Assembly: GCF_041083635.1 (NCBI RefSeq)
Contig: NZ_JBFPHB010000013.1
Span: 19,529-83,528 of the forward strand
From: Leptothrix ochracea
GTDB lineage: Bacteria; Pseudomonadota; Gammaproteobacteria; Burkholderiales; Burkholderiaceae_C
Direction of reading: 5' to 3'
DNA length: 64,000 nucleotides
Shown: piece by piece, positions 1 to 64,000 of the stretch
How the letters are laid out: the number at the start of each line of letters is the position of its first letter
Numbering within the stretch: position 1 is the stretch's first letter
Translations under genes and position numbers: made by a program
The notes under the pieces: model-generated
Database searches by the model: none
What the model was told of the DNA's origin: nothing
Seen by the model: only the letters and a program-made list of their open reading frames with translations

Positions 1-1136
1 GGTGGCAAATCCTTCGGATCGACCACCTGCGCCGGCGCCATCACGGTCAACCAATGGCACACATTTTCCAGCTGACGTACGTTGCCAGGAAAGTCGAAAT
101 CCATCACCCGCAGCAAAGCAGCTTCGGAAATTCGTTTCGCTTCAACACCCAATTCTTTGGCACTGCGAGCCAAGAAATGGCGCGTCAGACCAGCAATGTC
201 TTCGCGGCGTTCCCGCAAAGGTGGCAAGCGCAGGCGGATCACATTCAAGCGATGGAACAAGTCCTCGCGAAAAACCCCCTCACGCACCCGTTCTTCCAAG
301 TTTTGATGCGTGGCAGCAATCACTCGAACATGGGTCTTGATCGGCTGATGCCCCCCCACGCGGTAGTACTGCCCGTCGCTGAGCACCCGCAAAAGACGGG
401 TCTGCAAATCGAAGGGCATGTCGCCGATTTCATCCAGAAACAGCGTGCCGTTGTCGGCTTGCTCAAAACGACCCCGACGCATGGCTTGGGCGCCCGTGAA
501 GGCACCGCGCTCATGGCCAAACAGCTCGCTTTCCAGCAAGTCCTTTGGAATCGCCGCCGTATTGATCGCCACGAAGGGGCCTTCCGCGCGCGGACTGTGC
601 TTGTGCAGCGCCCGCGCCACCAGCTCCTTGCCTGAGCCCGATTCACCGGTGATCAGCACCGTGACTTGGCTCTGGCTCAGCCGCCCGATGGCACGGAAGA
701 CGTCTTGCATCGCCGGCGCCTGACCGAGCATTTCAGGCATCTCGGTGGTGCTTTCGTCGATCAGTTCTTCGCGCAAGCTTTCTTCGGCGGCCCGACGGAT
801 CAGCTCGACCGCCTTGGTCAGATCAAAGGGCTTGGGCAGATACTCGAAAGCACCGCCTTGGAAGGCCGAAACCGCGCTATCCAGGTCGGAATAAGCCGTC
901 ATGATGATCACGGGCAACCCCGGATACATCGTCTTGGCACGCCCCAGCAGGTCGATGCCCGAGCCACCCGGCATGCGGATGTCACTCACCAACACCTGCG
1001 GGGAATCCTCTTGCAAAGCGACCAAAACGTCGCGTGGGTTGGTGAAACTGCGCACGGGCAGGCCCTCCCGAGCGAGCGCCTTCTCTAAAACGAAGCGGAT
1101 AGATTGGTCGTCATCAACGATCCAGATGGATTTCAT
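1..1136 (-). CDS. ntrC: Nitrogen regulation response regulator NtrC (3' end runs off window)
   Basis: Manual translation: [49 protein letters not shown]; directly downstream of ntrB. Confidence 0.96.
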   Translation of the reverse strand, partial: MKSIWIVDDDQSIRFVLEKALAREGLPVRSFTNPRDVLVALQEDSPQVLVSDIRMPGGSGIDLLGRAKTMYPGLPVIIMTAYSDLDSAVSAFQGGAFEYLPKPFDLTKAVELIRRAAEESLREELIDESTTEMPEMLGQAPAMQDVFRAIGRLSQSQVTVLITGESGSGKELVARALHKHSPRAEGPFVAINTAAIPKDLLESELFGHERGAFTGAQAMRRGRFEQADNGTLFLDEIGDMPFDLQTRLLRVLSDGQYYRVGGHQPIKTHVRVIAATHQNLEERVREGVFREDLFHRLNVIRLRLPPLRERREDIAGLTRHFLARSAKELGVEAKRISEAALLRVMDFDFPGNVRQLENVCHWLTVMAPAQVVDPKDLP

Positions 1137-1201
1137 GTCTTGCCCGTTTCCCTTGCATGTCCTTGGCGTGTCACCGGGCCGGGCACCATGCACACCCGGA
1201 A

Positions 1202-2284
1202 TCACGGCAACGGAATCAGGATCCGAAACAACGTCCGCCCAGGTTCGCTCTCACATTCAATCGTGCCCCGGTGCTGCTGGATGAAATCCTGCGCCAGCGT
1301 CAGTCCCAAGCCCGACCCGCCGTCCCGGCCGGAAACCAGCGGGAAGAAGATGCGATCACGAATCTCGGCGGCGACGCCGGGTCCGTTGTCCTCGATATGC
1401 AATTCCAGTGCCAGTCGGTAGCGATGCAGACCAATGGTGATCTGCCGCGCTGCGCGGGTACGGAGAATGATGCGAGCCGAGCCTTCTTGGCGGCGAGCTG
1501 CCAAAGCTTGAGCAGCGTTTTGCGTCACATTGAGCACGGCTTGAATCAACTGCTCACGGTCCCCCCGGAACTCGGGCAGAGAAATATCGTAGTCGCGCAC
1601 AAGCTCCAAACCCTTGGGGCACTCGATCAGCACCAAGGCACGCACGCGCTCTAGCACCTCGTGGATATTGACGTCAGCCACCATTTGCGGCCGACGATGC
1701 GGTGCGAGCAACCGGTCCACCAAACCCTGAAGCCGATCCACCTCGTGGATGATGACTTGGGTGTATTCGATCAAGGCCTTGTCGTTGAGATCCATCTCCA
1801 ACAACTGCGCCGCTCCCCGGATACCACCGAGCGGGTTTTTGATCTCGTGCGCCAAATTACGGATCAGCTCCTTGGTCATCCGAGCCTGGTCCAAAGTCCG
1901 GGTTTCACGGTCTTGGCGAGCCTGCTGCTTGATCTCCACCACCTCCAGCAACACCTGCTGCTGACTGCGCTCGATCTGAGTCACGATCACATGCACCGGC
2001 AGCGGCTCTTGGCTCAGCACATGGGGCTGGCGCAAGCTGGCATCAAAGCGCCCGGTGCTGTATTCGTTATCGACCACAGCCTGCACGGTGCTCATGAGCA
2101 AGGAGCGCTGAATGAACCAGTCAAACACACACTGCTGCTGCAAGTGACGCCGTGGCAACCCCAAGGTGTTTTCAAACGCAGCATTGGCAAAGACGCACTG
2201 TCCTTTGACATCGATCACGGCCACCATGGTGGCGAGATGATCAAAAGCATCGAAAGCCGATGGGCTGCGCGCAAGGGTGTTCAT
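1202..2284 (-). CDS. ntrB: Nitrogen regulation sensor kinase NtrB
   Basis: PAS domain, H-box LAHEIKNPLGGIRGAAQLL, G-boxes DNGPG and GSGLGL; in glnA-ntrC context. Confidence 0.96.
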   Translation of the reverse strand: MNTLARSPSAFDAFDHLATMVAVIDVKGQCVFANAAFENTLGLPRRHLQQQCVFDWFIQRSLLMSTVQAVVDNEYSTGRFDASLRQPHVLSQEPLPVHVIVTQIERSQQQVLLEVVEIKQQARQDRETRTLDQARMTKELIRNLAHEIKNPLGGIRGAAQLLEMDLNDKALIEYTQVIIHEVDRLQGLVDRLLAPHRRPQMVADVNIHEVLERVRALVLIECPKGLELVRDYDISLPEFRGDREQLIQAVLNVTQNAAQALAARRQEGSARIILRTRAARQITIGLHRYRLALELHIEDNGPGVAAEIRDRIFFPLVSGRDGGSGLGLTLAQDFIQQHRGTIECESEPGRTLFRILIPLP

Positions 2285-2784
2285 GGCGCGGCCACTTTGG
2301 AAAGCTCACGCCGAATCGCCGCAATGTCGGCTTCTTTGCGCGCAATGGCGGCCTTCATGTCAGCGACCCGTTCTTGGTAACGCGAGAAATTACGCTCCTC
2401 GCCACGACGCTCAGGCTCGCCGCCGTTGTAATCCTTCTGCATCTGCGCCAGCCGCTCTTCGTCCTTGCGCAACTCGGCTTCCAAGATACGTCGCGCATCG
2501 CTGTCACGGGCACGCTGCTCAGCTGGATCGACCCGCACCGCACTGGCTGGGCCCGAAGCGCCTCCCGCCGCGGACGACCCCGCTCGACGAGGGGTGGACG
2601 ATTGAACGACCGTGACCGGCGCACCATCCAAGGTCTTGCAACCCCGGGCCGCAGCCTCTTTGACACTGATCTGATCGGTGTACAGATTGCCGGGGCATCG
2701 GTACACCTGACGGTCCTGAGCATGGGCCGAGCTCAAGGTCAAGCCCAACACACCAGCAACAGACCACAGCACGATGCGTGACAT
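2281..2784 (-). CDS. Secreted DUF4124-like protein with C-terminal coiled coil
   Basis: Signal peptide, VYRCPG..YTD motif, coiled-coil tail; 4-bp overlap with ntrB start. Confidence 0.7.
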   Translation of the reverse strand: MSRIVLWSVAGVLGLTLSSAHAQDRQVYRCPGNLYTDQISVKEAAARGCKTLDGAPVTVVQSSTPRRAGSSAAGGASGPASAVRVDPAEQRARDSDARRILEAELRKDEERLAQMQKDYNGGEPERRGEERNFSRYQERVADMKAAIARKEADIAAIRRELSKVAAP

Positions 2785-2832
2785 TCAATGAACTCCAGTG
2801 ATCATGATTTCCAAGCGAGGCGAGTATGGCGC

Positions 2833-2863
2833 AAAAAAAGAGACGGCCTTGGCGGCCGTCTCT
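2833..2863 (-). terminator. Intrinsic terminator after glnA
   Basis: AGAGACGGCC-ttggc-GGCCGTCTCT hairpin with an A-run on + strand (U-run on - strand). Confidence 0.75.
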
Positions 2864-2911
2864 CGTCGTGTGCGCGAGCAAGTTGGCCGCCTTAGGAGCG
2901 ACCAAAAAGCC

Positions 2912-4327
2912 TCACAGACTGTAGTACATGTCGAACTCGATCGGATGAGTTGTCATGCGCATGCGCGTGACTTCTTGCATCTTCAACTCGATGTAGGCAT
3001 CAATGTACGAATCGGTGAACACGCCACCCTTGGTCAGGAAGGCACGACCCTTGTCCAAGTATTCGAGCGACTGCTCCAAGCTCGAGCACACGGTCGGGAT
3101 CAGCGCGTCTTCTTCTGGCGGCAGGTGATACAGATCCTTCGTGGCGGGCTCGCCCGGATGGATCTTGTTTTCCACGCCGTCCAGACCGGCCATCAACAGC
3201 GCGGCAAAACCCAAGTACGGGTTCATCAAAGGATCGGGGAAACGGGCTTCGACGCGACGGCCCTTCGGGTTCGGCACGTGCGGGATACGGATCGAAGCCG
3301 AGCGGTTCTTGGCCGAGTAAGCCAACTTCACCGGAGCTTCGTAACCCGGCACCAAACGCTTGTAGCTGTTGGTGCCCGGGTTGGTGATCGCGTTCAGCGC
3401 GCGAGCGTGCTTGATGATGCCGCCGATGTAGTACAGGGCGAATTCCGACAGACCTGCATAGCCGTCGCCAGCGAACAAGTTCTTGCCGTCTTTCCACACC
3501 GACTGGTGCACGTGCATGCCGCTACCGTTGTCGCCAACGATGGGCTTGGGCATGAACGTGGCGGTCTTGCCGTAGGCTGCCGCGACGTTATGGATGATGT
3601 ACTTTTGCAGCTGAACCCAGTCAGCGCGCTGGATCAGCGTGCTGAACTTGGTGCCGATTTCCATCTGACCCGCGTTGGCCACTTCGTGGTGATGCACTTC
3701 AACCGGGATGCCCATGGCTTCCAAGATCAAGCACATTTCCGAACGCATGTCTTGGCCGGAATCGACCGGGGGCACGGGGAAGTAGCCGCCCTTGACGGTC
3801 GGGCGGAAGCCCTTGTTGCCGTGCTCGTAGTCCTTGCCGGTGTTCCAAGCCGCTTCTTCCGATTCGATCGAAACGAAGCAACCCGACATATCGGCGTTCC
3901 AACGCACGCTGTCGAAGACGAAGAATTCAGGTTCCGGACCGAAGTAGGCGGTGTCGCCCAAGCCGGTGGACTTCATGTAGGCTTCGGCGCGCTTGGCCAA
4001 GGAGCGCGGATCGCGCTCGTAGGGCTTGCCGTCACCCGGCTCGATCACATCACAGGTGAGGATCAGGGTCGGTTCATCGAAGAACGGGTCGATGTTGGCG
4101 GTATTGGGATCCGGCAACAGGATCATGTCCGAAGCTTCGATGCCCTTCCAGCCAGCGATCGAAGATCCGTCGAACGCATGACCCGACGCGAATTTGTCTT
4201 CGTCAAAAGCAGAAATGGGCACGGAAACGTGCTGTTCCTTGCCACGGGTGTCTGTGAAGCGGAAATCAACGAACTTGACTTCGTTTTCTTTCACCAGCTT
4301 CATCACGTCGGCGACGTTCTTGGCCAT
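2912..4327 (-). CDS. glnA: Glutamine synthetase type I
   Basis: [33 protein letters not shown], adenylylation region [10 protein letters not shown]; start taken at MAKNV. Confidence 0.98.
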
Positions 4328-4407
4328 CAGAGGGCTCCTAGGGAGATGAAAAATATGCGTTGAGCGGTAGTGTGTCCCGCGCTGTGCAACGGGGCGCCCG
4401 GCAATGT

Positions 4408-4424
4408 AGCAGAAAGCATGCCGC
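4408..4424 (-). promoter_or_regulatory. sigma54 (-24/-12) promoter of glnA
   Basis: Minus strand CGGCATGCTTTCTGCT = GG-N10-GC, about 80 nt upstream of ATG. Confidence 0.8.
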
Positions 4425-4483
4425 CGACCCAAGCGGCCTCATGGAAGCGAATCCGCACGCGCCCGGGCCGCATGGACCCGCAT

Positions 4484-4556
4484 TGCACCACATTGGTGCA
4501 AACAAGGGCACCAATGCCGAGCAGGAGCGCTCAAGCACCGCGCACCATTTCGGGGC
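4484..4556. promoter_or_regulatory. NtrC enhancer sites
   Basis: Perfect TGCACCA-CAT-TGGTGCA palindrome at 4484-4500; weaker GCACCA-led sites near 4507 and 4540. Confidence 0.85.
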
Positions 4557-5361
4557 CAAGCTTGGCAGACACCTGCACCAAGCCCTGTTTCAAAGCATCG
4601 AAGGCCGCCAGCAGCTGTGGGTCACGCCCTTTGACACCCAATTCGATGTGCCGCCCGTACTGCGGGTGATCGACGCTGGGCAAACTGAACACCTTGATGC
4701 CCGCAAAACTGGCTTCGATCTCGATCATCAGCGGCGTGAGACTGGCCTCCATCGCCCCGAAAACGATCACGGAGCGTTCCCCTTGCGCTTGGCCGCCGTG
4801 CAACGCCGCGTAGCGACCGTCCAGCAAGGCCTCGATCATCGGATGCGCCATCACCGGGAATCCGGGCACGAAATGCACACTGCCCACCGAGAAACCAGCA
4901 ATCCGGTTGTAGGGGTTCGGAATGATCTCGGCCCCAGCGGGGAAATACGCCATGTTCAGGCGATGGATGTTGTCCGGATGCTCCGGCTGATAGGCCTCGC
5001 CACGCTGCTCGGCCAGTTCACGCATGCGCTCGTGGATCAGCTCAACCGCTTGCGGATGCGCCTCCAGCGGCCGACCCAAGGCTTGGGCGGCACATGCGCG
5101 CGTGTGGTCGTCAGGCGTGGCGCCGATACCACCACAGCAAAACACCACATCCCCGCTGGCAAAGGCGTCCTGCAAAGCCGCCGTGATGCGCGACCGGTCG
5201 TCACCGACATAGCGCACCGCGTCCAGCATCAACCCGCGCGCCGTCAGCAACTCGATGACTTTGGCCATGTGCCGATCTTGGCGCTTGCCCGAGAGAATTT
5301 CGTCGCCCACGATGATCAACGCAAAACGCGGGGCAGCTTGGGGAGGAGAGACAGCCGTCAT
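4531..5361 (-). CDS. CinA-like / molybdopterin-binding domain protein
   Basis: IIVGDEILSGKRQD, GGIGATPDDHT, PGFP; start at MTAVS. Confidence 0.85.
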   Translation of the reverse strand: MTAVSPPQAAPRFALIIVGDEILSGKRQDRHMAKVIELLTARGLMLDAVRYVGDDRSRITAALQDAFASGDVVFCCGGIGATPDDHTRACAAQALGRPLEAHPQAVELIHERMRELAEQRGEAYQPEHPDNIHRLNMAYFPAGAEIIPNPYNRIAGFSVGSVHFVPGFPVMAHPMIEALLDGRYAALHGGQAQGERSVIVFGAMEASLTPLMIEIEASFAGIKVFSLPSVDHPQYGRHIELGVKGRDPQLLAAFDALKQGLVQVSAKLGPEMVRGA

Positions 5362-6347
5362 GAACGATCTTTCTTGAAAAACAGCAACCGCTTCAACCCC
5401 AACCACTGCTGAGCCCAAAAGCCCTCGCCGTAGTCGCGCCCGCCCGCTTCGGGTGCTTGATCGCGGATGCCGGTGGGCTCGTTGCCACCGTCAAAACGGG
5501 CCGTGCGAAAGAGCATGTCCCACACCGGCAGCAGCACCGCAAAATTGTGCCCACCCAGCGTGCCTTGGCCTTGGGACTCGTGGCCGATACCAACGCCGTG
5601 ATGCACACGGTGGAACCGGGGCCCAACCACCAAGCGCGCACCCAACCAGCCAAAAGACAAGCGGGCATTGGCGTGCGACAGGTTCTCGACCAACTGCGTA
5701 CACGCCACCACCGCCACAAACTGCCCCGGAGCCACGCCGATCGCATGGCCCAGCGTCACCATCAAGGCGTCGCGCAGCAGATCGTCGAGCAAGTGATTGC
5801 GGCTGTCGGTCCACATCGTCATCTGGCGCTGGCTGTGGTGCACAGCATGCAAGGCCCACCACCAGTTGAAACGGTGCTGCGCCCGGTGCAAGCCGTAATC
5901 GGCCAAGTCAAAGGCCACCAAGTAGACCAAAAAGCCCGCCAGCGCCGTATCGGTCACCCCGACCCACAGCGGGGCAACCCAAGCGTCAAGCTGCACGCCC
6001 GCCACACCTTGCACCGCCAACCAGCCCCAGAGATCGTTCCAAAACGGATCGACCGTGAAGAACAAGGCCAGCCGGATCAGCCCCAAGCGGTGCAGCAGGG
6101 TGTAGAGCACATCGACGCGCACGGCGCGTTGATCAGGCCAGACTTCAATCGGCCGCCAACGCTGCAAGGGCCCGATCAGCGCCAGCATCACCGCCAGCTG
6201 GATCAGCCCCACCAGCAGCCAGCCGGTGGCGTCATAGGCGTCTTCGAGGATGGAGCCACCGCCCGTGGCAAACACCAGCGGCTGCACCACGTGCTCGAAC
6301 AAGGTTTGCTGCGCCGCTGAAAACGCCGACGTCAGAGCATCGATCAT
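5358..6347 (-). CDS. Sterol desaturase / fatty acid hydroxylase family membrane enzyme
   Basis: His boxes HRAQH, HAVHH, HRVHH plus TM helices. Confidence 0.85.
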   Translation of the reverse strand: MIDALTSAFSAAQQTLFEHVVQPLVFATGGGSILEDAYDATGWLLVGLIQLAVMLALIGPLQRWRPIEVWPDQRAVRVDVLYTLLHRLGLIRLALFFTVDPFWNDLWGWLAVQGVAGVQLDAWVAPLWVGVTDTALAGFLVYLVAFDLADYGLHRAQHRFNWWWALHAVHHSQRQMTMWTDSRNHLLDDLLRDALMVTLGHAIGVAPGQFVAVVACTQLVENLSHANARLSFGWLGARLVVGPRFHRVHHGVGIGHESQGQGTLGGHNFAVLLPVWDMLFRTARFDGGNEPTGIRDQAPEAGGRDYGEGFWAQQWLGLKRLLFFKKDRS

Positions 6348-6363
6348 CGCCACACCCGTTTCT

Positions 6364-7245
6364 TCAGAGCTTCACACCAGCGTTCACACCGGCTTTTACA
6401 CCGGCCTTCACACCCCCCGTGCGAATCCAGTCCCGGTAATCGGGATGCTCTGCCAAGGTGGCAAAGCAGTAGCCTTTTTTCAGCAAACCCGTGACCAGCG
6501 GCTCAAGCACCGCCGGTGCCCAAGGGTCTTGGCGCGACCAGATCCCTAAGTGCGCCGCCAAGATGTCGCCGGGGCGAATGTCGCGCAGCGCCTTGGCCAG
6601 CAGCTGGGCGTTGGGATAGCGCTCGCTGGGCAATTCATCGCCCAAAAAGCCCGCTGGGCTCCACGGCACCATGCGATAGCCGCATTGCTTGGCAGCCGCC
6701 TCCAACTGCGGTGACACCTTGCCACCGGGGGCGCGAAAGATCGGCGCGATGCTGCGCCCGCCGCTCATCTCGGCAAACCGCTGGGCCGGCCGATTCAGTT
6801 CGGTGCAGAACTGGGTGGCATCCCAAACCTGCGTCTTGCCAGCCTGCGGACCAAACGACGCCTTCATCTCAAAGCGCCCATCTGGCAGATCGCGCCGCCA
6901 GCCCACGTGATCCCACGTGTGGCTGCCAAAAAGGTGGCCTTCGTCGGCGCGCGCCTTCCACCACGGTGCCCAGTGGTCGTCGAGGCTGCCGCCATCGGCG
7001 GTGCGCTCGTTGGCCATGAAGAAAGTCACCTTGATCTGATGGCGCTGCAAGACCTCAGCGATCAGCGGTGCCACGCCCATGTGGCCGGTGTCAAAGGTCA
7101 GAAAAATGGGTTTGGCGCAACGGGGCGGGTTGAGCAGCGCGGGCTCCACCGGAGCCGCCATCGCCGACCCCATGGAAGCGACCGCACCCGCCGCCATCAA
7201 AGCGACCACGGCCTGGCCAAGCCCACAACGCGACAGAAGATTCAT
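6364..7245 (-). CDS. Secreted polysaccharide deacetylase (CE4/NodB-like)
   Basis: Signal peptide, LTFDTG, GSHTWDH, FRAPGG. Confidence 0.8.
   Translation of the reverse strand: MNLLSRCGLGQAVVALMAAGAVASMGSAMAAPVEPALLNPPRCAKPIFLTFDTGHMGVAPLIAEVLQRHQIKVTFFMANERTADGGSLDDHWAPWWKARADEGHLFGSHTWDHVGWRRDLPDGRFEMKASFGPQAGKTQVWDATQFCTELNRPAQRFAEMSGGRSIAPIFRAPGGKVSPQLEAAAKQCGYRMVPWSPAGFLGDELPSERYPNAQLLAKALRDIRPGDILAAHLGIWSRQDPWAPAVLEPLVTGLLKKGYCFATLAEHPDYRDWIRTGGVKAGVKAGVNAGVKL
6371..6418. repeat. Four degenerate 12-bp tandem units in the deacetylase 3' end
   Basis: ttcacaccagcg / ttcacaccggct / tttacaccggcc / ttcacacccccc, encoding GVKA/GVNA repeats. Confidence 0.8.
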
Positions 7246-7254
7246 ACAAGCGCC

Positions 7255-8328
7255 TTATTGACGGGGGGCGTGATCCAGCATCCAAACCCCATGGGGCGAT
7301 TTGCCCACATTGATTTGCTGCACCACTTTCTTCGACGCCGTGTCGATCACCGTGAGCTTGCGCGCCCAGCGCGAAGCCACATAGATGAACTTGCGGTCGG
7401 CCGACAAATCCATGCAATCGGGACCACTCGGCCCCGGATAAGTGTCGGTCACACTCAGGGTTTGGATGTCGATGCGACTGATGGAGTTGGCCACGCGGTT
7501 GCTCACCAGCACATGGCGCTTGTCGCCCCAAGCGCGGAAAGCGTGCGCGCCGTCGCCGGTCGGGATGCGCTTGATCAGCTTGGGCTCGGCCCCTTGCACG
7601 TCCCACGCCTCGACCACCGAGTCCCCCGTCAAACCAACCAACAAGGTTTTGTCATCGGCACTGAGAAACACGTCGGCCGGCATCTTGCCCGAGGGGTGCG
7701 TCCAACGCGGGGTTTGGGTGGCCAAATCAATGGCGATCAGCTGGTCGCTGTCTTGCAAGCTGGCGTAAACCACCGTGCTTTTGCTGTCGATGATCACGTG
7801 GCTCGGCGTTTTACCTGCCGGCACGCGCTTGGCCAGTTGCAGCTCGAAGCCGCCCCCTGCCGGACGAATCACCTTGTAGATATCGATGTGGTTGAGCCGA
7901 TTGGCGGCGGTCACAAACCACTTCATGTCGGGTGAAAAACGCAGCTGATAGGGATCGACGATGTCGTTGATCGTGCGTTGGATATCGCCCGTGCGCGGAT
8001 CAACCAAGGTGAGCGAATTGCCCAGCGCATTGGCCACCAAGAGCGATTTCTCGTCCGGCGAAAGGTAGAGGTGATGCGGCTCTTTGCCCACCGGCACGCG
8101 CTTGATCTCAGTCAGCGCCACCGGATCAATCACGCTCAGCGTGGCGTCGAGCGAGTTGAGGACAAATATCGGCGTCTTGGCGGACGCAGCGGTTGAGGCC
8201 GCTGGCGCCGCCGCGCCCCCTTGGGCTTGGGCCGACATCCACACCCCCAAGCTCAAGCCCAAACTCAGGCCAACCCACCGTGCCATCGATGACCCGTCAC
8301 GGCGGCCACCCATCTTCGTCAAACCCAT
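7255..8328 (-). CDS. Secreted YncE/YVTN-type beta-propeller protein
   Basis: Repeated blades (VPVGKEPHHL, VPAGKTPSHV, IPTGDGAH, INVGKSPHGV) and signal peptide; true start may be 8286. Confidence 0.85.
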   Translation of the reverse strand: MGLTKMGGRRDGSSMARWVGLSLGLSLGVWMSAQAQGGAAAPAASTAASAKTPIFVLNSLDATLSVIDPVALTEIKRVPVGKEPHHLYLSPDEKSLLVANALGNSLTLVDPRTGDIQRTINDIVDPYQLRFSPDMKWFVTAANRLNHIDIYKVIRPAGGGFELQLAKRVPAGKTPSHVIIDSKSTVVYASLQDSDQLIAIDLATQTPRWTHPSGKMPADVFLSADDKTLLVGLTGDSVVEAWDVQGAEPKLIKRIPTGDGAHAFRAWGDKRHVLVSNRVANSISRIDIQTLSVTDTYPGPSGPDCMDLSADRKFIYVASRWARKLTVIDTASKKVVQQINVGKSPHGVWMLDHAPRQ

Positions 8329-8366
8329 ATCGTCCTTGTTGATCGATTCAGAACATCAAAAAGCGC

Positions 8367-9149
8367 TCAATGCGCATGCATACCGCTCACGATAAGCGAG
8401 ATTGACCCCAGTCCAGCCGCCAACCAGATCAATTGCGACAAGGTTTCGCGCCAGTGCAGGCGGCGTTGCAACTGCGGGATCAAATCGGCCACCGCGATGT
8501 AGATGAAACTGCTTGATGCGGCCACCAGAAAATACGGCAGCAGGTCCTGAAAAGGTCCGATGACGTAATACCCCAACACCCCACCCACCACCGCAGCCAC
8601 CCCGGAGAGCGCGTTGTAAAGCAAGGCCCGGGTGCGAGAGAAGCCAGCGTTAAGCAACACGATGGTGTCGCCCACTTCCTGGGGAATCTCATGGGCAATC
8701 GCTGCAATCGCCGTGATCCAGCCCAGTTGAACGTCGGTCAGGAACGCCGCAGCGATCAAGATACCGTCGCAGAAGTTGTGGATGCTGTCGCCCACCAGCA
8801 CGCTCCAGCCACCGCGCCCCGCTTGCTGCGCGTCAAACCCGTGATGGTGATGATGGGCCGGGTCATCGCCTTCGTGGTGGTGACCGTGGCGATAAAGCTC
8901 GGCCTTTTCGAGCATGAAGAAAAACAGCAGGCCCACGAGCAGGGTCAGAAAAAGCTCATGGGCATCGGCATGGCTTTCAAACGCTTCCGGCAAAACATGC
9001 AACAGGGCCGTCCCAAGCAACACCCCGGTCGAGAGGCTGACCATGTGCGGCACCACGCGCCCCAGCACCTGATACGTCAGAAATGCGGCAATAAAGACCG
9101 ACAGCACACCACCTGCAAAGGTGGCCAACACGATGAACAACAGGGTCAT
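8367..9149 (-). CDS. ZIP family metal transporter
   Basis: His-rich loop HGHHHEGDDPAHHHHHG, HNFCDG, HEIPQE. Confidence 0.9.
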   Translation of the reverse strand: MTLLFIVLATFAGGVLSVFIAAFLTYQVLGRVVPHMVSLSTGVLLGTALLHVLPEAFESHADAHELFLTLLVGLLFFFMLEKAELYRHGHHHEGDDPAHHHHHGFDAQQAGRGGWSVLVGDSIHNFCDGILIAAAFLTDVQLGWITAIAAIAHEIPQEVGDTIVLLNAGFSRTRALLYNALSGVAAVVGGVLGYYVIGPFQDLLPYFLVAASSSFIYIAVADLIPQLQRRLHWRETLSQLIWLAAGLGSISLIVSGMHAH

Positions 9150-9167
9150 GCAATCTTTCTGGGGTGA

Positions 9168-10073
9168 TCAAGCCACGCCATGGGAACGCAGCCATGCGAG
9201 GCTACGCCGCCAACCGTCCTCGGCCGCTTCTTTGCGATAACTCGGGCGGTAATCCGCGTGAAAAGCGTGAGGGGCATCAGGGTAAACCACGAAATCGGAG
9301 GCTTGGGCCGCTTTGGTCCCCTTTGCTAAGCCTAACTTCATTTGTTCGACCTGCGCCAACGGAATACCGACATCCTGCCCGCCATACAACCCCAGGACCG
9401 GCGCAAACAACTTGGCCGCAACATCCAGCGGATGCACCGGTGAGCGCTCATTCACCGGACCCGTCAAACGGCCATACCAAGCCACCGCCGCTTTGAGACG
9501 CGGGTTATGTGCGGCATAAAGCCAACTGATGCGCCCGCCCCAGCAAAAGCCGCTCACCCCCAAGCGATTCAGATCGCCGCCTTGGGTCGTGGCCCAAGCC
9601 GCGCAAGCGTCCAAATCAGCCAACACTTGAGCATCGGGCACTTTCGAAACCACCTCGCTCATCAGCTTGGCGATTTCGCCATAGCTGCCCGCATCGCCTT
9701 GACGGGCGAAAAGTTCAGGGGCCACCACCAAATAGCCTTGGTGGGCCAAGCGGCGTGCCACATCCGCGATGTACGCATGGACGCCGAATATTTCACTCGC
9801 CAAAAGCACCACCGGCCATGGCCCGGGACCTGTCGGCACTGCACGATAGGCCGGCATTTGGAAATCAGCCACCGCGATCGTCACCTCTCCTGCCACCAAA
9901 CCACGGGTATCGGTATGCTGGGCGGTCTGCGCCAAAACGGGCAAAACAGCCGCTGCAAAACCAACACCTAATCCAGTGCGCACAAAATCGCGCCTGTTGT
10001 AATTCTGTGACGGCGTCGGTGCGTCAATTTCCAAGGGACGGGCATCATCACGATCCATAACGATTTCTTTCAT
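9168..10073 (-). CDS. Dienelactone hydrolase family protein
   Basis: EIFGV, GFCWGG nucleophile elbow, HAFHADYRPSY; Tat-like RRDF N-terminus. Confidence 0.9.
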   Translation of the reverse strand: MKEIVMDRDDARPLEIDAPTPSQNYNRRDFVRTGLGVGFAAAVLPVLAQTAQHTDTRGLVAGEVTIAVADFQMPAYRAVPTGPGPWPVVLLASEIFGVHAYIADVARRLAHQGYLVVAPELFARQGDAGSYGEIAKLMSEVVSKVPDAQVLADLDACAAWATTQGGDLNRLGVSGFCWGGRISWLYAAHNPRLKAAVAWYGRLTGPVNERSPVHPLDVAAKLFAPVLGLYGGQDVGIPLAQVEQMKLGLAKGTKAAQASDFVVYPDAPHAFHADYRPSYRKEAAEDGWRRSLAWLRSHGVA

Positions 10074-10135
10074 GCGCTGGGGTCGCCATTCTAGGAATTC
10101 AACCCTTGCTCTGCACCACAGGGACTCTTCGGACC

Positions 10136-11683
10136 ATGCTCGCTACGCCATCTCATACGCTTGACGGTCGTCTTTATGCTGCGTTGGATCTCGGCTCCAA
10201 CAGCTTCCGACTTGAGATCAGCCGTCTACGCCAAGGCCGCTATCTGCGGCAGGACTACTTGAAAGAATCGGTGCGGCTTGGTGCAGGTCTGAGTCGTCAC
10301 GGACGGTTGAACGAAGACGCGATGCGGCGCGGCTTGGCCTGCCTGGCACGCTTTCGAGATCGTCTGGATGCCGTCCCTGAGGCCCAAGTTCGGGTGGTGG
10401 CCACCCAAACCTTGCGCGAGGCCGTGAATCGAGACAGTTTTGTTCATCGTGCTGAATTGGTCCTCGGGCATCCGATTGACCTGATTGGCGGGCGCGAAGA
10501 GGCCCGCTTGATCTACTTGGGCGTTTCGCGCCTTCAGCCCGCCAAGCGCACCCGACTGGTCATCGACATCGGGGGGCGCTCCACCGAATTGATTCTGGGT
10601 CGTGGCGCAGAGGCTACGGCCACCGAATCCTTTGGGGTCGGCTGCATCAGCTTGGCCCAGCGCCATTTCCCCGATGGACGCTATACCCCCGAAGCCTTCA
10701 GAGCCGCTCAAATCACCGCTGCGGCCTGCTTTGGCCCCGGACTTGGCACCTTCGGAGCCTCGCACTGGCAAGAAGCCTTGGGCTCTTCAGGCACGGTGGC
10801 CTCCATTGCCGACATTCTTTACGTCAACAAGATCACCGACGGCACCGTCACTCCAGCCGGTCTGCGCTGGTGCATCGAAGCCTGCCTCCAAGCAGGCCGA
10901 CTCGATCGACTCGATCTGCCGGGGCTTGAACCGGGTCACCGCGCTGTGCTGGCCAGCGGCTTGGCGATCCTGTACACCTTGGCGATCCATCTGGACATTC
11001 AGTCCCTCTTGCCAGCCCGGGGAGCCCTGCGTCAAGGCGTGGTGTTCGACCTTGATGACCGGCTCAATGCTCAGCACATTCTGCCTGGTCGCCCCTCACC
11101 CACCGACTTGCGCGACCTCACGGTTCAAACCCTGCAAACCCGGTTTCAAGTCGATGGGCGTCAAGCACGCCGGGTCCATGCCGTGGCCTTGATGTTGTTC
11201 GATCAGGCGTGGCCCTGTGCCCCGCGCGAAGCTCGCCAACAACTCGGTTGGGCAGCCGCGCTCCACGAAACGGGACGCTTGGTGTCACACCATGAGCCGC
11301 ACCGCCATGGCGCCTACTTGGTGGAACACGCCGATGCACCAGGCTTTTCGTACAACGAGCAACAACGCATCGCAGCCCTGATTGGCACGCATCAGGGTCC
11401 TCTACCGAGCGAACATGGCACGCCCTGGGATGACACCCAGATTCATCAAATGTTGTGCCTACGCTTGGCCACGTTGATCTGCCATGGTCGAGATCAGGGA
11501 CTCTCCCAAGGCACGACGCTCCATGTGGACCGACAGCAGGTACGCATCCATCTTCCTGAAGGTGGCACCAGCCTTCATCTGCGCACCACCCACTTGCTTG
11601 GCGAGGAGATCTATCTCTGGCAACGAGCACCCCATTTGCGTCTGATGCTGAGCAGCCGGACGTCACCCGGCTTTCTGCGCTGA
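10136..11683 (+). CDS. ppx: Ppx/GppA family exopolyphosphatase
   Basis: DLGSNSFRL, GREEARL, DIGGRSTE, C-terminal HD-like LHETG. Confidence 0.85.
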   Translation: MLATPSHTLDGRLYAALDLGSNSFRLEISRLRQGRYLRQDYLKESVRLGAGLSRHGRLNEDAMRRGLACLARFRDRLDAVPEAQVRVVATQTLREAVNRDSFVHRAELVLGHPIDLIGGREEARLIYLGVSRLQPAKRTRLVIDIGGRSTELILGRGAEATATESFGVGCISLAQRHFPDGRYTPEAFRAAQITAAACFGPGLGTFGASHWQEALGSSGTVASIADILYVNKITDGTVTPAGLRWCIEACLQAGRLDRLDLPGLEPGHRAVLASGLAILYTLAIHLDIQSLLPARGALRQGVVFDLDDRLNAQHILPGRPSPTDLRDLTVQTLQTRFQVDGRQARRVHAVALMLFDQAWPCAPREARQQLGWAAALHETGRLVSHHEPHRHGAYLVEHADAPGFSYNEQQRIAALIGTHQGPLPSEHGTPWDDTQIHQMLCLRLATLICHGRDQGLSQGTTLHVDRQQVRIHLPEGGTSLHLRTTHLLGEEIYLWQRAPHLRLMLSSRTSPGFLR

Positions 11684-11716
11684 AGCCCATTGAACCTTCC
11701 TGCACGAATCACCACC

Positions 11717-11947
11717 ATGCATGCCGACAAAGAAATCGACACCCGAGGCCTGAATTGCCCTTTGCCCATCCTCAAGGCTAAAAAAGCCTTGGCCGACATG
11801 AACAGCGGCGAAGTCCTCAAAATCTTGGCCACCGACAACAGTTCGCTGCGCGACTTCAAGATGTTTGCCAAGCAAAGCGGCAATGAACTCGTTGAGCAAC
11901 AAACCCTTGCACCCAACGAATTCGTGCACTGGTTACGCCGCCGCTGA
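11717..11947 (+). CDS. TusA/SirA sulfurtransferase family protein
   Basis: DTRGLNCPLPILK (CPxP motif). Confidence 0.88.
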   Translation: MHADKEIDTRGLNCPLPILKAKKALADMNSGEVLKILATDNSSLRDFKMFAKQSGNELVEQQTLAPNEFVHWLRRR

Positions 11948-11968
11948 GCCTTCAAGGCGGCGCAGCTT

Positions 11969-12835
11969 TCACAGCGCCAGCGATTTCAGATAAGCCCGGA
12001 AACCCTCGCCCAACTCGGGGTGCTGTAGGGCCAGTTCGACGTTGGCTTCGAGCCAGCCATCCTTGCTGCCGCAGTCGTAGCGCTTACCGCTGTACTGATA
12101 AGCAAAGACTTTTTCCCGACGCAGCAACGAGGCAATGCCATCGGTCAGCTGGATCTCACCGCCCACACCCCGGGGTTGGGCGGCGATTTCGTGGAACACC
12201 CCCGGCGTCAGGATGTAGCGCCCGGCCACACCAAGACGTGAAGGCGCCAGCTCCGGCGAAGGCTTTTCAACGATGCGCTGCACATCGATCAGCCGGTCAC
12301 TCACAGACACACCGGCGACAACGCCATAACGCCGGGTGTGTTCGAGCGGCACCTCCTGAACGGCCAGAATCGAAGCGCGCCACTCTTGGAACTGCGCCAC
12401 CATTTGCTGGAGGATGGGCGGCTCACCGATCATCAAATCGTCAGCCAGCAAGACGGCAAACGGCTCGTTCCCGACAAGGCGTTGCGCGCAAAGCACGGCA
12501 TGCCCCAAACCCAAGGCCTGAGACTGGCGCACATAGATGCATTCCATGTCCGCAGGCTTGACGCTACGAACCACCTCCAACAATTCACGCTTGTTCGCCT
12601 GTTCCAAAGCGACCTCAAGCTCAAAAGTCATGTCGAAATGATCCTCGATCGGCCGTTTGTGGCGTCCTGTCACAAAGATCATCTCCCGTACCCCTGCCGC
12701 ATAGGCCTCCTCAACGGCATACTGGATCAGTGGTTTATCCACCACAGGCAGCATTTCCTTGGGCTGGGCTTTGGTAACGGGTAGGAAACGTGTTCCCAAG
12801 CCGGCTACCGGAAAAATCGCTTTCTTGACTTGCAT
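11969..12835 (-). CDS. galU: UTP-glucose-1-phosphate uridylyltransferase
   Basis: [32 protein letters not shown]. Confidence 0.96.
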
Positions 12836-12963
12836 AAAAGAGACCATGTTGTGACTGAAATGATTCTGTCATGTCAAATCCCGCGCGATTCGTCCGCTTG
12901 TGAACAACTGTGCGGCCCTGCACATGTTTAACATGCAGGCTATATCAAGGACATCGTGAACCC

Positions 12964-14316
12964 ATGGACCTGCTCATTGCCGAACCCCTTGAGGCTGACG
13001 TGCTGCAGTGGCTGGATGCGCGCCACGAGCTTTTCTACGCGCCCCGCTTAGCTCGGGAACGTCGTGCGTTCCAAGAAGCTCTGGCCAGCACGCGTGCTGT
13101 GCTGATCCCACCACAGATTGGCATCGACGCTCAGACCCTCGAAAACGCCCCCAACCTTCAGGCCATTGGTCGGATTGTGGCGGGGCCAGAAAATATCGAC
13201 CTCTCCGCCTGCGCGCGCCAAAAGATCGAGGTGGTCCGCAGTTCAGACGCCGCTGCGCCCGCTGAGGCTGAATTCATGCTGGGGGCGCTCTTGGCCTTGC
13301 TACGCCCCAGCCCGGAAGACGCGGACCGTATCGCTGGACGGGAGCTGGGGGCGTGCACCGTGGGCTTGGTCGGCATGACCCAAACCTCACGCGTCTTGGC
13401 GCGACTGTTGCAACCGCTGGGCTCAAGAATCGTGGGCTACGACCCCTCCTTGCATGCCTCCGACGGCCAATGGAGCCGCTGGGGTGTCCAACCCTTGGGA
13501 TTGCGCGAACTGTTCGAAAACACCGACGCGGTGTGCGTGCAGATGAGCTACTACAACCGCTACCGGGGCTTGCTCGGCGAACGGGCCCTGCCCTATTGCC
13601 GTCAAGGCCAAGTGCTGGTGAGTGTCTCGCCTTTGGCGCTGTTCAACGAAGAAGTCTTGGCAGATGTGCTGAAAAGTGGGCGCATGGCTGCGGCGTGGCT
13701 CGACAGCATGGGGCCGGGCAGCTTGGACCCAGGGCAGCCCCTGCACAACGCAAGAGGGCTGCTCGCCACACCGCGGTTGGCGGCCTACACCCGTGAAGCG
13801 CGCCTGCGCAGCGCTTGGGGCGTGGCGCGCCGCATCGACGAGATCCTGCGGACCTCCAACGCCAAGACGCCCATGTCGCGCAGCAGCAGCACCCCTCGTC
13901 CCAGTGCCGCCACGCCGGAGCCAGCCCCCGCACCCATGCGGCCCATCGCGCCGATGACGGATGATCCACTGCTGCAACCGCCGCTGCATGGTCTGTCCTC
14001 GAACTTGGCACCCACCGCACCGGTCCCGTTGCACAGCAATACCGCGTCACAACCGATCATGACCCCGCTATCCCCCTCGGCGAGCAAGTCGCTGAGTGCG
14101 AACCGGGGCAGTGGCAGTGGTTATCGCAGCAACAATCCGGTCTCGTCCGACAAGGATGAAGGGCAGCCGACACTGCCCTTCCCTCACAACGACGAACAAG
14201 ACATGCTGTTCCGGCAAAACGAAATGCAGCAGATCTTTGCCAACGATCTGCTGTTTCGCAACACCGTCAGCCCAGACGCTGCGCCTGCTCCCGCACCCGT
14301 TCGAGAGTCAACTTAA
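12964..14316 (+). CDS. D-2-hydroxyacid dehydrogenase-like protein with degenerate catalytic motifs and a low-complexity tail
   Basis: Family-like layout ([26 protein letters not shown]) but Rossmann and catalytic motifs altered. Confidence 0.7.
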
Positions 14317-17149
14317 AGCCGGCAACCCGCTCGCGCTCCTGCGCCACCACGGCCGCCGGGGCGCGGGCCACAAAGCTCTCGTTGCCCAACTTGGCCTCGG
14401 CTTTGGTGATCTCACCCGCCAAACGGGCGATTTCCTTGGCCAGACGGACCCGCTCAGCCGCCACGTCCATCTCCACCTTCAGCGCCAAGCGCGCTGCGCC
14501 CTGCACCGCCACCGGCGCCATCTCGGTGGCAGCGGCAAAAGCGGCTTCTTCGCTCAGCACCTGCACATCGCTGAGCTTGGCCAACGCCTTGAGCAACGCT
14601 GCGGCGGAGGTGATGAACTCGGCGTCCCCCAAGGTCACCAAAGGGACACGCTCTGCGGGCGACAGACTCATCTCGCTGCGCAGGCCTCGGCACACGCCCA
14701 CCACCGCTTTAAGGCGCGCCACCCAAGCGTCAGCGGCCGCATCCACACGCTCCAGTTGCGCCAGCGGATAGGCCGCCGTGACGAGGGATGCGGCGGAGCC
14801 CGCAGCCTTACGCCCAGCCACCGGCGCCACCGCTTCCCAAAGTTCAGCGGTGATGAACGGCGTGATCGGATGCAGCAAGCGCAGGATGGTTTCCAGCACG
14901 CGGATCAAGGTGCGGCGCGTTGCACGGGCTGCTGCCTCGTCGCCGCTCTCTTTGGCCACGGCCAGCTGCACCTTGGCGATTTCCAGGTACCAGTCGCAGT
15001 ACTCGTCCCAGACAAACTGGTAGATCGCGTTGGCCACAAAGTCGAGCCGGTAATCGGCAAAACCTTGGGCCACAGTGGCTTCAAGGCGTTGCAACTCGCT
15101 GGTGATCCAGCGGTCCGCTTGACTGAAGGACAGATAACCGCCCGCCACGCAGACCGCGGCACCATGCTCGGCCAAACCGCAGTCTTGCTCTTCGGTGTTC
15201 ATCAACACGAAGCGGGTGGCGTTCCAGAGCTTGTTGCAGAAGTTGCGGTAGCCCTCGCAGCGCTTGGCGTCGAAGTTAACGCTGCGCCCCAAGCTGGCCA
15301 TGGCGGCAAAGGTGAAGCGCAGCGCATCCGCGCCGTAGCCGGGAATGCCTTCGGGGAATTCCTTCTCGGTGGCTTTGCGCACCTTGGGCGCGGTCTCGGG
15401 CTTGCGCAAGCCTTGGGTGCGCTTGTCCAGCAGCTCGGGCAGTGCGATGCCGTCGATCAGATCGACCGGATCGAGCACGTTGCCTTCCGACTTGCTCATC
15501 TTCTTGCCCTGCGCATCGAGCACCAAGCCGTGGATGTAGACGTGCTTGAAAGGCACCTTGCCCTCTGGGCACTCCGGCGTCCGGGTGAAGTGCTTGGTCA
15601 TCATGATCATCCGGGCGACCCAGAAAAAGATGATGTCGTAGCCGGTCACCAGCACCGAGCTGGGCAAGAACAAGTCTTGCTCAATGGTTTTTTCAGGCCA
15701 GCCCAGCGTGCTGAAGGGCACCAGCGCCGACGAATACCACGTGTCCAGCACATCCTCGTCGCGGGTCAGCGCGCCGCTGTAGCCGGCCGCCGTGGCCTTG
15801 GCACGGGCCTCATCTTCGCTGCGCGCCACGAAGAGTTCGCCGCTCTCGCCGTACCAAGCCGGGATTTGATGGCCCCACCAAAGCTGGCGGCTGATGCACC
15901 AGTCTTGGATGTTCTTCATCCACTGGTTGTAGGTGTTGACCCACTGCTCGGGCACGAAGGTCACCTCGCCCGAATCAACCGCCTCGATGGCCCCTTGGGC
16001 GATGCTCTTGCCGGAGGCCCCCGGCTTGGTCATGGCCACGAACCACTGGTCGGTCAGCATCGGCTCGATGATCTGGCCGGTGCGGGCGCAACGCGGCACC
16101 ATCAGCTTGTGCTTTTTCACCTCGACCAGCAGGCCTTCGGTCTCCAGATCAGCCACCAGCGCCTTGCGAGCGACAAAGCGATCCAAGCCGCGCAGGCCGG
16201 TGGGAATGTCGTCCAGATCCGTGCGCACGCTGGCGTCGAGCGTGAAGATCGTGATCATCGCCAAGCCGTGGCGCAGGCCGACTTGGTAGTCGTTTTGATC
16301 ATGCGCCGGCGTCACCTTGACCACGCCAGTGCCGAAGGCCTTGTCCACGTAGGCGTCAGCGATGATGGGCACCAAGCGACCGGTGATCGGCAGCTTGACT
16401 TGCTTGCCGATCAGGTGGGTGTAGCGCTCGTCCTCGGGGTGCACCATCACGGCGGTGTCGCCGAGCATGGTTTCCGGACGGGTCGTCGCCACCACCAGCG
16501 TTTCATCCGAACCGTCCACCGGATAGCGGATATGCCAGAGATGGCCGTCTTCTTCCTCGCTCTCGACTTCCAGATCCGACACCGCCGACTTCAGGATCGG
16601 ATCCCAGCTCACCAGCCGCTTGCCCCGGTAGATCAGACCTTCGTCATAGAGACGCACGAAGGTCTCGGTGACGACCTTCGAGAGCTTGTCGTCCATCGTG
16701 AAGTACTCGTGCGGCCAGCTCACCGAGTCACCCATGCGGCGCATCTGACGGGTGATGGTCGAGCCGGACTGCTCCTTCCACTCCCAGACCTTGGCGACAA
16801 AGTTCTTGCGCCCCAAGTCGTGGCGCGTCTTCTGACCTTCGACGCCTTTTTCTTGCAACTGGCGCTCAACCACGATCTGGGTGGCGATGCCTGCGTGATC
16901 GGTACCCGGAATCCACAAGGTGTTGTGGCCCAGCATGCGGTGATAGCGCGTCAACGAGTCCATGATGGTCTGGTTGAACGCGTGGCCCATGTGCAGGGTG
17001 CCGGTCACATTGGGCGGCGGCAACTGGATACAGAAGCTCGGCTTGGTCGGATCAAGCGTCGGGGCGTACACCCCACTCGTTTCCCAAGCCGGCCCCCATT
17101 GGGCTTCGATCGGTTGGGGCTCAAAAGACTTGGAAAGCACGTGGGTCAT
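14267..17149 (-). CDS. valS: Valyl-tRNA synthetase
   Basis: [13 protein letters not shown] (HIGH), [18 protein letters not shown]-terminal coiled coil. Confidence 0.98.
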
Positions 17150-17295
17150 GGGATTGAACGTCTAGGAAGGCACAAAGTCTGTGCAAAGGCGAGATTTTAG
17201 GGAGATCCCTTCTCATCAAGGGTGTCCGCTTGATCGTTTCGGCCCGACAATTCGGCACTTGAGTTACAGGACGGAAAGAATTGGAGTCCCCCAGC

Positions 17296-18177
17296 ATGAG
17301 CAGTACGAGCCCGAACAACAGCCTTGGCCGTGAAATTCAAACCGTCGGCGTCATCGGCGCTGGCACCATGGGCAACGGCATCGCCCAAGCCTGCGCGGTG
17401 TCCGGCATTCAGGTCGTGATGATCGACATCAGCGAAGCCGCCGTTCAAAAAGGCTTGGCCACCATCAGCGGCAGCCTTGATCGGCTGCTCAAAAAGGACA
17501 AGATCAGCGCTGAAGCCAAGGCCAGCGCCTTGGCCCACATCCGCATCTCGACCGACTACGCTGACTTGAAAGAAGCCCAGCTTGTCATCGAAGCAGCCAC
17601 CGAGAACGAAGCCCTCAAGGTCAAGATCCTCCAGCAGCTCGACGCCATGCTCGCGCCGGACGTGATCGTTGCGACCAACACCAGTTCGATCTCGATCACC
17701 AAGCTGGCCGCAACCACCCAGCGCGCCGACCGTTTCATCGGCATGCACTTCTTCAACCCGGTGCCGATGATGGCGCTGGTGGAGTTGATCCGAGGCTTGC
17801 AAACCAGCGACGCCACCCACGCCAAGGTCAAGACCCTGGCCGAAACGCTGGGCAAAACACCGATCACGGTCAAAAACGCGCCGGGCTTTGTGGTCAACCG
17901 CATCTTGATTCCGATGATCAACGAAGCCTTCTTCGTCTTGGCCGAAGGCTTGGCGACGCCAGAAGACATCGACGCCGGCATGAAACTCGGCTGCAACCAA
18001 CCCATCGGTCCCTTGGCCTTGGCCGACATGATCGGTTTGGATGTGTGTTTGGCGGTGATGGACGTCTACATGAAGGAGTTCAACGACTCCAAGTACCGCC
18101 CAGCCCCCTTGCTGAAGGAGTACGTCGCTGCGGGCTGGCTGGGCCGCAAGAGCGGTCGAGGCGTCTACAGCTATTGA
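17296..18177 (+). CDS. hbd: 3-hydroxybutyryl-CoA dehydrogenase
   Basis: GAGTMGNG, NTSSISI, GMHFFNP, PGFVVNR. Confidence 0.9.
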   Translation: MSSTSPNNSLGREIQTVGVIGAGTMGNGIAQACAVSGIQVVMIDISEAAVQKGLATISGSLDRLLKKDKISAEAKASALAHIRISTDYADLKEAQLVIEAATENEALKVKILQQLDAMLAPDVIVATNTSSISITKLAATTQRADRFIGMHFFNPVPMMALVELIRGLQTSDATHAKVKTLAETLGKTPITVKNAPGFVVNRILIPMINEAFFVLAEGLATPEDIDAGMKLGCNQPIGPLALADMIGLDVCLAVMDVYMKEFNDSKYRPAPLLKEYVAAGWLGRKSGRGVYSY

Positions 18178-18214
18178 GGCCCTCTGCTTGGTGCGCGCTC
18201 TGCCCCTCTGACCC

Positions 18215-19150
18215 ATGTCGACCAACGCCATCGTCATGCTCAATCGCCATGCGGGTCATGGCATGGCGAGCCAACTTCAAACCCCCATAGAAGCTTGGTT
18301 GAAACGCCACGCTCCGGGGGTGCCGCTGCTGGCACCGACCAGTGCCCACGCAGCCTTGGCCACGTTGATCATCTTGGCCCCACGCACCCGGGTGGTGCTG
18401 GTGGGGGGCGATGGCACGATCAACACCATGCTACCGGCCATGCTGCGGCGTGGTCACCGCCTCGGATTGGTGCCGGCGGGGCACACCAACAGTTTGGCCC
18501 ACGCCCTGGGACTGACGGGCATGACATGGCAAAACGCCTTGCCGTTCGCCCTCAATCACCCCTCGGCGGCGATCGACGTGGGGCAAATCGATACCGGCAA
18601 AGGCAGTTGGCCCTTTGCGTCTCGGCTCAGCATCGGTCTGGACGCGTTGATGGGATTGCGCGCCCAGATGGCCCCCGCTTTTTTGCGGAGCAGTGGCATG
18701 CGACGACTCTGGGGGGTGATGCACGAATGGCCCCGCAGCAAGGCCTTGCCGATGCGCGTCTGGGTGGACGGCAAGTTGGCCCATGAAGGGGACACGCTCG
18801 CGGTCTCTGTCACCAACACCCCCCGTGTGGTCGCGACCCGAGGGGATCGCACCGAACCCATCACCGCAGCGCCTCCGGGCACCATGGATGCCCTGATCCT
18901 TGGCAAGCTGGGCAGCCTGCGAGGCTTGTCAGCCATGATGCGCGCCACCCCCCAGCCCAGCCCCCCGAAGATCATCAGCATGCGTATGCATCAGATCCAG
19001 ATCGACTCGGGCACCCCGCTGCCTTTGTGTGCCGATGGCGAAGAGCTACCGGCCACGGGCCGGCTCGGCATCCAAGTCCTGCCTCGCTCTTTACAAGCCG
19101 TGGGGCAACACGCCGAGGCAGAACTCTGGGCGCCCTCGACCCAAAGTTAA
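18215..19150 (+). CDS. Diacylglycerol/lipid kinase family protein (YegS-like)
   Basis: GGDGT, LGLVPAG..N, ADGE. Confidence 0.8.
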   Translation: MSTNAIVMLNRHAGHGMASQLQTPIEAWLKRHAPGVPLLAPTSAHAALATLIILAPRTRVVLVGGDGTINTMLPAMLRRGHRLGLVPAGHTNSLAHALGLTGMTWQNALPFALNHPSAAIDVGQIDTGKGSWPFASRLSIGLDALMGLRAQMAPAFLRSSGMRRLWGVMHEWPRSKALPMRVWVDGKLAHEGDTLAVSVTNTPRVVATRGDRTEPITAAPPGTMDALILGKLGSLRGLSAMMRATPQPSPPKIISMRMHQIQIDSGTPLPLCADGEELPATGRLGIQVLPRSLQAVGQHAEAELWAPSTQS

Positions 19151-19167
19151 AGGCCGGCACGGTTCGC

Positions 19168-19665
19168 CTACCGACGGTGATCCATCGATTCAAACGCTGG
19201 TACAAATCGCGCCAACTCCGTCAGCGCACGCTCATAAACTTGGCGCTTGAACTCGATCACCATTTCCAGCGGCACCCAGTAATCGTGCCAACGCCAAGCG
19301 TCGAACTCGGGATGATCGGTGGCGCGCAGATTCACGTCACTGTCATGCCCTAAGAGCTGCAACAGAAACCAGATCTGCTTTTGACCCTTGTAATGCCCAC
19401 GGGCATCACGCCGGATGTAATGATCCGGCACCTCATAGCGCAGCCAGTCCCGAGTTCGGGCCAAGATGCGCACATGCTCAGGCAAAAGACCTATTTCTTC
19501 GTGCAATTCTCGGAACATGGCCTGCTCGGGCGACTCACCATATTTGATGCCGCCTTGCGGAAACTGCCAGGAGTGGGTGCGAATACGTTTGCCCCAGAAC
19601 ACCTGATTCCACGGATTGAGCAGGACGACGCCGACGTTGGGCCGGAAGCCTTCACGGTCGAGCAT
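19168..19665 (-). CDS. rppH: RNA pyrophosphohydrolase
   Basis: [12 protein letters not shown], Nudix box [22 protein letters not shown]. Confidence 0.96.
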
Positions 19666-19765
19666 AATCAGACCCCAGATTTTTAACTGAGCCGATTATT
19701 GCACCGACCTTGTGTGGCACAAGCCCGCACAAATCCCGATCCGGTGACGGCTCCCCCCGCCCATC

Positions 19766-21523
19766 ATGAAAGCATCCCAGTTCTTCATCGCCACGCTGAA
19801 GGAAGCGCCCGCCGACGCCGAGATCAACAGCCACAAGCTGATGATGCGCGCCGGTTTTATCAAGCGCCTCGGCGCGGGCATCTACAACTACATGCCGATG
19901 GGCTTGCGGGTCATCCGCAAGGTCGAAGCCATCATCCGAGAGGAAATGAACCGCGCTGGAGCCGTCGAGCTCCTGATGCCCATCGTGCAGCCGGCTGAGC
20001 TGTGGCAAGAAACGGGCCGCTTCGACAAGATGGGCCCCGAGTTGCTGCGCGTGAAGGATCGCCACGAGCGCGACTTCATCATCCAGCCGACCAGCGAAGA
20101 AGTCGTCACCGACATCGCCCGCCAAGAGCTGCGCAGCTACAAGCAGCTGCCGAAAAATTTCTATCACATCCAGACCAAGTTCCGCGACGAACGCCGGCCG
20201 CGCTTTGGCATCATGCGCGGGCGCGAGTTCACCATGAAGGACGCTTACTCCTTCGACCGTGACGCCGCCAGCGCGGCCAAGAGCTACGAGGCGATGTTTG
20301 CGGCTTACAAGCGCATCTTCGAGCGCTTCGGCTTGCAATACCGCGCGGTGGCCGCCGACACCGGCGCCATCGGTGGCGATCTCTCGCACGAGTTCCAAGT
20401 CATCGCCGACATCGGTGAAGACGCGATCATTTACTGCCCGACCAGCGATTACGCCGCCAACATCGAGCTGGCCGAAGCGCTGCCGCTGCTGGACAGCCGC
20501 GCCGCACCGACCCAAGCCTTGACGAAGCAGCCCACCCCGGTGACCACCGTCTGCGCCGATGTGGCCCGGATGCTGGGCGTGGACCTGAGCCGCACGGTCA
20601 AGTCGCTGGTGCTGGCCACCGACGAGTTGGGGGAGCACGGCGAGATCGTCAAGACCCGCGTCTGGCTGCTCTTGGTACGCGGTGACCACGATCTGAACGA
20701 AGTCAAGGCTGGCAAGGTCGAAGGGCTGAAAGGCGGCTTCCGCTTTGCGTCCACCCTTGAGATCGAAGAGCACTTCGGCTGCAAGCCGGGCTACCTTGGG
20801 CCGATCTTCAACAAAGAGGGCCTGACAAAGCCGGTGAAGGTCATCGCTGACCGTACCGTCGCGCGGATGAGTGACTTCGTCAGCGGGGCCAACGAGGAAG
20901 GTTTCCACCTCAGCGGCATCAACTGGGGCCGCGATCTGCCCGAGCCCGACGTGGTGGCCGACATCCGCAACGTCGTGGCGGGTGATCCCTCGCCCGACGG
21001 CCAAGGTGTGCTGGCCATTCAGCGCGGTATCGAAGTGGGCCACGTGTTCTACCTCGGCACCAAGTACTCCAAGGCGATGAACGCCACCTTCTTGGATGAA
21101 AACGGCAAGCCGCAGTTCATGGAAATGGGCTGCTACGGCATCGGCGTGACGCGCATCTTGGGTGCGGCCATTGAACAGAGCCACGACGCGCGCGGCATCA
21201 TCTGGCCGGACGCCATCGCCCCGTTCACCGTCGCCATCTGCCCCATCGGCATGGACCGCTCCGAAGCCGTCAAAGCGGCCGCGCAAGCGTTGCATGACGA
21301 GCTGCAAGCCGCTGGCGTCGATGTGATCCTCGACGACCGGGGCGAGCGTCCGGGGGCGATGTTTGCCGACTGGGAACTGATCGGCGTGCCGCACCGCGTG
21401 GTGATCTCCGACCGGGGCCTCAAAGAAGGCCAGGTCGAATATCAAGGGCGGCGCGATGCCGCGGCCACCCCAGTGGCAGCGGCAGAGGTCGCGGCCTTCT
21501 TGAAGGGCCGCGTGAAGGTTTGA
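19766..21523 (+). CDS. proS: Prolyl-tRNA synthetase (with editing insertion)
   Basis: [33 protein letters not shown]. Confidence 0.98.
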
Positions 21524-21527
21524 CGGC

Positions 21528-22145
21528 ATGACCCCCGCCCGACGCGCCCTGCTCGTCTTGGCGGGTGGGGCCTGCCTCAGCCTCAGCGGTGGGCAACCCG
21601 CCCAAGCGGGCTCACAAGTCGAAGAGCCCTTGGCCGATGCGGTCCGGGGCGCTTTGTCTTCGGCGGTGGCCGAACACGCCCCGCCCAAACCCGAATTCAG
21701 CCGCACCGAAGAGCGCATCGCCTACCTGCGCTGGCTGGGCAAGATGAGCCCCAAGCTGGCGCGGCGCTATCAAGACTTCGACAGCCGGCGCGAGTTTCTC
21801 GAAACCCTTTGGTACGAGAGCCGTCGCGCCGGGCTGGAGCCCAATCTGGTGCTCGGTTTGGTGGAAGTGGAAAGCGGCTTTCGCAAGTACGCCATTTCCA
21901 GTGCGGGAGCGCGCGGCTACATGCAGGTCATGCCTTTTTGGACTCGGCTGATCGGCGACGGCAATCCGGCAGCGCTGTTCCACATGCAGACCAATCTGCG
22001 CTTTGGCTGCGTGATCCTGCGCCACTACCTCGACCGCGAAAGCGGCGACGTCTTCATGGCGCTGGGCCGCTACAACGGCAGCCGAGGCCAAGCGCCCTAT
22101 CCCAACATGGTGCTCGGGGCCAAGAAGCGCTGGGAGTCCGGCTAG
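21528..22145 (+). CDS. Lytic transglycosylase (SLT domain)
   Basis: VEVESGF, GARGYMQVMP, ALGRYNG; Tat-like RR signal. Confidence 0.9.
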   Translation: MTPARRALLVLAGGACLSLSGGQPAQAGSQVEEPLADAVRGALSSAVAEHAPPKPEFSRTEERIAYLRWLGKMSPKLARRYQDFDSRREFLETLWYESRRAGLEPNLVLGLVEVESGFRKYAISSAGARGYMQVMPFWTRLIGDGNPAALFHMQTNLRFGCVILRHYLDRESGDVFMALGRYNGSRGQAPYPNMVLGAKKRWESG

Positions 22146-22184
22146 ACTGGCGCCCACCGCCAACCTTCAACCCACGCCCCCACC

Positions 22185-22751
22185 ATGTCGCCAGAACTCA
22201 GTTACGCCGTGACCGGGTTGGGCATTTTGCTCTGCCTGTTTTGTTTTGCCGTGGTCTTTCGCGGCCAGCGCATTCCCGGAGATGAAGGCAGCGCCCAAGA
22301 GCTTGAGTTCAAGGGGTTGAAGCTCAAAGCCAATTCGCTGGTGACGCTTTTGATCGTCTCAGCGCTGCTGGCCGGTTTTCCGCTCGGGCTGCAAGCGTGG
22401 ATCCAGATCAACACACCGGCCGCAACGCCGACCGCGCCCGCCACAGCGCCACAACCGGCCACGCTGCGGCTGTTTGTGACCGGCCAAGTGCTGGACGGCA
22501 ACGGCGGCCAGATTGAGAACGCCACCGTGCGCGTCTTTGATGTGCGCCAAGGCCGCCAAATCCACGAGGCCCAAACCGACGGCTTTGGCAGCTTCGACTT
22601 CCCGCCGTTGGAGCTGGGCCAAGACGATCGCTACAAGGTTGTGATGTCCAAAGACGGCTTTTTGGAACAGACCGTGCTGATGGGCCCGGGCGGGTCGGTT
22701 GGCTTCAACGCTGCGCTGGTCAAGCGCAAGACCCCGGGGACACCACCATGA
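22185..22751 (+). CDS. Hypothetical 2-TM membrane protein with a carboxypeptidase-regulatory/CnaB-like beta domain
   Basis: Two hydrophobic helices, P/A/T linker, VTGQVLDGNGGQIENATV..TDGFGSF. Confidence 0.65.
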   Translation: MSPELSYAVTGLGILLCLFCFAVVFRGQRIPGDEGSAQELEFKGLKLKANSLVTLLIVSALLAGFPLGLQAWIQINTPAATPTAPATAPQPATLRLFVTGQVLDGNGGQIENATVRVFDVRQGRQIHEAQTDGFGSFDFPPLELGQDDRYKVVMSKDGFLEQTVLMGPGGSVGFNAALVKRKTPGTPP

Positions 22752-23527
22752 ACGCACGCGCAGCACTCGTCATCACCGCCGGGCTGTGGGTGGTTGCGGT
22801 ACAAGCTACTGAGCTCGCCACCACCCACATCAGCCCCATCGACCAAGCTGAGATGGTGCTGGTGCCCGCTGGGCCGTTCATCTACGGCGAGGAGGGCCGC
22901 AAATTGCGCCAACTCCTGAGCGATCGGCTCCAAGCGGCGTGGGCCCCCAATTACGCCAGCGAAGCCCCTCGCCAGACGCGCAACCTGCCCAGCTTCTACA
23001 TCGACCGCTTTGAAGTGAGCAACGCGCGCTACAGCGCCTTCTTGCGCGCCCAGCCCGGCCACCGCGCCTCGCGCTACGCCAGCTATCCGCAGTTCAACGC
23101 TCCTGATCAACCCGTGGTGGGTATCGGCTGGTCAGAAGCGGCGGCGTTCTGCGCTTGGGCGGGCAAGCGTTTGCCGAGCGAAGAAGAATGGGAAAAAGCC
23201 GCCCGAGGCACCGACGGTCGCCTCTGGCCCTGGGGTGACGCCTTGAACGAAGCCAGCTTCAACGGCCGCAGCGCCGGGGTCTACAACCCCGCCCCGGTCG
23301 GCAGCCACCGCAGCAGCGACAGCCCCTACGGCGCAGCGGACATGGCCGGCAACGTCTGCGAAATGACCGCCACCCCGTGGGATGCCACCCCAAAGCACGT
23401 CATGCGCGGCGGCTCCTTTCTGAACCGCCTTCCCGACGTCCGCACCACCGTCCGCTGGGCCACCCCGGACGAAGACAACGGCACCAAGTGGCTGGGATTC
23501 AGATGTGCGAGTGCGGTGAAACCGTGA
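22748..23527 (+). CDS. Secreted FGE-sulfatase (SUMF1-like) domain protein
   Basis: PVVGIGWSEAAAFCAWAGKRLPSEEEWEKAARG, DMAGNVCE, RGGSF, GFRCA. Confidence 0.9.
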   Translation: MNARAALVITAGLWVVAVQATELATTHISPIDQAEMVLVPAGPFIYGEEGRKLRQLLSDRLQAAWAPNYASEAPRQTRNLPSFYIDRFEVSNARYSAFLRAQPGHRASRYASYPQFNAPDQPVVGIGWSEAAAFCAWAGKRLPSEEEWEKAARGTDGRLWPWGDALNEASFNGRSAGVYNPAPVGSHRSSDSPYGAADMAGNVCEMTATPWDATPKHVMRGGSFLNRLPDVRTTVRWATPDEDNGTKWLGFRCASAVKP

Positions 23528-23542
23528 CGGCAGCAGCCAACA

Positions 23543-23569
23543 ATGTATATACTTTGTGTATATATACAT
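23543..23569. promoter_or_regulatory. Putative vapBC promoter/operator inverted repeat
   Basis: ATGTATATA-N9-TATATACAT in an AT-rich patch just before the AGGAG RBS. Confidence 0.7.
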
Positions 23570-23581
23570 CAGGAGTCTGCC

Positions 23582-23812
23582 ATGAGCTACGCCCGCATCT
23601 TCCAGTCTGGCAACAGCCAAGCTGTGCGCTTGCCCAAAGAATTCCGCTTCGACGTCGAACAAGTCGAGATCTTTCGTCGCGGCGATGAGGTGGTGTTGCG
23701 CCCGATGGCGGTGAATGGCGCGGTCGCCTTTGATGTCTTGCGCCGTCTTCCCGACGATTTCATGGCCGATGGCCGTGAGGAGCAGCCGCCTCAAGAACGC
23801 GAGGGGCTGTGA
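23582..23812 (+). CDS. vapB: Antitoxin VapB (AbrB/MazE fold)
   Basis: RIFQSGNSQAVRLPKEFRF; stop overlaps toxin start. Confidence 0.93.
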   Translation: MSYARIFQSGNSQAVRLPKEFRFDVEQVEIFRRGDEVVLRPMAVNGAVAFDVLRRLPDDFMADGREEQPPQEREGL

Positions 23813-24216
23813 TGGGTGTGCGCTACTTGCTGGATACCAACATCTGCATCTACATCGCCAAGCACAACCCACCGCAGGTTCGTGCCCGATTTGCCCAACA
23901 CACACTCCAAGAACTGGTGATGTCGGTGATCACGTTGGGCGAGCTGCAATTTGGTGCCGAAAAAAGCCAGCAGCGCGAACGAGCCCTCAGCACCATCCGC
24001 GATCTGACGCACCTGATCACCGTTGCACCGCTGCCAGAAAGCGTCGGCACTCATTACGGTCAGATTCGCGCCGATTTGCAACGCAGCGGCCAAATCATCG
24101 GCAACAACGACCTCTGGCTGGCAGCCCACGCACGCGCCGAAGGCTGGATTCTGGTCACCAACAACGAACGCGAATTCACCCGGGTCGAAGGTTTACAGAT
24201 CGAAAACTGGGCCTAG
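23812..24216 (+). CDS. vapC: Toxin VapC (PIN domain ribonuclease)
   Basis: LLDTNICIY, TLGEL, IGNNDLWLAAHA, LVTNNEREF. Confidence 0.95.
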   Translation: MGVRYLLDTNICIYIAKHNPPQVRARFAQHTLQELVMSVITLGELQFGAEKSQQRERALSTIRDLTHLITVAPLPESVGTHYGQIRADLQRSGQIIGNNDLWLAAHARAEGWILVTNNEREFTRVEGLQIENWA

Positions 24217-24220
24217 CCCC

Positions 24221-24790
24221 TCACACCCCCACCCAACTCTTGGGCGTGGCTTGGGGGATGCCGCTGAGTTGCAGCACGCGCTCGACGGTGTCATCGACGA
24301 GTTCGTCGATGGTTTGTGGTCGGTGATAGAAGGCCGGCAGCGGCGGGAAGATGATGCCGCCCATCTCGGTCACCAGCGTCATGTTGCGCAGGTGGGCGAG
24401 GTTGAACGGGGTTTCGCGCACCATCAGGATCAGGCGGCGGCGCTCCTTGAGCGTGACATCAGCGGCGCGGGTGAGCAGGTTGTCGCCAAAACCATGGGCC
24501 ACGGCGGCCAAGGTTTTCATGGAACAAGGGGCGACGATCATGGCGTCCGTGGTGAAGCTGCCGCTGGCGATGCAAGCCCCGACGTCACCGGGCGCGTGCG
24601 CCTCGTCGGCCAAGGCTTCAAGCGCCTTGCGATCCAAGCCCAATTCGTGATGCACATTGATCACCCCCGCAGGCGTGACCACCACATGGGTTTGCACCCC
24701 AAGAGCGCGAGCCCGTTGCAGCAGGCGCACGCCATAAACCGCCCCGGACGCACCCGTGATGCCAAGGATCAAGCGAGCAGCGGTGGACAT
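24221..24790 (-). CDS. ubiX: Flavin prenyltransferase
   Basis: GITGASG, PCSMKTL, RETP, PAFY. Confidence 0.95.
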   Translation of the reverse strand: MSTAARLILGITGASGAVYGVRLLQRARALGVQTHVVVTPAGVINVHHELGLDRKALEALADEAHAPGDVGACIASGSFTTDAMIVAPCSMKTLAAVAHGFGDNLLTRAADVTLKERRRLILMVRETPFNLAHLRNMTLVTEMGGIIFPPLPAFYHRPQTIDELVDDTVERVLQLSGIPQATPKSWVGV

Positions 24791-24847
24791 CGGAACTCCT
24801 CGGGGCCTCGACAAGCTCAGCCCGAACGGTCGCTGGAAACGAGCGGC

Positions 24848-25159
24848 TTAGGCCTTGAGCAGTTCTTGCAGCTCACCGGCTTGGTACATCTCCATCATGA
24901 TGTCCGAGCCGCCGACGAATTCGCCCTTGACGTAGAGCTGCGGGATGGTCGGCCAGTTGGCGTAGTCCTTGATGCCTTGGCGAATGGCCTCGTCTTCGAG
25001 CACGTTGACCGTCTTGAGCTCGGTCACGCCGCAGGCCTTGAGGATCTGCACCGCACGGCCTGAGAAGCCGCACATCGGAAACTGGGCGGTGCCCTTCATG
25101 AACAGAACCACGGTGTGGGTCTTAACGAGGTCGTCAATGCGCTGCTGAACAGGATTCAT
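24848..25159 (-). CDS. grxD: Monothiol glutaredoxin Grx4
   Basis: CGFS, WPTIPQLYVKGEFVGGSDI. Confidence 0.96.
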   Translation of the reverse strand: MNPVQQRIDDLVKTHTVVLFMKGTAQFPMCGFSGRAVQILKACGVTELKTVNVLEDEAIRQGIKDYANWPTIPQLYVKGEFVGGSDIMMEMYQAGELQELLKA

Positions 25160-25201
25160 GATGTCGGAAGAGATGAAAAGAAGGAGGCGGGAAAGCCCGC
25201 T

Positions 25202-26044
25202 TTATACGGCAAAGCACGCCCCCGTGCAGCGGCAGTGCCCGGCAAGGTCATGGCGATGGGTGATATGACGAAAACCACGGGTCTGAAGCAGCCCGGCCAC
25301 CGCCGGCCCTTGATCGTGGCCGTGCTCCAACAACAGCCAACCGGCTGGCAGCAGATGGTCGGGCGCTTGCTCGACGATGTGGCGGATCGCATCCAACCCG
25401 TCCGCGCCAGAGGTCAAGGCCAACAAGGGCTCATGACGCAGCGCCGGCAGATGCGGGTCGCCTTCAGCGATGTAGGGCGGATTGCTGACGATCATGTCAA
25501 AACGCTGGTCGATCAAAGGCTCGAACCAGCTGCCCTGCAACCAATGCACTGGCAGGCCCAATCGCTCACCGTTCGAACGCGCCACGTCGAGCGCTGCCGG
25601 CGACACATCGACCGCCCAAACCGCTGTGTGGGCGGCACTGCGACAACGCAGCGCCAAGGCAATCGCGCCACTGCCCGTGCCCAAATCGACCACCTGTGGG
25701 GTGGGATGAGGATGACTGGCAAGCAATTCCAAAGCCCAATCGACCAAGGTTTCGGTGTCGGGACGCGGGTCCAGCACGGCCGAAGTGACGTCTAAATCAA
25801 GGCCGTGAAACTCATGGCGCCCGGTCAAGTACGCCAAGGGCACACCCTCGGCGCGCTGCTGCACCATCTGCGCCCACGCTTCGGCCTGCTCGGGAGCGAG
25901 CACCGCATCATCGTGAGCGATGAGCCAGCCGCGCGAGCAACGCAGCACATGCGCCAAAAGCAGCTGCGCATCCAAACGCTCGACGCCCAAGGTGCGGGCT
26001 TGGATCAGGGCCTCAGCAAGGGAGGGGCAAGGCAAGGCACTCAA
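25202..26044 (-). CDS. prmC: Release factor glutamine methyltransferase
   Basis: PRPDTE, DLGTGSG, SNPPY; follows prfA. Confidence 0.96.
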
Positions 26045-27132
26045 CGGTTTTCCAATTCAGCCAACAGCTCAGCCGCGCGGGCCGTTTGCAAGGCCGTCAA
26101 GATCTCATCCAAGGCACCGTCCATGATGGCGTCGAGTTTGTAGAGCGTGAGGTGGATACGGTGATCGGTCAGCCGCCCTTGCGGGAAGTTGTAGGTGCGG
26201 ATGCGGTCGCTGCGGTCACCGCTACCGATCAGGCTCTTGCGCGCTGCGGCTTCGCGGCTTTGGCGCTCAAGCCGGTCGCGGTCGCGCAAGCGCGCCGCCA
26301 ACACCGCCAAGGCCTTGGCCTTGTTGCGATGCTGCGAGCGATCGTCCTGACACTCCGCCACCAAGCCGGTGGGCAAGTGCGTGACGCGCACCGCCGAATC
26401 GGTCTTGTTGATGTGCTGCCCACCGGCACCGCTGGCGCGGAAGGTGTCGATGCGCAACTCGGCCGGGTTGATCGTGACTTCTTCGGTCGCATCGGGCTCG
26501 GGCAGCACCGCCACGGTGCAAGCGCTGGTGTGGATGCGGCCCTGGGATTCGGTCACCGGCACACGCTGCACACGGTGGCCGCCTGACTCAAACTTCAAAG
26601 CGGCGTACACCGCCTCGCCCTCCATGCGCAGCACCACTTCCTTGTAGCCGCCCAGATCCGACGCACTGGCCGACATCAACTCGGTCGTCCAGCCTTGGCG
26701 CTCAGCGTGGCGCAGATACATGCGCAGCAAGTCAGCGGCAAACAAGGCCGATTCATCGCCCCCGGCACCGGCACGAATTTCAAGAAAAACGTTGCGTTCA
26801 TCATCCGGGTCGCGCGGCACCAACGCCAAATGCAGCAAGGCTTCGAGCCGCACCAGATCAGCTTGGGCGGCGCGGACTTCTTCCTGCGCCATCTCGGCCA
26901 TCTCGGCGTCCAGCGCCGGGTCGGCCAACAAGGCCTCAGCTTCAGCCTGATCGCGCTCGCGCTGGGTGAATTGCGTCCAATAGCCCACCCGCTCGCTCAC
27001 TTGGGCGTATTCACGGTTGAGGGCGCGCAAGCGGGCCAAATCGGTCGCCACGCTGGGCTCAGCCAAGGCGGCGTCGATTTCAGCCAGACGCAGCGGCTGG
27101 CGATCAAGCTGGAGACGGAGGAAGGGGGTCAA
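26041..27132 (-). CDS. prfA: Peptide chain release factor 1
   Basis: GGQ motif, RVPVTE (PxT anticodon). Confidence 0.96.
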
Positions 27133-28448
27133 CGGGAACGATCTGCGAAAGGGGTCGTTGTATCGGCCCCTTGGGGACGTTCACCGCGCAAAAAGAGCCG
27201 CGTGACAGCGGTCGCCATCTGCGCGCGCTGCACCGGATCAGCGTTGTGCAACTCAGCCAAGGCACCGTGCAGCATCTTTTGGGTCAAACCCCGCGCCAAA
27301 GCCTCCAACGCCTCTTCGGGGGATGCGCCCTTGGCCAAGAGCTTGCGGGCCCGCCCAAGCTCCGCATGACGCCAAGCTTCGGCCTGAGTGTGCAAAGACT
27401 GAATCAGCGGCACGGTCGAGCGCTGATCAAGCCAGTGCACAAAGTTCTGCACACCCGACTCGATGATGGCTTCGGCTTGGGCCACTGCGGCTTGGCGCTT
27501 TTCGCTGGCGGTTTGCACCAGCGCCGACAAATCATCGACGGTGTAGAGGTAGACGTCATCCAGCCGCGCCACTTCGGGCTCGATATCGCGCGGCACGGCC
27601 AAATCGACCATGAAGATGGGCCGCCGACGTCGGGCCTTGAGCGCGCGCTCAACCGCCCCCAAACCGATGATCGGCACTGGGCTGGCGGTGCAGGAGATCA
27701 CGGCGTCGAATTCATGCAAGCGAGCCGGCACATCTTCGAGCCGCATGGCTTCGGCACCAAAGTGAGACGCCAGCTTTTCGCCGCGCTCCAGCGTGCGGTT
27801 CGCCACCGACATGTGGGCCGGATTGCGCGCTGCAAAGTGCGTCGCCGCCAGTTCAATCATTTCACCCGCACCCACAAAGAGGATGCGGATACGGCTCAGG
27901 TCCTCAAAAAGCTGAGCCGCCAACCGCACGGCTGCGGCCGCCATGCTGATGGAATGCGCGCCGATCTCGGTCGATGTCCGAACTTCCTTGGCCACCGAAA
28001 AAGAACGCTGAAAAAGCTGATGCAGCGTGGTGCCCAAAGCCCCGGCCGCGTCAGCTTCGCGCACCGCTTGCTTCATCTGGCCCAAGATTTGCGGCTCACC
28101 CAACACCATCGAATCCAGCCCAGAGGCCACCCGAAAGGCGTGGCGTGCGGCGGCGTGGCTTTCCATGACGACGGTGTGATCCATCAACTGATCCGGGCTC
28201 ACCCCCCCGCGCTGCGCCAGCCACTCCAAGGCCGGCCGAATCAGGGACGAAGCCCGATGTGAGCCCGTCGCGACGTACAGCTCGGTGCGGTTGCAGGTGG
28301 ACAGCAGCGCCGCCTCGGGTCCCAGCTTGGCAAGGTTGACACAGAACTCTTGCAAGGCCGGCGACAATTGTTCCGGGGCGAACGCAAACCGACCGCGCAG
28401 ATCAAGGGGTGCGGAATGATGGTTCAGGCTCAGGGCTACGACGCTCAT
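27129..28448 (-). CDS. hemA: Glutamyl-tRNA reductase
   Basis: [28 protein letters not shown]. Confidence 0.97.
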
Positions 28449-28477
28449 AACCTCGATTGTAAGATTGCGCAAAACTC

Positions 28478-28771
28478 ATGGGTCTGATTGACGCCTTTTG
28501 GCACCTTCTTAACTTCGTTGCACCGGCCTTTGCTGTCGGATTGATCAGCACCGGCATGGCGCGTTTGCTCTGGCGTAAGGAGCTCGCTGGCACGCCGTGG
28601 CAACGGATGGCGACATGGGCCATCGGTGCTGATTTGCTGGTTTTATGTGCGGGTTTGGCGCTAAGCGGCCATGACGGCAAAATGACCACTTATGCCAGTT
28701 TGCTGATGGTCAATGCGGGGGCGTTGTGGTGGGGAGGTTTCGGACCGGGAAAACGGGTTCGGCGTTCCTGA
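28478..28771 (+). CDS. Small hypothetical membrane protein
   Basis: Hydrophobic 97-aa ORF with DGKMTTY motif, divergent from hemA. Confidence 0.6.
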   Translation: MGLIDAFWHLLNFVAPAFAVGLISTGMARLLWRKELAGTPWQRMATWAIGADLLVLCAGLALSGHDGKMTTYASLLMVNAGALWWGGFGPGKRVRRS

Positions 28772-28812
28772 CGCACGGCACAGACCACAGACATGCACTC
28801 ATGAGGTCATCA

Positions 28813-29547
28813 ATGCGCATTGAAGGTCAATTCATCGCCTGGGACGAAAAGCGTCATTTCGGCTTCATCCAACCTGCTCATGGCGGCAAAGACATTTTGG
28901 TCAGCGATGGGTCGTTCGACAACAAGGCCGCACGCCCCTCACTCAATGACAAGGTGAGTTTCGAAGTCGAGCTCAGCTCCAAAGGGCGTGAACGAGCCCG
29001 GCGAGTGCGCCCACTGTCAGACACCGACACCAAGCCACAAGCGACAGCCGCCCACTCACCCACAGAGGCCGCCGCCGAGGCCTCACCCAGCACCACGCCG
29101 CATCATCATCGTCGCCATCCCACCGCCAGCGCATCCTCGTGGGACGTCCCCACGCTCTTCGCCATTCCACTGTTTCTGGCGTTTTTTCTTTTCATCAGCG
29201 CCGTCTGGAAGATTCCCAAGATCAGTTTGCTCTGGCCCTTGATGATGAGCATCGCCACCTTCATTGCTTATGCCAAAGATAAGCGCGCGGCTCACAGCCC
29301 CGAAGGCGAGGAGGAAGACCGTATTCCAGAGACGACGCTGCATGGTCTGGCCTTGCTCGGCGGCTGGCCGGGGGCGCTGCTGGCTCAGCAGATGCTGAAA
29401 CACAAAAACGATCAGCGTGTCTTTCGCCTGATGTTCTGGCTCAGCGTGGTCGGCAACAGCGTCTTGTGCGTCGTGTTGTCCATGTCCTACGCCGCTTGGT
29501 TCCTACGCAAAGCCGTCGCCGAAACCTGCACCAGTCTGCCCTGTTGA
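28813..29547 (+). CDS. Cold-shock domain / DUF1294 fusion membrane protein
   Basis: N-terminal FGFIQP..VSFEV; C-terminal AYAKDK..RIPETTLH..GGWPGALLAQQMLKHK. Confidence 0.85.
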   Translation: MRIEGQFIAWDEKRHFGFIQPAHGGKDILVSDGSFDNKAARPSLNDKVSFEVELSSKGRERARRVRPLSDTDTKPQATAAHSPTEAAAEASPSTTPHHHRRHPTASASSWDVPTLFAIPLFLAFFLFISAVWKIPKISLLWPLMMSIATFIAYAKDKRAAHSPEGEEEDRIPETTLHGLALLGGWPGALLAQQMLKHKNDQRVFRLMFWLSVVGNSVLCVVLSMSYAAWFLRKAVAETCTSLPC

Positions 29548-29644
29548 CCCATGTAGGTACAACGCCACGCTCACCCCATCCAAGTGAGGGTGGCGACGTG
29601 GAAAGCTCCGGCTGAAGGGCTCCTGATCCTGTACAAGCAGAGCC

Positions 29645-30781
29645 ATGGAGCTTGACGCCAGAGGCCCGCAATGGGGGGCCCCACTGATCCCCTCATCCCG
29701 ACAACCCACCCTGTCGGCAGCGTTGGGTCGTTCGCGCGTCGCGGGTTTGGATGCGGTGCGAGCGGGGGCCGTGTTGCTCGTCTTGCTTGATCACTCCGAA
29801 CTCACCCCTTTGTGGGACATCGCCATCATTGATGGGGGGTTGGGCGTCGAGATGTTCTTCGTCCTCAGCGGCTTTCTGATCACGTGGCTGCTGCTTGGCG
29901 AGAACGAACATCACGGCCACATCGGCCTGATCAGCTTCTACCGACACCGTGTAGCGCGTTTGATGCCAGCCCTCTTCGCGTATGTCGGTACCGGTTTGCT
30001 GCTCCTGCTGGTGCAAGACAAGCCTGTGCCATGGGGTGCGGTGGTGTCTTCGGCGTTGTATGTCATCAACTACTACCAAGCCTTCACCGGTGCCGAAACC
30101 CATTACCTCGCGCACTGCTGGTCGCTGGCCATTGAAGAGCAGTTCTATCTGCTCTGGCCGCTGATTCTGATCGTGCTTTTGCGCCGCCACGAACCCTTGG
30201 TGCGCGTGCTGGCCTTGACCATCGGGGCGCTTTGGTTGCTCAAAGCGGTGTTGATTCTCGATTCCGGCGCCAGCGATGCCTACGTTTACAGGGCCCTGGA
30301 AACCCGCACCGATCAACTGGCCATCGGCTGCATGCTGGCAGCCATGCTGAAGTCGTTTTTCTGGCGCGAATGGTTCGAGAATCTGGCGCGCCAACGTTGG
30401 TTGTTATGGACACTCGGGGGCCTGCTGCTGCTATCGACCCTGTTGCTGCGCCACTCGATGATCGAGAAGTACCTGATCGGCTACACCTTGGAGCCCCTGC
30501 TGGTCGCGCTCATCTTGCCTTTGGTGATTCTGGAAGCGCAACGCAGCAGCTGGCTCGCCCAACTGCTGAATGCCCAACCCTTGATTCTGATCGGCCAAGT
30601 GTCCTACGGCATCTACCTCTATCACCCCTTGGTGATGCACCCGGTTCGACGCATCGTCGAAACATGGAGCGGCTCAGCCACGCTGGGCATCAGCACCTCC
30701 ATCTTGGCCGTGATCGGCATGGCCTACCTCTCCTTCCGCTTCTTCGAGCAGCCGCTGCGGCAGAAATTGCGGGGCCACTGA
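29645..30781 (+). CDS. Acyltransferase family 3 (OafA-like) membrane protein
   Basis: GLDAVRA, GVEMFFVLSGFLIT, HCWSLAIEEQFY, SYGIYLYH. Confidence 0.9.
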   Translation: MELDARGPQWGAPLIPSSRQPTLSAALGRSRVAGLDAVRAGAVLLVLLDHSELTPLWDIAIIDGGLGVEMFFVLSGFLITWLLLGENEHHGHIGLISFYRHRVARLMPALFAYVGTGLLLLLVQDKPVPWGAVVSSALYVINYYQAFTGAETHYLAHCWSLAIEEQFYLLWPLILIVLLRRHEPLVRVLALTIGALWLLKAVLILDSGASDAYVYRALETRTDQLAIGCMLAAMLKSFFWREWFENLARQRWLLWTLGGLLLLSTLLLRHSMIEKYLIGYTLEPLLVALILPLVILEAQRSSWLAQLLNAQPLILIGQVSYGIYLYHPLVMHPVRRIVETWSGSATLGISTSILAVIGMAYLSFRFFEQPLRQKLRGH

Positions 30782-30784
30782 AAC

Positions 30785-30814
30785 AAAAAAGCGCGGCTTG
30801 AACCGCGCTTTTTT
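30785..30814. terminator. Bidirectional intrinsic terminator
   Basis: AAAAAAGCGCGG-cttgaa-CCGCGCTTTTTT between convergent genes. Confidence 0.9.
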
Positions 30815-30830
30815 GGGGGGAGGCGAGTGC

Positions 30831-32627
30831 TCAGCCTTGAGCCGCCATGGCTGCATTGCGCAAGCGGATGTGCAATTCGCGCAGTTGCTTTTCATCGACC
30901 AAGCTCGGCGCGCCGGTCAGCAAGCACTGGGCGCGTTGGGTCTTGGGGAAGGCGATGACGTCGCGGATCGATTCCGCCTTGGTCATCATGGTGACGATGC
31001 GGTCCAGACCGAAGGCCAAGCCACCGTGCGGCGGCGCGCCGTATTGCAGCGCGTCGAGCAAGAAGCCGAACTTGACTTGGGCGTCTTCCTTGCTGATGTT
31101 CAAGGCGCTGAAGACCTTGCTTTGCACCTCGGCACGGTGGATACGGATCGAGCCGCCGCCCAGCTCCCAGCCGTTCAAGACCATGTCGTAGGCCTTGGCG
31201 ATGCACTTGCCCGGATCGGTGTCCATGTAGTCTTCATGGCCGTCCTTCGGCGCGGTGAACGGGTGATGGACCGCGTTCCAGCGGTTGTCATCCTCGTCGT
31301 ACTCGAACATCGGGAAGTCCACCACCCACAGCGGGGCCCAACGGTCTTCAAAGAGGCCGTTCTTCTTGCCGAACTCGCTGTGACCGACCTTCAGGCGCAG
31401 CGCGCCGATGGCGTCGTTGACCACCTTGGCCTTGTCAGCGCCGAAGAACAGCAAATCACCGTTTTGCGCGCCGGTGCGGCTGAGGATGTCAGCAATCGCT
31501 TGGTCGTGCAGATTCTTGACGATAGGCGATTGCAGACCGTCACGACCTTTGGCCGCATCGTTGACCTTGATCCACGCCAAGCCCTTGGCGCCGTAGATCT
31601 TGACGAACTCGGTGTAGCCGTCGATCTCGCCTCGGCTCATCGCGCTGCCGCCGGGCACGCGCAGCGCCACCACGCGGCCCCCCTTGGTGGTGGCCGGCGT
31701 CGAGAAGACTTTGAAGTCCACCGTGCCCATGACGTCGGTCAGCTCGGTGAATTCGAGCTTGACGCGCAGGTCGGGCTTGTCGGAGCCGAAGCGGTGCATC
31801 GCTTCGCCGTAAGCCATCACCGGATAGTCGCCCAGCTCGACGTTCAACGCCTTGCGGAAGACGTGACGGATCATGCCCTCGAACATCGCGCGGATCTCTT
31901 CCTCGGTCAGGAACGAGGTTTCGATATCGATCTGGGTGAATTCGGGCTGACGGTCCGCACGCAAATCTTCGTCACGGAAGCACTTGACGATCTGGTAGTA
32001 GCGGTCAAAACCGGCCACCATCAACAGCTGCTTGAACAGCTGCGGCGACTGCGGCAGGGCAAAGAAATGGCCGTCATGCACACGGCTGGGCACGAGGTAA
32101 TCGCGCGCACCTTCCGGGGTGCTCTTGGTCAGCATCGGGGTTTCGATGTCCACGAAGCCGTGTTCGTCGAGGAACTTGCGCACCTCCATCGCCACCTTGT
32201 AGCGCAGCATCATGTTCTTTTGCATCGCGGGGCGACGCAGATCAAGCACACGGTGCGTCAGACGGGTGGTCTCGCTCAGGTTGTCGTCGTCGAGCTGGAA
32301 GGGCGGTGTGACGCTGGGGTTGAGCACCTCGACCTCATGGGCCAGCACTTCGACCTTGCCGCTGATCAGATTGGCGTTTTCGGTGCCAGTGGGCCGAGCA
32401 CGCACCAAGCCGACGATCTTGAGACAGAACTCGTTGCGCACGCCTTCGGCGGTCTTGAACATCTCGGCGCGGTCGGGGTCGCAGACGATCTGCACCAAGC
32501 CCTCGCGGTCGCGCAAGTCGATGAAGATCACGCCGCCGTGGTCACGACGACGGTGGGCCCAACCCATGAGGGTGACGGTCTGACCGGTCAGCGCTTCGCT
32601 GACAAGGCCGGCATAGCAAGTACGCAT
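30831..32627 (-). CDS. aspS: Aspartyl-tRNA synthetase, probably non-discriminating
   Basis: HRRRDHGG (His typical of ND-AspRS), [20 protein letters not shown]. Confidence 0.97.
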
Positions 32628-32660
32628 GAAACAGATCTCTTTGGCTAAGGAACGCCGGGC

Positions 32661-33320
32661 TCAGAGGCCGGCGGGGCGGGTGGTCTGCGGCGCGGAGGCA
32701 AGACCCTCGGCCGTCGGCGCAACCACGCCCATGGAAATGATGTATTTGAGAGCCTCATCGACGCTCATGGCGAGCGGGATGACATCGGCGCGCCGCATCA
32801 TGAGGAAAAATCCCGAGGTCGGATTGGGCGTGGTTGGCACATACAAACTGACGTACTCCCCGTCCAGATGTTCCGCCACCGTGCCGCTCGGACGCCCGGT
32901 CACAAAAGCGATGGTGAGCGAGCCCGCGTGCGGATAAGGCACCAACACCGCCTCACGAAAAGCTTGGCCGCTGGACGAAAACAGCGTGTCCGAAACCTGC
33001 TTGACCGAGGTGTAGATCGACTTGACGATGGGGATGCGTGACACCAGCGCATCCCACTGCCGCAAGGACCATTGCCCCACAAAGTTGGTGACGAAGATCC
33101 CCGTCAGCAGCAGCAACGACAGCAAAATCGCCACGCCCACGCCAGGAATTTCCACCAGTTGATGAAGCACATCGTGGGTACTCAAGGGCAGGATCGCCGC
33201 CGCACCCTGCACCAAAACGTCAAAGACGCTTTCGAGCAGGTTGATGACCCAACGCAGCACCCAAACGGTGATGGCCAACGGCAACCAAGCCAGCAGGCCG
33301 GCAATGATGTATTTCTTCAC
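32661..33320 (-). CDS. DUF502 domain membrane protein
   Basis: IPIVKSIY, YVPTTPNPTSGF. Confidence 0.92.
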   Translation of the reverse strand: MKKYIIAGLLAWLPLAITVWVLRWVINLLESVFDVLVQGAAAILPLSTHDVLHQLVEIPGVGVAILLSLLLLTGIFVTNFVGQWSLRQWDALVSRIPIVKSIYTSVKQVSDTLFSSSGQAFREAVLVPYPHAGSLTIAFVTGRPSGTVAEHLDGEYVSLYVPTTPNPTSGFFLMMRRADVIPLAMSVDEALKYIISMGVVAPTAEGLASAPQTTRPAGL

Positions 33321-33329
33321 AGGGTCCGT

Positions 33330-33656
33330 TCAGTGACAAGCACACGAACCGCCACAGGGCGTCGCAGGCGCAGCAGCAGCCTCGGAAGAAGCACTGCTTG
33401 TGGGCGCTGCTGCGGGTGCCGCAGCATCAGCCGATGGGCTGGCCACGGCCGTGGTCGAAGCAGCTGTGCCCGAACCATGGCGGAAATCCGTCGCGTACCA
33501 GCCAGAACCCTTGAGCTGAAAACCTGCCGCCGTCACTTGCTTGGCAAACGCCTCGGCGCCACAAGCTGGGCAGAGGGTCAGCACAGGATCAGACAGCTTT
33601 TGCAACACGTCCTTGGCGTGCCCGCAGGCACCGCATCGATAAGCATAGATCGGCAT
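33330..33656 (-). CDS. FmdB family zinc-ribbon protein
   Basis: MPIYAYRCGACG, CPACG, FQLKGSGWYATDF. Confidence 0.92.
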   Translation of the reverse strand: MPIYAYRCGACGHAKDVLQKLSDPVLTLCPACGAEAFAKQVTAAGFQLKGSGWYATDFRHGSGTAASTTAVASPSADAAAPAAAPTSSASSEAAAAPATPCGGSCACH

Positions 33657-33670
33657 CCCAACCCCTTGAA

Positions 33671-35107
33671 TCAAACCATCCACAAGCGCGCGAGTATACG
33701 AGAGCCCCACGGCGGAACCAGCGAACCCAACACCATCCCAATCACCGCCATGACCAAGCCCACCAGCTGCGGGGGGAAACCGGACAAGGCGCTGGGCACA
33801 CCCAGCCCGAGAGCCCACGTGCCCAAACCCAAGACGATCGACAGCACCGCGCCTTGGGTCGTGGCCCGGGACCAATAAAGCCCGGCGGCCAAGGGCACAA
33901 AGGCCCCAACGAGGGTGACTTGGTAGGCGCTCGACACCATCTCGTAGATCGAGGTGCCTTGCAAAACAATGGCGTAGGTACAGACCAACGCGCTGAACAC
34001 CAGCACCGCCACCCGCATGGTCAAAAGCTCCTCGCGATCGCTTTGCCGGGGGAAAAACTGGCGCCAGATGTTTTCGACAAACGTCACCGAGGGCGCCAGC
34101 AAGGTGGCCGAAGCGGTCGATTTGAGGGCCGAGAGCAAAGCGCCAAAGAACAGCACCTGCATCGCAAACGGCATGCGCTCCATCACCAACGTTGGGATGA
34201 CCTTTTGCGGGTCGTCTTTCATCAGCGCGCCAGCCTGCTCGGGCATGATCAGCAAGGCACTGGTGACGATGAACATGGGCACAAAGGCAAACAGGATGTA
34301 GCTCAAGCCGCCAATCACCGGCCCCCGGGTGGCGGCGTACTCATTCTTGGCCGACATGACGCGCTGGAACACGTCTTGCTGCGGGATGGAGCCCAGCATC
34401 ATCGTGACAGCCGCCGCGACAAAGGCTGTGATCTGCTCGAAGGTCGGCTCCGGCAAAAAGCGGAACATGTCCTTGTCCACCATCAGCTGCACCACCCGGT
34501 GCGCCCCACCGGCTTGATCGGCAGCGAACAGGGCGATGATCGACAAGCCCACCACCAAGATGATCATCTGAATGAAGTCGGTCACCGCCACCGACCACAT
34601 GCCGCCAAACAGCGTGTACGCCAAGATCGACACCGTGCCCAACACCATGCCCACGGGCACGCTGATGCTGCCACCGGAGAGCAAGTTGAACACCAGCCCC
34701 AGCGCGGTGACTTGGGCTGAAACCCAGCCAAGGTAGCTCAGGATGATGATGAACGAGCACAGCACCTCGATGCTGCGCCCGTAGCGTTCACGGTAGTAGT
34801 CGCTGATGGTCAGCAGCGTCATGCGATAGAGCTTGGCGGCAAAAAACACCCCGACCAAGATCAGGCAAGTGCCCGCCCCAAAGGGATCTTCCACCACGCT
34901 GCCCAAACCGCCATTGACGAACTTGGCCGGGATACCGAGCACCGTTTCCGCCCCAAACCAAGTCGCAAAGGTGGTGGTGACGATCATCGCCAAGGGCAAA
35001 TGTCGCCCAGCGATGGCGAAGTCGGCCGTGTTTTTCACCCGCCGGGCAGCCCACAGGCCGATGGTGATCGTGCCCAACAGATAGACAAAAACAAGCGTCA
35101 GCAGCAT
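33671..35107 (-). CDS. Sodium:solute symporter family protein
   Basis: DFAIAGR, ATWFGAET, YTLFGGMWSVAVTDFIQ. Confidence 0.92.
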   Translation of the reverse strand: MLLTLVFVYLLGTITIGLWAARRVKNTADFAIAGRHLPLAMIVTTTFATWFGAETVLGIPAKFVNGGLGSVVEDPFGAGTCLILVGVFFAAKLYRMTLLTISDYYRERYGRSIEVLCSFIIILSYLGWVSAQVTALGLVFNLLSGGSISVPVGMVLGTVSILAYTLFGGMWSVAVTDFIQMIILVVGLSIIALFAADQAGGAHRVVQLMVDKDMFRFLPEPTFEQITAFVAAAVTMMLGSIPQQDVFQRVMSAKNEYAATRGPVIGGLSYILFAFVPMFIVTSALLIMPEQAGALMKDDPQKVIPTLVMERMPFAMQVLFFGALLSALKSTASATLLAPSVTFVENIWRQFFPRQSDREELLTMRVAVLVFSALVCTYAIVLQGTSIYEMVSSAYQVTLVGAFVPLAAGLYWSRATTQGAVLSIVLGLGTWALGLGVPSALSGFPPQLVGLVMAVIGMVLGSLVPPWGSRILARLWMV

Positions 35108-35135
35108 AGGGTCGGCCCTCAAAGCCTCGAAAAAT

Positions 35136-36719
35136 TCAATACGGCAGACCGAGCCCACCGTGCCCATGAAGCACAAAGCGCACGATCACAGCCCCCAGCA
35201 CAAAGCCCATCACGATCGAGATCAGCGCCAGCAGCAGTCGGTTGGTGCGACGCTGCTCAAGCAACAGGGCCGTCATCACCGCCTCTTCGTTTTGACCCCG
35301 GCCCTTGCCGGTTTGCAGGGACAAGGTTTCGTGCATCAGGCGCGGCAAAGCGGGCAAGAACTTGGCGTAGCGCGGTGCTTCGTCCCGGAGGTGATGAAGC
35401 AGCGCACGCCAACCGACTTGCTCGTTCATCCAGCGCTCAAGGAAAGGCTTGGCGGTGCTCCACAGATCAAGCTCAGGGTCGAGCTGCCGGCCCAAGCCCT
35501 CGATGTTGAGCAAGGTCTTTTGCAGCAGCACGAGCTGCGGCTGGATCTCGACGTTGAAGCGGCGCGAGGTTTGGAAAAGCCGCAACAGCACTTGACCCAA
35601 AGAAAGGTCTTTGAGCGGACGGTCGAAATGCGGCTCGCACACCGCCCGCACCGCCCCTTCGAGCTCATCGACCCGGGTGTTGGGCGGCACCCAACCGGAT
35701 TCAATGTGCAGCTCAGCCACCCGGCGATAGTCACGCTGGAAAAAGGCCAAAAAGTTGTGCGCGAGGTAATCCTTGTCGCGCTGATCCAGCGTGCCGACGA
35801 TGCCAAAGTCCAGCGCGATGTAGCGCCCGAACGTCGCCGGCTCTAGGCTGACTTGGATGTTGCCCGGGTGCATATCAGCGTGGAAAAAACCGTCGCGAAA
35901 CACCTGCGTGAAGAAAATCGTCACCCCGTCGCGGGCCAGCTTCTGGATATCGACGCCCGCTGCGCGCAGACGCTCAATCTGGCTGACCTGCACGCCCTTC
36001 ATGCGCTCCATCACCAGCACCTGCGGCGTGCAGTAATCCCACACCATCTCGGGCACCAAAACCAGATCCAGACCGGCCATGTTGCGCCGCAATTGGGCGG
36101 CGTTGGCTGCCTCGCGCACCAGATCAAGCTCGTCGTGCAGGTACTTGTCGAACTCGGCCACCACCTCACGCAGGCGCAAGCGCCGACCGTCTTGCGAGAC
36201 TTGCTCGACCCACCCGGCTGCCGTGCGCAGCAGACCCAGATCAGACTCGATCACCTTGAGCATGCCGGGTCGCAGCACCTTGACCGCCACCTCGCGCCCG
36301 CCGTGCAGTCGCGCAAAGTAAACCTGCGCGATCGACGCGCTGGCAATCGGTTCGGCATCGAACTGCTCAAAAACAGCGTCGATGGGCCGCCCAAAAGCAC
36401 CCTCGATCAGCGCCCGAGCCTGTTCGCCCGGAAACGGCGGCACTTGATCTTGGAGCTTGGACAACTCATCGGCGATATCGGGCGGCAACAAATCCCGCCG
36501 CGTCGAAAGCACTTGACCAAATTTGACAAACACCGGCCCCAAGCGCTCGAAAGCAATCCGCAGCCTCTCACCCCGAGGTGCTTGCTTGCGCCGACCGATC
36601 AAGGCCAAGCGGGCCAGCACACGCAACAAGGGATAGTCCAGCGAGGACAGCGCCATCTGGTCCACGCCATGACGCAGCAACACCCAACCAATGCGGGCCA
36701 GTCGAAAGGCGCGCTTCAT
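35136..36719 (-). CDS. ubiB: Ubiquinone biosynthesis kinase-like protein
   Basis: [39 protein letters not shown]. Confidence 0.96.
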
Positions 36720-37246
36720 GAAGCACTGGGTGGCATGCCACGACGCAAGAAGGGCAGCGCCCGACTCAAGGCATCCACAAAGCCTCGGCCCAAACGCATC
36801 AGTTGATGCGCCGGCGCATCGCCGATCAAGCCTGCCAAATCTTCTTCGATCTCCCAGCGCAGGTTTTGCGCCAGCCAAGCCACCTCAGCGGCAAAGACCG
36901 CATCGCCTTGAATCGCCATGGGGGGCGGGCCGCTGCGGCCGCTCATCAACCACGCCAGCACCGCCTTGGCATCGAGCTGCACCACCAAACCCTCCGAGGC
37001 CTCGCCGGGCTCATCGAGTTCAAACAACCCAGCGGGCGTGACATGCCAAGCGCCTGCGGGTGGCGGCGGCAACCACGCTGGCCCTCCTGCGGGCCACTCC
37101 ACACGCACACCGCGCCCAACATGGGCTTGCAGCCGCCGCGTGGCTTCAGGCTCAGCCAACACGATGTGGTTGAGCAACAGCGTGATGCGGGTCAGGGCTT
37201 CGCGGCCCAAGGTGGGCACCACGGATTCAAGGAGGTTTTGCAACAT
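36716..37246 (-). CDS. ubiJ: Ubiquinone biosynthesis accessory factor (UbiJ/SCP2-like)
   Basis: [33 protein letters not shown]; overlaps ubiB start. Confidence 0.8.
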
Positions 37247-37354
37247 CCGCAAATTGTAGGTGGCTGTTCACACTTGCCCCGATATGTGCTGACACACCGA
37301 CACATTCCCCCGGGCTGGCTTTGCCAGAATGGGCCAGACGCTTTCAACATCACC

Positions 37355-38395
37355 ATGACCACCATCCTTCTCACCGGCGCGACCGGCTACATCGCTTCCC
37401 ACACTTGGATCGCCCTGAAGCAAGCCGGCTTCAAGGTCGTCGGTGTGGACAACTTCGTCAACAGCTCACCCGCTGTGTTGAGCCGCTTGGCCGAATTGCT
37501 GGGCGAGGCTCCAGTCTTCGAGCAAGGCGATGTCTGCGACGCTCAAACCATGGCCACGATTTTTGCCAAACACCCGGTGGACGCGGTGGTGCATTTCGCC
37601 GCCCACAAAGCGGTGGGTGAGTCGGTGGCGCAGCCGCTGGAATACTTCCGCAACAACTTGGGCGGCTTGGTCAATGTGGCGCAAGCCATGCAAAAGCAGG
37701 CCGGGCAACACCAAGGTGTCTTCAAGCTGGTGTTCAGCTCCTCGGCCACGGTCTACGGCACGCCTGAGCGCTTGCCCATCACCGAAGACGCCGCGCTGTC
37801 TGCCACCAATCCCTACGGCATGACCAAGCTGCTGGGTGAACAGTTGCTGCGCGAACTCGAACGCTGCGACCCACGCTGGCGCATCGCTTACCTGCGCTAC
37901 TTCAATCCGGTGGGCGCGCACCCCAGCGGCCAAATCGGGGAAGACCCACGCGGCGTGCCCAACAACCTCATGCCCTACGTCGCCCAAGTCGCGGTTGGCA
38001 AGCGCGAGCGGCTGCATGTCTTCGGCGGGGACTACGACACCCCGGACGGCACAGGCGTGCGCGATTTCATCCACGTGATGGATCTGGCCGAAGGCCATGT
38101 GGCGGCATTGCGCCATCTGCTGGCCGACAAGCCGTCGCTCACCGTCAACCTCGGCACGGGCCAAGGCTACAGCGTGCTCGACGTGGTGCGGGCTTTCGAG
38201 CGCGCCAGTGGCCGCGCCGTGCCGTACCACATCACCGCCCGCCGCCCCGGCGATGTCGGCGCTTGCTACGCCGACCCCAGCCGCGCCCGTGAACTGCTCG
38301 GTTGGCAAGCCACACGCGGCTTGGACGATATGTGCATCGACAGCTGGCGCTGGCAGAGCCAGAATCCGCACGGATTCCCCAGCAGCACAGCTTGA
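37355..38395 (+). CDS. galE: UDP-glucose 4-epimerase
   Basis: TGATGYIASH, FSSSATVYG, YGMTK, LRYFNPVGAH. Confidence 0.95.
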   Translation: MTTILLTGATGYIASHTWIALKQAGFKVVGVDNFVNSSPAVLSRLAELLGEAPVFEQGDVCDAQTMATIFAKHPVDAVVHFAAHKAVGESVAQPLEYFRNNLGGLVNVAQAMQKQAGQHQGVFKLVFSSSATVYGTPERLPITEDAALSATNPYGMTKLLGEQLLRELERCDPRWRIAYLRYFNPVGAHPSGQIGEDPRGVPNNLMPYVAQVAVGKRERLHVFGGDYDTPDGTGVRDFIHVMDLAEGHVAALRHLLADKPSLTVNLGTGQGYSVLDVVRAFERASGRAVPYHITARRPGDVGACYADPSRARELLGWQATRGLDDMCIDSWRWQSQNPHGFPSSTA

Positions 38396-38404
38396 ACATT
38401 GCGC

Positions 38405-39118
38405 ATGAAAATCGATCTCGTCTCCGATATCTCCTGCCCTTGGTGCGCCATCGGGCTGCACGCGCTTGAACAAGCGCTCAGGCGCGTGGCCCCTCACATT
38501 CAAGCCACGCTGCATGTTCAGCCCTTCGAGCTCAACCCAGCAATGGCGGCCGAAGGCGAAGACATCGTCGAGCACTTGGCGCACAAATACGGCATCTCCG
38601 CCGAACAGATCGCCGCCAACACCGAGGGCATCCGCCAACGCGGTGCGGCGCTCGGTTTCACCTTCAGCCAAGGCAAGCGCAGCCGGATCTACAACACCTT
38701 TGAGGCTCACCGACTGCTGCACTGGGCCGGTTTGCAATCGCCTGCGGCGCAGCTCCAGCTTAAACACGCCCTGTTTGCGGCCTATTTCACCGAGGGCCTG
38801 AACCCCGGCGATCACGCGGTGCTGCGGCGCTTGGTCAGCGAGATCGGGCTGGATGTCGAGGCGGCTCAGGCCGTGTTGAGCAGCCACGCCTTCGCCGACG
38901 AAGTGCGCCAAGCGCAAGCCTTTTATCAACAACAAGGCATCCGCTCGGTACCAGCCGTCATCATCAATGACCGGCACTTGATTTCCGGGGGCCAGCCGGT
39001 GGAAGTCTTCGAGCAGGCCTTGCGTCAGATCGCCGCAATCCCACGCAGCATCTCGGCCCCGAGCGCTTCAGCCGCTTCAATGCCATCGACCCCAGCGGAC
39101 ATGATCCCGCCGGCATAG
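38405..39118 (+). CDS. DsbA/FrnE family oxidoreductase
   Basis: SDISCPWC, PFELNP, GIRSVP, ISGGQP. Confidence 0.9.
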   Translation: MKIDLVSDISCPWCAIGLHALEQALRRVAPHIQATLHVQPFELNPAMAAEGEDIVEHLAHKYGISAEQIAANTEGIRQRGAALGFTFSQGKRSRIYNTFEAHRLLHWAGLQSPAAQLQLKHALFAAYFTEGLNPGDHAVLRRLVSEIGLDVEAAQAVLSSHAFADEVRQAQAFYQQQGIRSVPAVIINDRHLISGGQPVEVFEQALRQIAAIPRSISAPSASAASMPSTPADMIPPA

Positions 39119-40695
39119 CCAGCGCCTTCGCCAGCAGGATAGAGACCGCGCACATTCAGGCTTTGATAGTCCCGACCCCGGGTGATACGCAGCGGCGAGG
39201 ACGTGCGCGTTTCAATGCCGGTGAGCACCGCATCCGGCATCGAAAAGCCCCGAATCTGGCGCTCAAAGGCCGGCAATGCCTCGCGAATCGCCTCCAAGGA
39301 GGCCTGCGGCAAACTGCCCCGACCCGGTTCGGCCAAATTCGTCAGATGCACGCCCGGCTTGTAAGACGGCTCCACACTGCCCAACACTCGACTGGCTTGG
39401 CCTTTGAGGAAGTCGCCCACCAACTGCGCCGGCGCTTCATAGGTGCCGCCACCGAGTTCAAAGGCGCGCGACTCCCAGAAACGCTGAAACCGCATGCCGT
39501 CGAGCGGATCGACCACCCCACTGCCGCCCCGGTCTTGGCGATAGTCCTCGGGGGACAGTCCGACCACGATGCCAGCGTTGGCGTTGCGTTCGTTGCGCGA
39601 GTATTGACTCATGCCGTTGGTCACCACGCGGTGGAGCTCAGAGGTCGCGGCCACCACCGTACCGCCCGGGCACATGCAAAAGCTGTACACCGAACGGCCG
39701 TTCTTGGCGTGATGCACCAGCTTGTAGTCGGCGGCCCCCAAGATCGGATGGCCCGCATTGGGGCCAAAGCGCGCTTTGTCGATGATGCTTTGGGGATGCT
39801 CAATGCGAAAACCCATCGAAAACGGCTTGGCTTCCATGTAGACGCCACGCTCGGCCAGCATCTCGAAGGTGTCGCGCGCACTGTGGCCCAGCGCCAGCAC
39901 CACATGATCGGCGCGCAAGGTTTCGCCGCTGGCCACGGTCAGACCGCGCACATGGCCGTCTTCGATCAGCACATCGGTCACGCGCTGCTGAAAGCGAATC
40001 TCGCCGCCCAGCGCTTCGATGTCGGCGCGGATCTTTTCCACCATGCTCACCAACCTGAAGGTGCCGATGTGCGGCTTGGCGACGTAGAGGATTTCCTCCG
40101 GTGCGCCCGCCTTGACGAATTCGGTCAGCACCTTGCGCGTCAGGTGACGCGGATCGCTGATCTGGCTGTAGAGCTTGCCGTCCGAGAAGGTACCGGCCCC
40201 CCCCTCACCGAACTGCACGTTCGACTCCGGGTTGAGCACCTTCTTGCGCCACAAACCCCATGTATCTTGGGTGCGTTCGCGCACCTGTTTGCCACGCTCC
40301 AGCACGATCGGGCGCAGCCCCATCTGCGCCAGAATCAGCGCCGCAAAGAGGCCACACGGCCCAAAACCGATCACCACCGGACGTGGCCGGTCCTCGGCTT
40401 GAAAGTCCGCTGGCGCGTGCCCGACAAAGCGATAGTCGGTGTCCGGGGTGAGGCGAATGTGCACATCGGTGGCCCACCGAGCCAACACGGCGGCCTCATC
40501 AGCCTCGGTGCTCAAGGTGCAGTCGATGGTGTAGATCAAGACGATGGCGCTTTTCTTGCGCGCGTCGTAGCTGCGCTTGAAGACCGTGAAGGTGCTCAAT
40601 AGCGCGTCCGGAATCCCGAGACGGGCCACGATGGCGGGCCGCAGCTCGGTCTCAAGGTGATTCAGGGGCAGGCGTAGTTCGGTGATTCTCAGCAT
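39025..40695 (-). CDS. FAD-dependent oxidoreductase (COG2509-like)
   Basis: GFGPCG, FGEGGAGTFSDGK, FCMCPGG, GEGAGYAGGI. Confidence 0.9.
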   Translation of the reverse strand: MLRITELRLPLNHLETELRPAIVARLGIPDALLSTFTVFKRSYDARKKSAIVLIYTIDCTLSTEADEAAVLARWATDVHIRLTPDTDYRFVGHAPADFQAEDRPRPVVIGFGPCGLFAALILAQMGLRPIVLERGKQVRERTQDTWGLWRKKVLNPESNVQFGEGGAGTFSDGKLYSQISDPRHLTRKVLTEFVKAGAPEEILYVAKPHIGTFRLVSMVEKIRADIEALGGEIRFQQRVTDVLIEDGHVRGLTVASGETLRADHVVLALGHSARDTFEMLAERGVYMEAKPFSMGFRIEHPQSIIDKARFGPNAGHPILGAADYKLVHHAKNGRSVYSFCMCPGGTVVAATSELHRVVTNGMSQYSRNERNANAGIVVGLSPEDYRQDRGGSGVVDPLDGMRFQRFWESRAFELGGGTYEAPAQLVGDFLKGQASRVLGSVEPSYKPGVHLTNLAEPGRGSLPQASLEAIREALPAFERQIRGFSMPDAVLTGIETRTSSPLRITRGRDYQSLNVRGLYPAGEGAGYAGGIMSAGVDGIEAAEALGAEMLRGIAAI

Positions 40696-40739
40696 GGGCG
40701 CCATTATCTGGGGCCTGATTCCGGGCCACAATGCCGGCC

Positions 40740-42041
40740 ATGAATGCCACGCCCGACATCCTTCAAGACATCCCCGCCTACATGGACCACCTTGGTCGTG
40801 CGGCGCGCACCGCCGCCACGGCCATGGCCAAGGCCTCGACAGCGGCCAAGAACCGCACGTTGCTGCGTTTGGCCGAACTGTTGCGCACCGACAGCGCCAT
40901 CACGGCCCTGCAAATCGCCAATGCCCGCGACTTGGACGCCGCCCGCGCGGCCGGTCTGACGGAGCCGATGGTCGATCGGCTCAAGCTCACGCCCAAGGTG
41001 ATCGCCACCGTCGCCGAAGGCTGCGAGCAACTGGCCGGCATGCCTGATCCGGTCGGTGAAATCCTCCACGTGCGCCAACGTCCCACCGGCATCAGCGTCG
41101 GCCAGATGCGCGTGCCGCTGGGCGTGTTCGGCATGATCTTTGAGAGCCGCCCGAACGTCACCATCGAAGCCGCCTCGCTGGCCATCAAGAGCGGCAACGC
41201 CTGCGTGCTGCGTGGCGGCTCGGAGGCCATTCACTCCAATCTCGCCTTGTGGCAACTGGTGCAACAGGCCTTGGTCGATGCCGGTCTACCCGCCACAGCG
41301 GTGCAGCTGGTCGAGACCACCGACCGCGCCGCCGTCGGCCGCCTGATCGCCATGCCCGAATTTGTCGATGTGATCATCCCGCGCGGTGGCAAGGGCTTGA
41401 TTGAGCGCATCAGCGCTGAGGCCAAGGTGCCGGTGATCAAGCATCTGGACGGCAACTGCCACACCTACGTCGATGCCGAGGTCGATCTGGCTTTGGCGCT
41501 CAAGGTCACCGACAACGCCAAGACCCAAAAGTACAGCCCCTGCAACGCCACCGAATCCTTGCTGGTACACACCGCGCAGGCGGCACGTTTCCTGCCCGAG
41601 ATCGGTGCCATCTTCGCCGCCAAGGGCGTGGAAATGCGCTGCTGTCCGGCGGCCAAGGCCATTCTGAGCGGCGTACCGGGGGCCAAGGTGCTTGACGCGG
41701 TGGAAAGCGACTGGTCGGAGGAGTACCTCGCTCCGATCATCAGCGTGAAGGTGGTGGCGCATCTTGACGAGGCGATCCATCACATCAACCGCTACGGCTC
41801 GCACCACACCGACGCCATCCTGACCACCAACCACCCCAACGCCATGCGCTTTTTGCGCGAGGTCGATTCAAGCAGCGTGATGGTCAACACCAGCACACGC
41901 TTTGCCGACGGCTTTGAGTACGGCTTGGGCGCAGAAATCGGCATCTCCACCGACAAGTTCCACGCCCGAGGCCCTGTGGGACTCGAAGGCCTGACCTCGC
42001 TCAAATACGTGGTGCTCGGTCAGGGCGAAGTGCGCAGCTAA
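40740..42041 (+). CDS. proA: Gamma-glutamyl phosphate reductase
   Basis: [35 protein letters not shown]. Confidence 0.97.
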
Positions 42042-42066
42042 GCGCAGCACGCGATCAAGCGGCGGA

Positions 42067-43680
42067 TCATTGGCCGGGCAGGCCGAGGATCGTCGCTTCC
42101 TTGGGATAGCTGAGGACATAGTCAGCGCTGAAGCGCTGCACCGCCTTGGGCTCCATCGTCAGCTCCCAAGCCATCACGCCGGGTTGCTTGCGCCAGCTCT
42201 CCAGGGCCGGCTTGGGTTGAAGCTGGGCCTGCACCTTGATGTCCTCATGACGCGACACCGGCGCGGCTTCCAGCACTTGCACAGCAAAACGGCGCTGGTG
42301 CAGGTTCTCAATCCGATACACCCGACCGATCTTTCTCTCGGTGCGAGTACCGATGAAGCCCGCCGCCCCCGCATGGCGCTGCTCAGGCTCCACACTGACA
42401 CGCACCAGCTCATCGTGACCAAAGAAGAGATCGAGCTGCTCTTGATCGGCGATGCGCAAGTCATTCTGACCGGCAAAGGCACCGTCCCGGAACAGCTGCA
42501 CCGGCCCCGGAGGCCAAATCCCGTCCGGCCGAGCACTTTCCGCCACCAAGTAGGCCTTGTCTTCGACCGAGGGTTGTGTCCGGGCCATCACCTTGGATGA
42601 CAGCATCACTTCGCCCAGCTTGAGCACAATTTGCTGCCCATCCGCCGCCACTGACGGCCGGCCTGGAACATCAAACTCGGCGGTAAATTCACCTTCAATC
42701 ATCTGCACAGAGGCAACCCCCTCATCGTCCAACGAGGGCGCATCTCCCATGACATTCGGGCTCGACAGCTTCATCGATGTGGGCGGAGCCATCGCCCCGG
42801 TAGCTAGGGGATGGTAGGCATCCTCATCACGGTGGGATGGCGGGGTCAAGAGATCCACGTTCCAAGGGCGGGGTGGCGTCATGCGGAGGGCATCACTTGG
42901 CCGCGTGGTCGAAAGCCGCAGCCTCACATCGGTCCAATCTTCACCACTGGCTTGGGACAGCTGCGCATGTCGCTCCAGCCGCAGCTGGCCGGACGTCGTC
43001 TCCAGATAAGCGCGATACACCGGCACCCAGTTCGCGTGCGAGGTTCGATAACTGAGGCGTACCTCTGCATCCCGCGTGGCGGCCATCAACACCGTCAGTG
43101 AGCGCAGTTTGGGATTGGTTTTATGCAACTTGTTCCGCTCAGCTTCCAGCGGCACCAGCTGCGCCTTGAGTTCACTCTGGCGTTTGGTCAGGGCGAGGTA
43201 CGGCGGAACACTGTCGATGGCACTTTTGCGCAAGGCCTCCATGGTGGCCGTGAGCGTCGCGACCGAGGATGGCGTCGTGGTTTGTGGATAGTTTTTCAGA
43301 TAGCCCATCCCGAGCTCGCGTGCACCGATCTCAGCTCCGACCCTATCGAGCTGATCTTGAAGCTCAGTGATGCGTTTATCCAGGGGGGTGTTGGCGCACT
43401 CGGGCATGCTGACGCGATCCACCGTTCGGATCGATATCGCGCCCAAACTAAGACCCGGGGCAGGCTGAATTTGGAGGGAGTCTGGGTCGAAATACTGACT
43501 CAGACAATTCAGATGCAACTCCTTCTGCCCGGCTTTCACCGCGACCACACGCTCGACCGTCGCCCCACCGGGATACACCAAGACCTGATCCACACGGCTG
43601 GTCTCGGCACGGGTGTCAGCCTGCACCCAAACCGGCCAAAGCATGGGCATGACAGCCCACAAGATGCGCGATTTCTTCAT
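42067..43680 (-). CDS. DUF4139/DUF4140 (MuiA-like) secreted protein
   Basis: [12 protein letters not shown], coiled coil, WVPVY, SGEDW..LST. Confidence 0.85.
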
Positions 43681-43725
43681 AAGAAGCTCCCAATCGATGG
43701 TCGGCGGAACATACCATGGCACCCC

Positions 43726-44442
43726 ATGAGCACGACCACTCCTCTTTCACAGCGCAAGGCACTGGTGCTGTTCTCCGGCGGCCAAGATTCGACCACCTGC
43801 CTCGCTTGGGCCCTTGACCGCTTTGACCATGTCGAAACCCTCGGCTTCGACTATGGTCAGCGCCATCACGTCGAACTGACATGCCGACTGAACGTGCTGC
43901 GCGAGTTGCGCGCGCAGTTCCCGGCTTGGCGTGATCGGCTCGGTGAGGATCACGTTCTGGACTTGCGACTGCTGAGCCAAATCTCGGACACCGCCATGAC
44001 CGATGAGCGGGCCATTGAGATGCAGGCCAACGGTCTACCCAACACCTTTGTACCGGGTCGAAACTTGCTCTTCTTGAGCTTTGCGGCCACCTTGGCGTAT
44101 CGACGCGAGGCCTCAGTCTTGGTGGGCGGGATGTGCGAAACCGATTACTCCGGCTACCCGGACTGTCGCGACAACACCCTGAAAGCGCTGCAAGTCGCAC
44201 TCTCGCTCGGGCTGGATGGGCCGATGACGATCGAAACGCCGCTGATGTTTCTGACCAAAGCCGAGACGTGGGCACTGTCCGATGGGCTGGGAGGCCCCCT
44301 TTTGAACGCCCTGATCATCGACCACACCCACACGTGCTACTTGGGTGACCGGAGCCATCAGCATCCTTGGGGCTGGGGTTGTGGCACATGCCCAGCCTGC
44401 GTTTTACGAGCCACTGGGTACGAAGCGTGGCTGACCGCTTGA
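43726..44442 (+). CDS. queC: 7-cyano-7-deazaguanine synthase
   Basis: [21 protein letters not shown]. Confidence 0.95.
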
Positions 44443-44616
44443 AAGACCCCACCCATTCGAGGTGGCGCAGCGAGCACCCTGAATTTTCCTAAGCCAATCG
44501 ATATTTGGCTGCGTTAAAGTCGCGCCGTTCGAACATCAAAAAAGTAAGAATTAAGTTACAAGTTCACGTTCCGTCAAGCCGGGGGAGATCAAAACCCAGA
44601 GCCAACGGAGTGAAGT

Positions 44617-45168
44617 ATGAGTACTGGACTGATTGTCGTGATCACCTTCGGCGTGATTTGGACCTTCTGGACTTTGGCGGCTTACATCCGCCTCGTTCGC
44701 CTGCGCAACGCCATTGCACAGGCTTTTGCAGGATTGATTGCACAACTCCAAGAGCGCCACACCTTGGTTGACACCATCGTGCGTGTCAACGCCGAGATGC
44801 CCGCACCCATCCAACAGGCCACCGAAACCGTTTTGGCAGCGCATCGTCATGCTTGGGCATCCTGCCAAGTCGCTGCACCGCGCTCGCTGGTCGCTGGCCC
44901 TGTCCGGCAAATGGACCTCGCCGAAGGTGCCTTGAGTCAAGCCTTGGTTCATTGGCAGGAACAACTTGGGGGTAGCTCGTGGGTCGAACAAGTCACACCC
45001 TTTATCGCGCTGCAAACCCGCATCCATGCGGCTCAACAGGCCTACAACGCAGCAGCTTCGGCGTACCACGACGCCCTGCAACCCTTACCCACAGCGGTGA
45101 TCGCGAACCTGTTCCGCTTCGACCCCGTCAGTGTCTTGGTGTTGCGAACACCACGACACGCCCACTAA
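44617..45168 (+). CDS. LemA family protein (divergent)
   Basis: N-terminal TM, LVRLRNAIAQAF..LQERHTLV, YNAAASAY..P..VIANLF. Confidence 0.8.
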   Translation: MSTGLIVVITFGVIWTFWTLAAYIRLVRLRNAIAQAFAGLIAQLQERHTLVDTIVRVNAEMPAPIQQATETVLAAHRHAWASCQVAAPRSLVAGPVRQMDLAEGALSQALVHWQEQLGGSSWVEQVTPFIALQTRIHAAQQAYNAAASAYHDALQPLPTAVIANLFRFDPVSVLVLRTPRHAH

Positions 45169-45272
45169 GCCCGTCGCGGAGGTGATGGCGGTTTCGTGAC
45201 GTTTTTGAGGATGTTGGTCGTTTTGTAAAAAATTGGTAATTTCATACCGATCGTTGTGTAGACACTGGAGGC

Positions 45273-46148
45273 ATGTTTCATCCGACCTCCGTCGTTCAAA
45301 GTATTCATCGGCAGTCCGCCCGTGCCCAACCTTGGCACCGGCCCGGAGAAGCGACCGCCCGTGCGACGTTGCTGCGACTTCAAGACCATCAGCAGATCCG
45401 CGCCGCCGTGTTGGCACTGATCCTGACGCCAGGAAGTCGTTTGGAACATGCATGCTGGTCGGAAGAAACCGCGCAAGTCGCAACCGCCACGACCTTGCAT
45501 ACCCAAGCCACACGCCTCAGCCCCATGAGCCGCGTTCCCGTGCTGGAAGCCTTGCTCCGACATCTGGCCCGTGAACCCTCGCACAGCCGTTCACAAATCC
45601 GGCTCAGCGCCCGCCGCATCATGTGCGCCGACGGTCGGGTGGGCCCCTTGGATCGCCTGCACTGGCTTTTGATACGGCATCTCACGTACGCCGATGATCC
45701 GCCACGAACGTGCCTCGATGTGCCTTCGCGCTTGCCCATCATTGAGGGGGTGAAACGCATGGACTCGCACCAAAAAAAGGCTTGGGCCGAGTGGACGGCT
45801 TATCTGGCTCGCTTGGTGCCGCACCCGGAAACATCGGCCACCGGGGATATCCACGCCGCAGGTTTAGCGTGGTACCACCAAGTGATCGCGCAGATTTGGC
45901 CGCAACCGTTGAGCCGCCCGACGGCGTTTCAAACGCCGGACGTCGATCAACTGGTGAATGCCCTGTTCGAGCTTCAAGCGCTGTCGAAGAACTTGCGCCC
46001 ATTGATCGCCAAGACATGGCTCGACTGCCTGCCCACGAAACCGTCCGGCGACCCCGAGCTCAACCCCAATGCGGCCGAAGCCCTGCGCATCGCTTGTCGC
46101 CTGATCGATACCCCCCTGCCAACAGCGCTCGAAGCCGCCTTCATCTGA
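45273..46148 (+). CDS. Hypothetical protein with a TerB-like helical segment
   Basis: 291-aa ORF between lemA and rsmB; IMCADGRVGPLD resembles the TerB-like ADG motif. Confidence 0.55.
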   Translation: MFHPTSVVQSIHRQSARAQPWHRPGEATARATLLRLQDHQQIRAAVLALILTPGSRLEHACWSEETAQVATATTLHTQATRLSPMSRVPVLEALLRHLAREPSHSRSQIRLSARRIMCADGRVGPLDRLHWLLIRHLTYADDPPRTCLDVPSRLPIIEGVKRMDSHQKKAWAEWTAYLARLVPHPETSATGDIHAAGLAWYHQVIAQIWPQPLSRPTAFQTPDVDQLVNALFELQALSKNLRPLIAKTWLDCLPTKPSGDPELNPNAAEALRIACRLIDTPLPTALEAAFI

Positions 46149-46180
46149 GTCACCCTGGGTCTCCCCTTAGACTCGGGCGG

Positions 46181-47548
46181 GTGATTGCCAAAACCTCTAC
46201 CCCCCCTACCCCTGCCAACGGCCCAGCACTCTCCACGCTGCTGGATCAAGCTGCACGCCTTTTGCAGGCAGTTCGCTGCGGCCGCTCACTCACCGATGCG
46301 CTCCAAACCTGTCCAGCGGAGCTGCGCCCCGGGGCCCAGGCCCTGAGTTTTCACACCTTGCGTCACGCCGGTGGTGCCGAAGCCGTCCGCAACCGACTGG
46401 TGCCCAAAGCGCCGCCACCGGCCGTGGACAGCGTGCTGATCACCGCCTTGGCCTTGCTTTGGCCCAGCACCACACAGCCACAGCCCTACACCGATCACAC
46501 GCTGGTCGATCAAGCCGTCGAGTGCGTGCGCCAGCGCCAACCGGGGAGCGCGGGCTTTATCAATGCTGTCTTGCGCCGCTTCTTGCGCGAACGTCATCTG
46601 CTGGTGGCACAGCTTCAGGCCGAAGATCCCGTCGCTCGCTATCAACATCCCCGCTGGTGGATCGACAAAGTCCGACGTGACTGGCCCACCCATGCGACAG
46701 CCCTCCTTGAGGCCGCCAACGTCCAGCCGCCCATGACCTTGCGCGTCAATGCCCGGCATGGTGATGCCACCAGCTATGCCGAACAACTGGCCCATATCGG
46801 AATCACAGCGAAGATCGCCGGTTCGCATGCCTTGGTGCTCGACCAAGCCGTGCCAGTGCATCGTTTGCCTGGATTTGATCAAGGCCACGTCTCTGTCCAA
46901 GATCTTTCAGCCCAACTGGCGGCACCGCTGCTCTTGGGAGAAGGCGCTGATGCCCTTCCCGCAGGTGCACGGGTCTTGGACGCCTGTGCCGCACCCGGCG
47001 GCAAGACAGCACACCTGCTGGAACTCCAAACGCTGGACCTTCTCGCGTTGGATGTGGACCGGGAACGTTTGGTCAAAGTAGCGCAGACGCTCGCTCGCCA
47101 GAACCTGCACGCCACGCTGCAAGCTGGCGACGCAGCCGAACCGACCCCTTGGTGGGATGGCCGACTTTTCGATGCTATCTTGCTCGACGCGCCATGCAGC
47201 GCCTCGGGCATCGTGCGCCGACACCCCGATATCCGTTGGCTGCGTCGTCCCGCCGACATCACCACGCTGGTTCGGACCCAAGCTCGGTTGCTGGACACCC
47301 TATGGTCCCTCCTCGCACCGGGTGGGCGTCTGGTTTACGCCACATGCTCGCTGTTCAAAGCCGAAGGCGCCGATCAAATTGACGCTTTTTTGCAACGGAC
47401 CCCCCACGCAATCCGGCGGCCGGCCCCCGGACACCGACTGCCACTCGGTGAGAATGTCAGTGGGTCCGTGAAAAATTGTTCAGAAGCCGGTGACGGTTTC
47501 TATTACGCGCGGCTCGACAAACCCGGCGCCGCCGGCCCTTCGATCTGA
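46181..47548 (+). CDS. rsmB: 16S rRNA m5C967 methyltransferase (start uncertain)
   Basis: SVQD, LDACAAPGGKT, LLDAPCSASG, YATCS. Confidence 0.93.
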   Translation: MIAKTSTPPTPANGPALSTLLDQAARLLQAVRCGRSLTDALQTCPAELRPGAQALSFHTLRHAGGAEAVRNRLVPKAPPPAVDSVLITALALLWPSTTQPQPYTDHTLVDQAVECVRQRQPGSAGFINAVLRRFLRERHLLVAQLQAEDPVARYQHPRWWIDKVRRDWPTHATALLEAANVQPPMTLRVNARHGDATSYAEQLAHIGITAKIAGSHALVLDQAVPVHRLPGFDQGHVSVQDLSAQLAAPLLLGEGADALPAGARVLDACAAPGGKTAHLLELQTLDLLALDVDRERLVKVAQTLARQNLHATLQAGDAAEPTPWWDGRLFDAILLDAPCSASGIVRRHPDIRWLRRPADITTLVRTQARLLDTLWSLLAPGGRLVYATCSLFKAEGADQIDAFLQRTPHAIRRPAPGHRLPLGENVSGSVKNCSEAGDGFYYARLDKPGAAGPSI

Positions 47549-47624
47549 TGATGCCTTTCACGTGCCCGCGAGCCCCGAGCCTTCTTGGACCGAGCGCCGA
47601 GCCAGCCCTCATCGGCGCGGGCTC

Positions 47625-48194
47625 ATGGTCGGTTTCGTCTTGTGCGTATGGATCGGACTGACCTTGGGACTTCTGGGTGCGCCAGCACCTGCGCAAGCCC
47701 GCTCAGAAGCCATCGAACTCCAGCACATCGAAGCGCACCGGCAAGACGGCAATCTTGATGTGAGCTTTGACACCCGCTTTGAATTAGCCCCCAGCGTGGA
47801 AGAGGCGCTGCAGAAAGGGGTGTCGCTGTACTTCGTGGCCGAAGCGGAGGTGCAACTCTCCCGCTGGTACTGGTTTGATCGCACCTTGCTCAAAGCGCGG
47901 CGGGTATGGCGTCTGAGTTATCAACCGCTCACCATGAACTACCGCGTTCATCTTGGCGGTTTATCGCAGACCTATGCGACTTTGGCGGAGGCCTTGAAAA
48001 CACTGCAACGCAGTAAAAACTGGCGCCTCAATGAACCCCCTATGCTGGTGGACGAGGGTCCGCTGAATATCGAGTTTTCTTACCGCCTTGATGCCACCCA
48101 ACTTCCGCGGCCCTTGCAACTCAGCATCGGCGCGCAACGCGAATGGCACCTCCACGTCCAACGCAGCTTGGATGTGGGGCCTTCACCCCACTGA
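47625..48194 (+). CDS. DUF4390 domain protein (start uncertain, could be 47490)
   Basis: EEALQKGVSLYF, RWYWFD, LSYQPLT, LPRPLQ. Confidence 0.85.
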   Translation: MVGFVLCVWIGLTLGLLGAPAPAQARSEAIELQHIEAHRQDGNLDVSFDTRFELAPSVEEALQKGVSLYFVAEAEVQLSRWYWFDRTLLKARRVWRLSYQPLTMNYRVHLGGLSQTYATLAEALKTLQRSKNWRLNEPPMLVDEGPLNIEFSYRLDATQLPRPLQLSIGAQREWHLHVQRSLDVGPSPH

Positions 48195-48224
48195 TCGGGT
48201 TTTCCAACCTTGTTCTTTCTGCCC

Positions 48225-50567
48225 ATGATGCCCATCCGCTCGACACGCTGGATCGGGTTGATGGTGCTGGGTGCCACGCTGACTGCGGCACTGGCATTGA
48301 TCTTCCTGCTGACCATCGCCACTCAGAATCTAGCCCGTTACGAACGCCACTTCGACTGGCTCCTCACGATCAATATCAGCGTGGCCGCCATCCTTGGTGT
48401 GGCGGTTGTCATCACGGGGGTACGTCTGATAAGGCGGGTACGCAAGGGGCAATTCGGCAGCCGCCTGCTGCTGAAGCTGGCCGCCACCTTCGCCTTGGTG
48501 GGTGCGGTTCCAGGCACCCTGATTTATCTAGTGTCCTATCAGTTCGTCTCCCGCAGCATCGAGAGCTGGTTTGACGTCGAGATTGAACAGGCCTTGGAGT
48601 CTGGACTCAGCCTTGGCCGCACCAGCTTGCAGGTTCTCAGCAGTGGCTTGGCCAACAAAACACGCCTAGCCACCGATCGCTTGGCCGAGATGCCGGCATC
48701 GCAGCAAGTGATTTCCTTGGAGCGCATACGAGAACAACTGGGGGCCGACGACGTGATGCTTTTGTCGGACAACGGTCAGGTTTTGGCCTCCGCCCATGGG
48801 TCGCTCGAACATCACGTCACCCCTCCACGCCCCACGCCCAGCCAGATGCGCCAAGCCCAGTCGCTACGCGTCCAAACCAGTGTGGAGGGGCTGGAGGAAC
48901 ACGACCCCGACAATGCAACAGGCCTCCAACCCGCGCCAGTGCGTGCACGCATTCAAGCCTTGGCATGGATTGCGTCGAGCACCTTTGCTCTGGACGACAG
49001 CCATGAACGCTATTTGCAAGTGACGCAGCAAATTCCGGTGGAACTGGCGACCAATGCCCTGGCGGTAGCCTCCGCCTACAAGGAATATCAGCAGCGCATG
49101 CTGGGGCGGATGGGGCTGCGCAAGATGTACATCGGCACCCTGACGCTCACCCTGATCTTGGCGCTGTTTTGTGCCTTGCTGATGGCCGCTGCCTTGGGCC
49201 AACAACTGGCGCGACCCTTGCTGCTCTTGGCCGAGGGCGTCAACCAAGTGGCCCAAGGTGACCTACGCCCCAAGGCCGTCTTTGCTTCACGTGATGAGCT
49301 TGGCGGTCTGACACGTTCGTTCGCGCTCATGACGGAACAACTCGATGATGCACGCACGCAGCTTCACACCAGCCTGACTGAACTGGAAAGCGCTCGCACG
49401 CATTTGCAAACCATTCTCGACAATCTCACAGCAGGTGTGATCGTCTTCGATCTGGAAGGACACATCGATACAGTCAACCCGGGTGCCTTGCGTATCCTGC
49501 GCGCTCCAACGGGATCAACGTGGCGCGGGCAACGGCTCGACCACATCCCCGGACTCGCCGGACTCGCCCATGCCATCGAACACCATTTCACCGCCCACGC
49601 CCACACTCATGACCCTGACAGCACCGACCCCGATCACTGGCAGGACTCGCTGGAGCTTCAATCTCAAGCCGAGCACGATGTGCTGACGCTGCTTGTTCGC
49701 GGCGCTTCCTTGCCCAGCAAAACTCGGCTGATCGTTTTCGATGACATCAGCGACGTCGTCTCGGCCCAACGCAGCGTGGCATGGGCCGAAGTGGCCCGCC
49801 GTCTGGCCCACGAAATCAAGAATCCCCTGACCCCCATTCAACTGTCGGCGGAGCGCATTCAGCACAAGCTGGAAAACCGCCTTGAAGGCACGGATCGACA
49901 GTTGCTGGTGAAGTCAGTTGCCACCATCGTGGCGCAAGTCCAGTCCATGAAACAACTGGTCAACGAGTTCCGCGACTACTCCCGCCTGCCCTCCGCCAAT
50001 CTGACCCCCCTCGACTTGAATGCGTTGGTGGCAGAAGTCTTGGGGCTGTACGGCAACGCCCTCGAAACGGGCTTGCTGCGCGCAGAAACCACCCCGGATC
50101 TACCCACCATCCAAGGCGACACCACCCAACTTCGTCAAGTCATCCATAACTTGGTGCAAAACGCCTTGGACGCCGTGGCCCAACGGAACGAGGGCCGTGT
50201 CATGGTTCGCACGGAGATCGTCAACGATGAGCATGGCGCAGTTCGATCGGTGCGACTCAAGGTCATCGACAACGGCCCAGGCTTCACCGACAAGGTGCTC
50301 AAACGCGCTTTTGAGCCTTACGTCACCACAAAACCCAAGGGCACGGGACTCGGTCTGGCGGTGGTCAAGAAAATCGCCGAAGAACATGGGGCACGTGTAA
50401 GAATTCAAAATCTTGGTGACGAGATAGGTACTTTTGGTGGCGAATTCACGGGAAATGGCGCCCAAGTTTCGATAACATTTGTTCGTTCGGTCCTCGGTGC
50501 ACCTGCTTCGAAAGAGACCTCGCCTCCTAACCCTGCAACCATGATTACCGGCCCACGGGCTTCCTGA
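48225..50567 (+). CDS. NtrY-family sensor histidine kinase (PlrS/EsaS-like)
   Basis: TM helices, SIESWFD, HAMP, PAS, RRLAHEIKNPLTPIQLSAE, GTGLGL. Confidence 0.9.
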   Translation: MMPIRSTRWIGLMVLGATLTAALALIFLLTIATQNLARYERHFDWLLTINISVAAILGVAVVITGVRLIRRVRKGQFGSRLLLKLAATFALVGAVPGTLIYLVSYQFVSRSIESWFDVEIEQALESGLSLGRTSLQVLSSGLANKTRLATDRLAEMPASQQVISLERIREQLGADDVMLLSDNGQVLASAHGSLEHHVTPPRPTPSQMRQAQSLRVQTSVEGLEEHDPDNATGLQPAPVRARIQALAWIASSTFALDDSHERYLQVTQQIPVELATNALAVASAYKEYQQRMLGRMGLRKMYIGTLTLTLILALFCALLMAAALGQQLARPLLLLAEGVNQVAQGDLRPKAVFASRDELGGLTRSFALMTEQLDDARTQLHTSLTELESARTHLQTILDNLTAGVIVFDLEGHIDTVNPGALRILRAPTGSTWRGQRLDHIPGLAGLAHAIEHHFTAHAHTHDPDSTDPDHWQDSLELQSQAEHDVLTLLVRGASLPSKTRLIVFDDISDVVSAQRSVAWAEVARRLAHEIKNPLTPIQLSAERIQHKLENRLEGTDRQLLVKSVATIVAQVQSMKQLVNEFRDYSRLPSANLTPLDLNALVAEVLGLYGNALETGLLRAETTPDLPTIQGDTTQLRQVIHNLVQNALDAVAQRNEGRVMVRTEIVNDEHGAVRSVRLKVIDNGPGFTDKVLKRAFEPYVTTKPKGTGLGLAVVKKIAEEHGARVRIQNLGDEIGTFGGEFTGNGAQVSITFVRSVLGAPASKETSPPNPATMITGPRAS

Positions 50568-50572
50568 AATCC

Positions 50573-51415
50573 ATGGCCACTATTCTTGTCGTCGATGATG
50601 AACTGGGCATCCGTGCCCTGCTGTACGAAATCCTCACGGACGAGGGGCATGCCGTAGAGCTGGCTGAGAACGCCGCCCAAGCGCGCACGATCCGGGAGCT
50701 CAAACGGCCTGACTTGGTGCTGCTCGACATCTGGATGCCCGATGTCGATGGCATCACACTTCTCAAGGAATGGGGCGCGGGTCCCTCGCCGCTCAACATG
50801 CCCGTGATCATGATGTCAGGACACGGCACGATCGATACAGCGGTCGAAGCCACCAAATATGGTGCGATTGCTTTTCTTGAAAAGCCCATCACGCTGCAAA
50901 AACTCTTGCGGGCCGTCGAGCACAGCTTGGCCAAAGCCAGCCAGAAAGCCGCTGTACCGTCACCCGCTGCGTCGAGCGTGACAACCCCAACGGCGGCCGG
51001 ATCCAGTGGTTCCGCAACGCCCAACTATTCGACCCCCTTCCACGCAGCCGAACGGGCCACAGGCCTCGGCGGGGCTGAAGGGACAAGCCACGCCGCAACC
51101 TCACCCCAGCCTATGCCCGCCCTCTCCGGCGCAGGGAACATCCATGCGGCGGCGCAACTGGAAAGCTTGAATGAAGCCATCCCCTTAGCCGTAAGCAGCA
51201 CAGGCCCGGCCTACGAACAGCGCTTCGTGCTCAACAAGCCCCTGCGTGAGGCCCGTGATGCCTTTGAAAAGGCCTATTTCGAATTTCACTTGGCCACCGA
51301 AAACGGCAGCATGACCCGCGTTGCCGAGCGCACCGGCCTAGAGCGCACGCATCTTTATCGCAAGCTCAAGCAGCTCGGGGTGGACCTCTCCCGCAGTCGC
51401 CGGAGTGGTCACTGA
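50573..51415 (+). CDS. NtrX-like response regulator lacking the AAA+ domain (PlrR/EsaR-like)
   Basis: REC domain (DIWMPD), low-complexity linker, Fis HTH ERTHLYRKLK. Confidence 0.88.
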   Translation: MATILVVDDELGIRALLYEILTDEGHAVELAENAAQARTIRELKRPDLVLLDIWMPDVDGITLLKEWGAGPSPLNMPVIMMSGHGTIDTAVEATKYGAIAFLEKPITLQKLLRAVEHSLAKASQKAAVPSPAASSVTTPTAAGSSGSATPNYSTPFHAAERATGLGGAEGTSHAATSPQPMPALSGAGNIHAAAQLESLNEAIPLAVSSTGPAYEQRFVLNKPLREARDAFEKAYFEFHLATENGSMTRVAERTGLERTHLYRKLKQLGVDLSRSRRSGH

Positions 51416-51487
51416 GCATTTTTTTCATACCTGCTGAGAAATTTCGGTAAATCGTAAAAATTCGGGCTACAATTCCGCCTCTGTTTT

Positions 51488-51563
51488 GGCCAAGTAGCTC
51501 AGTCGGTAGAGCAGCGGATTGAAAATCCGCGTGTCGGTGGTTCGATTCCGCCCTTGGCCACCA
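51488..51563 (+). tRNA. tRNA-Phe (GAA)
   Basis: 76 nt GGCCAAG..CTTGGCCACCA, anticodon loop TTGAAAA, T-loop GTTCGATT, encoded CCA. Confidence 0.97.
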
Positions 51564-51570
51564 AAATCAA

Positions 51571-51604
51571 GCAAAACGCCAATCCTCCGGGGTTGGCGTT
51601 TTGC
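51571..51604 (+). terminator. Intrinsic terminator after tRNA-Phe
   Basis: GCAAAACGCCAA..TTGGCGTTTTGC hairpin followed by T-rich sequence. Confidence 0.8.
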
Positions 51605-51639
51605 TTTGTGCAAAGCCATGGAGTTCTTCGAACCGAGCC

Positions 51640-52056
51640 ATGAGATCCTCGATTCACATCGTCGATGTTGATCGACTGGAAACTTGGACCCGCTATCGGC
51701 AGGGTCTGTGCGACAGCTGCGCGGCCAACTGCTGCACCATGCCGGTCGAGATCCGGCTCGCTGACCTCGTGCGCTTGGGGCTGGTCGATCCCTTTGAAGC
51801 TGAACACGAAGAACCTCGCCTCATCGCTAGGCGTCTGGTCAAGTCTCGACAGGTCGAGCGCTACAACCACAAAGATGGCCTCTTCACCATGGCCCGGCGC
51901 GCCAACGGCGATTGCCAGTTTCTTGACGCCCAAACCCGCCGTTGCACGGTCTACGAGCAGCGCCCCAACACGTGCCGCAAGCATCCTCAGGTGGGACCCA
52001 AGCCGGGGTACTGCCCTTACGGCGCCCGAGTCAAGTCGCTGACACCTTCCGCGTAA
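51640..52056 (+). CDS. YkgJ-family cysteine cluster (CxxCxxxCC) protein
   Basis: LCDSCAANCC, DCQFL, RCTVYEQRPNTCR. Confidence 0.85.
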   Translation: MRSSIHIVDVDRLETWTRYRQGLCDSCAANCCTMPVEIRLADLVRLGLVDPFEAEHEEPRLIARRLVKSRQVERYNHKDGLFTMARRANGDCQFLDAQTRRCTVYEQRPNTCRKHPQVGPKPGYCPYGARVKSLTPSA

Positions 52057-52676
52057 AGTTGAATCGAGAGGCTTCGATCGGCATCGAATTCAAAGTGCAG
52101 GCGAGATGGAAGCAGTCCGAGGTGATGTGCCTGCACGGCAAGCGCCAAGAGTTGCTCAATTTGAGGGCGGACCGTCTCATCGGGTCGCGGATCACAAACA
52201 AGGTCATCAGCCGCTGACGGCTGGATGCAATCGATGCGATAAGGCAGGCTTATCGCCAGATCTCGGTGGCTTTGGGCGAGTTGCTGACCCAAGGCTTGGA
52301 CCCGTGCTACGCGCTGCTGCGCCTCCACATACGCCCGGTAAGCAAGCTCACCGGACATGCCCATGCCGGTGAGGTGCGACGGCGGCCGAAACACGGCGAC
52401 CGGCACAACATCTTCTGCACGCAAGATCACAGGCGCTGAGGCCACCGGAGGGGGTACAGGAACAACGGGCCCCGCACGAGTCCGCCGCCCCCTCATCCGC
52501 GGACGTGGTGGCAGGGGAGCCGGCATCCGTACAGCACGCACGACCCTCGTTTTAAACACACCATGCCTCAAAGACACCGAGGGAGAAGAGGTGAAAAAGG
52601 GCTGATGCATCAGCATGGCAGCATGCAGCGCCACGCTGATCAGCCCGGCAAAGACGACGCAGCGTACTTGCAGCAC
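52017..52676 (-). CDS. Hypothetical membrane-anchored Pro-rich protein (TonB/TolA-like architecture)
   Basis: GTG start with GAGGA SD; TM with SVALH (S-x3-H); Pro/Arg-rich linker; globular tail with 2 Cys. Confidence 0.55.
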   Translation of the reverse strand: MLQVRCVVFAGLISVALHAAMLMHQPFFTSSPSVSLRHGVFKTRVVRAVRMPAPLPPRPRMRGRRTRAGPVVPVPPPVASAPVILRAEDVVPVAVFRPPSHLTGMGMSGELAYRAYVEAQQRVARVQALGQQLAQSHRDLAISLPYRIDCIQPSAADDLVCDPRPDETVRPQIEQLLALAVQAHHLGLLPSRLHFEFDADRSLSIQLYAEGVSDLTRAP

Positions 52677-52691
52677 GCGGTCCTCACGGAC

Positions 52692-54989
52692 TCACTGAAT
52701 CACACCATGGATGACGCCAAAGCCACCGCTGACACTGGGCTGAGAGCCGATGTAGAAGGGATCGGCGGCACTGCTTGGGTCATGCAGGCTGGCGGCTGAG
52801 GGCAACGTCTGCGGGTTCAACGCCAGCCCGGCACAAGCACTCGGCGTGGTCTTGCCCAGACGAACTTCCGCGTTCAGTGCCTTCACGATCAGCGGCGTGC
52901 TGGCAGCACCCGCCATGCCCGGCAAAGTCATCGTGGCGCCGTCCGTCAACGCAAAGACCGGCACAAAACGCACGTTGCCGCCATCACAGGGGGCCGGCTG
53001 GTTATCCACCGGATTCACACAACTCCCGGGAATGCCAAACAGGTTGCCAAAACCGTTGAACTGCAACTGAATGGTTTTGCCCACCCAAACCCCGGTGGGG
53101 TCATCCGTGGCACTGATTGGGTACTGGATGTTGCGTGGCGGGTCGAAACTCATCACTTGGGCATTGCTGGTGCGCGTCAGCCATGTGGATTGATTCCACG
53201 ACTGCACACCCGTTTCCCACGTGTAGTACGTGGCGGGTGCTTGCGGTTCACAAACCGTTGCCGACATACCCATGTAGGGCGGTGTGCATGACGTCAGCGG
53301 TGCGGTGAACAACCGACCCGTCATCACGCCCCCCATGTATTGGGACGAGAAGTGACTGGGGTTGGTGTCCGTCACCGGAGCCCCCGACTCTTTCAGACCC
53401 GAGCCGTCAAAGGTGTAATGCACCGACTGCGCACCGTACATCCACTGCTGCCCGGTACCGCTGCCAAAAGGCCCATTCATGCCGGTGAACGCAGCCAGCG
53501 AGGCAGCCGTGGGGCAATTGCTCATGCAGTAAAAATCGGTGGGGGCACCGGCACTGCCAGGCAACACTACGTTTTGGGTGTAGTACGTCACCGCATCCGT
53601 CCCCACATGGGCCACGCCGGTCGAAGGCACGTTCACATTGCCACCCACCGCATCCGACCACCCCGAAAGCGGCATACCCGCCAAGGCAGCCGCGCCGATC
53701 TTGGCAGCTGGAGTGACCGAGGCCACCACACACCCCGTGGGGTTGCAACTCTGCTTGCCCGTCACATAAACCGCCGCAGTGGTTTTGTCCCAATGGGCCT
53801 GCCATGTGTTGAAGCCTGTGACCGACGGGTTATCCGTCAGGCTGGCTTGCGGGTTCGTGGGATCACTCAGGTTGCCCCAGAAAAACATCGGGATACCGTC
53901 CACCGCATCCAGCGTGGTGCTGCCTTGACTCCACTGTGTCAGCTTACCGCTGACCTTGGAGAGGCTGTAGACGTTGGTGTTGTTGGGGCGCTGATCGGTG
54001 ATGGTGTAGCCGTTGACCAAGCCGTCGGGCAAAGCCCCCAGATCCACCCCTTGGAGGTTGAGTCCCCAGTAGCCGGCATAACCGTAGACCTTGCTGCCGT
54101 CAGCCGTCTTGGTCGCCACGATCGGAAAGCCTGGATGGACCGTATCGACCCGCGCACCCGTGACAGCGTCGTACGTGCCGTAGCTCCATACGGATTTGTT
54201 CGCCTGAGCGATGGAACGGTTGAAACACACATCGTTGGCGGTGTCGCTGCGCCGAAAGAGCGCACTGTCATAGGCGAAATCAAAACTTGTGCCATTGACC
54301 GCCATGGTCCCAGCACCCGACGTGGTGGACGCCGCCGCCATGGTCAAACCGTTAACCCGCAAAGGATTGCCCGGCTCGGTGTTGCGCTCGAAGTAACTGA
54401 TGGCCCCGGCGGACGAGTCGATAAAGCCATTGAACATTTGCAGCCCACCCGACTGACCCGCGTAGTCGAGGCGAAACACCCCATACGGCGGCACATCGGT
54501 CGGCGACTGGCTGGCCGCAACACGCACATCCACCGTCACGGGCATGCCGTTGCCGTTGTTGAAGCTCAACCAAACCTTGGCGATCATCGGCGCGCTGTTG
54601 CTGGCCCGAGAAACGTTGACCACCGCATTCATATAGGACGGCGTGGCCTCGGCTGCCGAAGACGTTGCCGTGGAGTTGCTGGCGTTGGCACGCTTGGACG
54701 AGTCGCACTTGTTCTGATCCACCAAAGCGCTGTAGAGCACACTCACACTGCCATCGGCAGCAGCAGTGCCCTTTTGGTCCAGCATCTCGGCTGGGCGCAT
54801 CGCGTTCATGATGCAAAGCACCATGTTGAGCTGATTGACCCCATCCGAGGTGGCGTCTTGGACATAGACGTTTTGGGGATCGGTGTAGTACGGCGAGGCG
54901 GTATCGGCAGGTGCCGCCATCAAGGGCGAGGCCAGCCCCAACAAAGCCACCGCAGACGCCACACGGGTAAGACGCAGCTTCATGATCAT
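52692..54989 (-). CDS. Large secreted Cys-rich hypothetical protein (765 aa)
   Basis: Sec signal MIMKLRLTRVASAVALLGLASPLMA; 12 Cys; beta-strand-rich T/S/G/N composition. Confidence 0.85.
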   Translation of the reverse strand: MIMKLRLTRVASAVALLGLASPLMAAPADTASPYYTDPQNVYVQDATSDGVNQLNMVLCIMNAMRPAEMLDQKGTAAADGSVSVLYSALVDQNKCDSSKRANASNSTATSSAAEATPSYMNAVVNVSRASNSAPMIAKVWLSFNNGNGMPVTVDVRVAASQSPTDVPPYGVFRLDYAGQSGGLQMFNGFIDSSAGAISYFERNTEPGNPLRVNGLTMAAASTTSGAGTMAVNGTSFDFAYDSALFRRSDTANDVCFNRSIAQANKSVWSYGTYDAVTGARVDTVHPGFPIVATKTADGSKVYGYAGYWGLNLQGVDLGALPDGLVNGYTITDQRPNNTNVYSLSKVSGKLTQWSQGSTTLDAVDGIPMFFWGNLSDPTNPQASLTDNPSVTGFNTWQAHWDKTTAAVYVTGKQSCNPTGCVVASVTPAAKIGAAALAGMPLSGWSDAVGGNVNVPSTGVAHVGTDAVTYYTQNVVLPGSAGAPTDFYCMSNCPTAASLAAFTGMNGPFGSGTGQQWMYGAQSVHYTFDGSGLKESGAPVTDTNPSHFSSQYMGGVMTGRLFTAPLTSCTPPYMGMSATVCEPQAPATYYTWETGVQSWNQSTWLTRTSNAQVMSFDPPRNIQYPISATDDPTGVWVGKTIQLQFNGFGNLFGIPGSCVNPVDNQPAPCDGGNVRFVPVFALTDGATMTLPGMAGAASTPLIVKALNAEVRLGKTTPSACAGLALNPQTLPSAASLHDPSSAADPFYIGSQPSVSGGFGVIHGVIQ

Positions 54990-54995
54990 GCCCCT

Positions 54996-55169
54996 TCAGT
55001 GGGTGGTGGCTGTCACCACCGAGACACTGCCCGGCATGCCCACACCTTTGACGGTGCTGGTGTTCGTCGTCCCGCCTCCAGAGGAAGAACCACCCGAAGA
55101 CCCGCCGCCACAAGCTGCAAGCCACGGCAACCCCATCGCCAAAACCCAAACGATCAGCAATTTGTTCAT
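54996..55169 (-). CDS. 57-aa lipoprotein with Gly/Ser tether
   Basis: GAAGGAG SD, lipobox LAA-C20, GGGSSGGSSSGGG linker, C-terminal GVGMPGSVSVVTA. Confidence 0.85.
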   Translation of the reverse strand: MNKLLIVWVLAMGLPWLAACGGGSSGGSSSGGGTTNTSTVKGVGMPGSVSVVTATTH

Positions 55170-55436
55170 GGTGACTCCTTCAGAAAACGTCAAGGCCACA
55201 CTCACGGTCCCTTGTAGCAGCCTTGGCCTTTTTCAACGGAGTATCCGAGCCGACTTAGACTTGCATCAACAAGGCCCCGACATGGGACTTTTCAAGCCAC
55301 CACGGAAAGCGCACGCTTAACAGTTTTGGGGCCACTTTCACCCGCCTGTCCATGCACCACATCGAAAACGGGTCGATATCCTCCCTCATGAATCGCCTGG
55401 CCAGTCATGTCGACTTTCAACACGGACCCCACATGC

Positions 55437-56810
55437 TCAATCGGGCTTGCCTTCTAGGGTTTTCAAACGCCGATACAAGGTCCGCTCACTGACGCCTAAA
55501 CGCTGGGCCAGTTCGGCACGGCTACCGCGATGCGCCAAGACTTCAGCGCGCAAAAGATCGCGGCTGAGATCGTGCAAGGAGCGTGGCGGGACGGCTGCTT
55601 CGGCGGGTGGCACGGTGCTGGGCGAAGCGGGTGGGGGGCTCACCGCTTCACGGGCAGCGCGACTGAACTCAGGTGTCAGGGCTTCTTCAACGTGGTGCGG
55701 CTCCAGCACCGGACCATCACAGAGCAAGCTGGCGCGCTCAAGCAAGTTGCGCAATTCGCGCACATTGCCGGGAAAATCATAGGCCGACAGCAGTTCGAGC
55801 GTGGCGGGAGCCAGCGTCACCGGCCCATCGCGCCGCAGGCGTGCCAGCAATGCGGGGACCAGCAGGGCCAGATCCTCACGACGTTCACGCAGCGGCGGCA
55901 AGTGGATCGGAAAGGTACTGAGCCGGAAATAGAGATCGGAGCGAAACAGATTCTGCGAAGCCATGTCGCGCAGATCACGATGCGTGGCGGAGATGACCCG
56001 AATATCGGCGTGACGCCACTCCGTCGAACCAACCCGGCGGTACGTGCCGGATTCAAGCAAGCGCAGCAACTTGACCTGCATCGGCAACGGAATCTCGCCG
56101 ACTTCGTCGAGAAACAGCGTGCCCCCGCTCGCTGATTCCACCAGACCTTGCTTTTGATGGGTGGCCCCGGTGAAGGAGCCTCGCTCGTGACCGAAAAGCT
56201 CGCTCTCAAACAAATGTTCGGGCAAGCTGGTGCAGTCCAGCACCACCAGCGGCTTGTGTGCCCGGCGGCTGGCGGCATGCACCGCACGCGCCACCAATTC
56301 TTTGCCCGTGCCCGACTCCCCTTGGAGCAACACCGTGGCCTCGCTCGGGGCCACGCGGGCCACCTTTTGCAACATGCGCTGGAAAGCCGGGGCACGCCCC
56401 ACCAGCTCCCATCCAGCTGCCGCTGCGGTCGCTGACGACACGGTGCGCACGGCTTCCATTTTTTCGACAAAGTACGCCATCTCGCCTTCGGCATTGCGCA
56501 AGGGCAACAACTCAATGTTGACGTAGGCCTCGCCCTTGGGCGTGTGGTGCAAATGCAAGACGCGCTCACGCTGTCCCGAACTACGGGCCTTGGCCAAAGG
56601 GCAACATTCACCCGCTTGATCGCAGGGCACGCTGAAGTGGTGCGAAACCTCGTAGCACGTCCGGCCCACCACACTGCCTTCGGGACTGAACTGCTTGCGA
56701 TACGCCGCGTTGGCCGCAAGGATGCGGTACTGGCGATCAAACAAGATATGCGGCTCGGCGAGCCCTTCTAGGTATGACACCAACTCGGGCAACAACTTCA
56801 CGCCAGGCAT
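55437..56810 (-). CDS. FisR-type PAS / sigma54 AAA+ / Fis-HTH activator
   Basis: [40 protein letters not shown]; PAS Cys52/63/69/70. Confidence 0.9.
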
Positions 56811-56840
56811 CTGACACCTCTTTTCATGGGTCGCCGATTG

Positions 56841-56875
56841 TGTCAGAGCACTGCCATAACTGTCAGTGAGCGTCA
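56841..56875 (+). promoter_or_regulatory. Candidate activator enhancer (phased TGYCA repeats)
   Basis: TGTCA 56841, TGCCA 56852, TGTCA 56861, CGTCA 56871. Confidence 0.6.
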
Positions 56876-56993
56876 GTAAAGCCATCCCCTGGATGCAACA
56901 AATCGCCCCCCTCGGGGGGGCTCCTTGAGGCTTAAACGTGCATAAATGCCTCGACGAAGGGGCGACGCCCCACTTTTGGACCTCATACACGGC

Positions 56994-57008
56994 TGGCATG
57001 GTTCTTGG
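56994..57008 (+). promoter_or_regulatory. sigma54-like promoter of the cyd operon
   Basis: TGGCATG-GTTC-TTGG: good -24 box, correct spacing, -12 C replaced by G. Confidence 0.6.
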
Positions 57009-57040
57009 AATACATAGGGTATTCACGCAAAGCATCTGCC

Positions 57041-57190
57041 ATGTCACCCAACCTCTCGCACGACCCGCACCACGCCCCAAAGCCAGTGCGCCAACGCCTC
57101 AGCCTATCCCTGAGCAGCGAACTAACCCTGATCATCCTCATCAAGCTCGTCGCACTCTGGATGCTTTGGGCCCTGACAAGGAGTGCATGA
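57041..57190 (+). CDS. CydP-like small membrane protein (49 aa)
   Basis: Single TM ELTLIILIKLVALWMLW ending 1 nt before the cydA ATG. Confidence 0.65.
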   Translation: MSPNLSHDPHHAPKPVRQRLSLSLSSELTLIILIKLVALWMLWALTRSA

Positions 57191-57191
57191 C

Positions 57192-58739
57192 ATGTCTGAC
57201 CAACTTGTGGATGTGTCACGGCTGCAATTCGCCGTCACCGCGCTTTATCACTTCCTGTTTGTGCCCTTGACCATCGGCATGACATGGATGCTGGTCATCA
57301 TGGAAAGCGTTTACGTCATGACCGGCCAAGTGGTTTGGAAGGACATGACGCGCTTTTGGGGCAAGTTGTTCGGCATCAACTTCGCCTTGGGCGTGACCAC
57401 CGGCATCACGATGGAGTTTCAGTTCGGCACCAACTGGGCTTACTACTCGCACTATGTGGGTGATGTCTTCGGCGCACCGCTGGCCATCGAAGGGCTGATG
57501 GCCTTCTTCCTCGAATCGACTTTCATCGGTCTGTTTTTCTTCGGCTGGGACCGTCTCGCGCGCACCCAACATTTGTTGGTGACCATCCTGATGGCGCTGG
57601 GCACCAATCTGTCCGCGCTGTGGATTCTGATCGCCAATGGCTGGATGCAAAACCCGGTCGGGGCTGAGTTCAGCTGGCAGACCATGCGCATGGAAATGGT
57701 CGATTTCTGGGCCGTGCTCTTCAACCCGGATGCTCAAGCGAAGTTTGTGCACACCGTCTCGGCCGGCTACGTGACCGGTGCGATGTTCGTGCTCTCGATC
57801 TCGTCGTGGTACTTGCTCAAAGGCCAAGACGTGGCCTTTGCCCGACGCAGCTTCCGCGTGGCCTCCGCCTTCGGTCTGGCCTCGGTGTGCTCGGTGATCG
57901 TGCTGGGCGATGAGTCCGGCTACACCGTGGGCGAAGCCCAGCAAACCAAGATGGCCGCGATCGAAGCCATGTGGGACACCGAACCCGCGCCAGCAGCTTT
58001 CAACCTGATCGCTTGGCCCAACGAGGCCGAGATGAAAAACGACTGGGCGATCGAAATTCCGTGGGTGATGGGGCTGATCGGCACGCGCTCCATCCACAAG
58101 GAAATTCCTGGCATCAAAGAACTGATCGCCCGCAACCGCACCCGCATCGTCTCGGGCATCGAAGCCGTCAAGGCACTGGACACGCTGCGCCACGATCGCA
58201 GCCACCGAGAAGCGGAGTCCGTCCTCAAGCAGCATCAAGCCAATCTCGGCTTCGGTTTGCTGATGCGCAAATATGTCAAGTCGATGGCGGAGATCACCCC
58301 CGCGCTGATCGACCAAGCGGCCCGCGACACCATCCCCAAGGTCACACCGATGTTCTGGGGCTTCCGTGCCATGGTCGGTTTGGGCATGGGCATGCTGCTG
58401 CTTTTTGCGACCGCGTTCTGGTCCACGCTCAAGGTGCGCTGCGGTGAACAACGCTGGTTGCTGCGCTGGGCCCTGCTGATGCTGCCCGCCCCTTGGCTGG
58501 CGTGTGAGTTGGGCTGGTTTGTGGCGGAGTATGGCCGCCAACCGTGGACGATCTACGGCGTGCTGCCCACGCACCTTTCGGTGTCAAGCATCAGTGTCGA
58601 GAGCGTCTATCGCTCTTTGGCGGGCTTTGTCGCCTTCTACACGGTGCTGCTGATCATCGAAATGGGTTTGATGATTCGCTTTGCTCGCCTCGGTCCCGGC
58701 AGTCTCGGTACCGGCCGCTACGCCAACGAAACCCATTGA
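57192..58739 (+). CDS. cydA: Cytochrome bd ubiquinol oxidase subunit I (long Q-loop)
   Basis: YHFLFVP, EFQFGTNW, KFVHT, KMAAIE, FRAMVG, GWFVAEYGRQPW. Confidence 0.97.
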   Translation: MSDQLVDVSRLQFAVTALYHFLFVPLTIGMTWMLVIMESVYVMTGQVVWKDMTRFWGKLFGINFALGVTTGITMEFQFGTNWAYYSHYVGDVFGAPLAIEGLMAFFLESTFIGLFFFGWDRLARTQHLLVTILMALGTNLSALWILIANGWMQNPVGAEFSWQTMRMEMVDFWAVLFNPDAQAKFVHTVSAGYVTGAMFVLSISSWYLLKGQDVAFARRSFRVASAFGLASVCSVIVLGDESGYTVGEAQQTKMAAIEAMWDTEPAPAAFNLIAWPNEAEMKNDWAIEIPWVMGLIGTRSIHKEIPGIKELIARNRTRIVSGIEAVKALDTLRHDRSHREAESVLKQHQANLGFGLLMRKYVKSMAEITPALIDQAARDTIPKVTPMFWGFRAMVGLGMGMLLLFATAFWSTLKVRCGEQRWLLRWALLMLPAPWLACELGWFVAEYGRQPWTIYGVLPTHLSVSSISVESVYRSLAGFVAFYTVLLIIEMGLMIRFARLGPGSLGTGRYANETH

Positions 58740-58752
58740 AGAAAGAGTCACC

Positions 58753-59892
58753 ATGCTTTTCGATTACGAAACCCTCAAGGTGATCTGGTGGCTGCTGGTG
58801 GGCCTGCTGCTGGTCGGTTTTGCCATCATGGACGGCCACGATATGGGCGTGGGCGCGCTGCTGCCCTTTGTTGGCCAAGGCGACGAGGAACGTCGTGTGG
58901 TCATCAACACCGTCGGCCCGCACTGGGACGGCAACCAAGTCTGGTTCATCACCGCCGGTGGCGCGCTCTTTGCCGCTTGGCCGCTGGTCTACGCCACCGC
59001 TTTTTCTGGTTTTTACTGGGCCATGCTGTCGGTCCTGTGGGCGCTGTTTTTGCGCCCCGTCGGCTTCGACTACCGCAGCAAGATCCATCACCCGCTCTGG
59101 CGTCAAACCTGGGACTGGGGTCTGTTCATCGGCGGGATCGTGCCCCCGCTGGTGTTTGGCATCGCCTTCGGCAACTTGCTGCAAGGGGTGCCCTTTTATT
59201 TCGATGACTTGCTGGTGTCGCACTACACCGGCAGCTTTGCCGACATGCTCAACCCCTTTGCCCTGCTGAGCGGCGGGGTGGCCTCGGCCATGATCATCCA
59301 GCATGGCGGCGTGTATTTGGCCCACCGCACCGAAGGTGATGTGCAGCGCCGATCTATGCGTGCAGCAAGCGTGGCGGGTGTGCTCTGTCTGATTTTGTTC
59401 GCAGGGGCCGGTTTGTGGCTGGAACGGATCCCCGGCTATGTGATCACGTCGGTGGTGGATACCGCTGCCCTGCCCGATCCGCTGAATAAAACGGTGATCC
59501 AGGTCGATGGGGCTTGGTTGAGCAACTTCCTGCACTGGCCGTGGCTGTGGCTGCTGCCCACCTTGACGTTTGCCGGCACAGGCCTTGCCATCGTGCTCGG
59601 CCAAGGGGGCCGCACAGGGTGGGCTTTTGTGGCCTCGTCGCTGTCCATGGCCGGCATCATCGGCACGGCCGGGGCCGCAATGTTCCCCTTTGTCATGCCC
59701 TCATCCACGCATCCGAACGCCAGCTTGACGGCGTGGGACAGTGTTTCCAGCCCGCTCACCCTCAGCATCATGCTGGTGGCCGCGGCTATTTTTATCCCGC
59801 TCATCGTCGTCTACACCAGTTGGGCGTATCGGGTGATGCGGGGCAAGGTCACGGTGGACCATATCCGCCGCAACGCTCACAGCGCCTATTGA
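58753..59892 (+). CDS. cydB: Cytochrome bd oxidase subunit II
   Basis: IMDGHDMG, GPHWDGNQVW, LRPVGFDYRSK, YTSWAY. Confidence 0.97.
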   Translation: MLFDYETLKVIWWLLVGLLLVGFAIMDGHDMGVGALLPFVGQGDEERRVVINTVGPHWDGNQVWFITAGGALFAAWPLVYATAFSGFYWAMLSVLWALFLRPVGFDYRSKIHHPLWRQTWDWGLFIGGIVPPLVFGIAFGNLLQGVPFYFDDLLVSHYTGSFADMLNPFALLSGGVASAMIIQHGGVYLAHRTEGDVQRRSMRAASVAGVLCLILFAGAGLWLERIPGYVITSVVDTAALPDPLNKTVIQVDGAWLSNFLHWPWLWLLPTLTFAGTGLAIVLGQGGRTGWAFVASSLSMAGIIGTAGAAMFPFVMPSSTHPNASLTAWDSVSSPLTLSIMLVAAAIFIPLIVVYTSWAYRVMRGKVTVDHIRRNAHSAY

Positions 59893-59917
59893 TTTATGGG
59901 GATACGGAGGGACTCTT

Positions 59918-59962
59918 ATGCAAAACACCCCTACGGTTTACGTTGATATCGACAAGCTTTGA
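59918..59962 (+). CDS. Possible 14-aa small ORF MQNTPTVYVDIDKL
   Basis: GGAGG 7 nt upstream of ATG in the 90-bp cydB-cydX gap. Confidence 0.35.
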   Translation: MQNTPTVYVDIDKL

Positions 59963-59982
59963 CGGTTCAAGAGGAGATTTTC

Positions 59983-60129
59983 ATGTGGTATTTCACCTGG
60001 ATACTGGGCGTCGGCTTTGCCGTCTTGCTGGCCATTCTCAACGCCATGTGGGGCGAACACGCACTGGCACGGAGCGAGAGTCATCGTCCCGATCCAGCAT
60101 CCGCTGACACGGACGGATCACACCCTTGA
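59983..60129 (+). CDS. cydX: Cytochrome bd small subunit CydX (48 aa)
   Basis: MWYFTWILG..AILNAMWGE; GAGGAG SD; too short for the ORF track. Confidence 0.93.
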   Translation: MWYFTWILGVGFAVLLAILNAMWGEHALARSESHRPDPASADTDGSHP

Positions 60130-60362
60130 ATCTGCTGGTCCTTGGGGGTGCGTGTGCCATCGCGCTGGTGGTCACGATTTACCCCCCTATGCTTGTGCAA
60201 AGCGACGGCCACGTGGATCATGTGCGCCTCGCTTTACTGATGTTGGCCATGAGCACCGGTTTTATCCGGGGCGTCGGCTATATCCCGAGCCACCGCTTCT
60301 GGCGGTGGCTTTTTTCGACACCGACTGCTTTGGCATGGCTGTTGCTGGCAGTCTGGTGGTGA
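60126..60362 (+). CDS. ybgE: cyd operon YbgE-family membrane protein
   Basis: GFIRGVGYIP..FWRWLFS; TTG start overlaps cydX stop. Confidence 0.8.
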   Translation: MNLLVLGGACAIALVVTIYPPMLVQSDGHVDHVRLALLMLAMSTGFIRGVGYIPSHRFWRWLFSTPTALAWLLLAVWW

Positions 60363-60396
60363 TTCCTTGACGGGCCTTGCCCTGAACATCCACACC

Positions 60397-61035
60397 ATGC
60401 CTGACGTCTACTTTCGCCAACTCTATGACGCTCATCACGGGGCCCTGACCTATGTCTTGGGCGAGACCGAACAAGGTGAGGCCATCGTGATTGATCCCTT
60501 GGCGCAGGACAGCGTGCTGCTCGGCGCCATGTTGCAGGAACAAGGTTTGCGTCTGCGCTGGGTCCTGCACACGCATTTGCACCACGGCTCAGAACGCCAA
60601 GGCCTCAAGGCAGGTCATGTCTACAGCCGACAAATCACCCGAGGCCTTCCGACAGCCCACATCCCCAAAGAAACCCGGCTGGTCGATCACAACGAGCTGA
60701 TTGCTTTTGGTCAAGAGCGCCTGCGTGTCATTGCGACACCCGGTCACACACCCAGTTCCATCAGTTTTCTGTGGCGGGACCGCTTGTTTTGTGGGGACGC
60801 GCTGCACTTGGGCGGCTGCCCACCATGCAATGATCCCAGCAGCGATGCTGGGGCCATGTATGACAGCGTGACCACACACCTGCTCACGCTGCCCGGTGAA
60901 ACGCTGGTGTTTCCAGGACACGATCTGGCGGGCCGTAGCGTCTCCACCATCGCCGAGGAGCGTCGCCGCAACAAAGCCTTTTCAGGCCAGTCGCGGGACG
61001 CCTTCATGAGCCTCAGTCCAGCATTTCCGGCTTAG
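60397..61035 (+). CDS. ETHE1-type persulfide dioxygenase-like MBL protein with degenerate motifs
   Basis: FRQLYD, IDPL, TPGHT, FCGDAL, FPGHD, STIAEE; HxHxDH reads HLHHGS. Confidence 0.8.
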   Translation: MPDVYFRQLYDAHHGALTYVLGETEQGEAIVIDPLAQDSVLLGAMLQEQGLRLRWVLHTHLHHGSERQGLKAGHVYSRQITRGLPTAHIPKETRLVDHNELIAFGQERLRVIATPGHTPSSISFLWRDRLFCGDALHLGGCPPCNDPSSDAGAMYDSVTTHLLTLPGETLVFPGHDLAGRSVSTIAEERRRNKAFSGQSRDAFMSLSPAFPA

Positions 61036-62680
61036 CCATCCACTCACGGCCCTTGAGCATCGCCTCCCAATACAAGGGCGGCATGATCCGTTCCTTGAGC
61101 CACCAAGCCAGCCGTGAGGGGCGAGTGCCGTCGAGCAACCAACTCGGGAAGCTCGGGGCAACCTTGCCACCATAGGTGAACTCAGCCAACACGATCTTGC
61201 CGCGCTCAACGGTCAACGGGCAAGAGCCGTAGCCATCGTAGCTTGCCGAAACTTTGCGACCCTCACGGTCAGCAAGCAGGTTCTCAGCCACGACCGGAGC
61301 TTGCTTACGCGCCGCCGCCGCCGTCTTGGCGTTGGGCGTTGAGCTCACGTCGCCGAGCGCAAAGATGTTGTTGTAACGACGATGACGCAGCGTGGTTTGA
61401 TCCACCTCCACCCAGCCCGCAGCATCGGCCAAGGGACTGACGCGGATGAAGTCTGGGGCCTGCTGTGGCGGGCAGACGTGAATCATGTCGAAGCTGCGCT
61501 CCACCGTGTCCTTGGTGCCATCCGCCTTGGTGCGGGTGAACACCGCTTTACGACCCGGGCCGTCAATGGCGGTCAGGTTGTGCGTGAAGTTGAGGTCCAC
61601 GTTGTAGCGCTTGATGTATTCCATCAAGGCCGGTACGTAGTCGGCCACGCCGAACAACGCTGGCCCAGCGGTCATGAAGGAGATGTTGATGTCCTTCAAA
61701 CGGCCCTGACGCAGCCAGTGGTCACCGGAGAGATACATCGCCTTTTGCGGTGCACCCGCGCACTTGATCGGCATGGTCGGCTGGGTGAACAGCGCCTTGC
61801 CCGATTTCAACTCCTGCACCAACTTCCACGTGTAGGGCGCCAAGTCATAGCGATAGTTGGAGGTCACACCATTGCGACCCAACGTATCGATCAGCCCCTC
61901 GATGCCGTTCCAGTTCAGCTTGATCCCTGGGCAGACCACGAGATGCTTGTATTTGACGATCCGGCAGCCATCCAAAATCAAGGCATCTTGCTCAGGCTCG
62001 AACGCCGCCACCGCAGCCTTGATCCAATGCACGCCCCGGGGCAAAACCGCGCCCATCTGACGAACAGTTTGTTCTGCGGTGAACACGCCGCCACCCACCA
62101 AGGTCCAACCCGGCTGGTAGTAATGAACATCGGCCGGATCAATCACGGCGATATCCAAATGACGATCGCGCGCCAGCAAGCTCGCCGCCACAGCCGCCCC
62201 CGCAGCACCGCCCCCCACGATCACAATGTCGTGACGGGCATCAGCCACATCCACCGGCGTCTTGCCACCGTTGGCGATCCGGCGCACCACGCCATGCATC
62301 TTGAAACCAGCTTGACTGGAGCGTTCCAAAATTTCTGGCAAAGGCGTCCTGCCGGCTTGCGACAAGGCCCACAGCGTGACAGTACGGGTACCCGTGCGGC
62401 AATAACCGAGCGTGGGCTTGGGCAAGGAGTCGAAGACCTTGCCAAATTCGACGGCATTCTCATCGCTGACCTTGCCGGACTCCACCGGCAGGTACACGGC
62501 CACCATGCCCAGAGCTTCGGCAGCGCGACTGATTTCCTTGAACAGCGGCTGATCCCCAGCTTCCCCGTCAGGACGATTGCAAACCACCGAGCGAAAGCCC
62601 AGCTTGTTCAGTTCAGCAAGGTCAGCCGGCTGGATTTGCGCGGTGACTGATAGCTCAGGCGTAAGGGCCCGGATTTCCAT
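61013..62680 (-). CDS. sqr: DUF442 (rhodanese-like) fused to type II sulfide:quinone oxidoreductase
   Basis: C34 (VCNRPDGE), C94 (YCRTGTR); GGGAAG, HYYQPGWTLVGGG, KCAGAPQK, YGSCPL. Confidence 0.93.
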   Translation of the reverse strand: MEIRALTPELSVTAQIQPADLAELNKLGFRSVVCNRPDGEAGDQPLFKEISRAAEALGMVAVYLPVESGKVSDENAVEFGKVFDSLPKPTLGYCRTGTRTVTLWALSQAGRTPLPEILERSSQAGFKMHGVVRRIANGGKTPVDVADARHDIVIVGGGAAGAAVAASLLARDRHLDIAVIDPADVHYYQPGWTLVGGGVFTAEQTVRQMGAVLPRGVHWIKAAVAAFEPEQDALILDGCRIVKYKHLVVCPGIKLNWNGIEGLIDTLGRNGVTSNYRYDLAPYTWKLVQELKSGKALFTQPTMPIKCAGAPQKAMYLSGDHWLRQGRLKDINISFMTAGPALFGVADYVPALMEYIKRYNVDLNFTHNLTAIDGPGRKAVFTRTKADGTKDTVERSFDMIHVCPPQQAPDFIRVSPLADAAGWVEVDQTTLRHRRYNNIFALGDVSSTPNAKTAAAARKQAPVVAENLLADREGRKVSASYDGYGSCPLTVERGKIVLAEFTYGGKVAPSFPSWLLDGTRPSRLAWWLKERIMPPLYWEAMLKGREWMAKPEMLD

Positions 62681-62757
62681 GACTGATTTCCCTAAAGAAG
62701 AGTGGAGACGCAAGAGAGTGACGGGGTTGAAGCTAGATGACAACCTTCTGATCTAGC

Positions 62758-62772
62758 TCAAGATTCGTGCCA
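62758..62772 (-). promoter_or_regulatory. sigma54-like promoter of sqr
   Basis: Minus strand TGGCACG-AATC-TTGA: perfect -24 box, -12 C replaced by A. Confidence 0.7.
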
Positions 62773-62868
62773 ACATCGACGACACCATTAGGCTGCGATT
62801 TTCATCACACATTCAGATTAGGTGCGTATCAATCGTTGCAAACCTTTGCGCGGTTCGCCCCAAACCCC

Positions 62869-62923
62869 TGCCAGCCATGTCATATCACTGCCAGTCCTTG
62901 GCATGAAATGGCACAAATTGGCA
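62869..62923. promoter_or_regulatory. Candidate symmetric (3+3) enhancer array between sqr and the TDT gene
   Basis: TGCCA 62869, TGTCA 62878, TGCCA 62889, then TGGCA 62899, 62909, 62919. Confidence 0.65.
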
Positions 62924-63010
62924 GTCTCGCTGCACCGCCTGCCTGCGCTTGTTGGTTTCGAACAAGACCCCATACCGGCACGAGGGTACCGCAGAGGGTA
63001 TTCTTTCACC

Positions 63011-64000
63011 ATGGCAAAAAACCCGACTCCTCTCAAATTTTTGGCCCCTGGCTGGTACGCCATCGTCATGGGCTTGGCTGGTTTATCGCTGGCATGGCAA
63101 CGCGCCACCCCCTTCATGGGCGAACAAGCCAACATGGTCGCATGGGCCCTTGGTGGCTTGGCCGTGGTCGTTTTTGCGGTCTTGGCACTCCTCACCGTGA
63201 TCCGTGGTCAACGCTATCCTGAGGCTTGGGCCGACGATCGCCGTCACCCGGTGCGCCACACGTTCATTGCCACCTTGCCCATCTCTATGTTGTTGCTGGC
63301 GACCGTGGCCGTGGCGTTGAACGGGGTGAGTGAACCCGCACGTTGGCTTTGGTGGATGGGCAGCCTCGGGCAGTTTGTCGTCTCGATTTGGGTGCTGGCT
63401 CGCTGGTGGCTCGGCCCGCAAGCGGGTGGCTTGGTCTGGGCCAGCGTCACCCCGGCTCTTTTGATTCCGATCGTCGGCAATGTGATCGCGCCCTTGGCGG
63501 GTGTCCCCTTGGGCCATACCGAGTGGGCGGCGGCGCAATTTGGCATTGGCTTGCTCTTTTGGCCGATCATCTTGGCCCTTCTCGTCATCCGCGTGGCGAT
63601 CCAAGGTTTGTGGCCTGAACGATTCATGCCAACGCTGTTCATTTTGATCGCCCCGCCAGGCGTTGGTGGGTTGGCCCTGCTGCAACTTGGCGCACCGAGT
63701 TTGGTGGGATGGGCGCTTTGGGGAATCGCCTTTTTCAGTTTTGTGTGGATCGCGACCCAGATGCCACGCATCACTGGCCTGCCCTTTTCGCCCATGCACT
63801 GGGCGATGTCGTTCCCAATGACCGCCTTGGTTGCCTTGACGTTGAAGCTGGCCACGCCCGGCAGCGGTATGGGTTTGCTGGGCATCACCTTGCTGGCGGC
63901 GACCTCCTTGATCGTCTTGAGCTTGGTCACCGCCACCATCCGGGGTTTGCGTGAGGGCACCCTCCTCGCTCCCGAGCAGATTGCCGTGATTCAGCCCACT
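63011..64000 (+). CDS. TDT (TehA/SLAC1) family anion transporter, 3' end off window
   Basis: Manual translation MAKNPTPLKFLAPGWYAIVMGLAGLSLAW..FIPIVGNV..WAMSFP; many TM helices. Confidence 0.85.
   Translation, partial: MAKNPTPLKFLAPGWYAIVMGLAGLSLAWQRATPFMGEQANMVAWALGGLAVVVFAVLALLTVIRGQRYPEAWADDRRHPVRHTFIATLPISMLLLATVAVALNGVSEPARWLWWMGSLGQFVVSIWVLARWWLGPQAGGLVWASVTPALLIPIVGNVIAPLAGVPLGHTEWAAAQFGIGLLFWPIILALLVIRVAIQGLWPERFMPTLFILIAPPGVGGLALLQLGAPSLVGWALWGIAFFSFVWIATQMPRITGLPFSPMHWAMSFPMTALVALTLKLATPGSGMGLLGITLLAATSLIVLSLVTATIRGLREGTLLAPEQIAVIQPT

Follow-up and report, generated by a model that had tools for sequence, protein, structure and literature searches.

A phased half-site array as a predicted FisR-type enhancer of the sigma-54 promoter of sqr

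In Escherichia coli, the NtrC enhancer of glnAp2 and the three NorR sites of norV place activator-binding sites approximately 100-150 bp upstream of a -24/-12 promoter. The presence of multiple sites in the NtrC and NorR enhancers supports assembly of the AAA+ ring, and bending of the intervening DNA helps the ring to contact the promoter. The sites themselves are inverted repeats, each serving as a dimer site. Closest to the locus described here are FisR and the fisR/pdo-sqr locus of Cupriavidus pinatubonensis JMP134, reportedly the subject of work by Li et al. 2017 (Mol Microbiol 105:373; doi 10.1111/mmi.13725). According to two reviews, FisR senses reactive sulfur species via three conserved cysteines (PMC9774590; PMC12754779). 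FisR is also found in A. baumannii, in a two-sensor arrangement of FisR and BigR (PMC7315123). The papers citing FisR that our analysis covered give no FisR binding-site sequence.

The 64-kb stretch of DNA analysed here, hereafter the window, resembles the JMP134 system in its activator, which combines a sensor domain containing three cysteines with an AAA+ domain and a helix-turn-helix of the Fis type, and in the predicted targets of this activator, sqr and pdo, behind sigma-54 promoters. Domain matches and motifs identify the gene at 55437-56810 on the minus strand as encoding a FisR-like sigma-54 activator, with a PAS_4 domain, a Sigma54_activat domain (PF00158, E=5.5e-67) and an HTH_8 domain (PF02954). 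The AAA+ domain carries the Walker A motif GESGTGK and a sigma-54-contact loop of the GAFTGA type (GSFTGA), and the sensor cysteines Cys52, Cys63 and Cys70 form a C-x10-C-x6-C pattern with spacings of 11 and 7 residues; these cysteines and domains are those expected of a FisR-type activator. The same cysteine spacing is seen in alignments with the activators of pdo-sqr loci from Cupriavidus, Paraburkholderia, Pandoraea and Pseudomonas, and the Fis-type recognition helix, comprising 10 residues at the end of the helix-turn-helix, is identical in these relatives, with identity between the activators being only 46-53%. The activator gene is divergent from cydA and lies 6 kb from sqr. It also sits at a strain-variable boundary, as the same-species assemblies L081/L083 and L082/L084 diverge right after it (locus ~17250-21668). 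On its 3' side, some assemblies have type VI secretion genes (FHA, PP2C, TagF and IcmF), and others, like the window, have a protein of 763-765 aa with no Pfam match.

The array consists of six phased half-sites at 62868-62925. Reading the plus strand, its left half contains CTGCCA (62868-62873), TGTCA (62878-62882) and ACTGCCA (62887-62893), and its right half contains TGGCA (62899-62903), TGGCA (62909-62913) and TGGCAGT (62919-62925). The pentamers of the six repeats (62869-62923) start at steps of 9, 11, 10, 10 and 10 bp. An earlier note on this DNA had described three TG(C/T)CA facing three TGGCA around a TGCCA-N5-TGGCA palindrome at steps of about 10 bp, and each of these elements was found in the sequence. 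The extended form typical of the wider family occurs in only three of the six repeats, as CTGCCA at repeat 1 and ACTGCCA at repeats 3 and 6. At the junction of forward and reverse half-sites, the central palindrome TGCCAGTCCTTGGCA (62889-62903) is the sole TGCCA-N5-TGGCA in 64 kb (expected 0.14), and is weak evidence when taken alone because 13 of 100 shuffles contained at least one match. The run TGGCA-N5-TGGCA-N5-TGGCA has an expectation of 0.02 per window when up to one mismatch is allowed. The array is the densest TGCCA/TGGCA cluster of the window, with five strict sites in 55 bp, a number reached in none of 200 mononucleotide shuffles, 11 of which contained four. These observations confirm that the array is present and is not a chance pattern. 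Elsewhere in the window, TGGCACGCCGTGGCAACGGATGGCG at 28588-28612, upstream of hemA (27129-28472, minus strand), is one mismatch away from three phased TGGCA. We rejected it as a FisR-type array and regard it as probably a chance occurrence, as its TGCCA is not preceded by C, unlike 84% of family sites.

Support for a link between array and activator comes from relatives. A scan of genome contigs with the SQR protein yielded 80 loci with orthologous SQR (65-71% identity). Of these, 34 also encode a homologue of the activator, whose gene is in most cases divergent from pdo-sqr and frequently has cydA after it. When a cluster is defined as three or more CTGCCA/TGGCAG hexamers in a span of 90 bp, all but one of the sqr loci with an activator gene contain one (33 of 34), compared to 1 of the 46 without the gene; these clusters lie in the gap between the activator gene and pdo or between the activator gene and cydA. 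The activator-bearing loci have intergenic phased runs of (A)CTGCCA that often end in CTGCCA-N2-5-TGGCAG. The consensus derived from 166 sites reads A (56%) C (84%) TGCCA, and the spacing between sites of the same orientation peaks at 10 bp; the convergent pair is usually 7-9 bp from start to start in the more distant relatives. We found a strong sigma-54 box at a median distance of 116.5 bp (range 82-153 bp) from the centre of the array in 40 array-promoter pairs. Because of the co-occurrence with the activator gene, the half-site consensus and the spacing between array and promoter, the array is most likely a FisR-type upstream activating sequence (UAS) that binds the activator and acts as an enhancer of the sigma-54 promoter of sqr. 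The (A)CTGCCA motif may not yet have been described as a family-wide element in the literature covered here, namely papers that cite FisR.

The sqr gene (61013-62680, minus strand) encodes a 555-aa protein in which a TIGR01244/BLH sulfurtransferase-like domain is fused to sulfide:quinone oxidoreductase, and is most likely the gene that the array is predicted to activate. Its 3' end overlaps that of the convergent plus-strand pdo frame by 23 bp (61013-61035). The sigma-54 promoter of sqr, TGGCACGAATCTTGA, lies at 62758-62772 on the minus strand, with the -24 G at 62770, the -12 A at 62758 and a predicted start at ~62746. Distances from the -24 G are 98-153 bp to the individual repeats and 126 bp to the centre of the array, in good agreement with the 100-150 bp given in the earlier note and within the range of 82-153 bp seen in relatives; together with the co-occurrence of array and activator, this upholds the earlier proposal that the array is an enhancer for a sigma-54 sqr promoter. 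Among the four lineages whose alignments cover the sqr box, a single position varies (C/T). Lineage alignments also delineate a conserved block of 47 bp at the midpoint between array and promoter (62797-62843). Within this block, we take TATCAATCGTTGC (62827-62839) as a candidate DNA-bending site because it matches 11 of 13 IHF consensus positions, with its 3' part off by one base. Of 40 relatives, 12 have a strict IHF-like consensus in the interval from array to promoter. A bend in this interval, whether made by IHF or intrinsic to the DNA, is common in enhancers of this class but not obligatory.

A second array precedes the cyd-pdo operon. It lies at 56841-56884 on the plus strand and has all five of its repeats in forward orientation (TGTCA, TGCCA, TGTCA, CGTCA and AGCCA, with spacings of 11, 9, 10 and 9). 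Between its centre and the -24 of the sigma-54 box TGGCATGGTTCTTGGA (56994-57009, plus strand) there are 133.5 bp; behind this box, the plus-strand operon comprises cydA, cydB, cydX, ybgE and an MBL-fold gene that is persulfide-dioxygenase-like (pdo). The box at the equivalent cyd place in L034 is TGGCACGGTTCTTGGG. This arrangement predicts that the second array serves cydAB-cydX-ybgE-pdo, which would place a cytochrome bd oxidase in the sulfide regulon. Arrays before cydA are also seen in pseudomonads and others. In metatranscriptome run X1, contigs over cydAB (56000-59802) have depths of 14-23, and one RNA contig with a mean depth of 133 spans pdo, sqr, the intergenic region and TDT (60104-64000). 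This contig starts near the cydX/ybgE junction, and ybgE-pdo may therefore be preceded by an internal promoter or a processing site.

Both of the main promoters lack the -12 C, as had been noted from the sequence, with TTGA at sqr and TTGG in the cyd box. The suggestion that this substitution is a signature of the regulon found support in the form of a lineage-conserved trait of orthologous Burkholderiales promoters. A base other than C at -12 occurs in 19 of 40 boxes from relatives (TTGA in 11, TTGT in 5, and TTGG, GTGA and ATGA in 1 each); these boxes are mostly from Burkholderiales, and pseudomonads use TTGC or GTGC. The box of L040 is identical to the sqr box of the window, and near-identical boxes are found in many Burkholderiales.

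These elements suggest the following mechanism. The activator, encoded 6 kb away, would bind the (A)CTGCCA half-sites through its Fis-type helix-turn-helix, and because the half-sites are one helical turn apart, all of them would lie on one face of the DNA. Modification of the three sensor cysteines by persulfide or polysulfide would then cause the bound activator to form an active AAA+ ring. A bend at the midway block, probably made by IHF, would bring this ring to the sigma-54 RNA polymerase at TGGCACGAATCTTGA, 126 bp away, where ATP hydrolysis would open the promoter and allow transcription of sqr. The second array would do the same for the cydAB-pdo operon. TDT, on the other hand, is most likely not driven by the array and would instead use a promoter and operator of its own beside its start codon.

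Transcripts of sqr, pdo and TDT are present in microbial-mat metatranscriptomes. The RNA contigs on the sqr side reach ~62887-62904 (X21 and X22), within the left half of the array and approximately 140-160 nt upstream of the predicted sigma-54 start, and a single sigma-54 start therefore does not explain them. One possible, though unlikely, explanation is that sqr has tandem promoters, with a second weak minus-strand promoter in or just beyond the array (start ~62890-62905) that is repressed by the bound activator as this switches on the sigma-54 promoter downstream; such a promoter, similar to the glnAp1/glnAp2 pair of E. coli, would add to the sigma-54 promoter and not replace it. Some parts of the cyd region are not covered at all in the runs concerned, which points to low DNA carry-over, and the contigs running past the predicted start are consistent with such a second promoter. 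However, a consensus scan of 62600-63100 found no sigma-70-like hexamer pair on either strand. In addition, the contigs carry no strand information and their depths are contig-wide means, and hence the RNA could be a plus-strand or pervasive transcript. An Rfam search gave no match.

TDT (63011-64000, plus strand), a TDT/SLAC1-family transporter gene of 331 aa in full, is cut by the end of the window. The earlier note had assigned the array to both of the divergent genes and had proposed a GG-N10-GC string overlapping the last repeat as a sigma-54 box for TDT. The string TGGCAGTCTCGCTGCA is indeed at 62919-62934 on the plus strand and overlaps the sixth repeat, and it is a good GG-N10-GC match shared by the two haplotypes of the species and a variant strain. 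The idea of a shared bidirectional enhancer, in which the array also activates TDT via TGGCAGTCTCGCTGCA with the -24 doubling as repeat 6, additionally draws on the functional ties of TDT to the regulon, as TDT directly follows pdo in the cyd-pdo operon of L091, and the contig depths of TDT, sqr and pdo co-vary in three metatranscriptomes. Nonetheless, we consider a shared enhancer quite unlikely. In alignments, the -12 GC of the proposed box is absent in all four sister lineages, L087 (TGGCAGTCTCTCTTCC), L089, L093 and L094. The -24 of the box is separated from the array centre by 25 bp, and from even the farthest repeat by no more than 52 bp, compared to 82-153 bp in the 40 array-promoter pairs, and a distance of 25 bp therefore leaves little room for a DNA loop. 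There is also no RNA start near ~62946, the TDT contigs of two metatranscriptomes beginning instead at 62999 (X21) and 63013 (X22), where depth jumps from 4.5 to 54 and from 0 to 14, respectively; these contigs are unstranded, and their starts are also compatible with 5' processing. Finally, a separate conserved operator-like element sits at the start of TDT. The string TGGCAGTCTCGCTGCA is thus most likely the sixth half-site followed by a chance GC, and on the grounds of conservation, spacing and RNA starts the earlier assignment is supported for sqr and not for TDT through 62919-62934. As another sigma-54 box for TDT, CGGCAC-N..-CCGCA (62976-62993) was rejected, given its 12-nt spacing and its lack of conservation.

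Sister lineages do not share the symmetry of the array. Loci with the sqr/TDT layout came only from searches with TDT homologues: TDT was beside sqr in none of the 80 loci from the scan with SQR protein, and a scan of metagenome contigs with TDT gave only 3 weak loci. The four sister lineages L087, L089, L093 and L094, whose TDT is 86-90% identical, keep either the same layout or the region upstream of TDT. Their arrays are 4+3 in L087, 4+4 in L094, mostly forward in L089 and all reverse in L093, and the central palindrome is kept in L087 as CTGCCATTCGTTGGCAG. The array persists in these lineages although its individual repeats turn over, and the sqr box and the midway block are kept. In pseudomonads, symmetric 2+2 arrays are also found in the gap separating cydA from the 3' end of the activator gene, a position from which they can serve only one promoter. 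Because its composition varies between sister lineages, the 3+3 symmetry is best viewed as one state of a fast-evolving cluster and not as a conserved design. Within the species, two haplotypes have six intergenic differences and a further variant strain is seen in RNA contigs; none of the eight variable strain positions in 62854-62928 falls within a pentamer.

The element at the start of TDT provides a candidate for its own control. A palindrome, TACCGCAGAGGGTA (TACC-N6-GGTA, 62987-63000), overlaps the hexamer TATTCT, the two together spanning 62987-63004 on the plus strand and ending 6 nt before the TDT ATG. We propose them as a candidate CstR/CsoR-type operator together with the -10 box of a promoter belonging to TDT. 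A single copy of TAC[CG]-N6-[CG]GTA immediately precedes TDT in seven lineages (in relatives at L087:3977, L089:3977, L091:2318, L092:3919, L093:2977 and L094:195), and in three gene contexts, with TDT being divergent from sqr, located after pdo (L091) or divergent from soxC (L092). The palindrome of the window is similar to the published CstR cst operator ATACCCTTATGGGGTAT, as is ATACCCTGCTGGGTAT in Ideonella (L092); the spacer of the published operator is one base longer (PMC8643695). In L098-L100, three genomes with more distant homologues of TDT, the gene immediately preceding TDT encodes a CsoR-family protein (PF02583) with two cysteines. Searches with CsoR-family sequences, including those from L098-L100, found no such gene in the 64-kb window. 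Given the conserved palindrome, its likeness to the cst operator and the PF02583 neighbours in L098-L100, TDT is probably governed by a separate, FisR-independent CstR-like repressor. A leaderless TDT mRNA initiated from TATTCT (62999-63004) is a further suggestion, which fits the contig start at 63013 in X22 and fits that at 62999 in X21 less well. With regard to function, the yeast sulfite pump Ssu1 is a member of the TDT family. This membership and the linkage of pdo to TDT in L091 suggest by analogy that TDT may act as a sulfite exporter, a role comparable to that of TauE in the FisR operon of A. baumannii (PMC7315123). In L091 (1619-3372), TDT is 69% identical to that of the window and the genes run cydB-cydX-pdo-TDT on a single strand, uninterrupted by sqr. 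Compared with such a layout, the window gives the impression that the stand-alone inverted sqr came, together with its array, to interrupt an older cyd-pdo-TDT operon by insertion or rearrangement.

A further role for the last half-site can also be imagined. In this species alone, a young sigma-54 promoter controlling the sulfite-exporter-like TDT may have taken over this half-site as its -24 element, with activator and polymerase competing or cooperating there, while the FisR enhancer would consist of single half-sites of 5-7 bp, approximately one for each of the six protomers of a ring. Unlike the classic dimer-site model, the half-site part of this proposal would cover both the spacing of one helical turn and the occurrence of sites in either orientation; taken as a joint claim, it strikes us as very doubtful. 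That another protein binds the repeats, or that they are a chance or structural feature unrelated to the activator, is highly improbable: the link between array and activator is a prediction from sequence and TGGCA is the core of the sigma-54 -24 element, so that sigma-54 holoenzyme could in principle touch the repeats, but the array tracks the activator gene across genera (33/34 versus 1/46), keeps a fixed distance to the sigma-54 box and conserves its pentamers while the spacers vary, and a GC at the -12 (N10) spacing accompanies only repeat 6 on the plus strand, being absent for plus-strand repeats 4 and 5 and minus-strand repeats 1 to 3.

Reading the array as a FisR-type enhancer of sqr does not overturn current understanding, as it is an instance of the known FisR-type sigma-54 enhancers. 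It does tie a motif, (A)CTGCCA repeated every 10 bp, to FisR-class sensors of sulfide and persulfide in Burkholderiales, pseudomonads and others, through which FisR regulons should become predictable from sequence alone. It also widens the predicted FisR regulon from pdo-sqr to the cytochrome bd oxidase operon. The conserved non-C base at -12 raises a small, testable point on how tightly such sigma-54 promoters stay silent. At the level of the locus, our analysis suggests that two sensors share the sulfide response, with FisR acting on sqr and cyd-pdo and TDT being left to a CstR-like repressor. This predicted split is comparable to the pairing of FisR and BigR in A. baumannii (PMC7315123).

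Compared with the Cupriavidus locus, the window shares the type of array and differs in its arrangement. In Cupriavidus L074, where the activator and pdo-sqr genes are divergent, the same kind of repeat array is present as CACTGCCACGACTGCCATCCCTGCCACCTGACTGCCAGAAATGGCAGCC. In the window, 6 kb separate the activator gene from an inverted sqr that stands by itself, and pdo has been joined onto the cydAB operon with an array of its own. The arrays also differ in form: that of the window is symmetric (3+3) with a central pair 10 bp apart, whereas those of the Cupriavidus type have several forward repeats and one reverse repeat at 7-9 bp. The window array resembles the NtrC and NorR enhancers in placing several sites upstream of a -24/-12 promoter, but unlike those enhancers it presents a half-site of 5-7 bp at each helical turn, in either orientation, with a mix of orientations that shifts between lineages.
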